DNA from: a virus
Length of the DNA: 64,000 bases
IMG/VR virus record: IMGVR_UViG_3300034980_000132
Location: 2,977-66,976 of that record
Reading direction: 5' to 3' (one strand)
Shown here in pieces: positions 1 to 64,000 of this stretch (the stretch's first letter is position 1; each line of letters starts with the position of its first letter). A program made the position numbers and the translations under genes. The notes beneath the pieces are model-generated. The model saw nothing but the letters and a program-made list of their open reading frames with translations. It searched no databases and was not told where the DNA came from.

Positions 1-70
1 GGAGAATAATTATTATTCTTTCCCACTAGTGGTATTGCGGTAAAACGCTATACTTAATGAAACGCCCAAA

Positions 71-89
71 CAACAATTATGGTACAATG
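71..89 (+). promoter_or_regulatory. Putative extended -10 promoter (TGGTACAAT) for the replication operon
   Basis: CAACAATTATGGTACAATG lies 7 nt before the ATG at 97; an 18/19 identical copy is at 27076-27094. Confidence 0.55.
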
Positions 90-96
90 GTGAGCT

Positions 97-1689
97 ATGA
101 GCAGCAAAGCATGGATAGACAGTTCTAAGAGAGCGTACCTCCAGGTGCCGTACGACGTGGGCAAGGTGGCTGCGTACCGACGGTTGCCTGCCGCCAGCTG
201 GAACCGCGGGGACCAGATGTGGTCGTTCCGCCCCACCCCCGCTGCCTGCCACACGGTGGCGAACATGGCAGACATGGTGTGCTGCGACGGCGTGCGTGAC
301 ATGGCAGCACAGTGGGAGATGAGTCACACGGTTGAACCGTTCGAGTACGACACCATCACAGAGCCGTGGGGTCACCAGAATAAAGCGGTGTGGTTCACTG
401 GTAACAAGTACGCGGCGTACTTCGATATGGGCATGGGTACAGGCAAGACCAAAGCAGCCATAGATGTGATCGACCACAAGGGCCTCAAGAAGGTTCTGAT
501 CCTGTGCCCGAAGTCAGTCATCAGTGTGTGGCCCAAGCAGTTCGAGGAACACGGCCCGCGGCTGTGCCTGCCCCTCACCATGTCAGGTGGCACCAAAACA
601 AAAGCCAAGAAGTGTGCGGAGTTTGTGAAGGACCACCCCGACGAATCGCTGGCCATCGTGGTTAACTACGAGAGTGCCCGCACGGGCGACCTCGCCACGT
701 GGATCAAGGAACAAGAGTGGGATGGGGTGATACTCGATGAGGCCCACCGCACAAAGACACACAACAGCGCGATCAGCAAGTTCTGCTTCGAGCTGTCCCA
801 CAAGGCCTCGTTCCGGTTGTGCCTGTCTGGCACGCCGTTGCCCGCCAACCCCCTGGACATCTTCGCCCAGTTCCGGTTCCTGGACGCTGGCATATTCGGC
901 ACGTCGTGGTCCAGGTTCAGAGACAAGTACGCTGAGACCAACCCATACTTCAAGAGCCAGATCGTGGGGTTCCGTAACGAGGTAGACCTAAAGAAGAAGA
1001 TGGCGTACCTCATGCACAGCTGCCGCAGCGAGGACGTGCTCGACCTGCCAGACGTGATCGACACAGAGATCCCGGTGGTGCTCGACAGCAAGACCAAGAA
1101 AATCTACAAGGACTTCCACGAGCACATGATCGCGGAGGTCAACGGCGAAGAGGTCACAGCCCTGAACGCCCTGTCCAAGCTGCTCAAGTTGCAGCAGGTG
1201 ACCGGTGGGTTCTGCATAGACTCTGACGTCACCAGCCACATCAGCACGGAGAAGGTGGACGTACTCAGGGACCTGCTGGCGGACATGCCCGAGACCGACA
1301 AGTCTGTGGTGTTCACTAGGTTCAAGTACGACATCCGACAGATCCGAGCCCGGTGCGGGCGTGAGGTGTACGAGCTGAGCGGAGACAAGAACGAGCTGGA
1401 GGAGTGGAAGGAGGCACCAGAGGGTGCCGTGCTGGCCACCCAGATACAGGCCGGTAGCATGGGCATCAGCATGGTGGAGGCAGCGACGTGTTTCTTCTAC
1501 TCCGTAGGATATAGTCTCGGAGACTATGAGCAGGCCCGAGCCCGTCTACACAGGCCGGGGCAAGAACGTAACGTAAACTTCTACCACTTGGTCGCAGAGG
1601 CCAGCATAGACACCACGGTGTACAAGGCGCTGAAGTCCAAGAAGGACGTGGTGGAGAGTGTTCTGGAGGAACTAAGAAATGCCAATTGA
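97..1689 (+). CDS. SNF2-family (SF2) helicase/ATPase
   Basis: Motif I DMGMGTGKT, Ia LILCPKSV, II ILDEAH, III LSGTP, VI QARARLHRPGQ. Confidence 0.93.
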   Translation: MSSKAWIDSSKRAYLQVPYDVGKVAAYRRLPAASWNRGDQMWSFRPTPAACHTVANMADMVCCDGVRDMAAQWEMSHTVEPFEYDTITEPWGHQNKAVWFTGNKYAAYFDMGMGTGKTKAAIDVIDHKGLKKVLILCPKSVISVWPKQFEEHGPRLCLPLTMSGGTKTKAKKCAEFVKDHPDESLAIVVNYESARTGDLATWIKEQEWDGVILDEAHRTKTHNSAISKFCFELSHKASFRLCLSGTPLPANPLDIFAQFRFLDAGIFGTSWSRFRDKYAETNPYFKSQIVGFRNEVDLKKKMAYLMHSCRSEDVLDLPDVIDTEIPVVLDSKTKKIYKDFHEHMIAEVNGEEVTALNALSKLLKLQQVTGGFCIDSDVTSHISTEKVDVLRDLLADMPETDKSVVFTRFKYDIRQIRARCGREVYELSGDKNELEEWKEAPEGAVLATQIQAGSMGISMVEAATCFFYSVGYSLGDYEQARARLHRPGQERNVNFYHLVAEASIDTTVYKALKSKKDVVESVLEELRNAN

Positions 1690-1855
1690 CCCCAACCACT
1701 GTCACTACTGTGGCGAGCCGTTGGCTCTTAACGCTTGGAACGAAATAGAACATGATTGTGAGGGCGACGGAGAGGGCGACACATTTGATGATCGACTCAG
1801 CCTCGGCTTCATGATCCTGGGATTAGACGGAGATAACATCGATGACACTGAATGA
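1679..1855 (+). CDS. Small acidic hypothetical protein with CxxC (58 aa, not in ORF track)
   Basis: GGAGG RBS, then MPIDPNHCHYCGEPL...DDTE*; fills the gap between flanking genes. Confidence 0.55.
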   Translation: MPIDPNHCHYCGEPLALNAWNEIEHDCEGDGEGDTFDDRLSLGFMILGLDGDNIDDTE

Positions 1856-2237
1856 AAAACAAAGGCTTGACCGTCTCATCGAGATCCGAGAGACCATCAA
1901 GAAGCACGACGAAATGACCAAGGCCCTACGTCAGGAGCGTGAGGCCATAGAGCTGGAGATTTACAACGAGTGGGAAACAAGCGGGCGTTCGCAGGTTAAG
2001 CAAGGTGGCTCCACATTTTACATGGCCACAGACACCTACGCGAGCTGTCCCGCTGAAAACAGAGAGGCCCTCATCGAGTACGCCCGAGAGTCTGGCGTCG
2101 AGCTGGGGACCGTCAACAGTCAGAAACTGAAGTCTTACATCAAAGAGGTCACAGAGGAAGGAGGAGACCTGGACCCACAACTCGAATCCCTAATTACCAC
2201 GTTTACAAAGAACCGAATCCGCATTAGAAAAGGTTGA
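1842..2237 (+). CDS. Phage replication-module hypothetical protein (coiled-coil N-terminus)
   Basis: 131 aa ORF with GGAG RBS, between the helicase and the SSB-like gene. Confidence 0.7.
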   Translation: MTLNEKQRLDRLIEIRETIKKHDEMTKALRQEREAIELEIYNEWETSGRSQVKQGGSTFYMATDTYASCPAENREALIEYARESGVELGTVNSQKLKSYIKEVTEEGGDLDPQLESLITTFTKNRIRIRKG

Positions 2238-2241
2238 TACC

Positions 2242-2997
2242 ATGTCAACAGAATTAGTACCTGTCAACGAATACACTGCTCTCGCTCACTCCAGTCTGGT
2301 TGAGGTGTCGGACTACAACTGCGAGACCCCGTCCTTCGGAGACCTGATCCGAGTCAGCACGCCCACGGGCGGCGGCCAGTTCTGGTCTGTCGGTGAGGAC
2401 GCCGAGAAGGAGATCACCGGTATCCTGTGCTTCTACTCACCCAGGGGAATCCTGTGGCCGACCGACGGAGAGGGAAGTGGCAAGGACACCCCGGTGCTGG
2501 AGACTCACGACCTCAAGACCGCGTACCAGATGTCTGACGACATGGGTGACCTGGACATCAAGGTGATGGACGAGGCACGCATGGAGGACGACGACTCTGG
2601 GTACGTCAAGTATGACTGGCAGAAGCTGGGGTACAACCAGTGGGGTTCTGGCAAGGGCCGTGGTAAGAGGACCCGAGAGCAGCGTATCCTCGGCATCCTT
2701 CGTCCCGGCGACGTCATGCCCATCCTGGTGAACGTGTCCCCTGGCAGCGTCAAGGCCATGAGCAAGTTCATCATCCAGAACTTCAACCAGCAGGGCAAGA
2801 GGTTCTTCGAGGGCGTTGTGACCCTCGGCCTCAAGAAGGCCAAGTCCGCTGGTGGGATCGAGTACTCCCAGATCGCCCCGAGCGTCAACGAGTACCTGGA
2901 GGCGGACGCCGCTGAGGTTATCCGCACCAGCTTCACCGACCCCCTGAAGTCTGAGTTCGACCGTACGATGTTCGAGAATGCCATGCGAACGTCGTAG
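2242..2997 (+). CDS. Putative ssDNA-binding/annealing protein
   Basis: 251 aa; position in the replication module; beta-rich pattern (..VVTLGLKKAKSAGGIEYS..); followed by a terminator, suggesting high expression. Function inferred. Confidence 0.5.
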   Translation: MSTELVPVNEYTALAHSSLVEVSDYNCETPSFGDLIRVSTPTGGGQFWSVGEDAEKEITGILCFYSPRGILWPTDGEGSGKDTPVLETHDLKTAYQMSDDMGDLDIKVMDEARMEDDDSGYVKYDWQKLGYNQWGSGKGRGKRTREQRILGILRPGDVMPILVNVSPGSVKAMSKFIIQNFNQQGKRFFEGVVTLGLKKAKSAGGIEYSQIAPSVNEYLEADAAEVIRTSFTDPLKSEFDRTMFENAMRTS

Positions 2998-3011
2998 TAT
3001 CCGCCATAACC

Positions 3012-3050
3012 GCATGGGCTGGGGGCCATACCTCCAGCCCATGCCTTTCT
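3012..3050 (+). terminator. Intrinsic terminator
   Basis: 14-bp stem GCATGGGCTGGGGG/CCTCCAGCCCATGC followed by CTTTCT. Confidence 0.7.
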
Positions 3051-3065
3051 ATAACGGAGTGTTAG

Positions 3066-4580
3066 ATGCTTAATCACCTGATGTTAGACAAAGTGCTGTC
3101 GTTCGCAGCTCGGGGTTGGAAGATCCTGCCGGTGTGGGGTCACGACGAAGGCAAGTGCCGCTGCAAGCGAGGGGCCGACTGTCCATCTCCAGGCAAGCAC
3201 CCAATACAACACGACTGGCCGGGGCACGCCACCGACAGGGTGGACACCATCCGTTCGTGGTTTGACAAGTACGAGGGGTGCAACTGGGGTGTCAAGCTGG
3301 GGGAAGAGTCAGGTGTCATAGACGTAGAGTTCGATGACGCTGCTGGTCGGGCTGTGGCCGACAAGCTGTTCAAAGATGTTCACACCATGACGTACACGTC
3401 CGGTAGGTCGGACCACCGTTTCTTCAAGTGGCACCCGGACCTACCTCAGCAGGCTGTAATCAAGAAGCACGGGCTAGAGATACGGACAGGCGGTGGCAAG
3501 AAAGCTGCCATGAGCATCATACCTCCGAGCGTACACCCCAGCGGTGTGTCCTACCATGAGGTGCAGGGTTTTGGGGTCGCTGACGTGGGGGTGGTTGACT
3601 TGCCTGAGGTGTTCTGGAATCTCATCAACAGCAGCGCCGACGACGAGTACGCCGTGGAGGAGGGCGTGGAGCCCAAGGACGAGATAGACGTGGACGCCGA
3701 GGTGACTACGGGTAACCGCAATGACGAGATGCTGCGGTACGGGTGCTCTATGGCTAAGATGATGCGATCCGTCAGCAGCAGCAAGGAAAAAAAGCTGCTG
3801 ATGGCATCCATGGCTGGACACAACGTCAACAAGTTCAAGCCACCTCTTGACCAGCATGAGCTGGATCTGGTGTTTCAGAGCGTCCTGAAGTACAGCACAC
3901 AGGACGACGTTGACGCTGCTAGCAAGAGGGCTGCGTACACTGAGCTGGGGCTGAAGGTAACGGACCAAGGGGAGTGGTTCCCAGGTACATGGCACCTGGA
4001 CATCATCGAGTCTGACCCGGTCACATACAAGGTATGGGCTCCAGGCCTCAAGGAGGGGTACGTGGAGTTCGACAAGGACACGTTCTTCGACCACAACTCC
4101 GTGGCCAAGTACTTCAGTGAGGCATCTGGGGGTAAGGTGGTTCTGAATGATGTTCCTACGGTGTTCAGGAATATATGGGAGGGCACCCCTCCCAGCAAGA
4201 ACAACCCGTCGGGGTACACCGGCGTGCGGGGGAAGCTACAGCATGCTGCCAAGACGTACACGCCGCCCAAGGAGGAGACCCGGAAGTACCAGATATTGAG
4301 GGGCGTGGTAGAGGTGGTGACAGGCAGGGAGTTCACCGACGACTTCACGGACGAGAGGCAGACAGTGTACGACGTGGACGGCGTGATCTGGTTCAAGTTC
4401 TACCCACTTCTCGGCAAGATGCAAATGGACGACAAGACCATCTCGAAGAACGAGCTGTCCCGAACCCTCGGTAAGCTGGGGATAAAGAGCAGCCAGCCCT
4501 ATAGGGAAGGGATAAAATACAATCGCATGCACAGCATAAACGAGGACGCCATGCAGCGGCTGGTGGATGAGTGTAGTTAG
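3066..4580 (+). CDS. Bifunctional DNA primase/polymerase (Prim-Pol) with PriCT-like domain
   Basis: N-terminal GWKILPV..CRC..C.SPGKHP Zn motif, NWGV..G..SGVIDVEFD, IIPPSVHPSG; GNRND..PPLD..EL PriCT-1-like segment. Confidence 0.88.
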   Translation: MLNHLMLDKVLSFAARGWKILPVWGHDEGKCRCKRGADCPSPGKHPIQHDWPGHATDRVDTIRSWFDKYEGCNWGVKLGEESGVIDVEFDDAAGRAVADKLFKDVHTMTYTSGRSDHRFFKWHPDLPQQAVIKKHGLEIRTGGGKKAAMSIIPPSVHPSGVSYHEVQGFGVADVGVVDLPEVFWNLINSSADDEYAVEEGVEPKDEIDVDAEVTTGNRNDEMLRYGCSMAKMMRSVSSSKEKKLLMASMAGHNVNKFKPPLDQHELDLVFQSVLKYSTQDDVDAASKRAAYTELGLKVTDQGEWFPGTWHLDIIESDPVTYKVWAPGLKEGYVEFDKDTFFDHNSVAKYFSEASGGKVVLNDVPTVFRNIWEGTPPSKNNPSGYTGVRGKLQHAAKTYTPPKEETRKYQILRGVVEVVTGREFTDDFTDERQTVYDVDGVIWFKFYPLLGKMQMDDKTISKNELSRTLGKLGIKSSQPYREGIKYNRMHSINEDAMQRLVDECS

Positions 4581-4582
4581 AT

Positions 4583-4797
4583 CAGTAACTCGTATACTAT
4601 AGGGCTGAAAACTTTTTCAATTGGGTCAATCTAGCCGAGTACGTGAGCAAACTAGATATAACCCCTGTGATAGTAACGAGTTACTGCACCGGAGGTAAGT
4701 GAGCAAAAAAAGTAAGACTCTCCCTGTAAGTTGTTGGTACGCCACAAGTTAAGTACTGCTCACTTAGAAAAAAAGTAAGTGAGACTAGGTGAGCAAA
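4583..4797. repeat. AT-rich intergenic repeat cluster, candidate replication origin
   Basis: GTGAGCAAA at 4643, 4699 and 4789; inverted TGCTCACTTA at 4757; 11-bp inverted repeat 4583-4593/4676-4686; A-tracts. Confidence 0.6.
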
Positions 4798-4807
4798 GGA
4801 GCCAAAC

Positions 4808-6454
4808 ATGATTATTGAGCGGATGATTGGGGGAGCTGGGACAGGTAAGACGACCATGTTGATCAAAAAGCTGAACGAGGAGATCGCCGGTGGCGTGCCT
4901 CTCCCGGCCATCGGGTACATCAGTTTCACCAAGGCGGCACTCGAAGTCATCAAGAGCAGAAGCTCAGCCATCCAGACCAGCGGGGAGTACGACGGTTCCG
5001 AAGACAGCACACCCTGGTTCCGCACGATCCACTCGGTGTGCTACAGGTGCCTCGAAATCGACAACCCCCGCATGCTAGGTAACACAAGGGCGGACAACGA
5101 GTGGGTCGAGAACGCAGTCGGAGAGCCCGTCAGGTTCAGTGGGTCGTACCAGGAGGGTGGGTCGCTGGTGTACACCGGGAGCACCGACGCTGCTGTGGCC
5201 CTCAACCTGTGGGGGTGTGCCCGCAACACCATGGAAACGCTAGCTGATTGCCACAGGAGACGGCAGCAGAGTGGCCAGGAGATGAGGTCGCTGACGTACA
5301 TCCAGGAGATCGTGGGGCGGTACGAAGAGTGCAAGGCTGAGGACGGGAAAATCGACTTCACAGACCTCCTGAGCATGTTCGCGGGGTTTGAGTCGGATCT
5401 GAGCCACGGGGCCGTTAGGGTGGACGCTGGGGGCCTTGTACCGGACGTGAGGGTGTGGTTCCACGACGAGTGTCAGGATGCCTCAAAGCTGTCCATGGAA
5501 GTCTTCAAACGCCTACTGACAGGGGCAAACGTGGAAAAAGCAGTGATGGCAGGCGACCCTTTCCAGAATATCTACGACTTCAGCGGGTCAGATCACAGAG
5601 TATTTACTGGACTTGAGGTAGGTAAAGAGAGTATAATGCCTAAATCGTTTAGATGTGGTGTAAACATCCTGAGATACGGCGAGAGTGTCTTAACCGGAAG
5701 CCCAGGCTATTTCAAACGGGGGATCTCCCCGGCTGATCACAAAGGAATCATTACGAATGTCCATACCCTTCAAAGCGCCATCGAGTTCATCGACCCAAGA
5801 GAGGACTGGCTCATTCTCGCACGGACCAACTCGCTTGTTCGGCGGATTCAGTCAGTGCTCAGCAAAAGCGGACTTGCGTGGAGTGATATACAGGGGCAAG
5901 GCCGAAGAGGTAAGCAAAGCCGAAGGATCGCAACTGCGTGCCTTGCACTACGTCAGCTGTGCGATGGCCGTTCAATTGATGGCAAGGGATGGAGAGCTAT
6001 CACTCAGTCAGTGATGCCCTGCTGTCTGGCGGAGGGGACCAAGTCCCGGCACGCCAAGATAGACAGCGTGAAGGACCTTCCGTCGGTGGACGTAGCTGGC
6101 ATAGGGTTCCTCGGGGCCAACGACAAGCTGCTGGGGATGATCAAGAGCACCTACTGGGCCCAGGCTTTTGAGAAGGGCGAGGACAGAGACATGGCTCACT
6201 TCGTACGGCGGTGGGGGCCAGAGGCCGTTCTGCCACTTAGGATACGGGTCGGCACGATCCACTCGGTCAAGGGTGGTGAGGCAGACAACGTCATCCTGCT
6301 GGGGACCACCAACAGGATCATAGCAGAAGCCAGCGAGAGTACGGAGGGCCGCGGAGCAGAGCAGAGACTTGCGTACGTTGGGATAACCAGAGCTAAGAAA
6401 CAACTGATTACAGTGCAGGAACTGAGAAAACCTTGTCTTCCGATGTTTGCTTAA
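4808..6454 (+). CDS. UvrD/Rep-like SF1 helicase
   Basis: GGAGTGKTT, ISFTKAA, FRTIHS, HDECQD, AGDPFQNIY, ILARTN, TIHSVKGGEAD, YVGITRAK. Confidence 0.92.
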   Translation: MIIERMIGGAGTGKTTMLIKKLNEEIAGGVPLPAIGYISFTKAALEVIKSRSSAIQTSGEYDGSEDSTPWFRTIHSVCYRCLEIDNPRMLGNTRADNEWVENAVGEPVRFSGSYQEGGSLVYTGSTDAAVALNLWGCARNTMETLADCHRRRQQSGQEMRSLTYIQEIVGRYEECKAEDGKIDFTDLLSMFAGFESDLSHGAVRVDAGGLVPDVRVWFHDECQDASKLSMEVFKRLLTGANVEKAVMAGDPFQNIYDFSGSDHRVFTGLEVGKESIMPKSFRCGVNILRYGESVLTGSPGYFKRGISPADHKGIITNVHTLQSAIEFIDPREDWLILARTNSLVRRIQSVLSKSGLAWSDIQGQGRRGKQSRRIATACLALRQLCDGRSIDGKGWRAITQSVMPCCLAEGTKSRHAKIDSVKDLPSVDVAGIGFLGANDKLLGMIKSTYWAQAFEKGEDRDMAHFVRRWGPEAVLPLRIRVGTIHSVKGGEADNVILLGTTNRIIAEASESTEGRGAEQRLAYVGITRAKKQLITVQELRKPCLPMFA

Positions 6455-6474
6455 CCTCCTAAATTACGCAGGTT

Positions 6475-6498
6475 GCCCCTGGAGGTCGGGCTTTTTTT
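6475..6498 (+). terminator. Intrinsic terminator
   Basis: GCCC/GGGC stem followed by T7 after the helicase stop. Confidence 0.6.
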
Positions 6499-6544
6499 GT
6501 AACCGGTTTGAATTTAAGTAGCCGCCCTTATAGGGAAACGTGTT

Positions 6545-6841
6545 ATGGTATGCTCAAATTGTCTGAAGAAGTCCGCTGGGTCCTGGGAAGGGCGATTCTG
6601 TACGTTGCAGTGTATGCGGGATTACTATCGGCAGACCCTCAACTGGCCCAACTCCCCACCCCACATCAGGTATTTGAAGGATAAAGATTCATTATCTCCC
6701 TTGCGCCGAGAGCACGACGACGCTATACTGAATGCTGCGGAGACCGACCCAGAACTGGCGGAGGCAGCCGACGCAATCATAGCCGCAAGGTGCGAGGACG
6801 TCAAGGCAGCCAGGGACCTACTGGGGCTAGACGTCGAATGA
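6545..6841 (+). CDS. Hypothetical protein with N-terminal CxxC...FCxxxC zinc motif
   Basis: MVCSNC...RFCTLQC; ATGA overlap with the next gene. Confidence 0.6.
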   Translation: MVCSNCLKKSAGSWEGRFCTLQCMRDYYRQTLNWPNSPPHIRYLKDKDSLSPLRREHDDAILNAAETDPELAEAADAIIAARCEDVKAARDLLGLDVE

Positions 6842-7137
6842 AAGAGGCAGACATAGTTAGGAAGATTACCCAGTGGCTCAAGAACAACGAGTTCTGGGCC
6901 GTCAAGATGCACGGCGGGCCGTTCATGATGATGGGAATCCCCGACGTGCTGGCCATCAAGGACGGCAAGGCCTACTGGTTCGAGGTAAAGACTCCGAGGG
7001 GAGTACCGTCCAAGGTGCAGCTTTACGTTATGCAGCAGCTCAGGAAGCACGGCTGCGTGGCGGAGGTAGTCCGGTCAGTGTCGGACGTCGTTAAAGTCAT
7101 GGAGCAACGCCTTGATAAACATCCAACCAGTGATTAA
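6838..7137 (+). CDS. VRR-NUC / PD-(D/E)xK nuclease (Holliday junction resolvase-like)
   Basis: MKEADI..GIPDVL..WFEVKTPRG..SKVQ; start reassigned to ATG 6838. Confidence 0.88.
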   Translation: MKEADIVRKITQWLKNNEFWAVKMHGGPFMMMGIPDVLAIKDGKAYWFEVKTPRGVPSKVQLYVMQQLRKHGCVAEVVRSVSDVVKVMEQRLDKHPTSD

Positions 7138-7594
7138 GCAGGACCTTGTGGTCCTAGAGCAGATAGAGAAAGCTCTCTTCGGGGAGTCAGGCTGGAGCGT
7201 GGACCAGTTCCAGAAGTACGCCGCGGTGGCGGGCGCAAAGATGTTGGTGGCCCACAATACATTCGGAGACCCAATAGGTCATGTATGCTTCGCTCAAGAT
7301 GATGCCCACGCCATAGTCACAAACTTGGCGGTAGCTCGCTCTCACCAACGAGGGGGCTTCGGGACTAGGCTGATGGAGGAAGTGGTTAAGAGTGTTAGGG
7401 CTGTGTCCGATGACGTACTCATAGAGTTCCTGGTTGCGGAGGACAACCTGGAGTTACTGATGTTCCTGAAGGGTCAAGGCTTTCGATGGGTTCAAACTAT
7501 AGATGAACCATTTGAGGGCAAAGACCTAGACGGCTACCTATTGTTTTGGGAGTTCATTCCCACCAAACGGTTTAGCTTTACAATCGACCATTAG
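7112..7594 (+). CDS. GNAT acetyltransferase, RimI-like
   Basis: IEKALF..WS, NLAVARSHQRGGFGTRLM acetyl-CoA motif A, V.EDN..L.FL..GF. Confidence 0.85.
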   Translation: MINIQPVIKQDLVVLEQIEKALFGESGWSVDQFQKYAAVAGAKMLVAHNTFGDPIGHVCFAQDDAHAIVTNLAVARSHQRGGFGTRLMEEVVKSVRAVSDDVLIEFLVAEDNLELLMFLKGQGFRWVQTIDEPFEGKDLDGYLLFWEFIPTKRFSFTIDH

Positions 7595-7609
7595 TTAAGG
7601 ATCAAGAAC

Positions 7610-8527
7610 ATGAGGAAAATCTCGACACTCGCACTCTTACTGTTGCTCGCCCCTGCCGTAGCCTTTGCCTCACTGGCCGAGGACCTCCAGGACGTGAGCG
7701 TCACCATCCGCACATCCCGTGGCCAAGGATCGGGCGTACTGATCACCAGAGAACTCCGGCTCAACGACGACACAGACGAAACTACTTCAGTGACCATGGT
7801 ACTGACAGCGGCCCACGTTGTATCCAGCGCCAAGAGCACCCGGTCGTCCATCGTGGACGGCGAGAAGCGAACGATCACGGAGTTCGAGGAGATCGACGTG
7901 GTAAAGGAGCTTCGGCAGGACGGTCGCCGGGTTGGTGAGATCACCATGGCTGCCACGGTTGTGCGGTACTCCGACGCCCGTGAAGGCGACGACCTCGCGC
8001 TGCTGGTCCTCCGCAAGAGGGACTACTCGGACTCCAGCGTGACGTTCTTCGCTGAAGATGACATCATCCCGGTGGGCACACACCTGTACCACGTTGGGAG
8101 CCTGCTCGGACAGTTCGGCAGTAACTCCATGACCGACGGCCTGATGTCTCAGGTCGGTCGTACCCTGTCTGTCGGGAACGGCGCTGGCACCGTGTTTGAT
8201 CAGGTGAGCTGCATCGCGTGGCCCGGATCGTCGGGCGGCGGTGTGTTCATTAGCGACCAACACAAAGACGAGAACATGCACGGTCGGTTGGTTGGTTTGC
8301 TTGTCAGGGGGGCTGGCAATGGTGGCGGGGGTTTTGCGTTTATTGTTCCGTCCCGTAGAATTCACACTTGGGCGGCTGCCTCCGACTGTGAGTGGCTGTT
8401 AGATCCTTCTATGGACCAGCCTTGCCTTGATGCTATTTACAAGGCTCCCATGGGTGGCGGGGACGACTCCGCAGGGTATTCAGACGAGGACCTCGAAGCA
8501 CAGAACTTCATGCTCCTTGGTAACTGA
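7610..8527 (+). CDS. Secreted trypsin-like (S1) serine protease
   Basis: Signal peptide MRKISTLALLLLLAPAVAFA; triad LTAAHV / DDLALL / PGSSGGG. Confidence 0.88.
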   Translation: MRKISTLALLLLLAPAVAFASLAEDLQDVSVTIRTSRGQGSGVLITRELRLNDDTDETTSVTMVLTAAHVVSSAKSTRSSIVDGEKRTITEFEEIDVVKELRQDGRRVGEITMAATVVRYSDAREGDDLALLVLRKRDYSDSSVTFFAEDDIIPVGTHLYHVGSLLGQFGSNSMTDGLMSQVGRTLSVGNGAGTVFDQVSCIAWPGSSGGGVFISDQHKDENMHGRLVGLLVRGAGNGGGGFAFIVPSRRIHTWAAASDCEWLLDPSMDQPCLDAIYKAPMGGGDDSAGYSDEDLEAQNFMLLGN

Positions 8528-8539
8528 CCCCAATTCTTG

Positions 8540-8578
8540 AGCCCCAGGGACGGTCATGCAACCACCCTGGGGCTTTTT
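8540..8578 (+). terminator. Intrinsic terminator
   Basis: AGCCCCAGGG/CCCTGGGGCT stem followed by a T-run. Confidence 0.75.
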
Positions 8579-8654
8579 CTATTTTTACCCTAGTAGTATT
8601 TCCAGAAATTGGTATACTAAAGGTATGAGTCAAACGAACCGCCTGGAGAAACCC

Positions 8655-9413
8655 ATGGCCAAAGTACTATTCTATGACATCGAGACCGCCCCCAACCTCG
8701 GATACGTCTGGGGCCAGTGGGAGCAGAATGTCCTGAGCCACGTCCGAGAGTGGTACGTTCTGTGCTTCAGCTACCGGTGGGAGGGTGACAAGAAGACCAC
8801 GTCGGTGGCGCTCCCCGACTTCCCGGCTGCCTACAAGAAAGATCCGGAGAACGACAAGCTAGTGGTACAGAAACTGTGGGACCTGTTCGAGGAGGCCGAC
8901 GTGATCGTCGCACACAACGGCGACCACTTCGACTACCGCAAGGCGAGCGCCCGGTTCATCTACCACGGCATGGGCCCACCGGCCAAGCCGCAGAGCGTGG
9001 ACACGCTGAAGTGGGCTCGCAAGCACTTCATGTTTAACAGCAACAAACTCGGGGACCTGGGTCAGCGCCTGGGGCTCGGGAACAAGGAGGCCACCGGAGG
9101 CTTCAAGCTGTGGCAGGGGTGCATGCGGGGAGACCCCAAGGCCTGGAAGACCATGATCCGCTACGCCAAGCAGGACGTTACCCTACTACAGAAGGTGTAC
9201 TACAAGCTGCGACCGTGGTCCACCAACCACCCGAACCTCAACACCGTGGACGGCACGAAGGACAGCTGCCCGACGTGCGGTTCCAACCAGCTGATTTCCC
9301 GTGGGTCATACCGCACAAAGGTCAGCACGTTCAAGAGGCTCAGCTGCAAGTCATGTGGTGCTTTTTGCCGGAGCCGCAAGTCCGTTTCATCCACCACCAA
9401 CCTTACAACGTAG
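8655..9413 (+). CDS. DnaQ/RNase H-fold 3'-5' exonuclease with C-terminal Zn ribbon
   Basis: ExoI YDIET, ExoII AHNGDHFD, ExoIII YAKQD, CPTC..CKSC; start set at the ATG after GGAG. Confidence 0.88.
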   Translation: MAKVLFYDIETAPNLGYVWGQWEQNVLSHVREWYVLCFSYRWEGDKKTTSVALPDFPAAYKKDPENDKLVVQKLWDLFEEADVIVAHNGDHFDYRKASARFIYHGMGPPAKPQSVDTLKWARKHFMFNSNKLGDLGQRLGLGNKEATGGFKLWQGCMRGDPKAWKTMIRYAKQDVTLLQKVYYKLRPWSTNHPNLNTVDGTKDSCPTCGSNQLISRGSYRTKVSTFKRLSCKSCGAFCRSRKSVSSTTNLTT

Positions 9414-9463
9414 GAATGAAACTCGGACGGACCCTGGTACACTACTCTAATTATGAGGCGACC

Positions 9464-10024
9464 ATGGACATACAGACAGACTCCACCCAGATTGAAATGT
9501 TTGACGGTAACCGATGGCCGGGAGAGATGCCGAGCATCGAAGCAGTGGCACACAGCCTAGCCATGACATGCAGGTTCGGAGGACACACCAGAGGGTTCTA
9601 CAGCGTGGCGGAGCACAGCGTTCTAGTAAGTGAGGCTATTGAGCGAGACTTCGATGACCCAGGGTTGATATTTTCGGGCCTGATGCACGATGCCGTGGAG
9701 GCGGTACTGTGCGACATGCCTAGACCCCTTAAGCCAATGTTTGCGTCGTTCGTGGCCATGGAGGCAGAGGTCGAGACCCAGATCATGAACCACTTCGGAG
9801 CCAACTGGGATGAAGACACACAAAAAATCGTTAAGCTGTATGACAGGTCCGCCTGTATGGCAGAAGCCCGCGAGCTTATGCCCTCAGGTGGAGCGGACTA
9901 TGACATCGCGTCGAACCCGAGCGCGGTTCGGATCGCCGAAGGAATCACGGTGGGCTGTTTGGAGCCAGGGCGGGCGAAGGAACTATTCCTTAACCGGTAC
10001 AAGGAGACCAGAGCGAAACTTTGA
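9464..10024 (+). CDS. HD-domain phosphohydrolase (YfbR/YfdR-like 5'-deoxynucleotidase)
   Basis: AHSLA..CRFGGH..YSVAEHS, LMHDAVEA..D.PRPLK; start 9464 or 9416. Confidence 0.85.
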   Translation: MDIQTDSTQIEMFDGNRWPGEMPSIEAVAHSLAMTCRFGGHTRGFYSVAEHSVLVSEAIERDFDDPGLIFSGLMHDAVEAVLCDMPRPLKPMFASFVAMEAEVETQIMNHFGANWDEDTQKIVKLYDRSACMAEARELMPSGGADYDIASNPSAVRIAEGITVGCLEPGRAKELFLNRYKETRAKL

Positions 10025-10058
10025 CCCGAATCAATGAACTCTAAAGAAAGGTAAGACT

Positions 10059-10289
10059 GTGAGAAACATTATCGACTTGGTTGCTGGATTGCTGCTGGCT
10101 ATTATCCCCGAGGGATACGCCACCAACTTGGTGTCGCTAGCGTCAATCGGCTTTGGTGTCAGCGGGCTGGTCCTGCACTACCTTGGCCAAGGGGGGCTCG
10201 ACCCCGCCGCGGCTACCGCCCTCATCCTGGCTGGACTCGGTGGTCTTGGCCTGCGTAGGGCAGTTGAGAGCAATGGACGAAGACGTTGA
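10059..10289 (+). CDS. Small membrane protein, holin-like
   Basis: 76 aa with 2-3 hydrophobic helices and a basic C-terminus (GLGLRRAV). Confidence 0.5.
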   Translation: MRNIIDLVAGLLLAIIPEGYATNLVSLASIGFGVSGLVLHYLGQGGLDPAAATALILAGLGGLGLRRAVESNGRRR

Positions 10290-10306
10290 CCACTGGAGTA
10301 CACACC

Positions 10307-12571
10307 ATGCAGTTTCCCCCGATAAGCCTCAAGGGTAAGGAATACACGTTCACTCTGTGGAACGGTGAGGTACTTCCGGACAAGGTTCTGGCGTTGGATA
10401 CCGAGACCGAGCTGATCCAAGAGGGGGTTACACCTCGGTTGGCTTTAGCGGCAGTGCATGGAAGCGCGGGGAGCTGCGTGGTTATTCATCCAGGTGACGT
10501 GTTTGACTTCGTGACCGAGCACCAAGACAGCACGTTTGTGTGCCACAACGCGGTGTTCGACTTCCACGTTATAGCACAGCACCTGGGTCACGGGGACGTA
10601 GTTCAATCGGATAGAGCATCGGCCTGTCGAGCCGAAAGTTGCGGGTTCGAGTCCCGTCGTCCTCGCTCTGTGTGGTGGGACAGGGCCAAGGAGGGCAGAA
10701 TCCACTGCACCATGCTGTTCAACTCACTCATCGGGTTAGCCCGCAACGACGAGGACCCTATCAACAAGGGTCTCGGCATGCTGTCATCCAGGTGGTGCGG
10801 CGTGGACCTCAATAAGGACGACCCCTGGAGGCTGCGGTACGGGGAGCTGCTTGGATTAACCGTGGAGGAGTGGGAGGACGTGGACCCGGCAGCCTGGAGG
10901 TACGCACTGGCTGACCCCATAGCCACGCTTATGCTGTACCAAGAGCAGGTCAAGGCAGCCAGCCGGATGGGACGCCGAGGGTTCGATGGATACCAGTTAC
11001 CCAAGGCCGTAGAGCGGTTCGGGCTGCTGACGGTGGGCTTGCAAACGCAGGGTGCCATAGCCCTTGATGCGGTTAGCCGTAGGGGCGTGAGCATTGACTC
11101 TGAGTACGCCGAGCAGGTAAAGGAGGACATAGCTTCATTGGTGGCTGGCGAGGCGAGGTCCATGGAGGAGATGCTGGGCACCGAGGCCTTCCACCGAAAC
11201 GCGGCTGGAGCCCTGAGCCTCACACCCGCTGGTGCCCCACGCCGCAACGCCAAGCTGATCAAGGGCAGGCTGGCACACATAGCCGAGCACACTAGCCCAC
11301 CCATCATACCGCCGATCAACAAGGACGGGCTGGTCACCGATTCAGTGAAGTACTGGCAGGAGTACACCGACGCTGACCCGTTCGTGGAGACGTACGTCAA
11401 CTTCATGTCGCAGACTAAACTGCTGCAATTCTTTAAGGCACTCAAGACCGACAGGATCTACCCGAGGTACCGACCGATGGTACGAACGGGACGCACCAGT
11501 TGCAGCAAGCCCAACCTACAGCAGCTGCCGCGGGACAGCAGGTTCCGAGAGATGATACTGCCGTCACCTGGGTGCTTGCTGTTGCAGGTGGACTACAGTG
11601 TGCTTGAGCTTCGGACGCTGGCACAGGTGTGCATATCCAGGTTCGGGGAGAGTCGCATGGCTGAGCTGTTCAGAGAGGGCAAGGACCTTCACAGGTACAC
11701 CGCAGCCACCATGTTAGGACTGACCATGGGGGACTTCGGTCTGTTGGACAAGGGCGTGCAGAAAGAGCACAGGCAGCGGGCCAAGGCCCTGAACTTCGGC
11801 GTACCGGGTGGCCTGGGTGCCAAGAGCCTGTCGGAGTACGCCAAGACAGCGTTCGGGGTGACCATCGACCAGGACGACGCCAAGAAGCTACGCAACCAGC
11901 TGATCTACGGCACCTACCCTGAGCTTGGTCGGTACCTCAAGGGTGACAGCTGGGACAACCTAGCCGACAACCTGCACTGTTCGGTCGAAGAGGTGAACGA
12001 GAACCTGAGGGACTGGGACGCATGGATGGACGCTAACCGGATCGTGGCTGGCCAACCTGCCAACCGCAAGGACAAGCCGTACCACCCAGCCGAGAGGGAT
12101 CGTCTGTGGAAGGCGCTGTCCAAGATGAACGACAACCCACAGCTGATCGACATACTGTCGCAGCGGCAGACCGGCATGCACGCCCTGCGTAAGATATTCT
12201 TCGGTCACACCCGCACGTTGACGGGTCGAATACGTGGGCACGTCAGCTACACCCGCCAGAAGAACAGCCCGTTCCAGGGGCTGGCAGCCGACGGCAACAA
12301 GCTGGCTCTGTTCAACCTAGTGCATGCAGGGTACGACGTTTGCGGGTTCGTGCATGACGAGGCCCTCATCAACATCCCCGAGGACTGCGACCTGACCGCA
12401 GCGGTAGAGGATGTCCAGCGGATCATGCGAGAGTCCATGGAGGTGTTCACACCAGACGTCCCCATCGAGACATCCGGCCTGCTGGCTGACCGCTGGTACA
12501 AAGACGTAGACGCTAACGAGTACGACGACCAAGGCAACATAATTCCATTCTCCAAGGGAGTGCTGACATGA
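10307..12571 (+). CDS. polA: Family A DNA polymerase with 3'-5' exonuclease domain, carrying an in-frame tRNA
   Basis: ExoI ALDTET, ExoII HNAVFD, ExoIII YALAD; TGRTSC.KPNLQQLPR, motif A VDYSVLELR, motif B RQRAKALNFG, motif C FVHDE; ATG 10307 after GGAG. Confidence 0.95.
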   Translation: MQFPPISLKGKEYTFTLWNGEVLPDKVLALDTETELIQEGVTPRLALAAVHGSAGSCVVIHPGDVFDFVTEHQDSTFVCHNAVFDFHVIAQHLGHGDVVQSDRASACRAESCGFESRRPRSVWWDRAKEGRIHCTMLFNSLIGLARNDEDPINKGLGMLSSRWCGVDLNKDDPWRLRYGELLGLTVEEWEDVDPAAWRYALADPIATLMLYQEQVKAASRMGRRGFDGYQLPKAVERFGLLTVGLQTQGAIALDAVSRRGVSIDSEYAEQVKEDIASLVAGEARSMEEMLGTEAFHRNAAGALSLTPAGAPRRNAKLIKGRLAHIAEHTSPPIIPPINKDGLVTDSVKYWQEYTDADPFVETYVNFMSQTKLLQFFKALKTDRIYPRYRPMVRTGRTSCSKPNLQQLPRDSRFREMILPSPGCLLLQVDYSVLELRTLAQVCISRFGESRMAELFREGKDLHRYTAATMLGLTMGDFGLLDKGVQKEHRQRAKALNFGVPGGLGAKSLSEYAKTAFGVTIDQDDAKKLRNQLIYGTYPELGRYLKGDSWDNLADNLHCSVEEVNENLRDWDAWMDANRIVAGQPANRKDKPYHPAERDRLWKALSKMNDNPQLIDILSQRQTGMHALRKIFFGHTRTLTGRIRGHVSYTRQKNSPFQGLAADGNKLALFNLVHAGYDVCGFVHDEALINIPEDCDLTAAVEDVQRIMRESMEVFTPDVPIETSGLLADRWYKDVDANEYDDQGNIIPFSKGVLT
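10592..10665 (+). tRNA. tRNA-Asp (anticodon GTC), embedded in frame within polA; no encoded CCA
   Basis: Acceptor GGGGACG/CGTCCTC, U8A9, D stem GTTC/GAGC with GG in the loop, anticodon stem TCGGC/GCCGA with loop CT-GTC-GA, 5-nt variable loop, T arm GCGGG-TTCGAGT-CCCGT, discriminator G73. Confidence 0.9.
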
Positions 12572-13617
12572 GCGATTTCCAGCTGCCACCCATCACGATC
12601 CACGAACGACACGCTGCGGGTGTGCTCAGCCAAGCCGACCCGTACTGGACGTCAGACTACGGCATCCGGGAGGTACACGAGAAAGGTGTCACCGGACAGA
12701 ACGTGAGGGTGGGAATCATAGACACAGGGATTGACGAACTACACTCTAAGCAGGACGGACAGCTGCACCACGCCATGGTCAAGGCTAAGGACTTCACCAA
12801 CTCACGGCACGGTTACTGGGACACACACGGACATGGCACACACGTCGCCGGTGTCGTGGCCGCACAGAACCACAGCATCGCCAACGGGGTCGGCCTGTAC
12901 ATAGCCAAGGGGCTAGGGGACGACGGGTCAGGCTCCAACTACTCCATCGCCAACGCCATAAACTGGCTGGTGGACGAAGAGGTGGACGTCATCAACATGA
13001 GCCTGGGGTCCAGCCGACGGAGCCGGATCATAGGCGAGGCTATCGAGCGGGCGGCACTAAAGGGCATCATCACCTTGGCAGCTGCGGGCAACGACTCCGG
13101 AGTCATAGGCTGGCCAGCCATGGAGAACTCAGCGTTCAGCGTGGGTGCCATCAACAAAAACAAGGACCTCGCTGGGTTCTCGAACTTCGGCCCCAACCTG
13201 GACGGCGTGAGCCCTGGTGTACGGATACGAAGCCTGTACTCCAATGGAGGGTACGCGGTACTGAGCGGCACCAGCATGGCCACCCCGTGGATGACAGGGA
13301 TGGTGGCACTACGCATCGAAGCGGAACGCCAAGCTGAGGTACAGATTGTGGACACGGTCCACGCGCTACGGTCACACCTACAGGTAACCGCGGAGGACCT
13401 GGGTCCTGCGGGCCGCGACCCCAGGTATGGGTACGGAGTCCCAGACACTAACCGATTTCTGCACACAGAAGAACACTCGGAGGAAATACCCGATGAAGAC
13501 AAAGACGAGAACCGGCAGAGTGTTGACCTCATGGGCTTCAGTTTTGCTAGCCCTCCTGACGTGGGGCACGATCTGTCAGTCAAGCTCCCGCGGGGCAACT
13601 CCCTGGGAGGCAGTTGA
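12568..13617 (+). CDS. Subtilisin-like S8 serine peptidase
   Basis: Triad GIIDTG / HGHGTHVAG / SGTSMATP, oxyanion AAAGN; no signal peptide; ATGA-coupled to polA. Confidence 0.93.
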   Translation: MSDFQLPPITIHERHAAGVLSQADPYWTSDYGIREVHEKGVTGQNVRVGIIDTGIDELHSKQDGQLHHAMVKAKDFTNSRHGYWDTHGHGTHVAGVVAAQNHSIANGVGLYIAKGLGDDGSGSNYSIANAINWLVDEEVDVINMSLGSSRRSRIIGEAIERAALKGIITLAAAGNDSGVIGWPAMENSAFSVGAINKNKDLAGFSNFGPNLDGVSPGVRIRSLYSNGGYAVLSGTSMATPWMTGMVALRIEAERQAEVQIVDTVHALRSHLQVTAEDLGPAGRDPRYGYGVPDTNRFLHTEEHSEEIPDEDKDENRQSVDLMGFSFASPPDVGHDLSVKLPRGNSLGGS

Positions 13618-15220
13618 CCAAGCGTTAGCTGACCTCGGAGCCACGGACCCTGCCACCACCCGGTGGGTATGGGTCAAGAGCCCCGACATCGTACCGGATC
13701 TTAGGGTGGCCATCAACTTCGGTGCCAACCGCGGGGTCACGCTGACCGACGTCATCATGGTGGACGAGCAGCTGGCTCGGGTGGACTTCCTCAGGCTGGC
13801 CGACAACGAGAACGACGTGCGGGACCTGCTGGATGCGTGGGAGTTACTCGTCAACGACGAACCGTACTTCTTATCGAACGACGTGGTCACCGAGGAGACC
13901 AAGGTCAAGGTGCCAGTGGAACCGTACACCGCACGCGACGGTGAGGAGTACGACTTCCGGTGGGAGCGTACCACCAAGACCCTTCGACCCTTCGGCCCGC
14001 ACGTCAACGAGCAGGCAGTTGAGCTGCAAGCACAGACTGGTTCGGCGGTCCCCATTGTGGAGGCCCGCTTCCTGATTCACCACTTACTAGCTAACGAAGG
14101 CGGAGGACTGTACTATGAATTCCAAGGGATCAAAGAGTCTAATAACGAGAAACAAGATGATCTTACTTTTTTTCTTGCTTCTTACGGCCTCGATCTTAGC
14201 GTTGTCGAACTACTTAGGTCCGATCAGAAATGGGCCACTCTTAGATCAGGAATCACCGGCAGGCCGCGTGCCGTACTCATCGTACCGCATCTCCGGTCCC
14301 GCCCTACGGTAAACCAGGGGAACGTGTACATCACCCTCGACTCATTCTACGGTGACAAGGCAGCCGAGCTGCACCCCATACTCAACCTTGTGGAGTCCAG
14401 GTACCGAGCCATCGAGCTGATCGCTGAGGAACCGTCGGGGCTCCTTCGGTTCGCACTGTTCGGTGGCAACGCTGACGAGAACGGGGACCTACTGGAGGCC
14501 AACGAGCAGCACAAGCTACAGCGGTCTGCTCCCAGGTTCGTGGTCACCGACACCACCGTACCGCCGCCACACCCCGCTATCCTTGAGCCAGCCATCAGCT
14601 GCATCAGGTGCCACGCTACCGGCGAGGGCTGGCGTGAGCTAGACGACACCTACTCTGTCACCCGGCTGCTACGGTCCAGGGTGGACGTGTTTGGGGACCA
14701 GGACGACGGGTTCCCAGACTTCGAGACCATCAACCGGGTCGCTGGCCTGTACACCGGGGACTTCGACAAGCTGCTGGACCGTGCCCGTGAGGACCTCGGT
14801 GGCTCGATGGCCATGCTGCACCCCAAGCCCATACTACTGGGAGACGGAACGCCCGTGCCCGTGGAGTCCGGTTCCATACTAGACGGTGACGCCACCAGCC
14901 AAGCGTGGGATTCCGTGGGTCAGGCCCACCGGGAGTACTGGTACGCCATGGTGGACATCCCAGAGATAGCCGCCGACATGGGGTATGTGGCCAAGGATGA
15001 CCTGGAGGCCAGGGGTTTCCTAATCTCCAACCTCCGGCCCCTGCCCCCAGATCAGTTTGGAATCCGGCCAGAGGACCCAAGAATTGCTGCAATTTTAGAC
15101 GGGACCCCTATAAACAGGCTGGATTACGAGGCTGTGTTCCTGGACGTGGCACACCGGATACGGTATAATGTGGGATTAGGCATGGTATCCACCGAAGAGG
15201 TGACCGACCCCCCACAATGA
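13493..15220 (+). CDS. Exported protein with a single CxxCH heme-c motif
   Basis: GGAGG RBS, signal-peptide-like MKTKTRTGRVLTSWASVLLALLTWG; SCIRCH at 14597-14614. Confidence 0.75.
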   Translation: MKTKTRTGRVLTSWASVLLALLTWGTICQSSSRGATPWEAVDQALADLGATDPATTRWVWVKSPDIVPDLRVAINFGANRGVTLTDVIMVDEQLARVDFLRLADNENDVRDLLDAWELLVNDEPYFLSNDVVTEETKVKVPVEPYTARDGEEYDFRWERTTKTLRPFGPHVNEQAVELQAQTGSAVPIVEARFLIHHLLANEGGGLYYEFQGIKESNNEKQDDLTFFLASYGLDLSVVELLRSDQKWATLRSGITGRPRAVLIVPHLRSRPTVNQGNVYITLDSFYGDKAAELHPILNLVESRYRAIELIAEEPSGLLRFALFGGNADENGDLLEANEQHKLQRSAPRFVVTDTTVPPPHPAILEPAISCIRCHATGEGWRELDDTYSVTRLLRSRVDVFGDQDDGFPDFETINRVAGLYTGDFDKLLDRAREDLGGSMAMLHPKPILLGDGTPVPVESGSILDGDATSQAWDSVGQAHREYWYAMVDIPEIAADMGYVAKDDLEARGFLISNLRPLPPDQFGIRPEDPRIAAILDGTPINRLDYEAVFLDVAHRIRYNVGLGMVSTEEVTDPPQ

Positions 15221-15234
15221 CCAAGAGGTGCGAC

Positions 15235-16170
15235 ATGATCAAGTGGCTACAGTATCTGTGTTTTGTTGGTTTCTTCCTCTTTTTTACCAGTGGTGCAACA
15301 GCTGGGCCCGTTTCAAATGCCGGTTACGAGCTGGGTCCCGACGGGCTGTGGTACCGCGGTGGTATCGGGTACGAGCGTTACTTGAGCACAGCGGTGGACG
15401 AGTTTGGCGAAGAGTACGCCGCGTGGCGTTACCGTGGAGTCGCTGAGTCTATCACCGCTAACACACCGGACTGGCGTGCCAAGCTGCTGGAGATTGTCGA
15501 GCGAGACCGGCTGGAGGCCGCACGCATCGAGCGAGAGCAGGCAGAGGCCACAGCTTTCCAGCGAGCCCTTGAGCTACTGCAACCGCAGGCCTACTCCGAC
15601 GGGTACGGCCAGGGGCAGGGCGGTTACGGTCTCGGAGGGTACGGTGACGGAGGTTACGGCGGGTACGTCCCCAACGCTGACCAGGGCACAACGGTGTTTG
15701 GGTACAGCGGCAACAGCTACTCGATGATCGCTCAGCTGTACGACCGCAACGTGCCACTGGTGCTGGCGCACTCACTGGCCGCTGCACAATCGCGTAGCGA
15801 CAAGCTGTCGTCCAAGCTGGCAGACAAGCAGTCTAGTCTGCTGGACAACTACGCCGAGATACTCAGGATTATTGCGGGAGATGCCCCGGCCACGGACCCG
15901 GTACCTGAGCAGCCTCCACGGCAGACACCCCAGGACGACCAGCTCACCGCCCTGGAGGTAATCAGCAGCAGGTGTGCCGAGTGCCACAACGCTGCCAAGA
16001 GATCCGGCAAGGGTTCGGATCTGTTCCCCGACGGGCTAGACTTGACCAAGTGGGCGGACTACACGCTAGACGAGCGTGCGTTCGTTAGAGACGTTGTTGA
16101 CTCGGGGCGTATGCCACCGGGCCATGATCCCCTCACCGAGGCCGAAAGACTGGCCTTCCACTTACCATAA
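15235..16170 (+). CDS. Exported protein with a C-terminal Planctomycete-type cytochrome c domain
   Basis: Signal peptide ending ATA; Gly/Tyr-rich linker; RCAECH..GLDL..GRMPP..LTEAE class I cytochrome c pattern with a candidate axial Met. Confidence 0.8.
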   Translation: MIKWLQYLCFVGFFLFFTSGATAGPVSNAGYELGPDGLWYRGGIGYERYLSTAVDEFGEEYAAWRYRGVAESITANTPDWRAKLLEIVERDRLEAARIEREQAEATAFQRALELLQPQAYSDGYGQGQGGYGLGGYGDGGYGGYVPNADQGTTVFGYSGNSYSMIAQLYDRNVPLVLAHSLAAAQSRSDKLSSKLADKQSSLLDNYAEILRIIAGDAPATDPVPEQPPRQTPQDDQLTALEVISSRCAECHNAAKRSGKGSDLFPDGLDLTKWADYTLDERAFVRDVVDSGRMPPGHDPLTEAERLAFHLP

Positions 16171-16180
16171 GGTACAGAAC

Positions 16181-16552
16181 ATGAAGTACATCGTGACCTC
16201 CCTCGTACTGTTTGTGGCGCTGTTGTTTGCCGACTCGGCACACGCCACCAATTTCTTTCGCGGCAACCGAGGATTCAACCGCGGCTTCAACGTACAGCTC
16301 GGGCTGTTCGGCTTCCAGAACCGACAGCGGTTCCAGTCGTTCGTCAACCGCAACGGCGACATCGTGACCGTCAACCAGTTTGGAAACGTGGTAGACATCC
16401 AACGAAGGTTCAACCGGTTTGACAGGTTCAACAATTTCAATCGGTTCAACAACTTCAACCGAAACTTCAACAACAACCGATTCAACCGTTTCAACAACTT
16501 CAATCGTGGACGGTTCATCAGAATTAACGGAGTGTTAGTACGCATCCGATGA
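16181..16552 (+). CDS. Secreted Asn/Phe/Arg-rich low-complexity repeat protein
   Basis: Signal peptide MKYIVTSLVLFVALLFADSAHA; FNRFNN-type repeats. Confidence 0.75.
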   Translation: MKYIVTSLVLFVALLFADSAHATNFFRGNRGFNRGFNVQLGLFGFQNRQRFQSFVNRNGDIVTVNQFGNVVDIQRRFNRFDRFNNFNRFNNFNRNFNNNRFNRFNNFNRGRFIRINGVLVRIR

Positions 16553-16824
16553 ACAAACCTAGACCGTCAACCTACTATGACGCGGCCCTCAAAATGACCG
16601 AAGGTGGGTGCCCAGCCGCTGTGGTTGAGCACGCCACCGGGATGTCATGGGCCAAACTGGTCAGCCGGTTCCCCGACGCACGACGTGACGAGGGATACCC
16701 TAGCATCCCCAACAAACTCTACTGCGGTCGCTGCCGCTGTCACGTCAACCGGGTGCCGTGTGTCAAGTGCGACATGGTTAATGGGAACGGCTTTGATCGC
16801 CTTGAGATCCCAGCGGGGTCCTAA
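16549..16824 (+). CDS. Hypothetical protein with CxxC..CxxC zinc ribbon
   Basis: YCGRC..VPCVKC; ATGA overlap. Confidence 0.6.
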   Translation: MNKPRPSTYYDAALKMTEGGCPAAVVEHATGMSWAKLVSRFPDARRDEGYPSIPNKLYCGRCRCHVNRVPCVKCDMVNGNGFDRLEIPAGS

Positions 16825-17056
16825 GCTCGTCGGCCACCTGCTTGGTGAACATCGACGCGAACCGTGCCCTCGGCCTCCCTGCGTTGGGCTTTTTTCTCCG
16901 CAGCATCTTGCGGTTCACCAGCTCCACGTCCGTGGCCTTGCCGGATCTTATCAGCCTGCGTGCCGACTCATAGCAGGCCCGGCACAGCCCGCGGTGCTTC
17001 TCCTGCTTGGTGCATCCCCTGATCATGCAGTTGAGTTTCTTATTTTTTCTTGGCAT
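16778..17056 (-). CDS. Basic zinc-finger hypothetical protein
   Basis: C..GC...RGLC..CY motif; GGAGG RBS. Confidence 0.65.
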   Translation of the reverse strand: MPRKNKKLNCMIRGCTKQEKHRGLCRACYESARRLIRSGKATDVELVNRKMLRRKKPNAGRPRARFASMFTKQVADELRTPLGSQGDQSRSH

Positions 17057-17159
17057 TCTTGACCCTCCTTTTTATCTTGAAGATGCGAGTCCAGCCCTCC
17101 TTGTACTTTTTTGGGTTCGACCTGTTACGGTCTCCCTTTCCGTTCTGTATCTCAGACAT
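17040..17159 (-). CDS. Small basic phage peptide (39 aa, not in ORF track)
   Basis: MSEIQNGKGDRNRSNPKKYKEGWTRIF..; GKGD..R..Y..W.RIF pattern recalled from small phage proteins. Confidence 0.55.
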   Translation of the reverse strand: MSEIQNGKGDRNRSNPKKYKEGWTRIFKIKRRVKNAKKK

Positions 17160-18258
17160 CGCTGGTCCCCCTGTTGAATTCTACGCCGAACCTGTTGCCC
17201 AGGAACTCCGGCAGGTGCATGTATTCCTGCTTCATGAACCCCCGCCCCGGCAGCTTGCCAGTGACGTGCAGGTCCAGGGCAGTACACACACCAGCCGCGG
17301 TGGTTACTTGGATGGCACTCCACTCGGTGCCCTCCAGGATCACGGAGTGCAGGGTCCTGGAGAAACTACGCTGCACATACTGATTGTTCAACCACCCCGT
17401 GGCGGTCACAAACACCACCACCACGTCCTGCGTGGTGACAGGCACGGACTCCTCCAGGATCGCCTTTAGCAGGACCCTCTTCTCCCTGAGCCGAAGGTCG
17501 TTGATCAGGAACGACGCAAGGTCGCGGTGACCAGGGAACCTTATCGTCTTGTAGTTCAGCTCCCGCACGGCACCGTCCAGTGAGTCGCACAACGTCCCCA
17601 GGCCACCCGACGTGTTAAAGGCTTCGTACTCAACACCCTCCAGGCTGAACCTTTCCAGGCCTTCCAGGGGCAGCACATGGCTGTACACTCCGGCGTGTAT
17701 GGCCTCGCACGGGTTGCAGTACTCATTGATCAACCCGTCGGTGGACCACGTTAGGTTGTACTTCAGTGCGTTACACGGGTACTGAGGCAGGGCACCCACC
17801 CGCATGTGCAGGGTGTCCACCGTGTCGAACTCATTGACTAGGTGTCTGGCTGCCACCGCTATAAACCCTGGGGCCAGCCCGCACTGAGGCATCAGGATCT
17901 GCCCCACGTTGGCGTCCTTCGCTATGTCCTGCACGATCTTGGTGGTGTCGTTGTCCTCGGTCAGGTCGAAGTAATTGAGCCCAGACTTGACGGCACATTC
18001 CGCAATCAGTGGATTGAAGTGGTACGTCAGTGCTGAGATCACGCTGTCTCTACCTCTCATGTCGTACATCAGCTGTGACTCGTCGGTCACGTCTATCTGG
18101 ATTGCCTCGACGTTGGCGAGCCCTTGCAGGCGTGCCAGAGCCTTCACGTTGTTGTCACCCACCAGCACGTCGTAATCCCCCGTGGACTCCAGCATGGTGG
18201 CTATCATCCGACCAACGTGACCAGCTCCCAGCAGCAGTACTCGGTGCTTGTTACTCAT
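17152..18258 (-). CDS. Saccharopine dehydrogenase family / L-lysine 6-dehydrogenase-like oxidoreductase
   Basis: Rossmann LLGAGHVG, NYFDLTED, QCGLAPG, RVGALP, YNLTWSTDGLINEY, EAFNTSGG, YKTIRFPGH. Confidence 0.9.
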   Translation of the reverse strand: MSNKHRVLLLGAGHVGRMIATMLESTGDYDVLVGDNNVKALARLQGLANVEAIQIDVTDESQLMYDMRGRDSVISALTYHFNPLIAECAVKSGLNYFDLTEDNDTTKIVQDIAKDANVGQILMPQCGLAPGFIAVAARHLVNEFDTVDTLHMRVGALPQYPCNALKYNLTWSTDGLINEYCNPCEAIHAGVYSHVLPLEGLERFSLEGVEYEAFNTSGGLGTLCDSLDGAVRELNYKTIRFPGHRDLASFLINDLRLREKRVLLKAILEESVPVTTQDVVVVFVTATGWLNNQYVQRSFSRTLHSVILEGTEWSAIQVTTAAGVCTALDLHVTGKLPGRGFMKQEYMHLPEFLGNRFGVEFNRGTSDV

Positions 18259-18529
18259 TTTGTTCCTCCTTAGTAGTTACGGACCTCATGATTAGTTCGA
18301 TAGGTGTGTGGTCTCTCAGCCAGTGGACGGGTACTTCGCTACCGTTTAGGGGTCCGTTCCCGGAGTCCACCCCCGTGCCCACACCGGTAGATCCGATGTA
18401 GCTGTACCCGCACAGATTGCACGCTAGGCTGTGTATCTCGTACAACAGGGGTTCCTCCATCAGACCCAGGTCATACGCCATCTGGGCGTGCTCCAGTGCT
18501 CGGTCTACCGTGGACTTGGTTATCGTCAT
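18251..18529 (-). CDS. Hypothetical protein
   Basis: ORF coupled to both neighbours; CNLC motif. Confidence 0.55.
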   Translation of the reverse strand: MTITKSTVDRALEHAQMAYDLGLMEEPLLYEIHSLACNLCGYSYIGSTGVGTGVDSGNGPLNGSEVPVHWLRDHTPIELIMRSVTTKEEQNE

Positions 18530-19209
18530 ACCTTGTCGGCCTCCCTTTGCAATACCCTGTCGATGGTTCGCTTTCGCCACAGTCTCCCTCGGCACAGGGT
18601 CCCCTGTTCGTTGAGGAACGTGCGTATGCCCCCCGCTGTGAGCCTGCGGGACAGCCGCACGATGTCCTGCACGATCACCTGCTCTTCCTTGCGTGGCACC
18701 AGCTGACCCTCCACGTTGGCGTAACCGTACGGCGGTTTCTTGCTCACCGCCTGCCCGTTCGACTGTCGGTACCGCAGGCTCTTGCGGGTACGGTCGGCGG
18801 TTTGTGCTGCCTCGAATTCGTCGATTGACAACAGCACACTGAGCACCAGCCTGCCGGTCGGGCTGCTGCTGTCCAGGCCCACGCCGTCGTTGTCCACGAT
18901 GTGTACGGCTGTCCCCTCGGCGTTCCAGGCACTGAACCAGTGCAACCCGTCCGCCGCGTTTCGGAACAGCCTAGACAGAGACAGGCACACCAGCCCGCCG
19001 TTGTCTCGGGCCAGCCCGATCAGCTTGCTACCCTCGGGCCTTGCGGACAGCGGTGTCTTTCGGGCCGACGTATGCGGTTCCTCTAGCACCACCCCCGGCT
19101 TCAGACCCTTGGCCTCACAGTACGCCTCGCACCTCTTGCGTTGCAGCTCCAGTGTTAGCCCGTCGCTTTGGGTTGGTGAGTATCGAAGATAGATTGGTAC
19201 GCCTGTCAT
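18526..19209 (-). CDS. Serine recombinase (resolvase/invertase catalytic domain plus short recombinase domain)
   Basis: IYLRYS..Q..LELQR, SLSRLFRN, SPTGRLV..VL..EFE, PPYGY, RGRLW..TI.RVL. Confidence 0.88.
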   Translation of the reverse strand: MTGVPIYLRYSPTQSDGLTLELQRKRCEAYCEAKGLKPGVVLEEPHTSARKTPLSARPEGSKLIGLARDNGGLVCLSLSRLFRNAADGLHWFSAWNAEGTAVHIVDNDGVGLDSSSPTGRLVLSVLLSIDEFEAAQTADRTRKSLRYRQSNGQAVSKKPPYGYANVEGQLVPRKEEQVIVQDIVRLSRRLTAGGIRTFLNEQGTLCRGRLWRKRTIDRVLQREADKV

Positions 19210-19224
19210 GTTGTCCTCCTGTGG

Positions 19225-19431
19225 TTACTCGCCCCTGGCACCCTGCTTGACCAGACTCTTGATGTCCTCCGGCACTTCGTGCGACACAATCATGGCCGAC
19301 AGGCCTAGTGCGTGCAGGTCCTGCCCAGCCTTGTGCCCCTGGTCAATTGGGTACGTCAACCTGGGGAGATCGACTACCAGGGACCCTTCGATGATACGGA
19401 CGACCGGGATTTCATTTCTTGTCATGCTCAT
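19225..19431 (-). CDS. Hypothetical protein
   Basis: 68 aa ORF in a tightly packed minus-strand operon. Confidence 0.55.
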   Translation of the reverse strand: MSMTRNEIPVVRIIEGSLVVDLPRLTYPIDQGHKAGQDLHALGLSAMIVSHEVPEDIKSLVKQGARGE

Positions 19432-19781
19432 GATACTTTCCTCGCTATCAGGTCAAGGTTATGGTGGTCAGTTAGCCAATGGTCGGCAGCCTGCTGGTGC
19501 AGGCCGAACATCCTGCCGCACAGGGTACACATCACCCGCATGCGTGAGTCGCACAGTAGTGTGTACCAGGGGTTCCTGGTGTGCTGGCACAGGCCCAGCT
19601 CTTTGGCTTCCTCGAAACGGTCGAGTGCGGCCATCCAACGAGCCCTCGGTCCCATGACAGGAGAGTAGGAAATGGCCTCGTCCCAGTCTGAACGCTCCAG
19701 GGCGTCCAGCACACCGTCCTTCCGATCCTTCGGATGCGGCCACTTTCCCTTGCGACGGGGGTAGTCACCTAGTTTTTTCAT
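19428..19781 (-). CDS. Hypothetical protein with C2H2-like zinc finger
   Basis: CTLCGRMF......HW..HH; ATGA overlaps at both ends. Confidence 0.6.
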   Translation of the reverse strand: MKKLGDYPRRKGKWPHPKDRKDGVLDALERSDWDEAISYSPVMGPRARWMAALDRFEEAKELGLCQHTRNPWYTLLCDSRMRVMCTLCGRMFGLHQQAADHWLTDHHNLDLIARKVS

Positions 19782-21001
19782 GTGTTTTCCCTCATGTCTA
19801 TCACCCTCCCGAACGGTGCGTTGGTGCTCCCGTCCGACAACCACAGCACGGGGTACGTCGGTTTCTTGGTGGGGAACTCAGTGTACAGGTCGGTGAAGCA
19901 CACCAGGAACTCCAGCCCGCCCGGCATGTGCTTGTCCAGCCAACCGAAAACGCACTGGTGCGACGTCCCGCCACCACCGTGCGGCTCCATCTTCAGCGGC
20001 CCGTCCATGGGGGACCAGTGCTGCACCCTGGTCACCCTGGTGTCGTGGTACAGGATGGTCACCTGTGCGTTTGGCCATGCCTCCATGATCGACTGCACCT
20101 GCCCGCAGAACTTCTTGAGCAGGTCCCTGTTGATGGAGCCAGAGCAGTCCACCGCGATCACGCAATCCTTAATCTCTTCGCTGTACAGCCCAGGCAGGTA
20201 CGTCCCGCTCCATGCGTGCCGCCGGTCGAACCGCTGCCAGCTGTACTCACCGCTGCCCACCGCTGCCACCGTGAAGTCCGCCAGCTCTTCCTGCCAGCTT
20301 ACGTCGTTGCGTGGTAGGATGTCCTCTAGCAGCAGGTCCAGGTCCCCACCAGCGGCACCACGACCGACCGCGTGAGCTGCCATGGCTGCCTCTGTGGACC
20401 AGTCCACCGGGTCGGCACTAGCACCTACCACCTCGGCCTCGCCGTCCTCGCCACCTGCTCCAGCACCAGCACCACCAGACTGCGGGTCACCGTCCTGAGG
20501 CTCGGCCTCGAAGGTCCCCCACATCATCTCGTCGGGCTCGGGTATGGGGCAGTCGTCCACCAGCATGTTGTAGTACTCGTATGTGGTGAGACCTACCGGG
20601 AACTTCTCGAAGGGCTCCACGCCCGGCATCAATAGCCCGCTGGGAAACTCGAACCCCAGCTTCGACAGCTCGTAGTTAATGTGCAGGTCCCCCGCCACGT
20701 TCCACAGGAACGGCCTGCGGTTACCGATGTGCTTTACATGCCCCCGCACGCAGTGCCAGACCTCGTGAGCCAGCACACCACGCAGCTGTGCGTCTGTGAG
20801 CGTAGCCATGAAGTCTGGGTCGAACCGTATCCACCGCCCGTTGGTACAGGCCGTACCGCACGGCGTGATCTGAATGCCGAGCTTCATCACCAGAGCCCCA
20901 AAGAAACGGGTGTTGATGTCGTCAATCACCAGGAACTGGGTGCGGGCTCGGGTAATGCGGTCCATCGGCGTGATGGTCATGCGTTCGGTCGCCGTCTTCA
21001 T
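19778..21001 (-). CDS. Metallopeptidase-vWA protein (DUF2201-like)
   Basis: TACTNG, VLAHEVWH zincin motif, WNVAGD..IN, MIDAS AVDCSGS, GGGGT, FTDLY. Confidence 0.9.
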   Translation of the reverse strand: MKTATERMTITPMDRITRARTQFLVIDDINTRFFGALVMKLGIQITPCGTACTNGRWIRFDPDFMATLTDAQLRGVLAHEVWHCVRGHVKHIGNRRPFLWNVAGDLHINYELSKLGFEFPSGLLMPGVEPFEKFPVGLTTYEYYNMLVDDCPIPEPDEMMWGTFEAEPQDGDPQSGGAGAGAGGEDGEAEVVGASADPVDWSTEAAMAAHAVGRGAAGGDLDLLLEDILPRNDVSWQEELADFTVAAVGSGEYSWQRFDRRHAWSGTYLPGLYSEEIKDCVIAVDCSGSINRDLLKKFCGQVQSIMEAWPNAQVTILYHDTRVTRVQHWSPMDGPLKMEPHGGGGTSHQCVFGWLDKHMPGGLEFLVCFTDLYTEFPTKKPTYPVLWLSDGSTNAPFGRVIDMRENT

Positions 21002-21807
21002 GCCGACACCCCCACTGCGAGTGCTAGGAACATCTCGTGGTTCTCCAGCTTGGTGATCGAGTCACTGAGCCCTTCGAGTGCGTCGTTGAGTACCGGCTGG
21101 TACAGTGCCAGCTGCTTACGCATGGCCGTGATACGCTCCATGCGGTTCGACAGAGCCCGGTCACCCATGTCAGGGTCCCCCAGGTCCTCTGTGATGGCGT
21201 TCACCTCCGCCAGCACCTGACGTTCGAGTGCGTCACGGACAGCCGTCACGGACTCGCTGGTGACCCTCACCTCGGCCTCAGCGACCTGTGTGTGACCAGC
21301 CTGACGAAACACATCGCGGATCTTGCCAAACTCTTCGAGCTTGTCCACCGGGATGAAGTAAACCGCACCACGGTCACGCAGGGAGATCCCGCCCATGTGT
21401 GCGATCACCTTAACGAACGCAGCGGACATCTGGCTGCCTGTCAGCCACCCGTATTCGTCCTGGTACTGAGACTCCAGCTCAGTCGCCAGCTCCCAGTCGT
21501 TGGGCCAGCACTCGATTCTACCGTCAGGCCTGATCGCTGCGGACAGCACCCTGTGGTACTGATTCCCGTGCTCACTGGTCCCGACTCCCTCACGAACAAC
21601 CTCTACACCGTCGAGTGTAGGCCGAACCAGATCCCGTGGGTAGTTGGCCTCCAGCACAAACTTCAGCAGGGCCTCCGGCGTGCGGTGGTTGGGTGTCAGC
21701 CACCCGTACCCTAGGTCCGACAGCATAGGCTGCAACGTGGTCCTGAGAGTGCGTCCACCGGTGGACCACACAACTGCACCACCTACGTCGATGTGATTGT
21801 TAGACAT
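20998..21807 (-). CDS. Conserved hypothetical protein between the AAA and vWA genes
   Basis: GGISLRDRGAVYFIP motif; coiled-coil C-terminus; typical position in this phage trio. Confidence 0.7.
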   Translation of the reverse strand: MSNNHIDVGGAVVWSTGGRTLRTTLQPMLSDLGYGWLTPNHRTPEALLKFVLEANYPRDLVRPTLDGVEVVREGVGTSEHGNQYHRVLSAAIRPDGRIECWPNDWELATELESQYQDEYGWLTGSQMSAAFVKVIAHMGGISLRDRGAVYFIPVDKLEEFGKIRDVFRQAGHTQVAEAEVRVTSESVTAVRDALERQVLAEVNAITEDLGDPDMGDRALSNRMERITAMRKQLALYQPVLNDALEGLSDSITKLENHEMFLALAVGVSA

Positions 21808-21831
21808 AAAAAAGCTCCCTTTCAAACGGAA

Positions 21832-22911
21832 TTAGTTAGACAAAACGAACTTGGAATTCTCTCGGGACCACTCAAGCACCTCTGGGTCTGTGGTCATGAT
21901 CTTGGCGACCGTCATCTTGTCGGTGCTCTGCATGAGGTCACGGAAAAACGTGATCGAGGGCTCAGTCTTCATCCTGCTAGCCAGTCGGCAGCAGTCTGCC
22001 ACCCTGCCACCGTCGTTGTCCATGTGTGCCGCTCGGCTCTTGGACAACAGGGTCATCGCATAAGCGTACTGCAAGCTGGGCTCCTCCGGTGGCAGCACCC
22101 CGTCCATTCGAGCTAGGTCAGCGTCAACGTCAGGCAGCCTGTCGTAGTACTTAAGGTAGGCCACGAAGTCCAGTGCCACGCCAGCACCGATGCAACCACC
22201 GAGTACCTCCTGGTACAGGTCCTCGGACAGCCCCGAGTCGAGGATGTCCCCCGCGAAATCCCAGGTCCTGGGGCAGGCGTACGGGTGGCCGTCAGCCTGC
22301 TGCTCGTCGGTCGGGTCGAACGTGTTGAGGTGGTCTGGCCGATTCTTTATGTACCCACGAACCCGGTCGGACACCTTGCCGTTGGACCACTCCAACCAAT
22401 CGTCGGGGTTGCACTCAAGTGTCACGCTTGTCACGAACCGACTCACCAGCGGGCTGATGAGCTTCTGTGCTCCAGCCCTGTCGTGTGTGCGGTTACCCGC
22501 CCCGATCTTACGGGCACCTGCTGGCAACGTGTACTGCCCCAGCTTGCCGTCCAGCAGCAGCTGCAACGCAGCACCCTGGACCATCGCGGGAGCCTGTGAC
22601 AGCTCATCGAAGAACACCACCCCCTGCCAGTCAGGGTCGTGAGGCAGCAGGTCAGTGATCGCCCGAGCCATGCGTGCGGTGCTCTTGCCGGGCTCCCCGT
22701 CGTACACCGGGAAGGGCAGGCCCCCCAGGTCCACGGCGTCGAGCTGCCCGAGCCTGATGTCGGCAACATCTAGCCCGGCAGCCTTGGCACGGTCCTGTAT
22801 AATCTGGCTCTTGCCCACGCCGGGCTGGGCCTTGACGTACATGGCCTTGGTCCTCAATTTCGGGTCGCTCAAGAACTGATCGACCAGTGAGGCAAACTGT
22901 GGCGTACGCAT
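21832..22911 (-). CDS. MoxR-like AAA+ ATPase
   Basis: Walker A QPGVGKS, DIRL..DLGGLP, Walker B FFDEL, AGNR, PL.SRF, PRTW. Confidence 0.9.
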   Translation of the reverse strand: MRTPQFASLVDQFLSDPKLRTKAMYVKAQPGVGKSQIIQDRAKAAGLDVADIRLGQLDAVDLGGLPFPVYDGEPGKSTARMARAITDLLPHDPDWQGVVFFDELSQAPAMVQGAALQLLLDGKLGQYTLPAGARKIGAGNRTHDRAGAQKLISPLVSRFVTSVTLECNPDDWLEWSNGKVSDRVRGYIKNRPDHLNTFDPTDEQQADGHPYACPRTWDFAGDILDSGLSEDLYQEVLGGCIGAGVALDFVAYLKYYDRLPDVDADLARMDGVLPPEEPSLQYAYAMTLLSKSRAAHMDNDGGRVADCCRLASRMKTEPSITFFRDLMQSTDKMTVAKIMTTDPEVLEWSRENSKFVLSN

Positions 22912-22959
22912 GTGTTGGGGCTCCTATCGAGTGTGGTTGTGTGCGGGCTTCTATGTATT

Positions 22960-22968
22960 AGTATAGCA
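22960..22968 (-). promoter_or_regulatory. Putative extended -10 promoter (TGCTATACT) for the AAA-vWA operon
   Basis: TGn-TATACT about 50 nt upstream of the AAA start codon. Confidence 0.4.
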
Positions 22969-22984
22969 TCCTACGCACAGGCGA

Positions 22985-23239
22985 CTAGTGGGAAAAAAGT
23001 AAATTAAACTGGTGCCTCTGCACGGGCTCTCCCACGGTGACGTACTCCATCGCCGCGTGCATCAGCTCCCAGTCGTAATAGCTGTCGGCCTCACGGGGCT
23101 CGATGAACGCAGTACCCGACGTGGTGAGCCCCAGGTCAATCCGGCCATGTCTGGCAGTGTCGAGGACATACCGGGTGCATTGGTCGGCCTCAGTGCGTAC
23201 GTCAGTAATCTCGAATCCGTAGTTCTTACGTTTAGTCAT
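22985..23239 (-). CDS. Hypothetical early protein
   Basis: 84 aa, AGGAG RBS. Confidence 0.6.
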   Translation of the reverse strand: MTKRKNYGFEITDVRTEADQCTRYVLDTARHGRIDLGLTTSGTAFIEPREADSYYDWELMHAAMEYVTVGEPVQRHQFNLLFSH

Positions 23240-23432
23240 CTTTCATTCTCCTTATTGTTGCAGCGATTTCCATCGCCAGCGACCCGACAAGGATCGCCAG
23301 CATTCCCCCATACATCACCAGCGTTTCGATTGTCAGATTCATCAGCAACCCCTTTGTGTTAGAGTGTAATCCGTGACCCGTCCAAGCAATCATGCCGCAA
23401 TAACCGATCAAGGCCTTGAATTTGTTTGCCAT
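23232..23432 (-). CDS. Small two-TM membrane protein
   Basis: MANKFKALIGYCGMIAW..LVMYGGMLAILVGSLAMEI. Confidence 0.55.
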   Translation of the reverse strand: MANKFKALIGYCGMIAWTGHGLHSNTKGLLMNLTIETLVMYGGMLAILVGSLAMEIAATIRRMKDD

Positions 23433-23436
23433 GTGG

Positions 23437-23586
23437 TCACCCGTCCTCTGGATAAACGTCGAAGTCAACCACAGCCACCAGTTTCTCACCTCGGTCGCTG
23501 TCAGCAAGGAATTCCGACCTTGCCTGTTCTGGGTTGTCTGCCTCGTATATGTACGTCGTGGTTTCCTCAATAATGTACTTCGGCAT
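23437..23586 (-). CDS. Small acidic hypothetical protein (49 aa, not in ORF track)
   Basis: MPKYIIEETTTYIYEADNPEQA..; AAGGA RBS. Confidence 0.55.
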   Translation of the reverse strand: MPKYIIEETTTYIYEADNPEQARSEFLADSDRGEKLVAVVDFDVYPEDG

Positions 23587-23587
23587 G

Positions 23588-23986
23588 CTATCGTCCTTTC
23601 TTGCGGTGTGGCCGCAGTGCTGCGTCTTTGGCCCTAGCCCGTGCCAGAGCCCGTGATTCTTTCTTGCGGAGCCCTGGGCGGGCTCCTGTGCGGTCGTGAC
23701 GGCGGCACGCAGCCTGTGCCTGTGCCAGTGTGCCGTGTACCGCGATCAGTCTAGTGTCAGTGCCGTAGTGGACCGTCAGTGCGTAGTACTGGTCAGCGTG
23801 CCACGGCTTGGTGTGACCTACCACGTTCCCATCTGAGTCCTTGGTAGGACGAACGCGAGCACCCGTGCCCAACGTGCATTGGCTGCACGTCACGCGGTAG
23901 TACCCGTCGTCGGACTCCCAGTGGGTGCGTATGAAGTCAGCACCGGGCTCGGCGTCGTCTTCGTACGGTTCGTTCCATTCGATCAT
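23588..23986 (-). CDS. Hypothetical early protein
   Basis: 132 aa, coupled to the upstream gene. Confidence 0.6.
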   Translation of the reverse strand: MIEWNEPYEDDAEPGADFIRTHWESDDGYYRVTCSQCTLGTGARVRPTKDSDGNVVGHTKPWHADQYYALTVHYGTDTRLIAVHGTLAQAQAACRRHDRTGARPGLRKKESRALARARAKDAALRPHRKKGR

Positions 23987-24246
23987 TTGATGAACGCCTT
24001 ATCGAAAGCTGCGAGCATTGGGTGAACCTCGGGCGGCGAGCAGTACTTACATTTGCACGCGGCCACCGACGACATCAGCTTGTCACAATGCGTGAACGAA
24101 CGGCCAGCCACGACGTGGTCACCGCTGGGGACGACGTACCCTGGTCGCAGCAGCACGACCACGCCCTGGTCATTGCAACGCATGTCCTGGACCTGTTCGA
24201 CCCGTTCGTCCTCACGCAATGATGCGTGGATTTTACTAATTGGCAT
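23983..24246 (-). CDS. Hypothetical early protein (C-terminal CxCxxC)
   Basis: 87 aa, AGGAG RBS. Confidence 0.6.
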   Translation of the reverse strand: MPISKIHASLREDERVEQVQDMRCNDQGVVVLLRPGYVVPSGDHVVAGRSFTHCDKLMSSVAACKCKYCSPPEVHPMLAAFDKAFIK

Positions 24247-24255
24247 GGTGTTCTC

Positions 24256-24405
24256 CTATTCAGGGGTTGCGTAGGTAACGTCCAATGCGAACGAGAAAGA
24301 CTCGCATTCGATTTCATGGTCGGCCAGCAGCTCGGCTACCAGCTCGGTAAGGTATTTGGTGGCATCCTGGTCGAAATAGCCAAAGCTGATAGAGTCATGA
24401 TCCAT
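24256..24405 (-). CDS. Small acidic hypothetical protein (49 aa, not in ORF track)
   Basis: AGGAG RBS; MDHDSISFGYFDQDATKYL.. Confidence 0.55.
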   Translation of the reverse strand: MDHDSISFGYFDQDATKYLTELVAELLADHEIECESFSFALDVTYATPE

Positions 24406-24442
24406 GATGTTCTCCTGTTCAAGAGGTCGAAACTAAACTCAA

Positions 24443-24490
24443 AGGGCTGGCAGGGAGTCGAACCCTGCACGCTGCCGCCGGGACAGCCCT
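24443..24490 (-). ncRNA. tRNA-like minihelix (acceptor stem plus T arm, no D or anticodon arm)
   Basis: AGGGCTG/CAGCCCT stem stacked on GCAGGG-TTCGACT-CCCTGC; intergenic. Confidence 0.55.
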
Positions 24491-24494
24491 AGCA

Positions 24495-24746
24495 TCACCC
24501 GTCAAACGCTGCATAACGCTCCAGGACGTGCTCCAGGTCGGCGTGTACCGCACGGTACTGTTCCACCCCTCTGAACCACTTGCGTGGCGTCTTACGGCCG
24601 TCTGGGTGCATCCCTGCCAAGTACCCAGAGAACCGCACCTGACCGGCCACCGGCGGTACGATGGTCATCTCGATGATCCACGGAAAGTGGTCCCCTCGGC
24701 TGTGATCCTGCACGTTCGAGCTGGCTTCGGCTTGCATACTCATCAT
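24495..24746 (-). CDS. Hypothetical early protein
   Basis: Start at the ATG after AGGAG. Confidence 0.55.
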   Translation of the reverse strand: MMSMQAEASSNVQDHSRGDHFPWIIEMTIVPPVAGQVRFSGYLAGMHPDGRKTPRKWFRGVEQYRAVHADLEHVLERYAAFDG

Positions 24747-24840
24747 AATCTCAACTCCTAAAAGGGTTACCGCGACAGGAAATAGTAGAACAAAGCAAAC
24801 GCGATGCCCATTGGCAACGCTGCACTCAAGAGAGAGTAAA

Positions 24841-25014
24841 TCAGCAGACCAACTCTTCGCAATTCGCACAAGGCTCGGTTGTGCTGATTTCGTGACAGCC
24901 ATTCCATCCAGCGTAGGATTGGTCGGTGTGTTCACGGTGACAGTAGTCGCTGCAAAACACGATGTGATCCACCACGTCGCCGTGGCCGTCTTCGACAAAA
25001 TGAAGGTGTGCCAT
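24841..25014 (-). CDS. Small Cys/His-rich hypothetical protein
   Basis: GGAG RBS; FCSDYC..GCHE..CANC. Confidence 0.6.
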   Translation of the reverse strand: MAHLHFVEDGHGDVVDHIVFCSDYCHREHTDQSYAGWNGCHEISTTEPCANCEELVC

Positions 25015-25057
25015 GATTGTCTCCAGGGTTGAGTGTTGAATCTCCCGCACTTAAACC

Positions 25058-25086
25058 ATTGTATACAAGCACCATTTGAAAGTCAA
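25058..25086 (-). promoter_or_regulatory. Sigma70-type early promoter
   Basis: TTGACT-N17-TACAAT on the minus strand. Confidence 0.7.
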
Positions 25087-25100
25087 GCGATTGGACAAAA

Positions 25101-25505
25101 TTATTTTCCCGTCGGCATGTAGGCGAAAATGTACGCCCGCTCGTACCCTGGTTCGGTGTCCTTTACCAGCTGGACGGCCTTGGCGTGCGTTACCGGGTCG
25201 CCGTGGCTATCGACGAACGAATCGTACTTGTAAGGGTTGTAGCTGATCTTCTCCCAGCAATCCGACGACAGAGGGTAGTACCTCGCTCTCGACTCACCGA
25301 TTCCCTCGGTCCCACGCACGAACGCATGAACATTCTTCTTCTGTTCCCGCAACACCTTGGCCCGGCCAGCAGGCTGAACGGCGAACGTGACGTCGTGCAG
25401 TGTCTTATGGCTAACGTGCTCGACAACCTTGCCCTTGTGGTCGCCCTCCAGTGCTCGGATGCTGAAAACGTGCTTGTGCAGGTTCCAGTAGCTTTCGACT
25501 CGCAT
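25101..25505 (-). CDS. Conserved phage hypothetical protein
   Basis: YWNLHK..FSIR..GR.KVLRE.KKNVHAFVRG..YNPYK pattern recalled from many phages. Confidence 0.75.
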   Translation of the reverse strand: MRVESYWNLHKHVFSIRALEGDHKGKVVEHVSHKTLHDVTFAVQPAGRAKVLREQKKNVHAFVRGTEGIGESRARYYPLSSDCWEKISYNPYKYDSFVDSHGDPVTHAKAVQLVKDTEPGYERAYIFAYMPTGK

Positions 25506-25520
25506 GATGGTGCTCCGTTG

Positions 25521-25574
25521 AGGGTTTCAGTGGCTTCCAGGTCCAGGCCCCGCGAGGCCCGGTGCTGGAGGTCA
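25521..25574 (-). repeat. Intergenic structured repeat, copy 1
   Basis: 53/54 identical to 26165-26218. Confidence 0.85.
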
Positions 25575-25865
25575 GCTGTTGTTTTTGTGCCAGAGACTGC
25601 CGTACACCTGATCTGCCAGCGTGGACTCGACCAGCTCGACCATTTCCTTGGACGAATCCGCCCAAAAGTCTGCCACGATTGACTCAACGTGCCGAGGAAT
25701 GTCATCCTCATCATCACACCCATTGTCCCACACGATGTCGGTGGACGGCTGTATGCACCACATTTCGACCGCCTCGATGACGCAGGAATCGTCAGTTTTT
25801 AGCAGTGCTGTGTAATGCGGCAGGTAATCGGCTAGCGTTTTCGCTTCGCTTTGGGACAGGTACAT
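25572..25865 (-). CDS. Acidic hypothetical early protein
   Basis: GGAG RBS; MYLSQSEAK.. Confidence 0.6.
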   Translation of the reverse strand: MYLSQSEAKTLADYLPHYTALLKTDDSCVIEAVEMWCIQPSTDIVWDNGCDDEDDIPRHVESIVADFWADSSKEMVELVESTLADQVYGSLWHKNNS

Positions 25866-25884
25866 GATTTTCTCCAGGGTTTCC

Positions 25885-25939
25885 AGGGTTTCAGGTGGCA
25901 TCCGATGCCCGCAACCTTGGCTGCGGGGGTCAGAGGTCA
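25885..25939 (-). repeat. Intergenic structured repeat, diverged copy 2
   Basis: Same flanks (TGACCTC..GCCAC(C)TGAAACCCT) with a different but still pairing hairpin. Confidence 0.7.
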
Positions 25940-25946
25940 GCCGGTG

Positions 25947-26144
25947 TCAATCTTCCAAGACCTGGAACCTACCTCGGCGGAGGTACTTTCTGGCCTGGAT
26001 CTTGAAGCGATTGCTCGGCAGGTCGTCGGAGTCCATGCGGTCCTGCTTTTCTTGCCGTACAACTGCCACGTCGTGATCGCTGAACTCGTCGCCGAACACG
26101 CCGTCGCCGTCGTAATCTTGCATCAGGACGAAGAGGGTTTTCAT
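25947..26144 (-). CDS. Hypothetical early protein
   Basis: GGAG RBS; MKTLFVLMQD.. Confidence 0.55.
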   Translation of the reverse strand: MKTLFVLMQDYDGDGVFGDEFSDHDVAVVRQEKQDRMDSDDLPSNRFKIQARKYLRRGRFQVLED

Positions 26145-26164
26145 GATATTTCTCCAGGGTTTCC

Positions 26165-26218
26165 AGGGTTTCAGTGGCATCCAGGTCCAGGCCCCGCGAG
26201 GCCCGGTGCTGGAGGTCA
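26165..26218 (-). repeat. Intergenic structured repeat, copy 3
   Basis: 53/54 identical to 25521-25574. Confidence 0.85.
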
Positions 26219-26488
26219 ACCGTTGAGCAATTCAAGGGCCTGTCGAATCCGAAACGCCGCTTCATGGTGTCCCTGCTGGTTTATCCGGCCTTCCAGCATC
26301 TTGATGGCGGCTACCTCGCCAAAATTCTCAAGGGCCAGCCGGAACATCCGCTTGTGGTTGACGGCCTGCCGGACTTCCCGCTGCGTGGTTGTCGTGTTGG
26401 TCATTTTTGAGTCTCCCTCGTTGAACGTGAAACCAAGGTCTGCGAATGCTGCGTCCATGTCTGCGTTGGGGATGCTGTTGGTCGCCAT
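26216..26488 (-). CDS. First gene of the leftward early arm (alternative start 26404)
   Basis: Two in-frame ATGs, each with a GGAG RBS. Confidence 0.55.
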   Translation of the reverse strand: MATNSIPNADMDAAFADLGFTFNEGDSKMTNTTTTQREVRQAVNHKRMFRLALENFGEVAAIKMLEGRINQQGHHEAAFRIRQALELLNG

Positions 26489-26535
26489 CGTTGTCTCCGT
26501 TGTTTGTGTCGTGCCGTGGTTCTCTCACCACACCA

Positions 26536-26563
26536 ATGATACGCATCGGCCAAAGTAAGTCAA
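26536..26563 (-). promoter_or_regulatory. Sigma70-type early promoter
   Basis: TTGACT-N16-TATCAT with an AT-rich upstream element. Confidence 0.6.
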
Positions 26564-27075
26564 GCTCTTGAAGCCATTATTCCATAATTATTTTAGCACT
26601 TGTTTTCAAGGGTCAAACGCTGATTTGTGCCGCCAGTCTTCAGATTTATTCTGGTCAATCGAGTGGAGTTCAGACATTTCACCTCTGGGGATTGCGTGGT
26701 TCATTGGTTCGATGGTCAGTTTGTGCCGTGTTTTATAGGGTTAGTTGGATCAGTTGTACTTGGTTCAGTGGTTCGTTGAGTCGTTGGCTGCCGACCATAA
26801 CCGTGGCCGTGGCCCGTTCACCCCTTGTTTTATAGGCTCAATCGCCCCCGATGCACCCACCTACCCTGGCAATCCCCTGATGCAGGGGGTCCGCTGACCC
26901 ATGGTGTGGGATGGGCGTGCTGTAAGTGCTGTCTCTCGCCCGCCTGCGTCGATGGCCGGGCTGCTGCTGCTGTCTCATTGTGAGAATCGAATCGCGGTTT
27001 CAGGGGGGACCACGTTCCAATTTTGAGACCCGACCCCAGGGTCTCGCGCGGGGGGGAATATAGGTAACCCCCTAC

Positions 27076-27094
27076 CAACAATTATGGTATAATG
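27076..27094 (+). promoter_or_regulatory. Extended -10 promoter (TGGTATAAT) for the rightward packaging/structural arm
   Basis: CAACAATTATGGTATAATG, near-identical to 71-89. Confidence 0.6.
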
Positions 27095-27140
27095 CGATTA
27101 TCCCCCTACCGGTACCTCTATATAACGGTATACTGTATAT

Positions 27141-27413
27141 ATGGCACGCAACTGGACACCACAGACCAAAAGGGACCTAATGGCCAAAAGGCTCAACGGT
27201 AACCTGTGTACCCTATGCGGGGACCCGCAGGACCGAAGGGGCCTTAAGTACTGTGAGTCGTGTTCCCACAAGAAGTCCACGCGCGACAAGAAGGTAAGGG
27301 CCCAAAGGATCGCTGACAAGTTGTGTACCACGTGTGGGAAGAAGCGACCGTTACACGGGTACAAGACATGCACCACATGCCAGGGCCTATGGCCCAAGGA
27401 GCACACATGCTGA
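27141..27413 (+). CDS. Basic zinc-finger protein (four CxxC)
   Basis: CTLC, CESC, CTTC, CTTC. Confidence 0.65.
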   Translation: MARNWTPQTKRDLMAKRLNGNLCTLCGDPQDRRGLKYCESCSHKKSTRDKKVRAQRIADKLCTTCGKKRPLHGYKTCTTCQGLWPKEHTC

Positions 27414-27949
27414 AGGACACACTGTTCGTGACGTCCATTGGTGGAAACGAGGTCAAGTACATACTCGACACAGAGAGCCCTTGCCACGGCGTGGTGTACG
27501 GGAAAGCGAGCCTGATACTCAAGCACACCATGGAGAAGGACACCATAAAGGTCACAGACAAGAAGACCGTCCTCAGCTGGAGGAGGGACGCCACAGGAAC
27601 GGTAGAGCTGTTCTGGGGGTCTGGGGCCCGGTACGACCAACACACGCCCGTGCGCCTCTCTACCCCGTCAGACGCCGCAGAGCTGGTGAGCCTGATAGAC
27701 GCCATATACACTGCCAGCGCCCAGTACGGGCCCCTGGAGTCAGACATCGAGAAGTTGCTGGAGTCCATCGGTGACAAGCTCAAAAAGGACCCCTGGGGCT
27801 CAAAGACCACAGAGGACCCAGAGGTGTACAAGGACTGGACGCCTCAGGACGACGTAGACGAGCAGAGGCAGGAGGCCGACGCCGAAGAGGAGTACGACGA
27901 GGACTACGACGACGACGACGAGGAGGACGAAGATTATGGGACTTATTAG
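27407..27949 (+). CDS. Hypothetical protein with a very acidic C-terminal tail
   Basis: AGGAG RBS; ends EEEYDEDYDDDDEEDEDYGTY. Confidence 0.65.
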   Translation: MLKDTLFVTSIGGNEVKYILDTESPCHGVVYGKASLILKHTMEKDTIKVTDKKTVLSWRRDATGTVELFWGSGARYDQHTPVRLSTPSDAAELVSLIDAIYTASAQYGPLESDIEKLLESIGDKLKKDPWGSKTTEDPEVYKDWTPQDDVDEQRQEADAEEEYDEDYDDDDEEDEDYGTY

Positions 27950-27956
27950 AACTATA

Positions 27957-28103
27957 GTGACTTACACAGCTCCCCCCAGCGCCGGGCTGGCGGCTTTCAC
28001 GGGGATGGTGGCAGCTCTGCACGGTGACGTGAACCTCATGGTCGTGTGCGGTGTGCTGGCAGTGTCGCTCCTGGCGCTAGACATGTGGCTGGGGCGGTCA
28101 TGA
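27957..28103 (+). CDS. Small hydrophobic protein (48 aa, not in ORF track)
   Basis: GTG start, hydrophobic, ATGA-coupled to the next gene. Confidence 0.4.
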   Translation: MTYTAPPSAGLAAFTGMVAALHGDVNLMVVCGVLAVSLLALDMWLGRS

Positions 28104-28459
28104 GCAAAACCCCTGAGATCGAGGACGTACACTACACCACCTCTGGTGACACCCACTATTTCTCGGCAATCACGTTCGTGGACCCAGCAGAGATGATGGT
28201 GAGCCAGATCGGTGGGGTGGACGCACTGGAGGACAAGTTCCGCAGGCTGGAGCTTCAGTGCCTGCTGCACGCCTCCAGGAAGCTCCCTGGGGTCGCCGCC
28301 TTTTCGGTGAAGTTCGAGAGGTTCCGCAAGGCGAGGGACACTGACTCACGGGACCAATTAACCGTTGACATGACGTACATCAGAACCAGCCAGTTCTACG
28401 ACAAGGGAGACAAGTGTGACAACTATAAGCGAGGGACAGGCGCACCTGTTCGAGACTGA
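28100..28459 (+). CDS. Hypothetical protein
   Basis: MSKTPEIED..; phage-like codon usage. Confidence 0.6.
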   Translation: MSKTPEIEDVHYTTSGDTHYFSAITFVDPAEMMVSQIGGVDALEDKFRRLELQCLLHASRKLPGVAAFSVKFERFRKARDTDSRDQLTVDMTYIRTSQFYDKGDKCDNYKRGTGAPVRD

Positions 28460-29186
28460 CAAGTACGACCTGAGGACTGACGCCAAACACGTGATCGCCC
28501 GTAGGCTGGCCAAGGGGAACAAGACCGACGAGTTCTCAAGGGTCAAGAAGGAGATTCGGGCCCAGCTGAAGGACCTGTACGGAGAGGCCCCAGGGAAGGA
28601 CGACATCTTCTACGGGGCAGCCCGGCAGTTCTCGGAGGCGTACCCAGACGAGGGTGAAGCCCCAGACGTGGAGGAGATCGCCAAGAGGAAGCCCGTGCCG
28701 CCCCGGTCGATGGACGAGATCGACGTGGGGGGCATGGACCTAGACAACGTGGACGTGGTGGCGGACGCCAGTTGGGTGTACAGTCACTTGTACGCCAAGG
28801 ACGTCAACAAGGACACGGCACCCAGCCCAGGGGCGTGGGGCCTGTTGCAGTGGGCCAAAACCCACGAGAAGGAGTTCTTTAGCGGGGTTTTCCTCAAGGT
28901 GGTCAAACCCGTGGAGGTGGAAGACGACGTTGCCGTTAAGGCGGAACTAAAGTCTGCCGACAAGCGTCTAAGGCTCGTCAAGCAAATGTTGGCCGAATCG
29001 CGGTCAGAGGTACTAGACCTATTAAACCAGGAGGTGGAAGATGACCAAGAAGCAACAGATGACGGTGTGGACCCCCGAGGGCCTGATGACACTGACTCAG
29101 GCGTCGAAGAGGTCGGGGCTGCCGGAGCACGTGATCGAGAACCGGGTGAACGCGGGTTGGAGGGACACGGCGATACTGGCACCTAG
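28416..29186 (+). CDS. Hypothetical protein, candidate terminase small subunit
   Basis: Position just upstream of terL; WVYSHL..APSPGAWGLLQWA motif; function inferred from position only. Confidence 0.5.
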   Translation: MTTISEGQAHLFETDKYDLRTDAKHVIARRLAKGNKTDEFSRVKKEIRAQLKDLYGEAPGKDDIFYGAARQFSEAYPDEGEAPDVEEIAKRKPVPPRSMDEIDVGGMDLDNVDVVADASWVYSHLYAKDVNKDTAPSPGAWGLLQWAKTHEKEFFSGVFLKVVKPVEVEDDVAVKAELKSADKRLRLVKQMLAESRSEVLDLLNQEVEDDQEATDDGVDPRGPDDTDSGVEEVGAAGARDREPGERGLEGHGDTGT

Positions 29187-29223
29187 GGGGTGCCTGAATG
29201 AGGAGGACGCTCCGTGTCGGTGA
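29041..29223 (+). CDS. Small HTH-like protein overlapping the previous gene
   Basis: GGAGG RBS; TLTQAS..SGL....I..RV.AGW pattern like HNH-associated DNA-binding motifs. Confidence 0.55.
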   Translation: MTKKQQMTVWTPEGLMTLTQASKRSGLPEHVIENRVNAGWRDTAILAPRGCLNEEDAPCR

Positions 29224-31079
29224 GGTACCCAGTTGAGAAGAACTTCCACGCCAACCTGTGGCTAAGGCAGAAGCTGATACGGGAGGCTGCCGGTGACGTG
29301 CAGCTCCAGCAGGACCTCATGGACATCTGCCGTGAGGACATCCACTTCTTCTTTCATCACTTCGTGACTCTGTACGAGCCCCGCAACGAGATGAAGGAGC
29401 TGCCTTTCATTGTGTGGCCTCACCAAGTCGAGGTCATCGACGCCATGCAGCAGGCGATACGAGAGGGAGAAGATTTCGGCCTGGAGAAATCCCGCGGCGA
29501 GGGTGCGTCGTGGATGAGCATCCTGGTGTTCTTTCACTCGTGGCTGTTCTCTGAGGATCAGGTGAAGTTCACCATCGTGACCAGGAACGAGGAGACCGTT
29601 GACGCCAGGGACGACATGGACGCACTGATGCCGAAGCTGGACTTCGTGCTCGACCGACTCCCTGGGTGGATGGCACCTCCCTTCACGCGGTCCCACTCTA
29701 AGCACTCTCTGCTTAACCACAACACCAAGAGCACGATCATCGGGTACTCCACAACCGGGGACGTGGCGTCTGGTGGACGTGCCACCGCCATGCTCCTTGA
29801 CGAGCTGTCCAAGTTCCCACGCGGACAGGACTACGAGGCGATGGCGAGCACACAGCACGTCACCAACAGCAGGTTCCTGGTGAGCACGTACAAGGGAAAC
29901 AGCGGTGCGTTCTTCGAGGCCATGAACGGCGACAGCTCCATGATCCGTAAAACGCTCACGTGGGAGGACAACCCCACCCGCAACAGGGGCCTGTACACCG
30001 TGGAGGGCGGGCAGCTGGTGGAGAACGACCCCAGCAACCCCCTACCGGACGGTTACAGAGAGAGGGCCAAGGACCTACTCCCCAGGCTGGCCAACCGCGG
30101 GTACCAGATCGGTGACAAGGTCAGGAGCCCGTGGTACGACAAGCAGTGCCTGAGGGTGGGTGCCACCCCCTCGAACATCGCTGAAGAGCTTGACAGGGAC
30201 CCCACGAGGGCCGGATCGAGCTATTTCGACCCAGAGATGATGGATCGGCTGTTGAGGGACTGCGTGAACCCCATGCACGAGGGAGACTTCATATACTCCC
30301 AAACAGACGGCCAAACCACACCATCACGGTTCAAACAGCGAAAAGGAGGCGCTTTCCGCCTCTGGGGGCCCCTTTTGACCAACGGGGCACTTGACCCAGA
30401 CACCGACTATGTTATAGGGGTGGACATCGCGGCGGGGGGCGGTGGGGTGCAGGCCTCCAACAGCGCCCTGTGTGTGGCTTCCATAAAGACCCGCCAGAAG
30501 GTGGCGGCGTTCGCAAGCCCTGCCATGATGCCTCATGAGTTCGCCCGGCTGTGCTACTACGTCGGCCACTGGCTCAAGGGGCACAGCGGGCCCGCACTGA
30601 TCATACATGAGTCCAACGGACCCACGGGTGCCCAGTTCGGTCGCACCATACTGGAGATGGGTTACCCCAACCTGTACCGCCGGAAGGACGAGACCAAGAT
30701 GTACGGTAAGACCCAGGCTAAGGTGGGGCTCCACAACCAGGGGGAGACCAGGGGGCTGCTGTACGGGGGTTACGGAGACGCTCTGTCACGAGGGGACTTC
30801 GTGAACCTGGACCGGCAGTGCCTTGGAGAGCTGAAGTTCTACCAGCACGCCCCAGGAGGGGGGATCGTGCATGTGTCTGAGGCCAACACCAAGGACCCCA
30901 GCGGTGCCAGCCACAACCACGGTGACCGAGCGACATCTGCGGCCCTGGCCAACTGGGGCCTGAAGTCGTACCCTGAGAACAAGAAAAAAGTCAAAGTAAC
31001 GTCGGAGGTCCCCGTGGGGAGCTTTCAGTGGAGGAGGGACGAGGCCAAGAACGCCAAAAAGGAGAAAACTTACTGGTAA
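29214..31079 (+). CDS. terL: Terminase large subunit
   Basis: WPHQ, Walker A EKSRGEGASW, Walker B MLLDE, coupling VST, nuclease IGVDIA..HESNG..HGDR. Confidence 0.92.
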   Translation: MSVRYPVEKNFHANLWLRQKLIREAAGDVQLQQDLMDICREDIHFFFHHFVTLYEPRNEMKELPFIVWPHQVEVIDAMQQAIREGEDFGLEKSRGEGASWMSILVFFHSWLFSEDQVKFTIVTRNEETVDARDDMDALMPKLDFVLDRLPGWMAPPFTRSHSKHSLLNHNTKSTIIGYSTTGDVASGGRATAMLLDELSKFPRGQDYEAMASTQHVTNSRFLVSTYKGNSGAFFEAMNGDSSMIRKTLTWEDNPTRNRGLYTVEGGQLVENDPSNPLPDGYRERAKDLLPRLANRGYQIGDKVRSPWYDKQCLRVGATPSNIAEELDRDPTRAGSSYFDPEMMDRLLRDCVNPMHEGDFIYSQTDGQTTPSRFKQRKGGAFRLWGPLLTNGALDPDTDYVIGVDIAAGGGGVQASNSALCVASIKTRQKVAAFASPAMMPHEFARLCYYVGHWLKGHSGPALIIHESNGPTGAQFGRTILEMGYPNLYRRKDETKMYGKTQAKVGLHNQGETRGLLYGGYGDALSRGDFVNLDRQCLGELKFYQHAPGGGIVHVSEANTKDPSGASHNHGDRATSAALANWGLKSYPENKKKVKVTSEVPVGSFQWRRDEAKNAKKEKTYW

Positions 31080-31180
31080 TAGGAGGATTACCGCTAAAAA
31101 GTACTTGTGGTGAAGATTGAATTCTGCTAAAATGGCAAACTGACGTCAAGACTTCTCTCACTAACCCACAGGGCACTATT

Positions 31181-31360
31181 ATGTACCACAAATCCAGCGG
31201 ACGCGGAAACGGAAACGGAAACGTAGACTCTAAGATGAAAGCCCTCGCTCGCGGCGTGGCCTCGTCTCAGGGAGGCACCCACGGCAGTAGCGAATCTTTT
31301 GATAAGAACCGTGGCTCTGATAAGGGTGGATCTAATGCCCCCAACAAGAAGAATGGCTGA
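31181..31360 (+). CDS. Small Gly/Ser/Asn/Lys-rich protein (59 aa, not in ORF track)
   Basis: MYHKSSGRGNGNGN..; followed by a terminator-like hairpin. Confidence 0.45.
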   Translation: MYHKSSGRGNGNGNVDSKMKALARGVASSQGGTHGSSESFDKNRGSDKGGSNAPNKKNG

Positions 31361-31383
31361 GTCCGTCTTCTTGTTGACGTGAT

Positions 31384-31405
31384 GGGGCCTCGCGGCCCCT
31401 TTCTC
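31384..31405 (+). terminator. Terminator-like hairpin
   Basis: GGGGCC-TCGC-GGCCCC followed by TTTCT. Confidence 0.55.
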
Positions 31406-31431
31406 TACCCTTATTCTACGGGCGCTTGAGC

Positions 31432-33186
31432 ATGGTTGATCTTTCAGAAAAGAAATTGGCTCGCCTCCGAAAGGCGATGACGTTTTCTAGCAAGAAGCTA
31501 CAGCCATTCCGCCGGGCACGGTTTGATGCCTACAAGCAGTTTGTGGGAGCTAACTACTCTGACGACGGTGCATCCCAGAAGATGCCTGTCAACATGCTGG
31601 AGTTAGCGACTAGCATCTACCTGCGGCAGCTCGCATCGGCTAACCCTCGTGTCAATCTTACGACGCGGGACAAGTCGCTGCGGCCTACGGCAATGAAGCT
31701 CGAAGCCGCCCTCAATCACCTAATCGAGGAGGTGAACCTCGGTGATAGCCTACAGCGTGTTGTGCAAGACGCGCTGTTTTCTGTTGGCATCATGAAGGTG
31801 GGATTGGAGGTGAGGGACGTAGAGGGTGAGTTGGGGATCACTCACGATGCAGGACAACCTTTTGCTGATCCTGTCAGCTTGGACGATTGGGTCCATGACA
31901 TGACAGCCACAACGTGGAACCACGTCACTTTTTGTGGCAACCGTTACCGGGTCCCCACTGACTGGCTCAGAGAGCAACAGGACCTCGGGGTAAGCCCCGA
32001 CAAGATCAAGCCCACCGACAAGACGTCGGCAGCCGCCGATGGCGGAAGCGACAGCAAGGGCATTGACTCTATATCTCTAGGGAGCAACGCCAGCGTCGAG
32101 GAGTTCGAGGAACACACCGACCTGTGGGACATCTGGCTCCCCCGCGACAACGTAATCGTTACCCTCCTGAAGGACAGTGAGGGACCTCCGGTGTTCGTCA
32201 AGGAGTGGAACGGACCCGAGCGCGGACCATTCCATTTGTTCGGGTTCACAGACGTCCCCGGCAACACCATGCCACTGTCGCCCGTGTCGGCGTGGGTGGA
32301 CCTAAACGATCTAGCCAACCGCCTGTGGCGTAAGCTGGGCCGTCAGTCAGAGCGACAGAAGACAGTGCTGGGCGTGCAGGGTCACGCGCAGGCGGACGGA
32401 CAGAGAATCATTGAGGCCTCCGACGGAGAGGCCATCTCAACCGAGAACCCCGACGGGGTTCGCGAATACCGTTTTGGAGGGCCCGACAACAATGTCCACG
32501 GATTTAGTCTCAACGTGCTTGATCGTCTCGGTTATCACATGGGCGGTCTCGATGTCCTTGGTGGGTTGGCTCCGGCCTCAGGGACGGTGGGGCAAGATAA
32601 AATGCTCAAAGAATCGTCCTCTACACGAATGCAGTCCATGCAAGAACAAGTGACCCGGTTCGCCGAGAAGGTGGTGCAGGACATCGCTTTGTACTTGTAC
32701 GAAGACCCGTTGATAGAGCTGCCTCTGAGCAAGTACATCCCAGAGGCAGACTTCACGTACGACTTCACGTGGACGCCAGAGCAGCGAGAGGGAGACTTCC
32801 TTAACTACAACATAAAGATCGACCCCTTCAGCATGAAGGCGCAGTCGCCTTCCGAGAAGCTGTCACAGCTAACGGACCTGCTGATGAACATTGTGTTGCC
32901 GGGTCAGCAGATGTTCGTTGAGCAGGGTGGACGGATCGACCTGCAAGAGTACATTAAGATGGTAGCGAAGTACTCCAACCTGCCGGAGATCGAGTCCATC
33001 GTTGTGTTCGACGACGAGCCGATTGAGCGGGGAGGCGGTCCCCCCGCCAGCGATCCTAACGGAGGGACGTACGAGCACGTGTCCACTGGGTCATCACAGA
33101 CACCCGGAAGCCAGAGGGCGGCGACATCACAAGACCTCATGAGCAACACACAGCCCCCGTCGCAACCTAACACCCAGCAGCAATGA
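31432..33186 (+). CDS. Portal protein (podovirus-like)
   Basis: About 584 aa directly after terL; DALF.VGIMKVG, FNYNIKIDPFS-like motifs; Q/P-rich C-terminal tail. Confidence 0.8.
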   Translation: MVDLSEKKLARLRKAMTFSSKKLQPFRRARFDAYKQFVGANYSDDGASQKMPVNMLELATSIYLRQLASANPRVNLTTRDKSLRPTAMKLEAALNHLIEEVNLGDSLQRVVQDALFSVGIMKVGLEVRDVEGELGITHDAGQPFADPVSLDDWVHDMTATTWNHVTFCGNRYRVPTDWLREQQDLGVSPDKIKPTDKTSAAADGGSDSKGIDSISLGSNASVEEFEEHTDLWDIWLPRDNVIVTLLKDSEGPPVFVKEWNGPERGPFHLFGFTDVPGNTMPLSPVSAWVDLNDLANRLWRKLGRQSERQKTVLGVQGHAQADGQRIIEASDGEAISTENPDGVREYRFGGPDNNVHGFSLNVLDRLGYHMGGLDVLGGLAPASGTVGQDKMLKESSSTRMQSMQEQVTRFAEKVVQDIALYLYEDPLIELPLSKYIPEADFTYDFTWTPEQREGDFLNYNIKIDPFSMKAQSPSEKLSQLTDLLMNIVLPGQQMFVEQGGRIDLQEYIKMVAKYSNLPEIESIVVFDDEPIERGGGPPASDPNGGTYEHVSTGSSQTPGSQRAATSQDLMSNTQPPSQPNTQQQ

Positions 33187-33202
33187 CCAAGGGAGACTAA
33201 CC

Positions 33203-33583
33203 GTGGCCAAGTACCTTTACCGAGACGACGACGATAATCTGGTGGAGATCGAGAGGACCCTGGAAGAGATCCTGGAGAATCCGCACTACGCCAGCAAGGA
33301 CGGCAAGGACCTACAGAGGGACGTCACGGCGGAGCTGGACAGGGACGGAAAGTCGGCGAGTATGAGCCAGCCTCGCAAGGGAATCCCCAAGTGGCCGATC
33401 TACTCGGACGCCGCGGGGATCAACCCCGCCCAAGCTAAGCAGGCACACGACCACTTGGCGATGCACGGAGTGAAGACTGACTACACGAGCACCGGAGAAG
33501 CGATCTTCCGGTCACGCGGCCACCGCAAGGCCCACCTGAAGGCCATGGGGCTGGTTGACCGCAACGGCGGATACGGAGACTGA
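33203..33583 (+). CDS. Head-module hypothetical protein
   Basis: Between portal and scaffold; WPIYSDAAGINP.. Confidence 0.65.
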   Translation: MAKYLYRDDDDNLVEIERTLEEILENPHYASKDGKDLQRDVTAELDRDGKSASMSQPRKGIPKWPIYSDAAGINPAQAKQAHDHLAMHGVKTDYTSTGEAIFRSRGHRKAHLKAMGLVDRNGGYGD

Positions 33584-33617
33584 CCAAGAGACTAAACTCG
33601 ACCAAAGGACCAACACA

Positions 33618-34565
33618 ATGTCTGACGAACAACTCAATGATGAAATCCCGGAAGAAGGCGTAGAAGAGCCCGGTCTGTTTGATTACACAGACGAGAGCGA
33701 GAGCACAACCGACGCTGGCGAGCAGTACCGCCGAGGCGACTCCGACTCCTCGTCCGACGACGACTACGACGGCCCATTTAGCCAGGACCTCAGGACGCTG
33801 GCGAAGAGCTACGACATGTCGGACGACGACCTTAGCCAGTTCGATACTCCCGACCAGCTTCGTGCGGCGATGACCTTGATGGACAAGGCCTACACGTCGA
33901 ACTCGGAAGATATTCATCCAGATGACGTAGAAGTAACGTATACTGACGATACTCCGAGGAAGAAGTTGTTCGAGCACTCGGACCTGGGGATCGACGAGAA
34001 CGCATTTGAGCCAGAGGCTGTTACCCTGTTTCAGAAGCTGCAAGACCGGGACAACGCTAGGGTCGATCAGCTGAACCAGATGGCTGAAGACCTTGAGAAC
34101 ATGAAGGGTATCCACGTAGACCACGCTGAACGTCAGCAGATGGAACAGACGATGAGGTTCCAGCAGGACATGGACGCCTTCTTCCAGAGCCTGGAGGGTT
34201 TTGAGGATGTGTTCGGCGTGGAGAACATAGCCGACGTTCCCGGCGGAAGCCCAAAGTACAACAACCGGATGGAGCTGGTTCGAGAGATGGACGCACTGGT
34301 TGTGTCTGACCGGCACATGGGCAGGAGCTTCTCTGTGGCCGAGATCCAGCAGAGGGCCCTGAGGCTGCTGCACGGCGACCGCATGCAAGAGGGCGCGCGG
34401 GCGGAGATCCGCAGTCAGGTGAACAAGCGACGAGGGACAGCCAGACCCACGAACCGACAAGGCGACGGTCTGTCAGGCGAGGAAAGAGCACGCAAGAAGT
34501 TGAACGATAAGTACCGAGAATTGGGATTTGACCTTACACCAGTAAGAGACTCCAGCGACTTCTAG
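33618..34565 (+). CDS. Putative capsid scaffolding protein
   Basis: Very acidic N-terminus, coiled-coil core, basic C-terminus; upstream of the capsid gene. Confidence 0.7.
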   Translation: MSDEQLNDEIPEEGVEEPGLFDYTDESESTTDAGEQYRRGDSDSSSDDDYDGPFSQDLRTLAKSYDMSDDDLSQFDTPDQLRAAMTLMDKAYTSNSEDIHPDDVEVTYTDDTPRKKLFEHSDLGIDENAFEPEAVTLFQKLQDRDNARVDQLNQMAEDLENMKGIHVDHAERQQMEQTMRFQQDMDAFFQSLEGFEDVFGVENIADVPGGSPKYNNRMELVREMDALVVSDRHMGRSFSVAEIQQRALRLLHGDRMQEGARAEIRSQVNKRRGTARPTNRQGDGLSGEERARKKLNDKYRELGFDLTPVRDSSDF

Positions 34566-34574
34566 GTAAGTTCG

Positions 34575-34844
34575 GTGACAGCCACCATCAAGTGCGATGC
34601 GTGCGGAGATGTGAAGCCACGGGTCCAATTTGACGGGGACGACCAACTAATAGACGAAGGAAATTTGTTCTGTAGCGCGGCGTGCGCTAAGAACTATAGG
34701 CGAGCATCCTTCGGGATGCCGCATAAAGACACTGGGCTAAAAAGATGCGCTCAGTGTAATACGGTTAAAAGATGGTCGGCGTTCAGGAAGCTAGAACCAG
34801 AGTGCCGACAGTGCCGGGCGAAACGAGAGACAAAGTCCTCGTAG
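34575..34844 (+). CDS. Zinc-finger hypothetical protein
   Basis: CDAC, FCSAAC, CAQC, CRQC. Confidence 0.55.
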   Translation: MTATIKCDACGDVKPRVQFDGDDQLIDEGNLFCSAACAKNYRRASFGMPHKDTGLKRCAQCNTVKRWSAFRKLEPECRQCRAKRETKSS

Positions 34845-34958
34845 TGCCCAAGAGTTTCCGTACCCCCTCGGCTTCGCGGGGGTACGAGCGCTGACGAGAC
34901 ACAGTCCGTCAGTTAGAAGCAGTACAACACCTTAGGCCTATACGAAAAGGAACGTATC

Positions 34959-35993
34959 ATGGCTCAACTTTCTGCCAAAGACATTGGGGATCTCGTATCG
35001 ACCACTCTCGACGAGTTGGGTCGCCTGCGCTTTTCCCAAATTGCTCAGACGTTACAAGACTACGAAGTGTTCTCGCACTGGTTCAAGCGCGACAAGGTCG
35101 CCTTTGACAGCGGGATTGGTATCAAACGTACCCTCATGACGAAGCTCGGTTCGGGCGAAGCCGCTCACGTTGGCCTCACCGACACGGACAACGTCAACAT
35201 TCAGGACGTCCTTGAGACGTTGGAGATTCCGTGGCGGCACGCTCAGACGAAGTGGGCGTTCATCTACCAGGAAACCCTCATGAATCGCGGCGAAGCCTTG
35301 ATTCTCAACGTCGTAAAGCCCCGTCGCGCCAGCGCCATGATCAACTTGGTCGAGGAGCTGGAGAACAAGGCATGGGCGTCTCCCTCGACAACCAACAAGA
35401 CCGAACCTTACGGAATTCCGTACTGGGTCGTGTCTAGTGCCACCACTGGTTTCAACGGCACGGTGCCTGGAAGTCACACCACGGTTGGTGGAATCAACCC
35501 GACGACAACGCCTAACTGGAAGAACTACACAGTACGGTACGTCACAGTTGACAAGCCTGACCTCGTAAAGAAGTTGCGTACTGCACACCGCAAGACCGGC
35601 TTCAAGAGTCCCATCAACATCGAGGAGTACCGCACCACAAAGGGTCAGCGTTACCGCCTGTACACCGACGAGGCCACCTTGGTTGCGTTGGAAGACATCG
35701 GTGAAGCGCAGAACGACAACTTGGGTCGGGACCTCGCGAGCATGGACGGCACGCTTGTCTTCCGTGGTCACCCGATCATCTGGGTGCCCAAGCTCGACGC
35801 CGAGACGAATGGACCGATCTATGGTATCGACCATAGCACGTTCTACCCGGTATGCCTCGAAGGCGATTACTTGCGCGAATCGGACGCCAAACCGGCCCCG
35901 AATCAGCACAACGTCTATCAGGTGTTTGTTGACTTGACGTACAACTACTTGTGCGTTGACCGTCGTCGCAACTTCCTGGCAACGACTGCGTAA
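34959..35993 (+). CDS. Major capsid protein
   Basis: 344 aa, strongly biased codons, FRGHPIIWV and C..RRRN-type HK97-fold C-terminus, flanked by the scaffold and a terminator. Confidence 0.82.
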   Translation: MAQLSAKDIGDLVSTTLDELGRLRFSQIAQTLQDYEVFSHWFKRDKVAFDSGIGIKRTLMTKLGSGEAAHVGLTDTDNVNIQDVLETLEIPWRHAQTKWAFIYQETLMNRGEALILNVVKPRRASAMINLVEELENKAWASPSTTNKTEPYGIPYWVVSSATTGFNGTVPGSHTTVGGINPTTTPNWKNYTVRYVTVDKPDLVKKLRTAHRKTGFKSPINIEEYRTTKGQRYRLYTDEATLVALEDIGEAQNDNLGRDLASMDGTLVFRGHPIIWVPKLDAETNGPIYGIDHSTFYPVCLEGDYLRESDAKPAPNQHNVYQVFVDLTYNYLCVDRRRNFLATTA

Positions 35994-36004
35994 GTTTTTT
36001 AAGT

Positions 36005-36043
36005 TCCTCAGGGCCCTTTCCATAGGGGCCCTGGGGGGCCTTT
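36005..36043 (+). terminator. Terminator after the capsid gene
   Basis: CTCAGGGCCCTT/GGGGCCCTGGG stem then TTT. Confidence 0.6.
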
Positions 36044-36201
36044 GATTCACACCCCAAAAAAGAATGTGTCCGGGGGCGGGCGCACCCAGCCGAAAGGCGA
36101 AACGCAGGGCGGGGGTCCTGTTAACCCCACTGGCTGACGTCGGCCAGAAACTAGAACCCATGGGGGCATGGGCTCATTTTTCTGTTTAAGGATTTAGTTC
36201 T

Positions 36202-36996
36202 ATGACTAATGTAACTCAGTACAAAGACCCCACGGACACAACCCGTGGACCGAGCCCCATCATCTGGGCAGACTGCCCGTGGTCGGAAATTGCAAACCAA
36301 GAAGGTCAAGGTCAAGGCGGGTATAGTTTTTGGGATGATTTCGTCAATGTGCCGAAACGCCTCACCAATGTCGCAGACACAGCCGTGCAGAACGGCCCGT
36401 ACCATCAGTTCCTTAGCGATGGTTCTCGAATCATCCCTTCAGCCGAGGCGGGTGGTGCTGTCTTCCTTGACAGCTCTGCTTCAAATGAGGCCGCGGTTAT
36501 GAAGCTAGGTGGGGGGGCGTTTAACCTCGCTACCGCCTCCAAGAAGTTGTGGTTTGAAGCGCGAGTCAAGTTTGGCACAATCGCTAACGACCAAAACGGC
36601 GTGTTCCTTGGACTGTACGAGAACGTTGACATGACCGCCACTGTCCCCCTCACGGCCACCGGGACGTTGGCACCCGAAGTCGCTGTTGGCTTCTACAAGT
36701 TTGAAGAAGACGGTGATGGCCTTGATCTTGTCCACTGTGATGGCACAACCGCCACCACCCTGAAGGCTGACGCGACTACTTTGGTGGCGGACACCTACTA
36801 CAAACTTGGGATGGTGTTTGAGAGCGACACGATCACCTTCTATAAAGATGGTACGGCATACTCTGATACACTTTCGGTCGGTGCTACCGAGTACCCAGAC
36901 GCTGCCACGGTCAACCCGGTCATTGCGATCCTTGGAGAGGCCACTGAGGCCACAGGAGTCACACTTGACTGGTGGAGAGTAGCTCAATTGGGCTAA
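36202..36996 (+). CDS. Putative capsid decoration/minor virion protein (beta-sandwich)
   Basis: WDDF..LWFEARVK..YKLGMVF..FYKDG..LDWWRVAQ; follows the MCP. Confidence 0.6.
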   Translation: MTNVTQYKDPTDTTRGPSPIIWADCPWSEIANQEGQGQGGYSFWDDFVNVPKRLTNVADTAVQNGPYHQFLSDGSRIIPSAEAGGAVFLDSSASNEAAVMKLGGGAFNLATASKKLWFEARVKFGTIANDQNGVFLGLYENVDMTATVPLTATGTLAPEVAVGFYKFEEDGDGLDLVHCDGTTATTLKADATTLVADTYYKLGMVFESDTITFYKDGTAYSDTLSVGATEYPDAATVNPVIAILGEATEATGVTLDWWRVAQLG

Positions 36997-37033
36997 TTTT
37001 GTTAGTCTCCCTCTTGGTCGAAGCTCGTTCCAG

Positions 37034-37068
37034 GCCCAGGCATCGTCTGGCGTCTGGGCGGGCTTTTT
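37034..37068 (+). terminator. Terminator
   Basis: GCCCAGGC/GTCTGGGC stem followed by TTTTT. Confidence 0.55.
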
Positions 37069-37099
37069 CCAGGGGGTTTTTCCTGACCAGGAGAATCAC

Positions 37100-37525
37100 A
37101 TGAAGATAGATGTACCAATGGAGTACCGCAGGCTGATGACCACGGCGTGCGGCCTGGACGCAGACTTTGACGCACTGCCCGAGGAAGTTGAGGCGGAGTT
37201 TTGGTCGTTCAAGAAGGTGTACGACCGCATCGCTTCGATGCAACCCATCGGGCCTGAGATGTTGGCCATGATAGTTAAGAGTAGCGGGTACGCCGCCGCC
37301 AACAAAGAGATGTACAAGGAAGTGCCACCAACCGCGGCTGAGCTGTTCGCAGACGGTAAGCTGCACCACGGAGACCGAATCACGGTGCAGTGGAGAGACA
37401 ACGAGGACCCCGTGGAAGCGGAGTTCCTGAAGATGACCGGAGACAAGAAAGAAGTGGTGGCCATCCTAGACGGGGATGAGTCACAGGAAGAACGCCGAAT
37501 TCACATCTCACGGGTAACATGCTAA
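37100..37525 (+). CDS. Hypothetical protein
   Basis: AGGAG RBS, 141 aa. Confidence 0.65.
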   Translation: MKIDVPMEYRRLMTTACGLDADFDALPEEVEAEFWSFKKVYDRIASMQPIGPEMLAMIVKSSGYAAANKEMYKEVPPTAAELFADGKLHHGDRITVQWRDNEDPVEAEFLKMTGDKKEVVAILDGDESQEERRIHISRVTC

Positions 37526-38548
37526 ATGCCAAATGACACACTAGCGTTTAAGTACTCCACGCTGCGGTCCCGAGTCGGGTACCACCTTGGTTACACTCGT
37601 ACCGCCGCTAACTGGACCGACGACGAAAAAGCGGACATCGACGACTGTATACAGTCTGGCCTTGCCCAGTTCTATCACCCGCCACCGGTGCAGGGTGAGA
37701 GGGTTTCGTATGAGTGGTCGTTCATCAAGCCTACCACCACCACGTCGGTGTGGGGCGCTCTGGAGTACACGGCGTCTGGGGACCCCGACGGTGGGCAGGT
37801 CATCACGGCAACGGGAACTGACCCCCTGCTGTATGACACCATGGCCGGGAAGACCATCACGTTCGCGACAAGCGCTAACACCTACACCATCGACACGGTG
37901 GACACGGCCAACAGGCTGTTCTACACCACCACTGCGATGTCTGGCGAAACCAGCGGCGACACCTTCACGGTGGCGTCTGACGGAGACTACTTACTTCCGG
38001 CCAACCACGGGGGTTTCGTTGGAGACCTGCACTTTGACCAGGGCGACAACGCGGCGTACTCCATAACCCTCACCACCGTCAACCGAATCCTGGCCCAGAG
38101 ACAGCAGAACATAGGTCAGGCAACGCCCACATCCCGGCCACTGATGGCCGCGGAGCGCCCTAACAGCCAAGCCGACGGGGATCAGACCGCTCAGCGATCT
38201 ACCCTGATGGTTTGGCCCGAGCCAAGCGGTGTGTACACGATGCACCACCAGATCCACATCCTGCCAGTGCCTCTTGAGGACGACAGCTTCCCGCTGGGGT
38301 CGCAGGTACACGCCGAGTGCCTGCTGGCCAGCTGCCTGGGTATAGCAGAACAGAGGATGGAGGACACCGTGGGGTTACACTCGCAGGCCTTTATGCGGCT
38401 ACTGAAGGCCGCGGTTGACCAGGACAGACGAACACGCATGCCCCAGACCTTAGGGTTCAACCAGGACCGGTCTGACGGGGCGGGATCACTGAGCAGGCGG
38501 TTCCACGAACCGGCGACGTACAACTCTACCGAGTACTTTGGACCATAA
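37526..38548 (+). CDS. Putative head-tail adaptor / tail tubular protein A-like
   Basis: LRSRVG..LG, YLLP..., LMVWPEP..YT pattern typical of podovirus adaptors. Confidence 0.6.
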   Translation: MPNDTLAFKYSTLRSRVGYHLGYTRTAANWTDDEKADIDDCIQSGLAQFYHPPPVQGERVSYEWSFIKPTTTTSVWGALEYTASGDPDGGQVITATGTDPLLYDTMAGKTITFATSANTYTIDTVDTANRLFYTTTAMSGETSGDTFTVASDGDYLLPANHGGFVGDLHFDQGDNAAYSITLTTVNRILAQRQQNIGQATPTSRPLMAAERPNSQADGDQTAQRSTLMVWPEPSGVYTMHHQIHILPVPLEDDSFPLGSQVHAECLLASCLGIAEQRMEDTVGLHSQAFMRLLKAAVDQDRRTRMPQTLGFNQDRSDGAGSLSRRFHEPATYNSTEYFGP

Positions 38549-38566
38549 CAAACCAGGAGCCAACAA

Positions 38567-39088
38567 ATGGCGAGAACATACCAAGGTGACTGGCGCAAGG
38601 CCAGGACCACCGACAGCACAGATACGGCTTTGGGCGATAAGATTCCGACCACCACCAAGCCTGCCACCGATGGCGTGGTTGACCTTCTGGACACAGACTT
38701 GGGTGAATCGTCTGGCACCTTCGTTCCCAGTCTCATGCAGGTCATGCCGTACTGCGCCAATGCTGCCGACGAGAAGTTTGACATGAGGGTGTGGGGATGG
38801 AGCCGGTACGACTCGGATGGCACGCGGTACTGGATTCCCATCATGATCGCTGAGTTCAACGTCACCGCTGGAAACATCGCTGCTGGGTTCGACGCCGACG
38901 CCTTCATGCCCGACACCATCGTGCTAGCTGACGGTGACGCGGACACACTGGTGGTCAGCACGGCAGGGGACGTTAGCGCGTATGCCGTTGTGGACCTGAT
39001 GGGTAGCGAGCTAGTTGAGTTTGTTTTTGACAACACCACCGGGGCGACCTCCCTCAACAACAACTGCCTGTACAAGTTTGTGAATTGA
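38567..39088 (+). CDS. Virion structural protein (hypothetical)
   Basis: AGGAG RBS; Thr/Asp-rich beta protein in the tail module. Confidence 0.6.
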   Translation: MARTYQGDWRKARTTDSTDTALGDKIPTTTKPATDGVVDLLDTDLGESSGTFVPSLMQVMPYCANAADEKFDMRVWGWSRYDSDGTRYWIPIMIAEFNVTAGNIAAGFDADAFMPDTIVLADGDADTLVVSTAGDVSAYAVVDLMGSELVEFVFDNTTGATSLNNNCLYKFVN

Positions 39089-39537
39089 GGACAACCGTGG
39101 CAAAAATCGAAGCACACATCGCACTACAGTTAAGGGGCGAACTTGGTTTGCGCAAAGCAAACGATGTCTTGCTGGTTAAGCTACCCGGATCGCCGTGGTC
39201 AGACACTGAGCAAACTGAGTGCAGGATAGTGGAAATGGACTCTTACGATTACTCTCCACCAGTTTCAACAACAATCGTAGCGTTGCACGATGAAATGGTA
39301 GCCGAACGAGATGCTGGCGAACCGTTCCCGGTTAGATCGCATCCGTTTGCTGTGATGTCCAGTCCAGATGAGAACGGTCATTCGGAAATGGTTGAACGGT
39401 CAACCGTGCAGTTAGACTTAAACGATCTGGACTCTACCGAACGCTCCGACACGCTGAACGGAGAAAAGAAAACCGACATCCTGAGAGCGACTGCGGCGGT
39501 GAAACTTAAAGCGGACTTGCGGGGGACACCCCGATGA
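39085..39537 (+). CDS. Hypothetical protein
   Basis: 150 aa ORF coupled to the next gene. Confidence 0.6.
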   Translation: MRTTVAKIEAHIALQLRGELGLRKANDVLLVKLPGSPWSDTEQTECRIVEMDSYDYSPPVSTTIVALHDEMVAERDAGEPFPVRSHPFAVMSSPDENGHSEMVERSTVQLDLNDLDSTERSDTLNGEKKTDILRATAAVKLKADLRGTPR

Positions 39538-40577
39538 CGGTTCAGATAAAAACAATCAAAGCGTCTGGCGGCGATTACACGACGCTGCAAGCGTTTGAGG
39601 ACGCGGCGGCAATCTCATCGACTAATGCCGACCCGTGGCACGCTGAGTGTTACAGCGGGTCGGATTTGGATGGGTTCTCCAAAGGGGCGTGGGCCGAGGA
39701 ACCGTCGTCCGAAGGTGGGCGAATAAAAATTTACGCTGCACCAGGACACGAGCACGACGGTTCCTGGTCAACGTCGAGCGGTGCGTATAGCTCAATAACA
39801 GGCGGCTGGAACATCAACAGCTACGGACAACAACTCGATTATTTTACGTTCGAGGGAATTCTTTTCCTCAACTCCAAAAACAGTACAGGCACCGTATTGG
39901 TTAGCGGCGGCGGCGGCGGAATGAAACTGGAACTCAAGCGATGTTGGTTTTACAAAACCCATGTGACGGTCACCGGTCAAAATATGTATATTCAGACCAA
40001 TTCATCTTCTGATGCGTCAGATGTTCTTGTTGAAAATTGCATAATCCGTAGAGGCACTGTTGGGCTTTATATATCTACCCTTTCCAGTTCGCCAAATTTT
40101 GTCGGCACTGTTCGTAATTGCATATTTTATGGTTGCACTGTTAGAGGAATCCAAACCGGATTCACAGGTTCCGTCAACAACACATTTACTCTGCAAAACA
40201 CAATTTGCGGTGAAAATCCCACGCATGATTTTTTCGTTGCTAACGTCGACACTCTTGTGATTCAAAACAACATTTCAACCGACGCTACCGCTGATGACGA
40301 CGGAGGAACGGGCCACCAAATCAATGTTGATGAAGCAGACATTTGGGTTGACGCACCCAACGGGGACTTCCGGCTGGTCCACGGAAGCAAAGCAAAAGAC
40401 AAGGGCGTTGCAATCGCGGGAGTCGTTACAGACATAACCGGCGTGCGGCGACCACAGGGTGGGTACCATGACTGCGGAGCGTATGAAGCAAAGCGAGTAG
40501 GCGGCGGTCGGATGCGGTCCTACAACAGACGTAAAGGACGCTTGCGGGTTAGGGACGTTCGGGCCAGAAGGGGCTAG
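39534..40577 (+). CDS. Right-handed beta-helix (pectin lyase-like) protein, putative tail spike/receptor-binding protein
   Basis: GGDYTTLQA N-terminus; VENCII, VRNCIF, LQNTI, IQNNI repeats; GDFRL..S.AKD.G..DITG..RP..D.GAYE C-terminal motif. Confidence 0.75.
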   Translation: MTVQIKTIKASGGDYTTLQAFEDAAAISSTNADPWHAECYSGSDLDGFSKGAWAEEPSSEGGRIKIYAAPGHEHDGSWSTSSGAYSSITGGWNINSYGQQLDYFTFEGILFLNSKNSTGTVLVSGGGGGMKLELKRCWFYKTHVTVTGQNMYIQTNSSSDASDVLVENCIIRRGTVGLYISTLSSSPNFVGTVRNCIFYGCTVRGIQTGFTGSVNNTFTLQNTICGENPTHDFFVANVDTLVIQNNISTDATADDDGGTGHQINVDEADIWVDAPNGDFRLVHGSKAKDKGVAIAGVVTDITGVRRPQGGYHDCGAYEAKRVGGGRMRSYNRRKGRLRVRDVRARRG

Positions 40578-40579
40578 AC

Positions 40580-40852
40580 ATGACCGAAGCACTGATAGCC
40601 CTCATCGGCGTACTGTCTACCCTTCTGATTGGGTTTGTTGGTGCGGTCATCAAGATGATGCGAGCACGCGGTCCCGTGCAGGAGGCCAACCCGCACCCGG
40701 ACCACTACAAGTCGGGGGACATGTCTACGTCGTACTGGGAGCTTAGGTTTGAGAGACTTGGAGACAAGATGGAGATGGTCGGAGACAGGCTAGACACGAT
40801 CATACACATCCTTGAGAGGAACGACGGTTACCAAAGACGAGACCGAGACTAG
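40580..40852 (+). CDS. Single-TM membrane protein (holin/lysis-like)
   Basis: N-terminal TM ALIALIGVLSTLLIGFVGAVI plus coiled coil. Confidence 0.5.
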   Translation: MTEALIALIGVLSTLLIGFVGAVIKMMRARGPVQEANPHPDHYKSGDMSTSYWELRFERLGDKMEMVGDRLDTIIHILERNDGYQRRDRD

Positions 40853-40863
40853 AGGGGAAGACC

Positions 40864-41052
40864 ATGTCATACGAAGAAAGCCTAGAGAGACTGCTTACCG
40901 ACAACGAGGCCAAAAGAATAAGTGGCCAGAAGAGGGGAGTCAAGACCGACAGGGGTTGGGTGAGGGAGATGGACGACATCAACGGGTGGGCGGACATTGA
41001 GGCCAAGAAAAAAAAGAGGGATGACAAGAAGAAGAGAAACAAAGACAAGTAA
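40864..41052 (+). CDS. Small basic hypothetical protein
   Basis: 62 aa, Lys-rich tail. Confidence 0.5.
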   Translation: MSYEESLERLLTDNEAKRISGQKRGVKTDRGWVREMDDINGWADIEAKKKKRDDKKKRNKDK

Positions 41053-41129
41053 ACTCCTCCTGGCGAGTACGACTATAGGTGTCGGGGCACTCCGCCTGTC
41101 AGGGCAACCCTTTTTGTGAGGACGATGAT

Positions 41130-41513
41130 ATGAATAATAGAGGAGTAGTTAGATTGCTGGAGTTTGGTGGTGCTGGTGGGACGTTCTTTTCCAACACCCC
41201 CCTTGCGGCACAGGAGAGCGTGACTGCTGCTGGAGCGGCCAGCATCACCACGTATTACACTGCCTGGACTACAACCGGCGCTGATGCCCTGACCTTGGCG
41301 AACGGAGCCCAAAAGGGTCAGCTGAAAAAGATTCAGCTAATCGTTGACGGAGGATCGGATGGAACCTTAACCCCAACAACCCTGACGGGCGGCACCACGA
41401 TTACGTTCGCAGACGCCGGGGACTACGTTATTTTGGCGTGGGACGCATCCAGCTGGGTGCCCATTGAGCTTGGCAATGCCGCTGACGGTGCCACCGCACC
41501 TGTCTTAGCCTAA
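41130..41513 (+). CDS. Virion structural protein (Thr/Ala/Gly-rich)
   Basis: ALTLANG..GQLK.I..DGTLTP..ITFADAGD. Confidence 0.65.
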   Translation: MNNRGVVRLLEFGGAGGTFFSNTPLAAQESVTAAGAASITTYYTAWTTTGADALTLANGAQKGQLKKIQLIVDGGSDGTLTPTTLTGGTTITFADAGDYVILAWDASSWVPIELGNAADGATAPVLA

Positions 41514-41523
41514 GGATTTAACC

Positions 41524-41994
41524 ATGACCTCCACGATCACAGCAGCTACCTTAACCGTGACGATCACCGAAGAGGTATCCCTCAACGGCAAGGATCAGGG
41601 TGCTAAGAACACCTACACCATCGCCAGCGTGAAGGAAATCTCCAACCGGATTGTGACCATTCCCAGCGGCTCCGAGGTGATAGTCGTGGCCATGGGTACT
41701 GCTGTGGCCGCGGGTCAGTACGTCGAGGGCACAACCAAGTACATTCGACTAACTAACAAGGACGACGCCAACCACATCACGCTGGTGTTCCGGAACGAGA
41801 ACAGCGACGAGTTCGCGGTCAAGCTGGACGCAGGGCAGACGTTCATTTACAACGGAGACAACACGGGCGGTGTGGTTGACACCATGGACGCCGCAGCCAC
41901 AGCGTTGTCCGTTTCCTTCGGGGACCTAGTTGACATCACCGCACAGGCAAACACCGCAGCGTGCGACCTGGAAATCTTTGTAGCAGGAACCTAA
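41524..41994 (+). CDS. Virion structural protein
   Basis: ATLTVTITE.V.LNG..KYIRLTNKDD.N..A.TA.CDLEIFVA. Confidence 0.65.
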   Translation: MTSTITAATLTVTITEEVSLNGKDQGAKNTYTIASVKEISNRIVTIPSGSEVIVVAMGTAVAAGQYVEGTTKYIRLTNKDDANHITLVFRNENSDEFAVKLDAGQTFIYNGDNTGGVVDTMDAAATALSVSFGDLVDITAQANTAACDLEIFVAGT

Positions 41995-44120
41995 TGCCTC
42001 AACGTAAGTACATCAACATGCAACCGCCGATGGGCGGGCTAAGTGAGAAGGCTGGCTACCAGCAGCAGAGCCCCTTCACGACGCCCGACTGCTCCAACGT
42101 GTGGCCCTACGACTCCGTAGACGGCAGGGATAGGATTGGGTCCCGACCTGGGATCAAGTTCAGCGCCACCGACATGGGCAACGGCGTCAACATGCTGACG
42201 TCGCTGACGTACATCGACGCAAACAACGTCATGAAAGAGGTTCTGGTGGCGGCAGAGAACGGAGCGCTGTTCACCAGCCCTGACGGGAACACGTTCACCG
42301 AGGTGGCCACCGGGTCTAGCTTGGCTGTACACACCACCAACGAGCTGATGGCCGTGGGAAGAGGTGGGAAGCTGTACATCGCAGACTGGGAGTTACCTGC
42401 GGCTCAAGGCACCAACGGGACACTCACCGCCAACGGCTTGACGTTTGACGCCCTTACCGGCTACTCAGACTGGACCGCCACGCTAGACAACAGCGTTACT
42501 CTAAACGCAAACGACTACGTGGTTGCCATCGACTCTACGGGAACCGGGGCGGACGCCCACATAGGGATATACGAGATAGCGTCCTTCTCTAGCTCGAACA
42601 TTACTCTAGCGACCGGTCGGCCCGCGTCCACGGAGGCCGAAGAGGCCATCACCTTCAGGGTGCTTAGGGCACCAAAGGTGTACGACCCGGTTGCGGACAC
42701 ATTGGTTCTCATGACAACCAGCACAAACGGTGCAGACTACACCGCATCGCCCGCCGCCTCAGGATCAGACGGAACACTGGACAGCGCAGGGACCGCGTTC
42801 GACTCCGCCACCTACTCGAACTGGACCTCATCCCCCACGACAGCGCTGGACGACACTACCCACGTTCTTATTATAGACAACGTGGGAGCGGACGGTGACG
42901 CCGTCATCGGGCTTTACGACATAGCCACGGTGGCGTCAGGTAACTTAACACTAAGCTCGGCGGCCAACCGCGGTGGGTCTGCTTCCACCGGCATAAAGTT
43001 CCGAGTCCAACCAAAGGTATACACAAGCGTACCGTGCGGTCACCCAATCATAGCACTGTACAGGGACAGAATCTTTTTCTCGGGTGGTGCAGACGCTCCA
43101 CACAACTGGCACGCATCTCGCTCTGGAGACCCCTTGGAATGGGACGTGGGTAGGAACGACCCCCTGAGGGCGCTGAGCGGACAGGGAAACAACGCAGGAG
43201 CTCTTGGTACTCCCGTACGTGCGCTCGTGCCTCATGCCGATCAATGCTTGTTGATTGGATGCGTAGATTCACTCTGGATAATGAGGGGCGACCCGGCGTT
43301 CGGGGGAACCATAGAAAACCTCAGTTACGAAATAGGTATGGTTGACAAGAACGCTTGGGCCCAGACGCCAGACAACGCGACGGTGTTTCTGTCCAACGAC
43401 GGAGTGTACGTGTGTCCCACGGGGTGTGGGGCACGGTCTGTTAACTTATACAGCCGGGACGTTGCTCCTGAGAAGCTACTCAACACACCAGCCAGCAGCC
43501 GGGTGTTCATGTCGTATGACATGAGGTACCGAGGAGTCGTTATGTGGGTGGTGACCAACGGAGGGCAAACGTCGGGTACAGCCGGTTACCTCATCAGCTG
43601 GTCAGGTGACAACAAGGGGCTGTGGCCCATGACTCTGTCTGTGGCGGCCCACGAGCCATTGAGCATTGCTACGTTCTCACCAAGCGGTGGAAGCGCGTCG
43701 GGAAGCCACGGTAACGTGTTCTGGGGAACGACCCTGGGTAAGGTGGCACACTTCAGTGCTGACGTGTCACAGGACGACGCTACCGACATCACCAGCTACT
43801 GCACACTCGGGCCAGTGGACCTCGGGGGTAAAGTTGGGTCGGCTAAGGTGTGTGAGATCCAGGGAATCACCGACTCTAGCTCTGGAGACGTTGACTGGGA
43901 GCTACTGGTGGGAAACACGTTTGAAGAGTGTGTGTCGGACACCGCTAGGTTCACAGGATCGTGGAACAAGGCAGGACGCAACCGCACATCTCGTCCTAGA
44001 GAGAGGGGCAGCGTGGCGGCGGTGAAGGTTAAGAACGGAGCCAGCAACGAGGAGTGGGCGCTGGAGGGCGTAGTGCTGGGCATTGAGCCGGGTGGAAGAG
44101 TGCGGGAGAGCCACACGTAA
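41994..44120 (+). CDS. Tail tubular B / DNA-stabilization (nozzle, P22 gp10-like) protein
   Basis: About 708 aa beta-propeller-like; SRPG N-terminus, YRDRIFF..W.ASR.GDP.EW, VFLSNDGVY. Confidence 0.65.
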   Translation: MPQRKYINMQPPMGGLSEKAGYQQQSPFTTPDCSNVWPYDSVDGRDRIGSRPGIKFSATDMGNGVNMLTSLTYIDANNVMKEVLVAAENGALFTSPDGNTFTEVATGSSLAVHTTNELMAVGRGGKLYIADWELPAAQGTNGTLTANGLTFDALTGYSDWTATLDNSVTLNANDYVVAIDSTGTGADAHIGIYEIASFSSSNITLATGRPASTEAEEAITFRVLRAPKVYDPVADTLVLMTTSTNGADYTASPAASGSDGTLDSAGTAFDSATYSNWTSSPTTALDDTTHVLIIDNVGADGDAVIGLYDIATVASGNLTLSSAANRGGSASTGIKFRVQPKVYTSVPCGHPIIALYRDRIFFSGGADAPHNWHASRSGDPLEWDVGRNDPLRALSGQGNNAGALGTPVRALVPHADQCLLIGCVDSLWIMRGDPAFGGTIENLSYEIGMVDKNAWAQTPDNATVFLSNDGVYVCPTGCGARSVNLYSRDVAPEKLLNTPASSRVFMSYDMRYRGVVMWVVTNGGQTSGTAGYLISWSGDNKGLWPMTLSVAAHEPLSIATFSPSGGSASGSHGNVFWGTTLGKVAHFSADVSQDDATDITSYCTLGPVDLGGKVGSAKVCEIQGITDSSSGDVDWELLVGNTFEECVSDTARFTGSWNKAGRNRTSRPRERGSVAAVKVKNGASNEEWALEGVVLGIEPGGRVRESHT

Positions 44121-44794
44121 TGGGTACATCATTTCCATCAGATAAGTTTCCAGGTAACAAGGCCTTTTCGGCTTTGCCTTGTCCTAAGGTTGGGTGGTCC
44201 GACCCACCGCCTCTGGATTATTACGGTAACCCTATTCCTCCTCCAGAGGTAGACATGGGGCCGCAGTGGCAGCAGCAGATGGCCGAGATGCAGGATGCCA
44301 TCTTCAACATAAACCACGGGCCTGTACAGAACAACGACGGGCCTGGGGAGCAAGAGGACATAGACTTCCCGTGGTTCATAAACGTAGGCAACGACATTGA
44401 ACCCGTGTTGCCCGTGGACATCGTCACCTTTGCGGCGGCTGGCGACGATCTGACGGTGGCTCTCACAAAGAACGATGACCCTGACGTACGGGCCGTTGGC
44501 AACCAACACACTGTAACGTACACAATCGCAGACACTGTTTTAAGCTCTTTCATAATCAAAGATGATGATAATGACGCTCAGACAGTCAACGATGGCGAGT
44601 TCATAAAGTTCATTGGGAAAACCGTAGAGTTGAAAAGAGCGATAACCACCGACCTAGCCGAAGCTGGCGGCAACCACACACTTACTATCGGGCTCGACTT
44701 GACCGAGTTGCCCGGCTATGACAACAGTAAAACACAGGTCATAGGGCATGAGGGGTCTGATCCTCCTACATGGTTAGACACGGAGGCGTGCTAA
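44120..44794 (+). CDS. Tail-associated hypothetical protein
   Basis: 224 aa coupled to the nozzle gene. Confidence 0.6.
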   Translation: MGTSFPSDKFPGNKAFSALPCPKVGWSDPPPLDYYGNPIPPPEVDMGPQWQQQMAEMQDAIFNINHGPVQNNDGPGEQEDIDFPWFINVGNDIEPVLPVDIVTFAAAGDDLTVALTKNDDPDVRAVGNQHTVTYTIADTVLSSFIIKDDDNDAQTVNDGEFIKFIGKTVELKRAITTDLAEAGGNHTLTIGLDLTELPGYDNSKTQVIGHEGSDPPTWLDTEAC

Positions 44795-45295
44795 ATGGCA
44801 ATTCACATTAAGGCCAATGGAAAATTATGCGCGGACGCATTGACCGGAAACATCAAAATACACTCAGACAATTGCTGTGCCCATGACTGTCCTGATTTTT
44901 GCACGGATGGTTGGCCTACAAGTTGGACGGTAGTAATTGACGGGTATACCGATAGGGATTGCGGTGGTGGTGAAAATTGTAGGGATCTTGACGGAACTTA
45001 TGTCGTGAATGACAGTTATTCAACAGATTCTTCTGAATGTAGAACCGCAGAAACCATTGATCTTGTGTGCAATTACAATAATGTGTTCGTGTACATCAAT
45101 AAGCCAGGGTCGGACTATATATTGAACGTCGATATGGGTGGTGCTCCCACCCTTGAAATCTGGCGGAATAACTTGGGGACAACAAAACCTGATTGCAGAA
45201 CTTTTGATGGAGTAGTCTGCACGCTTGTTACTTATACTGGAAGTTGTAGTCTGGCTTCGGGAAGCACCACGGCTACGGTCACGGCGTACGAATGA
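44795..45295 (+). CDS. Cys-rich protein (tail-fibre-like)
   Basis: NCCAHDCPDFC and further Cys; lower GC than its flanks. Confidence 0.6.
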   Translation: MAIHIKANGKLCADALTGNIKIHSDNCCAHDCPDFCTDGWPTSWTVVIDGYTDRDCGGGENCRDLDGTYVVNDSYSTDSSECRTAETIDLVCNYNNVFVYINKPGSDYILNVDMGGAPTLEIWRNNLGTTKPDCRTFDGVVCTLVTYTGSCSLASGSTTATVTAYE

Positions 45296-45615
45296 AATGC
45301 AATTTTGAGTGGGTATCTGATTCTGATAAGCGAGAGGGGTGGGGTGTATATAGGTGCAAGAATGGATGTAGGAACCAAAGTATCCACAGCCCCCACCCAG
45401 CGAAAGACATACATGCAGGGTGTGGAGACCCTGAGACCGCCAGAGGCCCTTGCGTACACCTCGGCAAGGCGACCAAAGACACCATAAAATGCACGACATG
45501 CAACGGCAACGTCAGAATAAGGCTGTTCGAGTGCGAATTACACAAGAGATGTTCAATTAAAAAACCCGTGGGTTTCCAGTGCTGCTGGAACTGCCCCGAT
45601 CACGAGGAGAAATAG
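45292..45615 (+). CDS. Cys-rich small protein
   Basis: CVHLG..CTTC..FECELHKRC..CCWNCPD. Confidence 0.6.
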   Translation: MKCNFEWVSDSDKREGWGVYRCKNGCRNQSIHSPHPAKDIHAGCGDPETARGPCVHLGKATKDTIKCTTCNGNVRIRLFECELHKRCSIKKPVGFQCCWNCPDHEEK

Positions 45616-45617
45616 TT

Positions 45618-46799
45618 ATGGCATCAAGATTCAAAGTTGTTCCGCACAGAAGAGGTGGTCGCGGTGTTCCGCATGTAAAAGGTTTTGGCGTTGGCACCAG
45701 CGCGGCGTCGGCGAAAGTTGTTCCGCACAGAAGAGGTGGTCCGACCGGGCCGTATCCGCGTTTGCGCCCCCTTAAACTTCCACATTCGGGAATGGTGGGG
45801 GCATTCGGTGGCACCGGAATTCCTGACCAGTACGGCCGATCGCAAGATTCACAGATTTGGGGAATAGGAGACCCAGTCTACTCAGACCTTCGTCCTGATG
45901 GGAGTCGGCTGAATCTCCAACAGCAAGAAGCCATCCGGCGCCAGAGGCTTGGGTTACAGCAAATACCCTTTCCTCCGAGCATTCCTGGTGGCGGACAGCA
46001 GGGCTGGCAGAATAGTCAGACTGGACAGGGGGGCTCCCTCAGTCAACGTATGGGGCCGTTGGGCCATGCGTACGGTGGGGGCTACGGAGGGTCAGTTGGA
46101 CACCAGCAAGCAGCTGCCGCGGCCTACCAGCCACAGCAATTCGCTGGCCCTAACGCAGCCGCGAAACAGCAGGCCGCTCAAGCTGCTTGGCAGCAGCAGC
46201 AGCAGGCTGCTCAACAACCCATGCCGGGCGTAGCCCCAGAAGGCGCAGGCGGCGGCGGCACTGACCAGTACACAGGTTACTGGGGTGACACAATCCGGGA
46301 GATGGACGCCAACCCTAACCGCAAGTGGAGAATGAAGGGTTCAAAAGATTTTCTGACGCGGGAAGACCTGATAGCGAAGGCTCAGGCAAACCCGAACGCT
46401 AAGCTCAGGGCAGGCTACGATTCCTACGGTAAAATAGGTAAAAGGAGCAACCGACCCGCAGGGCATGAGAATCGTGTAGGCGGGAGCGGTCGCTCCCAGT
46501 ACGACGGCAGTGCCGGACCGGGTCGTGTGGCCGCTGGCGGAAATTACTGGGCTAGAAAACACGCGCAGATGAAAGCAAACCCCAGGATGAAGGTATACCA
46601 AGGCTCTGGCACCAAAGGGCACCAGTACACTCTGGATGAGGTGGCACAGCTAGCCAAGGATAAACCGAACGTGAGGGCGACAGGAAGAAGCAGGAAAAAA
46701 AAGAGTGACGGCACGTGGGGGGAGTGGAAGACCAAGGATCAACATAGAGCTGACAAACGTCAACGGAATGTGGCGCGAGGCGGAAGAATATACGGCTAA
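45618..46799 (+). CDS. Low-complexity Gly/Gln/Arg-rich putative internal virion protein
   Basis: GAGGAG RBS; duplicated KVVPHRRGG; Q/A/G tracts. Confidence 0.6.
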   Translation: MASRFKVVPHRRGGRGVPHVKGFGVGTSAASAKVVPHRRGGPTGPYPRLRPLKLPHSGMVGAFGGTGIPDQYGRSQDSQIWGIGDPVYSDLRPDGSRLNLQQQEAIRRQRLGLQQIPFPPSIPGGGQQGWQNSQTGQGGSLSQRMGPLGHAYGGGYGGSVGHQQAAAAAYQPQQFAGPNAAAKQQAAQAAWQQQQQAAQQPMPGVAPEGAGGGGTDQYTGYWGDTIREMDANPNRKWRMKGSKDFLTREDLIAKAQANPNAKLRAGYDSYGKIGKRSNRPAGHENRVGGSGRSQYDGSAGPGRVAAGGNYWARKHAQMKANPRMKVYQGSGTKGHQYTLDEVAQLAKDKPNVRATGRSRKKKSDGTWGEWKTKDQHRADKRQRNVARGGRIYG

Positions 46800-46841
46800 G
46801 GTAGTTAAAAACAATAAAATAACAGCACACGGGAGAATATC

Positions 46842-47594
46842 ATGGCATGGCGCGGCAGCACACCTCCGAAGAAAAAGAAGAAGAAAAAGAAGAAGGCCCC
46901 TACGTTCAAGAAAGGGTCTGAAGGGTCATGGCAAGATCCCCTTCTTTCGAGCCAGACTAAAGGCATGAGCATGGAGGACCAGTACAACGCAGCTCAGGAC
47001 TGGGCCAACTTACAGAATGCGGAGCGAGCGAAGCACATTGGCCGGGGGTACGATGAAATGCTTAGGCATTCTGAGCGCCGGTTCGCGGGTGCAGATGCAG
47101 CGATACAAGAACGCGGCGTACACATGCAGGGTTCCGCACAGCAGAAAATGATGACCGCTGGTTTGGCAGGTTCCACCGCTGGGCTGGCCAGCCAGGGCCT
47201 TGCGTCACGGGAGACAGCGTTCGCTCGGAACAACCTCACGAAACATCGGGAGGACGCCCGGCAAGGCGTTGACATGCGTCGTCTAAAGTTCTTGGAGGAC
47301 ATCGAACAGCAGGGTCCGAACCTACAGAACATGGCTCTGCTGGCGCAGATGTCTGGGCAGTACGGCGGCGGCGGCGGCGGCCAGAAGAGACACCCGTACG
47401 GATGGGAGCAGGTACCATCTAGCCAGCCGGGTCACTTACGCCGATGGAACGGGAAAAGCTGGGAGTACGGTAGGCAAGACATAAAGGTAGGCAAGTCTGG
47501 GTTCGGAGGAATGGGCGGGATGCAGTTGGACAACAAAGCACTAACCAAACTTCCCGTGATACTCATGCAGGGACAAAACTGGAGGTCCGGTTAA
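46842..47594 (+). CDS. Putative ejection protein with an N-terminal poly-Lys tract
   Basis: K9 tract; Q.MM.AGLAGST helical segment typical of pilot/ejection proteins. Confidence 0.6.
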   Translation: MAWRGSTPPKKKKKKKKKAPTFKKGSEGSWQDPLLSSQTKGMSMEDQYNAAQDWANLQNAERAKHIGRGYDEMLRHSERRFAGADAAIQERGVHMQGSAQQKMMTAGLAGSTAGLASQGLASRETAFARNNLTKHREDARQGVDMRRLKFLEDIEQQGPNLQNMALLAQMSGQYGGGGGGQKRHPYGWEQVPSSQPGHLRRWNGKSWEYGRQDIKVGKSGFGGMGGMQLDNKALTKLPVILMQGQNWRSG

Positions 47595-48365
47595 ATGGCT
47601 GGATACCCACCATGGACTCCATTGCCATCCGGTAACCGCCGCGACATCGAGTTGGAGCAGCTTAAAATTCAGGATTACCTCTTCGAGCGCGAGAGGTTGG
47701 ATATGCCTAGCATTGAGAAAGGCAAGAAGATGGGCCAAAAGCCCATGACTGGTCGAGCAAGATACGCTCCAATGTCACGGGGCATCGGCCTCCAAAGCAT
47801 GCTCTGGAAAATTGCGGGGGAATGGTTGAGCAGGCGCGGTCCAGGGGCTGTCCCCGAAGTCTCGGATGCGCGGAAACTCCATGAAAAACGCTACGGCGAA
47901 CGGAGATATATGTATGATCCGTTTGAATATGTTGACCGAACGAGTCGTGCTTTCGGGGAATGGTATAGCGGACAGCACGGAGGCGGCGGCGGCCCGCCAA
48001 TCGCCAGCACCCGAGGGGGCGTACACCTACCTGGGGCACACTTGAGGGCATACAGTCGCTCCACCACAGCAGCTGACCGAAGAAGAGAAAGTGAAGGTCG
48101 TTATTGGAATCAGCAGACAGGTCAATGGGAACACGCGGAACCGATGGGTCGTAGACCGTCGGATTCGTTTTACGCGGCTCACGGAATGCAGACGGGTCCT
48201 CGCGCACAGGAGCTGCGTAAGGAACGTGAACAGATCGCCGATGCCCTGGCCGACGAAGAAAGACGGAAACAACACGAGCGTAACATGAGGTATCTAGCGG
48301 TCGGTAACGAAACACGACCCTGGCTGAGGCGCGAGGCGTATCTAGCGCAAGGCAACTACCCATAG
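47595..48365 (+). CDS. Hypothetical (putative internal virion) protein
   Basis: 256 aa, Arg/Gly-rich. Confidence 0.55.
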   Translation: MAGYPPWTPLPSGNRRDIELEQLKIQDYLFERERLDMPSIEKGKKMGQKPMTGRARYAPMSRGIGLQSMLWKIAGEWLSRRGPGAVPEVSDARKLHEKRYGERRYMYDPFEYVDRTSRAFGEWYSGQHGGGGGPPIASTRGGVHLPGAHLRAYSRSTTAADRRRESEGRYWNQQTGQWEHAEPMGRRPSDSFYAAHGMQTGPRAQELRKEREQIADALADEERRKQHERNMRYLAVGNETRPWLRREAYLAQGNYP

Positions 48366-48420
48366 GGTTTTGCTGTTGTCGGTTAGCTGCATAATAACAC
48401 ACGTGAGGAGTAACAATTAA

Positions 48421-50013
48421 ATGGCTGGATACCAGACACCATGGAACCAAACGGCAGCGTACCGCGCTGCTATGAACACAGGGCCGCAGTTTAACCCTCT
48501 GCATCCCAACGAGACATATCAAGAAAGGTTTCTGCGTGAACGGAAGGAGGCGCGGGATGCCCGGAAGGCTGAGTACGACGCGAACCAGAGAGATTTCCTA
48601 AACGCTACTTACGAGAACCAGAGTTCGTTTGATCAGTGGAAGGCGGGCAGGGACATGCAACGGGTGTGGGGCCCGGAGGGTGGTCAGACGAGGCGTGTTC
48701 CTGCTTATACGTCTAGTAATTTGGGAGGGAAGTGGGGCGGTCCCAGACTAATCGGTCATCGCGATGTCCGCCAGCGGGACGTGTCTCAGGGAGACCCCGC
48801 AACCGGAGGTTACGGTGGACAGGGACCCGGAGGATTCAACGAATGGTCTGCGAACAGGGACGACTACAGGAAAGCCCTGGCGGACGGCGAATTCGATAAC
48901 ATGTCCCCCTCACAGCGGGAAGAGGCCCGCATGGACATGAGTACCTTCAGAGAAGAGCAAGCCGCGGAACGGTATAAGAAGCAGCAGGAGATGATTGCCG
49001 CTAAGGAAAAACAGCTGAGAGAGGCTGCCGAGGATAAGGAGAATAAGGAGATAGGTGCCGACCCGAATGTGTACGACGGTCCCGACTGGGACAAAGATCG
49101 GCAGGCTGCGTCCGATCTCGACAAGGACGACACCCGGTTTACCCAAGAGCAGTTCATGCACGAGGACAGGTGGAACGAGGAAGACCGGCTGGCGGAGCAG
49201 CGAGACCCCAGATTCCCGTTTTCCGGCATGTACGACGAAGAAAAATTGGCTCAAGGGCGGAAGGACCTGATTAACCAGGAGAAAAACACGTACGACAGCT
49301 TCTTGCAGCGGGGAAGCAACAAAGAGGTCCGAGAAAGGCAAGCCCGAGATAGGGGTATCAACGAGGCAATCGACGATTGGACGGAATACGACAATCGGCA
49401 GGTAAGGCAGCCAGTGGACGAAGGTGTGGCTGCCGACATCGCGGCTGACTCCTCCGACAATTTTTTGCTGGATTACGAGGGCGACTGGCAGAAGCTGGGC
49501 CCCGCCCACCAAGCGACACGGAACCGAGGGGTAGAGGATGATAGCTATGATCCTCCTGACTCCGGTGGGCACGACTCTGAGGAGCAAAGAACTGGGAAGT
49601 TTAGGGGCCCCCAGCGCCAACTGGCGGACCCGCAGGCCCCAGCCACTGGCCTAGTGGGAGCGGCGGAGTGGAAGAAGGAGGCAGACAGGGTCCACAGAGA
49701 GAAAATTGGTACTGCTACCGATAAGGTGACAGCAGCAGGTGAAGCGGGGCATCTGGCTCCCGCCGAGGTGGCGAGTCTTATCTCTCAGATACGGTCTGGA
49801 AGACCTTCTGCTGTCAAGGATGCAATGTGGAGGCTACATGAGATGGGCGTCAGAGGAGGTTGGATTGACCCAATACTGCATGAAGACAGCCTACAACGTC
49901 GGCCCGGTCCCATGTCGTACGGCAACTCCCCGTTTGGCGGCTATGGGGATCGCGGACATGGAGAGGGCCCCGCGACCCCAGTTATACCGGGCCATGGGCG
50001 GTACGGTGCGTGA
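48421..50013 (+). CDS. Hypothetical (putative internal virion) protein
   Basis: GAGGAG RBS; 530 aa, charged and helical. Confidence 0.65.
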   Translation: MAGYQTPWNQTAAYRAAMNTGPQFNPLHPNETYQERFLRERKEARDARKAEYDANQRDFLNATYENQSSFDQWKAGRDMQRVWGPEGGQTRRVPAYTSSNLGGKWGGPRLIGHRDVRQRDVSQGDPATGGYGGQGPGGFNEWSANRDDYRKALADGEFDNMSPSQREEARMDMSTFREEQAAERYKKQQEMIAAKEKQLREAAEDKENKEIGADPNVYDGPDWDKDRQAASDLDKDDTRFTQEQFMHEDRWNEEDRLAEQRDPRFPFSGMYDEEKLAQGRKDLINQEKNTYDSFLQRGSNKEVRERQARDRGINEAIDDWTEYDNRQVRQPVDEGVAADIAADSSDNFLLDYEGDWQKLGPAHQATRNRGVEDDSYDPPDSGGHDSEEQRTGKFRGPQRQLADPQAPATGLVGAAEWKKEADRVHREKIGTATDKVTAAGEAGHLAPAEVASLISQIRSGRPSAVKDAMWRLHEMGVRGGWIDPILHEDSLQRRPGPMSYGNSPFGGYGDRGHGEGPATPVIPGHGRYGA

Positions 50014-50068
50014 CCCCATCGACACCGAGGTAGCGGTTGATACACAAGTAAGATAACCGGAGATCAAA

Positions 50069-52138
50069 ATGCCAATCAAGTTTACTAACGAACCAGCCAT
50101 GGGCGACATGTACGGTGCGTACGCTGCTGCTGGGCGGGGTAAGGCTCTGGAGAAGCGCAGGCAAGAGGCCATACAGCAGCAGCAGTTCGCTGCGCAGATG
50201 GCTCAAAAAGAGCGTATGCAGATTCGCCAGATGCAGTTCGAGGGCGAGAAGGCGCAATTCAATCAGCGCAACCGGTTCCAGGAACTGATGTACGGGGCGA
50301 ACCCGGAGCTACTGATTCGCAAAGACGTTTTCGATTTCAGACAAAAGTTGGCCGCTGACAAGGCTGACGCTGAGAGGTTAGAGGCAGACAGGATCAGGGG
50401 ATTAGATCAGGGCCACGACCTAAAAAGGGACAGATTAAACGACGAAAGAGAGTTCAAGCAGGAGGACATGGAGCATGATCGAGGCCGTGCGGAAGGCCAA
50501 CTAGACGAATCAATGGCGAGGAACGATGAGCTGAGGACCAGGAGTGAACGCTACAACTACCCCCATGATGTTACCAGAGAGCTTGATAAACTAGACAGGA
50601 GCATAGCTGACGCGAGGAACCCGAACGGTTCGCTCAAAGACGTTGACGAGAACGCTCGTAACAGGCGCTTGGCGGACCTGTACGACATGCAGAATGGAAT
50701 AATGGAGGGTGCAAACACCGAAAGGAACATGAAACCGCCGGAGTTTGGGCAAGATCGCATCATCAATGACCCACTGACCGGAGATCCCGTCGGAGTTAGA
50801 AGGTGGCAGGGTAGGGACCCAGATACGGGTGAGGGTATTTATGGTGACATTGAGGACTTACCGTCCTCCGGCCCGCCGCAGGCAGAACCCATGAAGCCCA
50901 ACGAGAGGGCTGCTCGGATCAACGAAGCTGCGGACAGCATACTCGCAGATGCCATAAGAGTGCGGGCAGCCAATAAGCCCCGATTCCAGGACGAAAACGA
51001 AGCTCATACTCCTCAGCACCGGCAAGCAGCCACTAGTGCTTGGGAGTTGAAATACCCAGAAATGACTTACGCGGAAGCCAGGGAAAAGGCCACGGAAATG
51101 ATTGACGGCGAGGTACAAGCTGAACGGGAAAGAAGCGACAAGGCGTACGCCGACCAGCAAGCGGGAGAAGACGACAGGGCAAACAATTACAAGCACGCTA
51201 CGAAATACAAAAGCATAATGAAGAAGGTGTTGTCGGATTGGTACAACAGCGTACATGGGCGCGGGTTTGAGGAGAACGAGGGTAACGCAGAAGCCAGAGA
51301 GATTGTAGCTGGGTTGCCTCGTGACCTACACCCTGGAAGCATGACCGATGAGCAGGCTGAGGAGTACATGGACGCAGATGAGTACCCAGTGCTACATGCA
51401 GCGATCATGGAACGAGAAGGGCTGGGTGAGGAAACTAGGAAGTGGCGCGCAGAAGCAGAAGCAGCCGAAGCAGAGGCAGCAGAAGGAGGAGAAGAGGCAG
51501 CAGAAGGAGGAGAAGAGGGCGGAGCACCAGCGGAAGCAGAAGGAGAACCAGCAGTAGAAGAAGACACGCCCGTGGAACCGCCAATAGCTGATCCGTACAC
51601 TGGCCTAGAGGGGTGGGATGACGAAGCAGCCGGAGCGGCAGAGAGGGACCCTGGGTTGGATGCTGGCGGAATGCCCATAGTACCACCGGAAACCCTCGGC
51701 GGGTCAGTAGACGCCAGACTGGATGCCTCGGAGCGGAATGCTAGGAATTTCGCGGATGCCACTGCGGAGGGGGAGGATCTGGCCCCGCCCACCCATGAGA
51801 AGCTATCGAAGCCCCTCGTCCAGGCGGGCGAACCATGGATGAACCCTCATACTCCTGGTAAAGAATACACGGGCGATTGGCCAGCCTTTAGGATAAATAG
51901 TGGTCGTGCCCTGGGCCCAGACGCATCGCAAGAATCTATCGACGCTATGTTGAGTTATCAAAGAATCCTCGCGGAGCTTCCACGGGTGTTCGACGAAAAG
52001 AGCGGCGTGTATCATTCCGACTGGGAGGAGCTGACGCCGGGGCAGAGGGCTCGCCTAGCAGAATACCAGTTGATAATGACGAGCGAGGGAACTATGGTGA
52101 CCCCTCCCCCTAGCGGTCCAGACCCGTTGGCGTACTGA
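50069..52138 (+). CDS. Putative ejection protein
   Basis: 689 aa; MPI...G.AY.AGRG N-terminus, Gln-rich coiled coil, AEGGEE repeats. Confidence 0.65.
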   Translation: MPIKFTNEPAMGDMYGAYAAAGRGKALEKRRQEAIQQQQFAAQMAQKERMQIRQMQFEGEKAQFNQRNRFQELMYGANPELLIRKDVFDFRQKLAADKADAERLEADRIRGLDQGHDLKRDRLNDEREFKQEDMEHDRGRAEGQLDESMARNDELRTRSERYNYPHDVTRELDKLDRSIADARNPNGSLKDVDENARNRRLADLYDMQNGIMEGANTERNMKPPEFGQDRIINDPLTGDPVGVRRWQGRDPDTGEGIYGDIEDLPSSGPPQAEPMKPNERAARINEAADSILADAIRVRAANKPRFQDENEAHTPQHRQAATSAWELKYPEMTYAEAREKATEMIDGEVQAERERSDKAYADQQAGEDDRANNYKHATKYKSIMKKVLSDWYNSVHGRGFEENEGNAEAREIVAGLPRDLHPGSMTDEQAEEYMDADEYPVLHAAIMEREGLGEETRKWRAEAEAAEAEAAEGGEEAAEGGEEGGAPAEAEGEPAVEEDTPVEPPIADPYTGLEGWDDEAAGAAERDPGLDAGGMPIVPPETLGGSVDARLDASERNARNFADATAEGEDLAPPTHEKLSKPLVQAGEPWMNPHTPGKEYTGDWPAFRINSGRALGPDASQESIDAMLSYQRILAELPRVFDEKSGVYHSDWEELTPGQRARLAEYQLIMTSEGTMVTPPPSGPDPLAY

Positions 52139-52194
52139 GAGACTACTCCAGTTATACCACAAGCTAATCCCAGATACTAATCGGGACCAAGAAA

Positions 52195-64000
<11,806 letters not shown>

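What the first reader, a model, noticed from the sequence alone, without database searches (positions are those of the whole stretch)
10592..10666. A complete tRNA-Asp(GUC) embedded in frame inside the phage DNA polymerase gene
Seen: 10592-10665 folds into a full cloverleaf with a 7-bp acceptor (one G-U), U8/A9, 4-bp D stem with GG in the loop, 5-bp anticodon stem, U33-GUC, 5-nt variable loop, TTCGA T loop and G73. It is on the polA sense strand, starts exactly on a codon boundary (codon 96 from ATG 10307), and with one further base spans exactly 25 codons (GDVVQSDRASACRAESCGFESRRPR). Both other frames carry a TAG inside the tRNA (10599, 10612), so it occupies the only open frame. It lies just after ExoII (HNAVFD) and before the HCTML segment; all Exo and Pol motifs are intact. 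Its codons (CAA, GAT, AGA, TGT, CGA, AGT) differ from the gene's C/G-ending bias, consistent with RNA-level constraint. Established: GUC plus G73 are the AspRS identity elements; RNase P and RNase Z/3' exonucleases process tRNA folds from longer transcripts; CCA can be added post-transcriptionally. Inference, three testable models: (a) dual-use gene in which tRNA maturation destroys the polA mRNA, an either/or switch coupling replication to host tRNA processing or anticodon-nuclease defence; (b) an attP inside polA, so integration into a host tRNA-Asp splits and silences the polymerase and excision restores it; (c) a tolerated recent insertion. I know of no described case of a full tRNA read as part of a phage polymerase.
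Basis: partly seen in the sequence, partly recalled or inferred. Interest (0 to 1): 0.95.

Follow-up and report, generated by a model that had tools for sequence, protein, structure and literature searches.

The report
tRNA gene inside phage polymerase gene
A complete aspartate tRNA gene sits in frame inside the DNA polymerase gene of an uncultured marine phage and has kept its RNA fold across diverged strains, so one stretch of DNA appears to serve as both a tRNA and a floppy protein loop.

Summary
Confirmed. Window 10592-10665 (+) is a high-scoring tRNA-Asp(GUC) (Rfam 66 bits against a cut-off of 29; ARAGORN). It is read in frame as residues 96-120 of an otherwise intact family A DNA polymerase. 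It is not an assembly artefact: contigs from four further studies span both junctions, and two other assemblies encode the same insert.

None of 35 aligned homologues, 31 genome or viral loci, or 80 IMG/VR loci has a tRNA in polA. An 88%-identical relative (L054) has 26 unrelated bases exactly where the 74-base tRNA lies.

A more diverged strain (P0269, 85% aa identity) keeps the tRNA. The four listed base changes all lie in stems and break no pair; one is a compensatory U-A to C-G swap, and three change the peptide. AlphaFold puts the insert in the model's only low-confidence stretch, between two exonuclease-domain helices.

Best reading (0.6): a selected tRNA gene nested in polA, released from polA transcripts by host tRNA processing. 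Processing and charging are inferred. attP-in-polA has no support (no adjacent integrase, no split forms) but is not excluded.

I found no published description. Earlier notes of this scan, which I did not check, report similar in-frame tRNAs in other phage replication genes.

The parts
10592..10665 (+). tRNA-Asp(GUC), 74 nt from position 1 to discriminator G73; no encoded CCA (the next bases are CTC)
   Evidence: Rfam RF00005 at 66 bits, E = 4e-12. ARAGORN 10592-10666. All 21 pairs are standard. 83-89% identical to Planctomycetota tRNA-Asp genes.
10592..10666 (+). The same bases read as codons 96-120 of the polymerase (GDVVQSDRASACRAESCGFESRRPR), a predicted low-confidence loop
   Evidence: Translation. 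Absent from 35 of 35 aligned homologues. AlphaFold2 gives pLDDT below 50 only for residues 96-116, between helices 82-94 and 119-128.
10307..12571 (+). Family A DNA polymerase gene with an N-terminal 3'-5' exonuclease domain (754 aa; an upstream TTG at 10286 is an alternative start)
   Evidence: ORF list. Pfam PF00476 and PF01612. phrog_17. Residues that I read from recall as the exonuclease and polymerase motifs are invariant in 36 of 36 sequences (D31, E33, D85, Y199, D203, D429, K493, H683-D684-E685).
8556..9413 (+). Separate 'DNA polymerase exonuclease subunit' gene two genes upstream; context, as a possible back-up proofreader
   Evidence: phrog_403, E = 1.1e-86.
18526..19209 (-). Small (227 aa) resolvase-type serine recombinase, the only recombinase found in the record; context for the attP rival
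   Evidence: PF00239, 90 bits. No PF00589 in the record.

Best explanation
This is a real tRNA-Asp(GUC) gene, kept by selection, nested in frame and on the sense strand inside the phage's family A DNA polymerase gene.

Shown: the 74 bases form a full, host-like cloverleaf. They replace a short variable loop of the exonuclease domain. They are translated as a 25-residue loop predicted at low confidence in an otherwise confidently folded enzyme. The arrangement persists in diverged strains with changes that keep the RNA pairs.

Inferred: the tRNA has no transcription unit of its own and is made from polA transcripts. RNase P cuts at 10591/10592. A 3' nuclease trims after G73. The host CCA-adding enzyme adds CCA, and host AspRS charges the tRNA (GUC and G73 are present). 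Each transcript that is cut yields a tRNA and loses its polymerase message. Transcripts that ribosomes cover first yield polymerase. The phage therefore gets both products from one early or middle gene.

The likely benefit is extra tRNA-Asp for an Asp-rich, GAC-biased proteome, or replacement of host tRNA-Asp lost during infection. This is the weakest step.
For: 1. A genuine tRNA. Rfam 66 bits against a cut-off of 29. ARAGORN agrees. The acceptor stem, anticodon loop and T arm match Planctomycetota tRNA-Asp genes.

2. Not an artefact. Run X2 has an identical 2014-nt contig covering 9932-11800. Variant contigs in X4 (10451-10774), X15 (10530-10680) and X16 (10432-10680) span the whole tRNA and both junctions. 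These are four studies, with no joints or indels listed. Proteins P0002 (an ENA assembly, 2 aa differences) and P0269 (ENA) carry the insert.

3. RNA-level conservation. Four changes are listed for X4, X15 and X16: 10597 C>T, 10602 T>C, 10619 T>C and 10635 A>G. They turn C-G into U-G, U-G into C-G, and U-A into C-G (a compensatory pair). All four lie in stems and none breaks a pair. The chance of that is 0.013 for four random transitions and 0.0004 for four random substitutions. Three of the four change the peptide (V>A, S>P, E>G). P0269 shows exactly these three residue changes and no others in the 25 codons.

4. Age. Over 255 shared columns, window and P0269 (both with the tRNA) are identical at 217, while window and L054 (no tRNA) are identical at 225. 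By parsimony the tRNA predates the split of the two tRNA-bearing lineages.

5. Tolerance. Model pLDDT is 91.1 overall, and the only stretch below 50 is residues 96-116. The loop length varies among homologues. A separate exonuclease subunit is encoded nearby.

6. Exact boundaries. Against L054, the window-specific segment is the 74-nt tRNA and nothing else, and it replaces 26 nt. The difference of 48 bases keeps the frame.

7. Demand. Asp makes up 7.0% of 17,630 codons in 40 long ORFs, with 973 GAC and 264 GAT.
Against: No RNA data exist. No listed run is on record as RNA, so processing, CCA addition and charging are all inferred.

CCA is not encoded, while 12 of 15 sampled host tRNA-Asp genes encode it. 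The record has no CCA-adding enzyme.

L054 shows that the phage lineage can do without the tRNA.

The peptide's divergence (3 of 25 residues) is about the same as the flanks' (15%). The protein data alone therefore do not show relaxed peptide constraint.

The read-laying table hid 82 further differences. Silent changes inside the tRNA cannot be excluded, and the stem-only statistic rests on the four listed ones.

The compensatory pair gives the state seen in most sampled host tRNAs (C-G). It could have been imported by recombination with a host tRNA gene and not selected in place.

The Asp-demand argument has no host codon-usage comparison.
Confidence: 0.6

Rival explanations
1. Tolerated passenger. 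A tRNA sequence once landed in a dispensable loop of polA and is carried along without being used as a tRNA. Its conservation reflects short evolutionary time, or occasional gene conversion by host tRNA-Asp genes.
For: The loop is low-confidence and variable in length. L054 does well without the tRNA. Host tRNA-Asp is naturally open in this frame and is 75 nt with one extra base, so an in-frame, stop-free insertion has a chance of about 1 in 9 (my estimate from reading). No CCA is encoded. The variant allele's changes move towards the common host states C11 and C27-G43.
Against: The tRNA persists in lineages with about 15% protein divergence with no broken pair and a compensatory change. In X16 record 10, 4 listed differences fall in the 74 nt of the tRNA, against 23 in about 175 flanking nt. 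The 66-bit score is typical of working tRNAs and not of decaying copies (the comparison is from my own knowledge).
Confidence: 0.2
2. attP inside polA. The tRNA is the phage attachment site. Integration into a host tRNA-Asp gene would split polA between the two prophage ends, and excision would rebuild it.
For: More distant relatives are prophages in tRNA genes. In L012 and L005 a 464/473-aa tyrosine integrase, one gene downstream of polA, ends inside a tRNA-Val, and a host gene follows. The last 28-30 nt of the tRNA are identical to 7 of 15 sampled host tRNA-Asp genes. attP inside a coding gene has precedent: the mycobacteriophage repressor (PMC9934374 passage; PMC9753646 passage) and SSV-family integrases (PMC7253208 abstract). 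The record is only about 70% complete.
Against: The record has no tyrosine integrase. The only recombinase is a small resolvase type about 8 kb away, while att sites normally adjoin int. A whole tRNA with exact 5' and 3' limits is more than an att core needs. No joints or phage-host hybrid contigs appeared in the four runs. The nearest genome-borne relative is 50% identical. The best full-length host match is 89% in 401 Planctomycetota genomes. L054 lacks the site altogether.
Confidence: 0.1
3. A cis-acting processing signal. The tRNA shape is kept as an RNase P target that limits or times polymerase mRNA, like tRNA-like processing signals in organelle mRNAs. The released RNA itself is not used in translation.
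For: The same structural conservation as above. The position inside an essential replication gene means that any cleavage lowers polA expression (inference).
Against: A processing signal would not need the full AspRS identity set, an intact anticodon loop, and close likeness to host tRNA-Asp throughout. There are no data on transcripts.
Confidence: 0.08
4. Assembly chimera joining a host tRNA to phage DNA.
For: Short, high-depth host tRNA contigs share up to about 30-nt words with the site (records 11, 19-21, 26).
Against: Contigs from four further studies bridge both junctions. Three separate assemblies encode the insert. The frame stays open and the flanks align base for base with L054.
Confidence: 0.01

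Closest known systems
Phage-encoded tRNA genes (T4, T5 and many large phages); roles proposed are codon compensation and escape from tRNA-cleaving defences (PMC10264068 and PMC11555353; abstracts seen in the listing)
   Same: A phage carries a host-like, apparently functional tRNA gene of one specificity.
   Different: Known phage tRNA genes are intergenic, often clustered. This one lies inside an essential protein-coding gene, on the sense strand and in frame, and is also translated. Its anticodon loop matches 10 of 15 sampled host tRNA-Asp genes, so it shows no loop change of the kind proposed for nuclease evasion.
attP cores inside phage or virus coding genes: integration-dependent immunity of mycobacteriophages (PMC9934374, PMC9753646; passages read) and SSV-family integrases that carry the att site in their own ORF (PMC7253208; abstract only)
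   Same: tRNA-derived sequence is read as part of a viral ORF.
   Different: Those cores are partial tRNA 3' ends, lie in or next to the integrase-repressor module, and serve recombination. Here the tRNA is complete, sits in polA, and no integrase is nearby or anywhere in the record.
Rickettsia palindromic elements and similar structured repeats inserted in frame in genes
   Same: A folded nucleic-acid element is read through as an extra surface loop of a functional protein.
   Different: Those are multi-copy selfish repeats. This is a single-copy canonical tRNA with amino-acid identity elements, and its variation preserves the fold.
tRNAs co-transcribed with mRNAs, and tRNA-like processing signals in mRNAs (for example the E. 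coli tRNA-tufB operon and plant mitochondrial t-elements; recalled, not checked here)
   Same: RNase P and 3' nucleases release a tRNA-shaped unit from a longer messenger transcript.
   Different: Those units lie outside coding sequences. Here the unit is itself 25 sense codons.
Earlier notes of this scan: tRNA(CAU) in frame inside a phage primase-helicase ORF (e1-3294340) and a Gly-tRNA look-alike in a polymerase-acyltransferase gene (e1-6135345) (AI notes, not checked by me)
   Same: A tRNA in frame in a flexible linker of a phage replication protein.
   Different: Different phages, genes and tRNA identities. The first carries CCA and occurs in about fifty relatives. Here the arrangement is confined to one small lineage and is polymorphic.

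Membership tests
tRNA (Rfam RF00005), bacterial tRNA-Asp | Covariance-model score above the family's gathering score | tested here: met
   66 bits against 29, E = 4e-12, model positions 1-71 of 71.
tRNA (Rfam RF00005), bacterial tRNA-Asp | Cloverleaf with all four stems paired, U33, and anticodon GUC | tested here: met
   ARAGORN anticodon gtc. 21 of 21 pairs are standard in the window allele and in the variant allele.
tRNA (Rfam RF00005), bacterial tRNA-Asp | AspRS identity elements (GUC anticodon and G73; the list of elements is recalled) and likeness to host tRNA-Asp | tested here: met
   G73 and GUC are present. 83-89% identity to Planctomycetota tRNA-Asp. The acceptor stem is identical to 7 of 15 sampled genes.
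tRNA (Rfam RF00005), bacterial tRNA-Asp | Encoded 3' CCA (present in 12 of 15 sampled Planctomycetota tRNA-Asp genes; not required of tRNA genes in general) | tested here: not met
   G73 is followed by CTC. 3 of 15 host genes also lack CCA.
tRNA (Rfam RF00005), bacterial tRNA-Asp | A mature, aminoacylated RNA is produced | not testable with these tools
   No RNA run is listed.
Family A DNA polymerase with 3'-5' exonuclease | Pfam domains above their cut-offs, and catalytic motif residues | tested here: met
   PF00476 at 117.7 bits against 34.3. PF01612 at 23.7 bits against 23.6. The motif residues (named from recall) are invariant in 36 of 36 sequences. Model pLDDT is 91.1.
attP within a coding gene (integration-dependent immunity / SSV type) | Integrase gene adjacent to the att-bearing gene | tested here: not met
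   No PF00589 match in the 66,976-bp record. The only recombinase is a 227-aa resolvase type about 8 kb away. Caveat: the record is about 70% complete.
attP within a coding gene (integration-dependent immunity / SSV type) | Core identical to the 3' part of a host tRNA gene | tested here: inconclusive
   28-30 nt at the 3' end are identical in 7 of 15 sampled host genes. The best full-length identity is 89% in 401 genomes. The true host is unknown.
attP within a coding gene (integration-dependent immunity / SSV type) | An integrated form exists with the gene split at the tRNA | tested here: inconclusive
   None was seen. The best genome-borne relative is 50% identical. No joints appeared in four runs. 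The short-protein search gave no N- or C-terminal halves ending at the tRNA other than JGI's own gene call P0122. Sampling is thin.
In-frame selfish repeats (RPE-like) | Many copies in the genome | tested here: not met
   One match in the record. Exact and degenerate patterns of the tRNA found no other contig in viral or metagenome collections.

The most novel reading that the evidence does not exclude
Nesting a tRNA in frame inside a replication gene is a recurrent phage strategy and not a one-off. The tRNA's release by host RNase P and RNase Z competes with translation of the same transcript. Host tRNA-processing capacity would then set the ratio of polymerase message to tRNA, a built-in coupling or timer between replication and translation supply. 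The earlier unverified notes of this scan on other phages (primase-helicase, polymerase-acyltransferase) would be further examples of the same class.
Probability: 0.2. Interest if true: 0.88.

Novelty: new variant of a known kind. Interest (0 to 1): 0.75.

Why it matters
If the tRNA is made and used, this is a stretch of DNA under two simultaneous constraints on the same strand: as a canonical structured RNA, and as sense codons of an essential enzyme. Bacteria and phages are not known to have such a case outside small dual-function RNAs.

It would show that tRNA genes can live inside ORFs. Annotation pipelines break such genes: JGI called this polymerase as a 633-aa fragment starting after the tRNA. 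Counts of phage tRNAs and of 'truncated' replication genes may therefore both be biased.

It also gives a clean natural experiment. Close relatives with the tRNA (window, P0269) and without it (L054) can be used to measure what a single phage tRNA is worth. They can also show how RNase P cleavage competes with translation.

Tried and rejected
Assembly chimera: rejected.

Two separate genes (exonuclease N-fragment, tRNA, polymerase), as in JGI's gene call P0122: rejected as the primary reading. The frame is open across the tRNA, there is no stop for the upstream part, and the model folds both parts into one exonuclease domain.

tRNA as a spliced-out 'intron': considered and rejected. Removing the 74-nt tRNA would shift the frame, going by my reading. 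No RNA ligase was searched for.

Retro-copy origin: no reverse transcriptase in the record. The origin remains open. Short words shared between L054's 26-nt segment and the tRNA (two 6-mers by eye) are about what chance gives, and I draw nothing from them.

Near-identical host tRNA: not found. The best is 89% in 401 Planctomycetota genomes, of which 249 gave a match at E <= 1e-10. Five MAGs carrying polA relatives gave 83-87%.

Exact or degenerate tRNA patterns found nothing in viral contigs or metagenome contigs. These tools may leave out records very near the window.

P0001 in viral contigs gave only one distant locus, L002.

RNA evidence: no RNA holder is listed.

The PDB sequence search aligned only the polymerase domain, so it says nothing about the insert site.

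The minihelix at 24443-24490 was compared with relatives' tRNAs as a possible true attP. Only its acceptor stem resembles a tRNA-Met of L008, so the result is inconclusive.

PHROGs on 10 neighbouring ORFs gave no lysogeny function.

Alignment A1 used 35 of the 120 listed homologues. I left out the identical P0002, the long fusions, and the partial-coverage hits.

Supplementary files of papers were not consulted.
Full report

ARAGORN finds a tRNA-Asp (anticodon gtc) at 10592-10666 on the + strand. Rfam's tRNA model matches 10592-10665 at 66 bits (cut-off 29, E = 4e-12, full model). It is the only Rfam match at gathering level in the 64 kb.

The ORF 10286/10307..12571 runs straight through the tRNA. 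The tRNA begins at codon 96, and with one more base it makes 25 codons. The TAGs at 10599 and 10612 close the other two frames.

Folded alone, the 75-mer does not give the cloverleaf as its minimum-energy structure, and its energy is unremarkable. I weigh that little against the covariance score.

**The host gene**

The host gene is an intact family A DNA polymerase with an N-terminal 3'-5' exonuclease domain (Pfam; phrog_17).

The window is bases 2977-66976 of a 66,976-bp IMG/VR virus record, estimated about 70% complete.

A search of 5.8 billion proteins gave 237 relatives, and the best 120 were listed. I aligned 35 of these with the query. I left out an identical one, the long methylase fusions and the partial hits.

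The residues I read as catalytic (motif names are recalled) are invariant in 36 of 36 sequences. None of the 35 homologues has the 25-residue segment. Where the query has 26-27 residues between HLGH and WWD, they have 5-10.

AlphaFold2 on this alignment gives mean pLDDT 91.1. The only stretch below 50 is residues 96-116, between helices 82-94 and 119-128. The tRNA is therefore translated as a low-confidence loop in a part of the exonuclease domain whose length varies.

A separate 'DNA polymerase exonuclease subunit' gene lies two genes upstream (phrog_403, E = 1e-86). It may add tolerance.

**It is not an assembly artefact**

The 90%-identity protein cluster holds the same 754-aa protein from a Logan/ENA contig of 30,758 bp. 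It also holds a two-residue variant (P0002) from an ENA contig of 8,377 bp, with the same insert.

Twenty marine metagenome runs from seven named studies hold part of window 9800-11800. I laid four runs from four studies other than the possible source:
- X2 has an identical 2014-nt contig over 9932-11800.
- X4 record 23 covers 10451-10774 with 22 differences.
- X15 record 3 covers 10530-10680 with 12 differences.
- X16 record 10 covers 10432-10680 with 27 differences.

All of these bridge the tRNA and both junctions. No joints, indels or phage-host hybrids were listed. The loose ends at the tRNA borders belong to short, high-depth contigs of other organisms' tRNA-Asp genes.

JGI's own annotation cut the gene. 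Its product P0122 starts at VWWD, just after the tRNA.

**A close relative lacks the tRNA**

The metagenome scan with the protein returned one locus, L054, with 88% identity over residues 1-487. L054 has no tRNA. Its polymerase reads HLGH-VLRRTWPGT-SVWWD.

At the DNA level the flanks align base for base up to ...GGTCAC on the left and from CTCTGTG... on the right. Between them the window has exactly the 74-nt tRNA (position 1 to the discriminator) and L054 has 26 unrelated bases. The difference of 48 bases keeps the frame. The unit that differs is the tRNA and nothing else.

**The tRNA varies in a way that protects the RNA**

The variant contigs in X4, X15 and X16 share four differences inside the tRNA:

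| Window position | tRNA index | Base change | Effect on the pair |
|---|---|---|---|
| 10597 | 6 | C>T | C-G becomes U-G |
| 10602 | 11 | T>C | U-G becomes C-G |
| 10619 | 28 | T>C | with 10635, U-A becomes C-G |
| 10635 | 44 | A>G | compensatory partner of 10619 |

All four lie in stems and none breaks a pair. The chance of that is 0.013 for four random transitions and 0.0004 for four random substitutions.

Three of the four change the peptide (V>A, S>P, E>G). An independent ENA protein, P0269 (271 aa, 85% identical), carries exactly those three changes and no other in the 25 codons.

In X16 record 10, 4 listed differences fall in the 74 nt of the tRNA, against 23 in about 175 flanking bases.

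There are caveats. The tool hid 82 further differences, so silent changes in the tRNA cannot be excluded. The peptide's divergence (3 of 25) is no higher than the flanks'. The new states (C11, C27-G43) are the common host states, so import from a host tRNA gene is possible.

**Age**

Over 255 shared columns the identities are:
- window and P0269: 217
- window and L054: 225
- P0269 and L054: 211

The two tRNA-bearing lineages are thus the more distant pair. By parsimony the tRNA was present before they split and was lost or replaced in L054. Recombination between co-infecting relatives could give the same pattern.

The outgroup P0003 (61% identical) has no insert.

**Origin**

The tRNA is 83-89% identical to tRNA-Asp genes of Planctomycetota:
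- 5 of 5 MAGs that carry polA relatives gave 83-87%.
- The best of 401 sampled genomes is 89%, and 249 of them matched at E <= 1e-10.

Its acceptor stem and its last 28-30 bases are identical to 7 of 15 aligned host genes. Twelve of those 15 encode CCA. The phage copy does not (CTC follows G73).

The record encodes no CCA-adding enzyme and no reverse transcriptase. How the exact-boundary replacement arose is unknown.

**The attP idea**

Distant relatives of this polymerase (about 40% identity) sit in prophages of Planctomycetota MAGs. Eight of 31 loci have a tRNA (Val, Met or Gln) 1.45-2.43 kb downstream of polA on the other strand, and none has one inside polA. None of those tRNAs lies in a long sense ORF.

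In the two loci I examined, L012 and L005, a 464/473-aa tyrosine integrase ends inside that tRNA. In L012 a host ketoacyl-synthase gene follows. The wider family is therefore temperate and targets tRNA genes.

In the window, however, the record has no tyrosine integrase. The only recombinase is a 227-aa resolvase type about 8 kb away. Subtilase and other genes follow polA. No split form was seen.

attP cores inside coding genes are known. Examples are the mycobacteriophage repressors (passages in PMC9934374 and PMC9753646) and the SSV-family integrases (abstract of PMC7253208). The idea is therefore legitimate, but here it explains neither the complete 5' half nor the missing integrase. I keep it at 0.1.

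**Rarity**

No tRNA at all was found in 80 of 80 IMG/VR loci with polA relatives of 24-43% identity, each with 1.5-kb flanks. These 80 were the best of 541 confirmed relatives. Together with the 31 loci and with L054, 0 of 112 related loci have a tRNA in polA.

**Mechanism**

Shown: a canonical, host-like tRNA-Asp is embedded in sense codons. The polymerase tolerates it as a low-confidence loop. The fold is preserved across diverged strains.

Inferred from general knowledge of tRNA maturation: RNase P makes the 5' cut, a nuclease trims the 3' end, CCA is added, and AspRS charges the tRNA through GUC and G73. The tRNA would thus be released from polA transcripts at the cost of those messages.

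Why Asp? Asp is 7.0% of 17,630 codons in 40 long ORFs, and 79% of Asp codons are GAC. This is weak support for supply, since there is no host comparison. Replacement of host tRNA-Asp lost to a defence nuclease is possible (abstracts of PMC10264068 and PMC11555353). But the anticodon loop is the one seen in 10 of 15 sampled host genes, which gives no sign of evasion.

**Comparison and novelty**

Five full-text searches found no description of a complete tRNA read in frame inside a phage or bacterial gene. Supplements were not available.

This scan's earlier notes report a tRNA(CAU) in frame in a primase-helicase ORF in about fifty phages, and a Gly-tRNA look-alike in a polymerase-acyltransferase gene. 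I did not check either. They suggest a wider class.

I file this as a new variant of known kinds (phage tRNA genes; dual-use sequence). It is not a member of the attP-in-gene systems or of the in-frame selfish repeats, because defining features of each were tested and not met.

**Limits**

There are no RNA data, no complete genome and no known host.

Noticed in passing
window 24443-24490 (-), ARAGORN call 24443-24539: An intergenic tRNA-like minihelix: a 7-bp acceptor stem plus a T arm, with no D or anticodon arms. ARAGORN forces it into a 97-nt 'tRNA-Val(gac)'. Rfam does not list it at gathering level. Its acceptor stem resembles that of the tRNA-Met next to the prophage in L008. It may be a truncated tRNA or an old att remnant.
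   Followed up: partly
L012:6202-7602 and L005:5529-6983: Distant polA relatives are prophages in Planctomycetota MAGs. A 464/473-aa tyrosine integrase one gene downstream of polA ends inside a tRNA-Val on the opposite strand. In L012 a host ketoacyl-synthase gene follows. Eight of 31 loci show a tRNA (Val, Met or Gln) in this position.
   Followed up: partly
window 10670-12571 (+): JGI's annotation of this very record calls the polymerase as a 633-aa protein (P0122) starting at GTG 10670, right after the tRNA. This is an annotation split caused by the embedded tRNA.
   Followed up: yes
window 8556-9413 (+): A stand-alone 'DNA polymerase exonuclease subunit' (phrog_403, E = 1e-86) is encoded two genes upstream of a polymerase that has its own exonuclease domain. 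A deoxyribonucleoside 5'-monophosphate phosphatase-like gene lies between them at 9422-10024.
   Followed up: no
proteins P0029, P0042, P0046, P0047, P0057, P0060, P0063, P0065, P0095: Many relatives of this polymerase are fused to DNA methyltransferase domains (PF02086 or PF01555), giving proteins of 1000-1235 aa.
   Followed up: no
P0002 residue 84: The ENA variant of the same polymerase has Cys in place of the conserved Phe of the NAVFDF (ExoII) motif. It could be a sequencing error or a real variant.
   Followed up: no
window 19778-21001 (-) and 18526-19209 (-): A 407-aa HNH endonuclease (phrog_1314, E = 2.5e-74) and a small resolvase-type serine recombinase lie in the minus-strand block downstream. 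No lysogeny function was recognised among the 10 ORFs scanned.
   Followed up: partly
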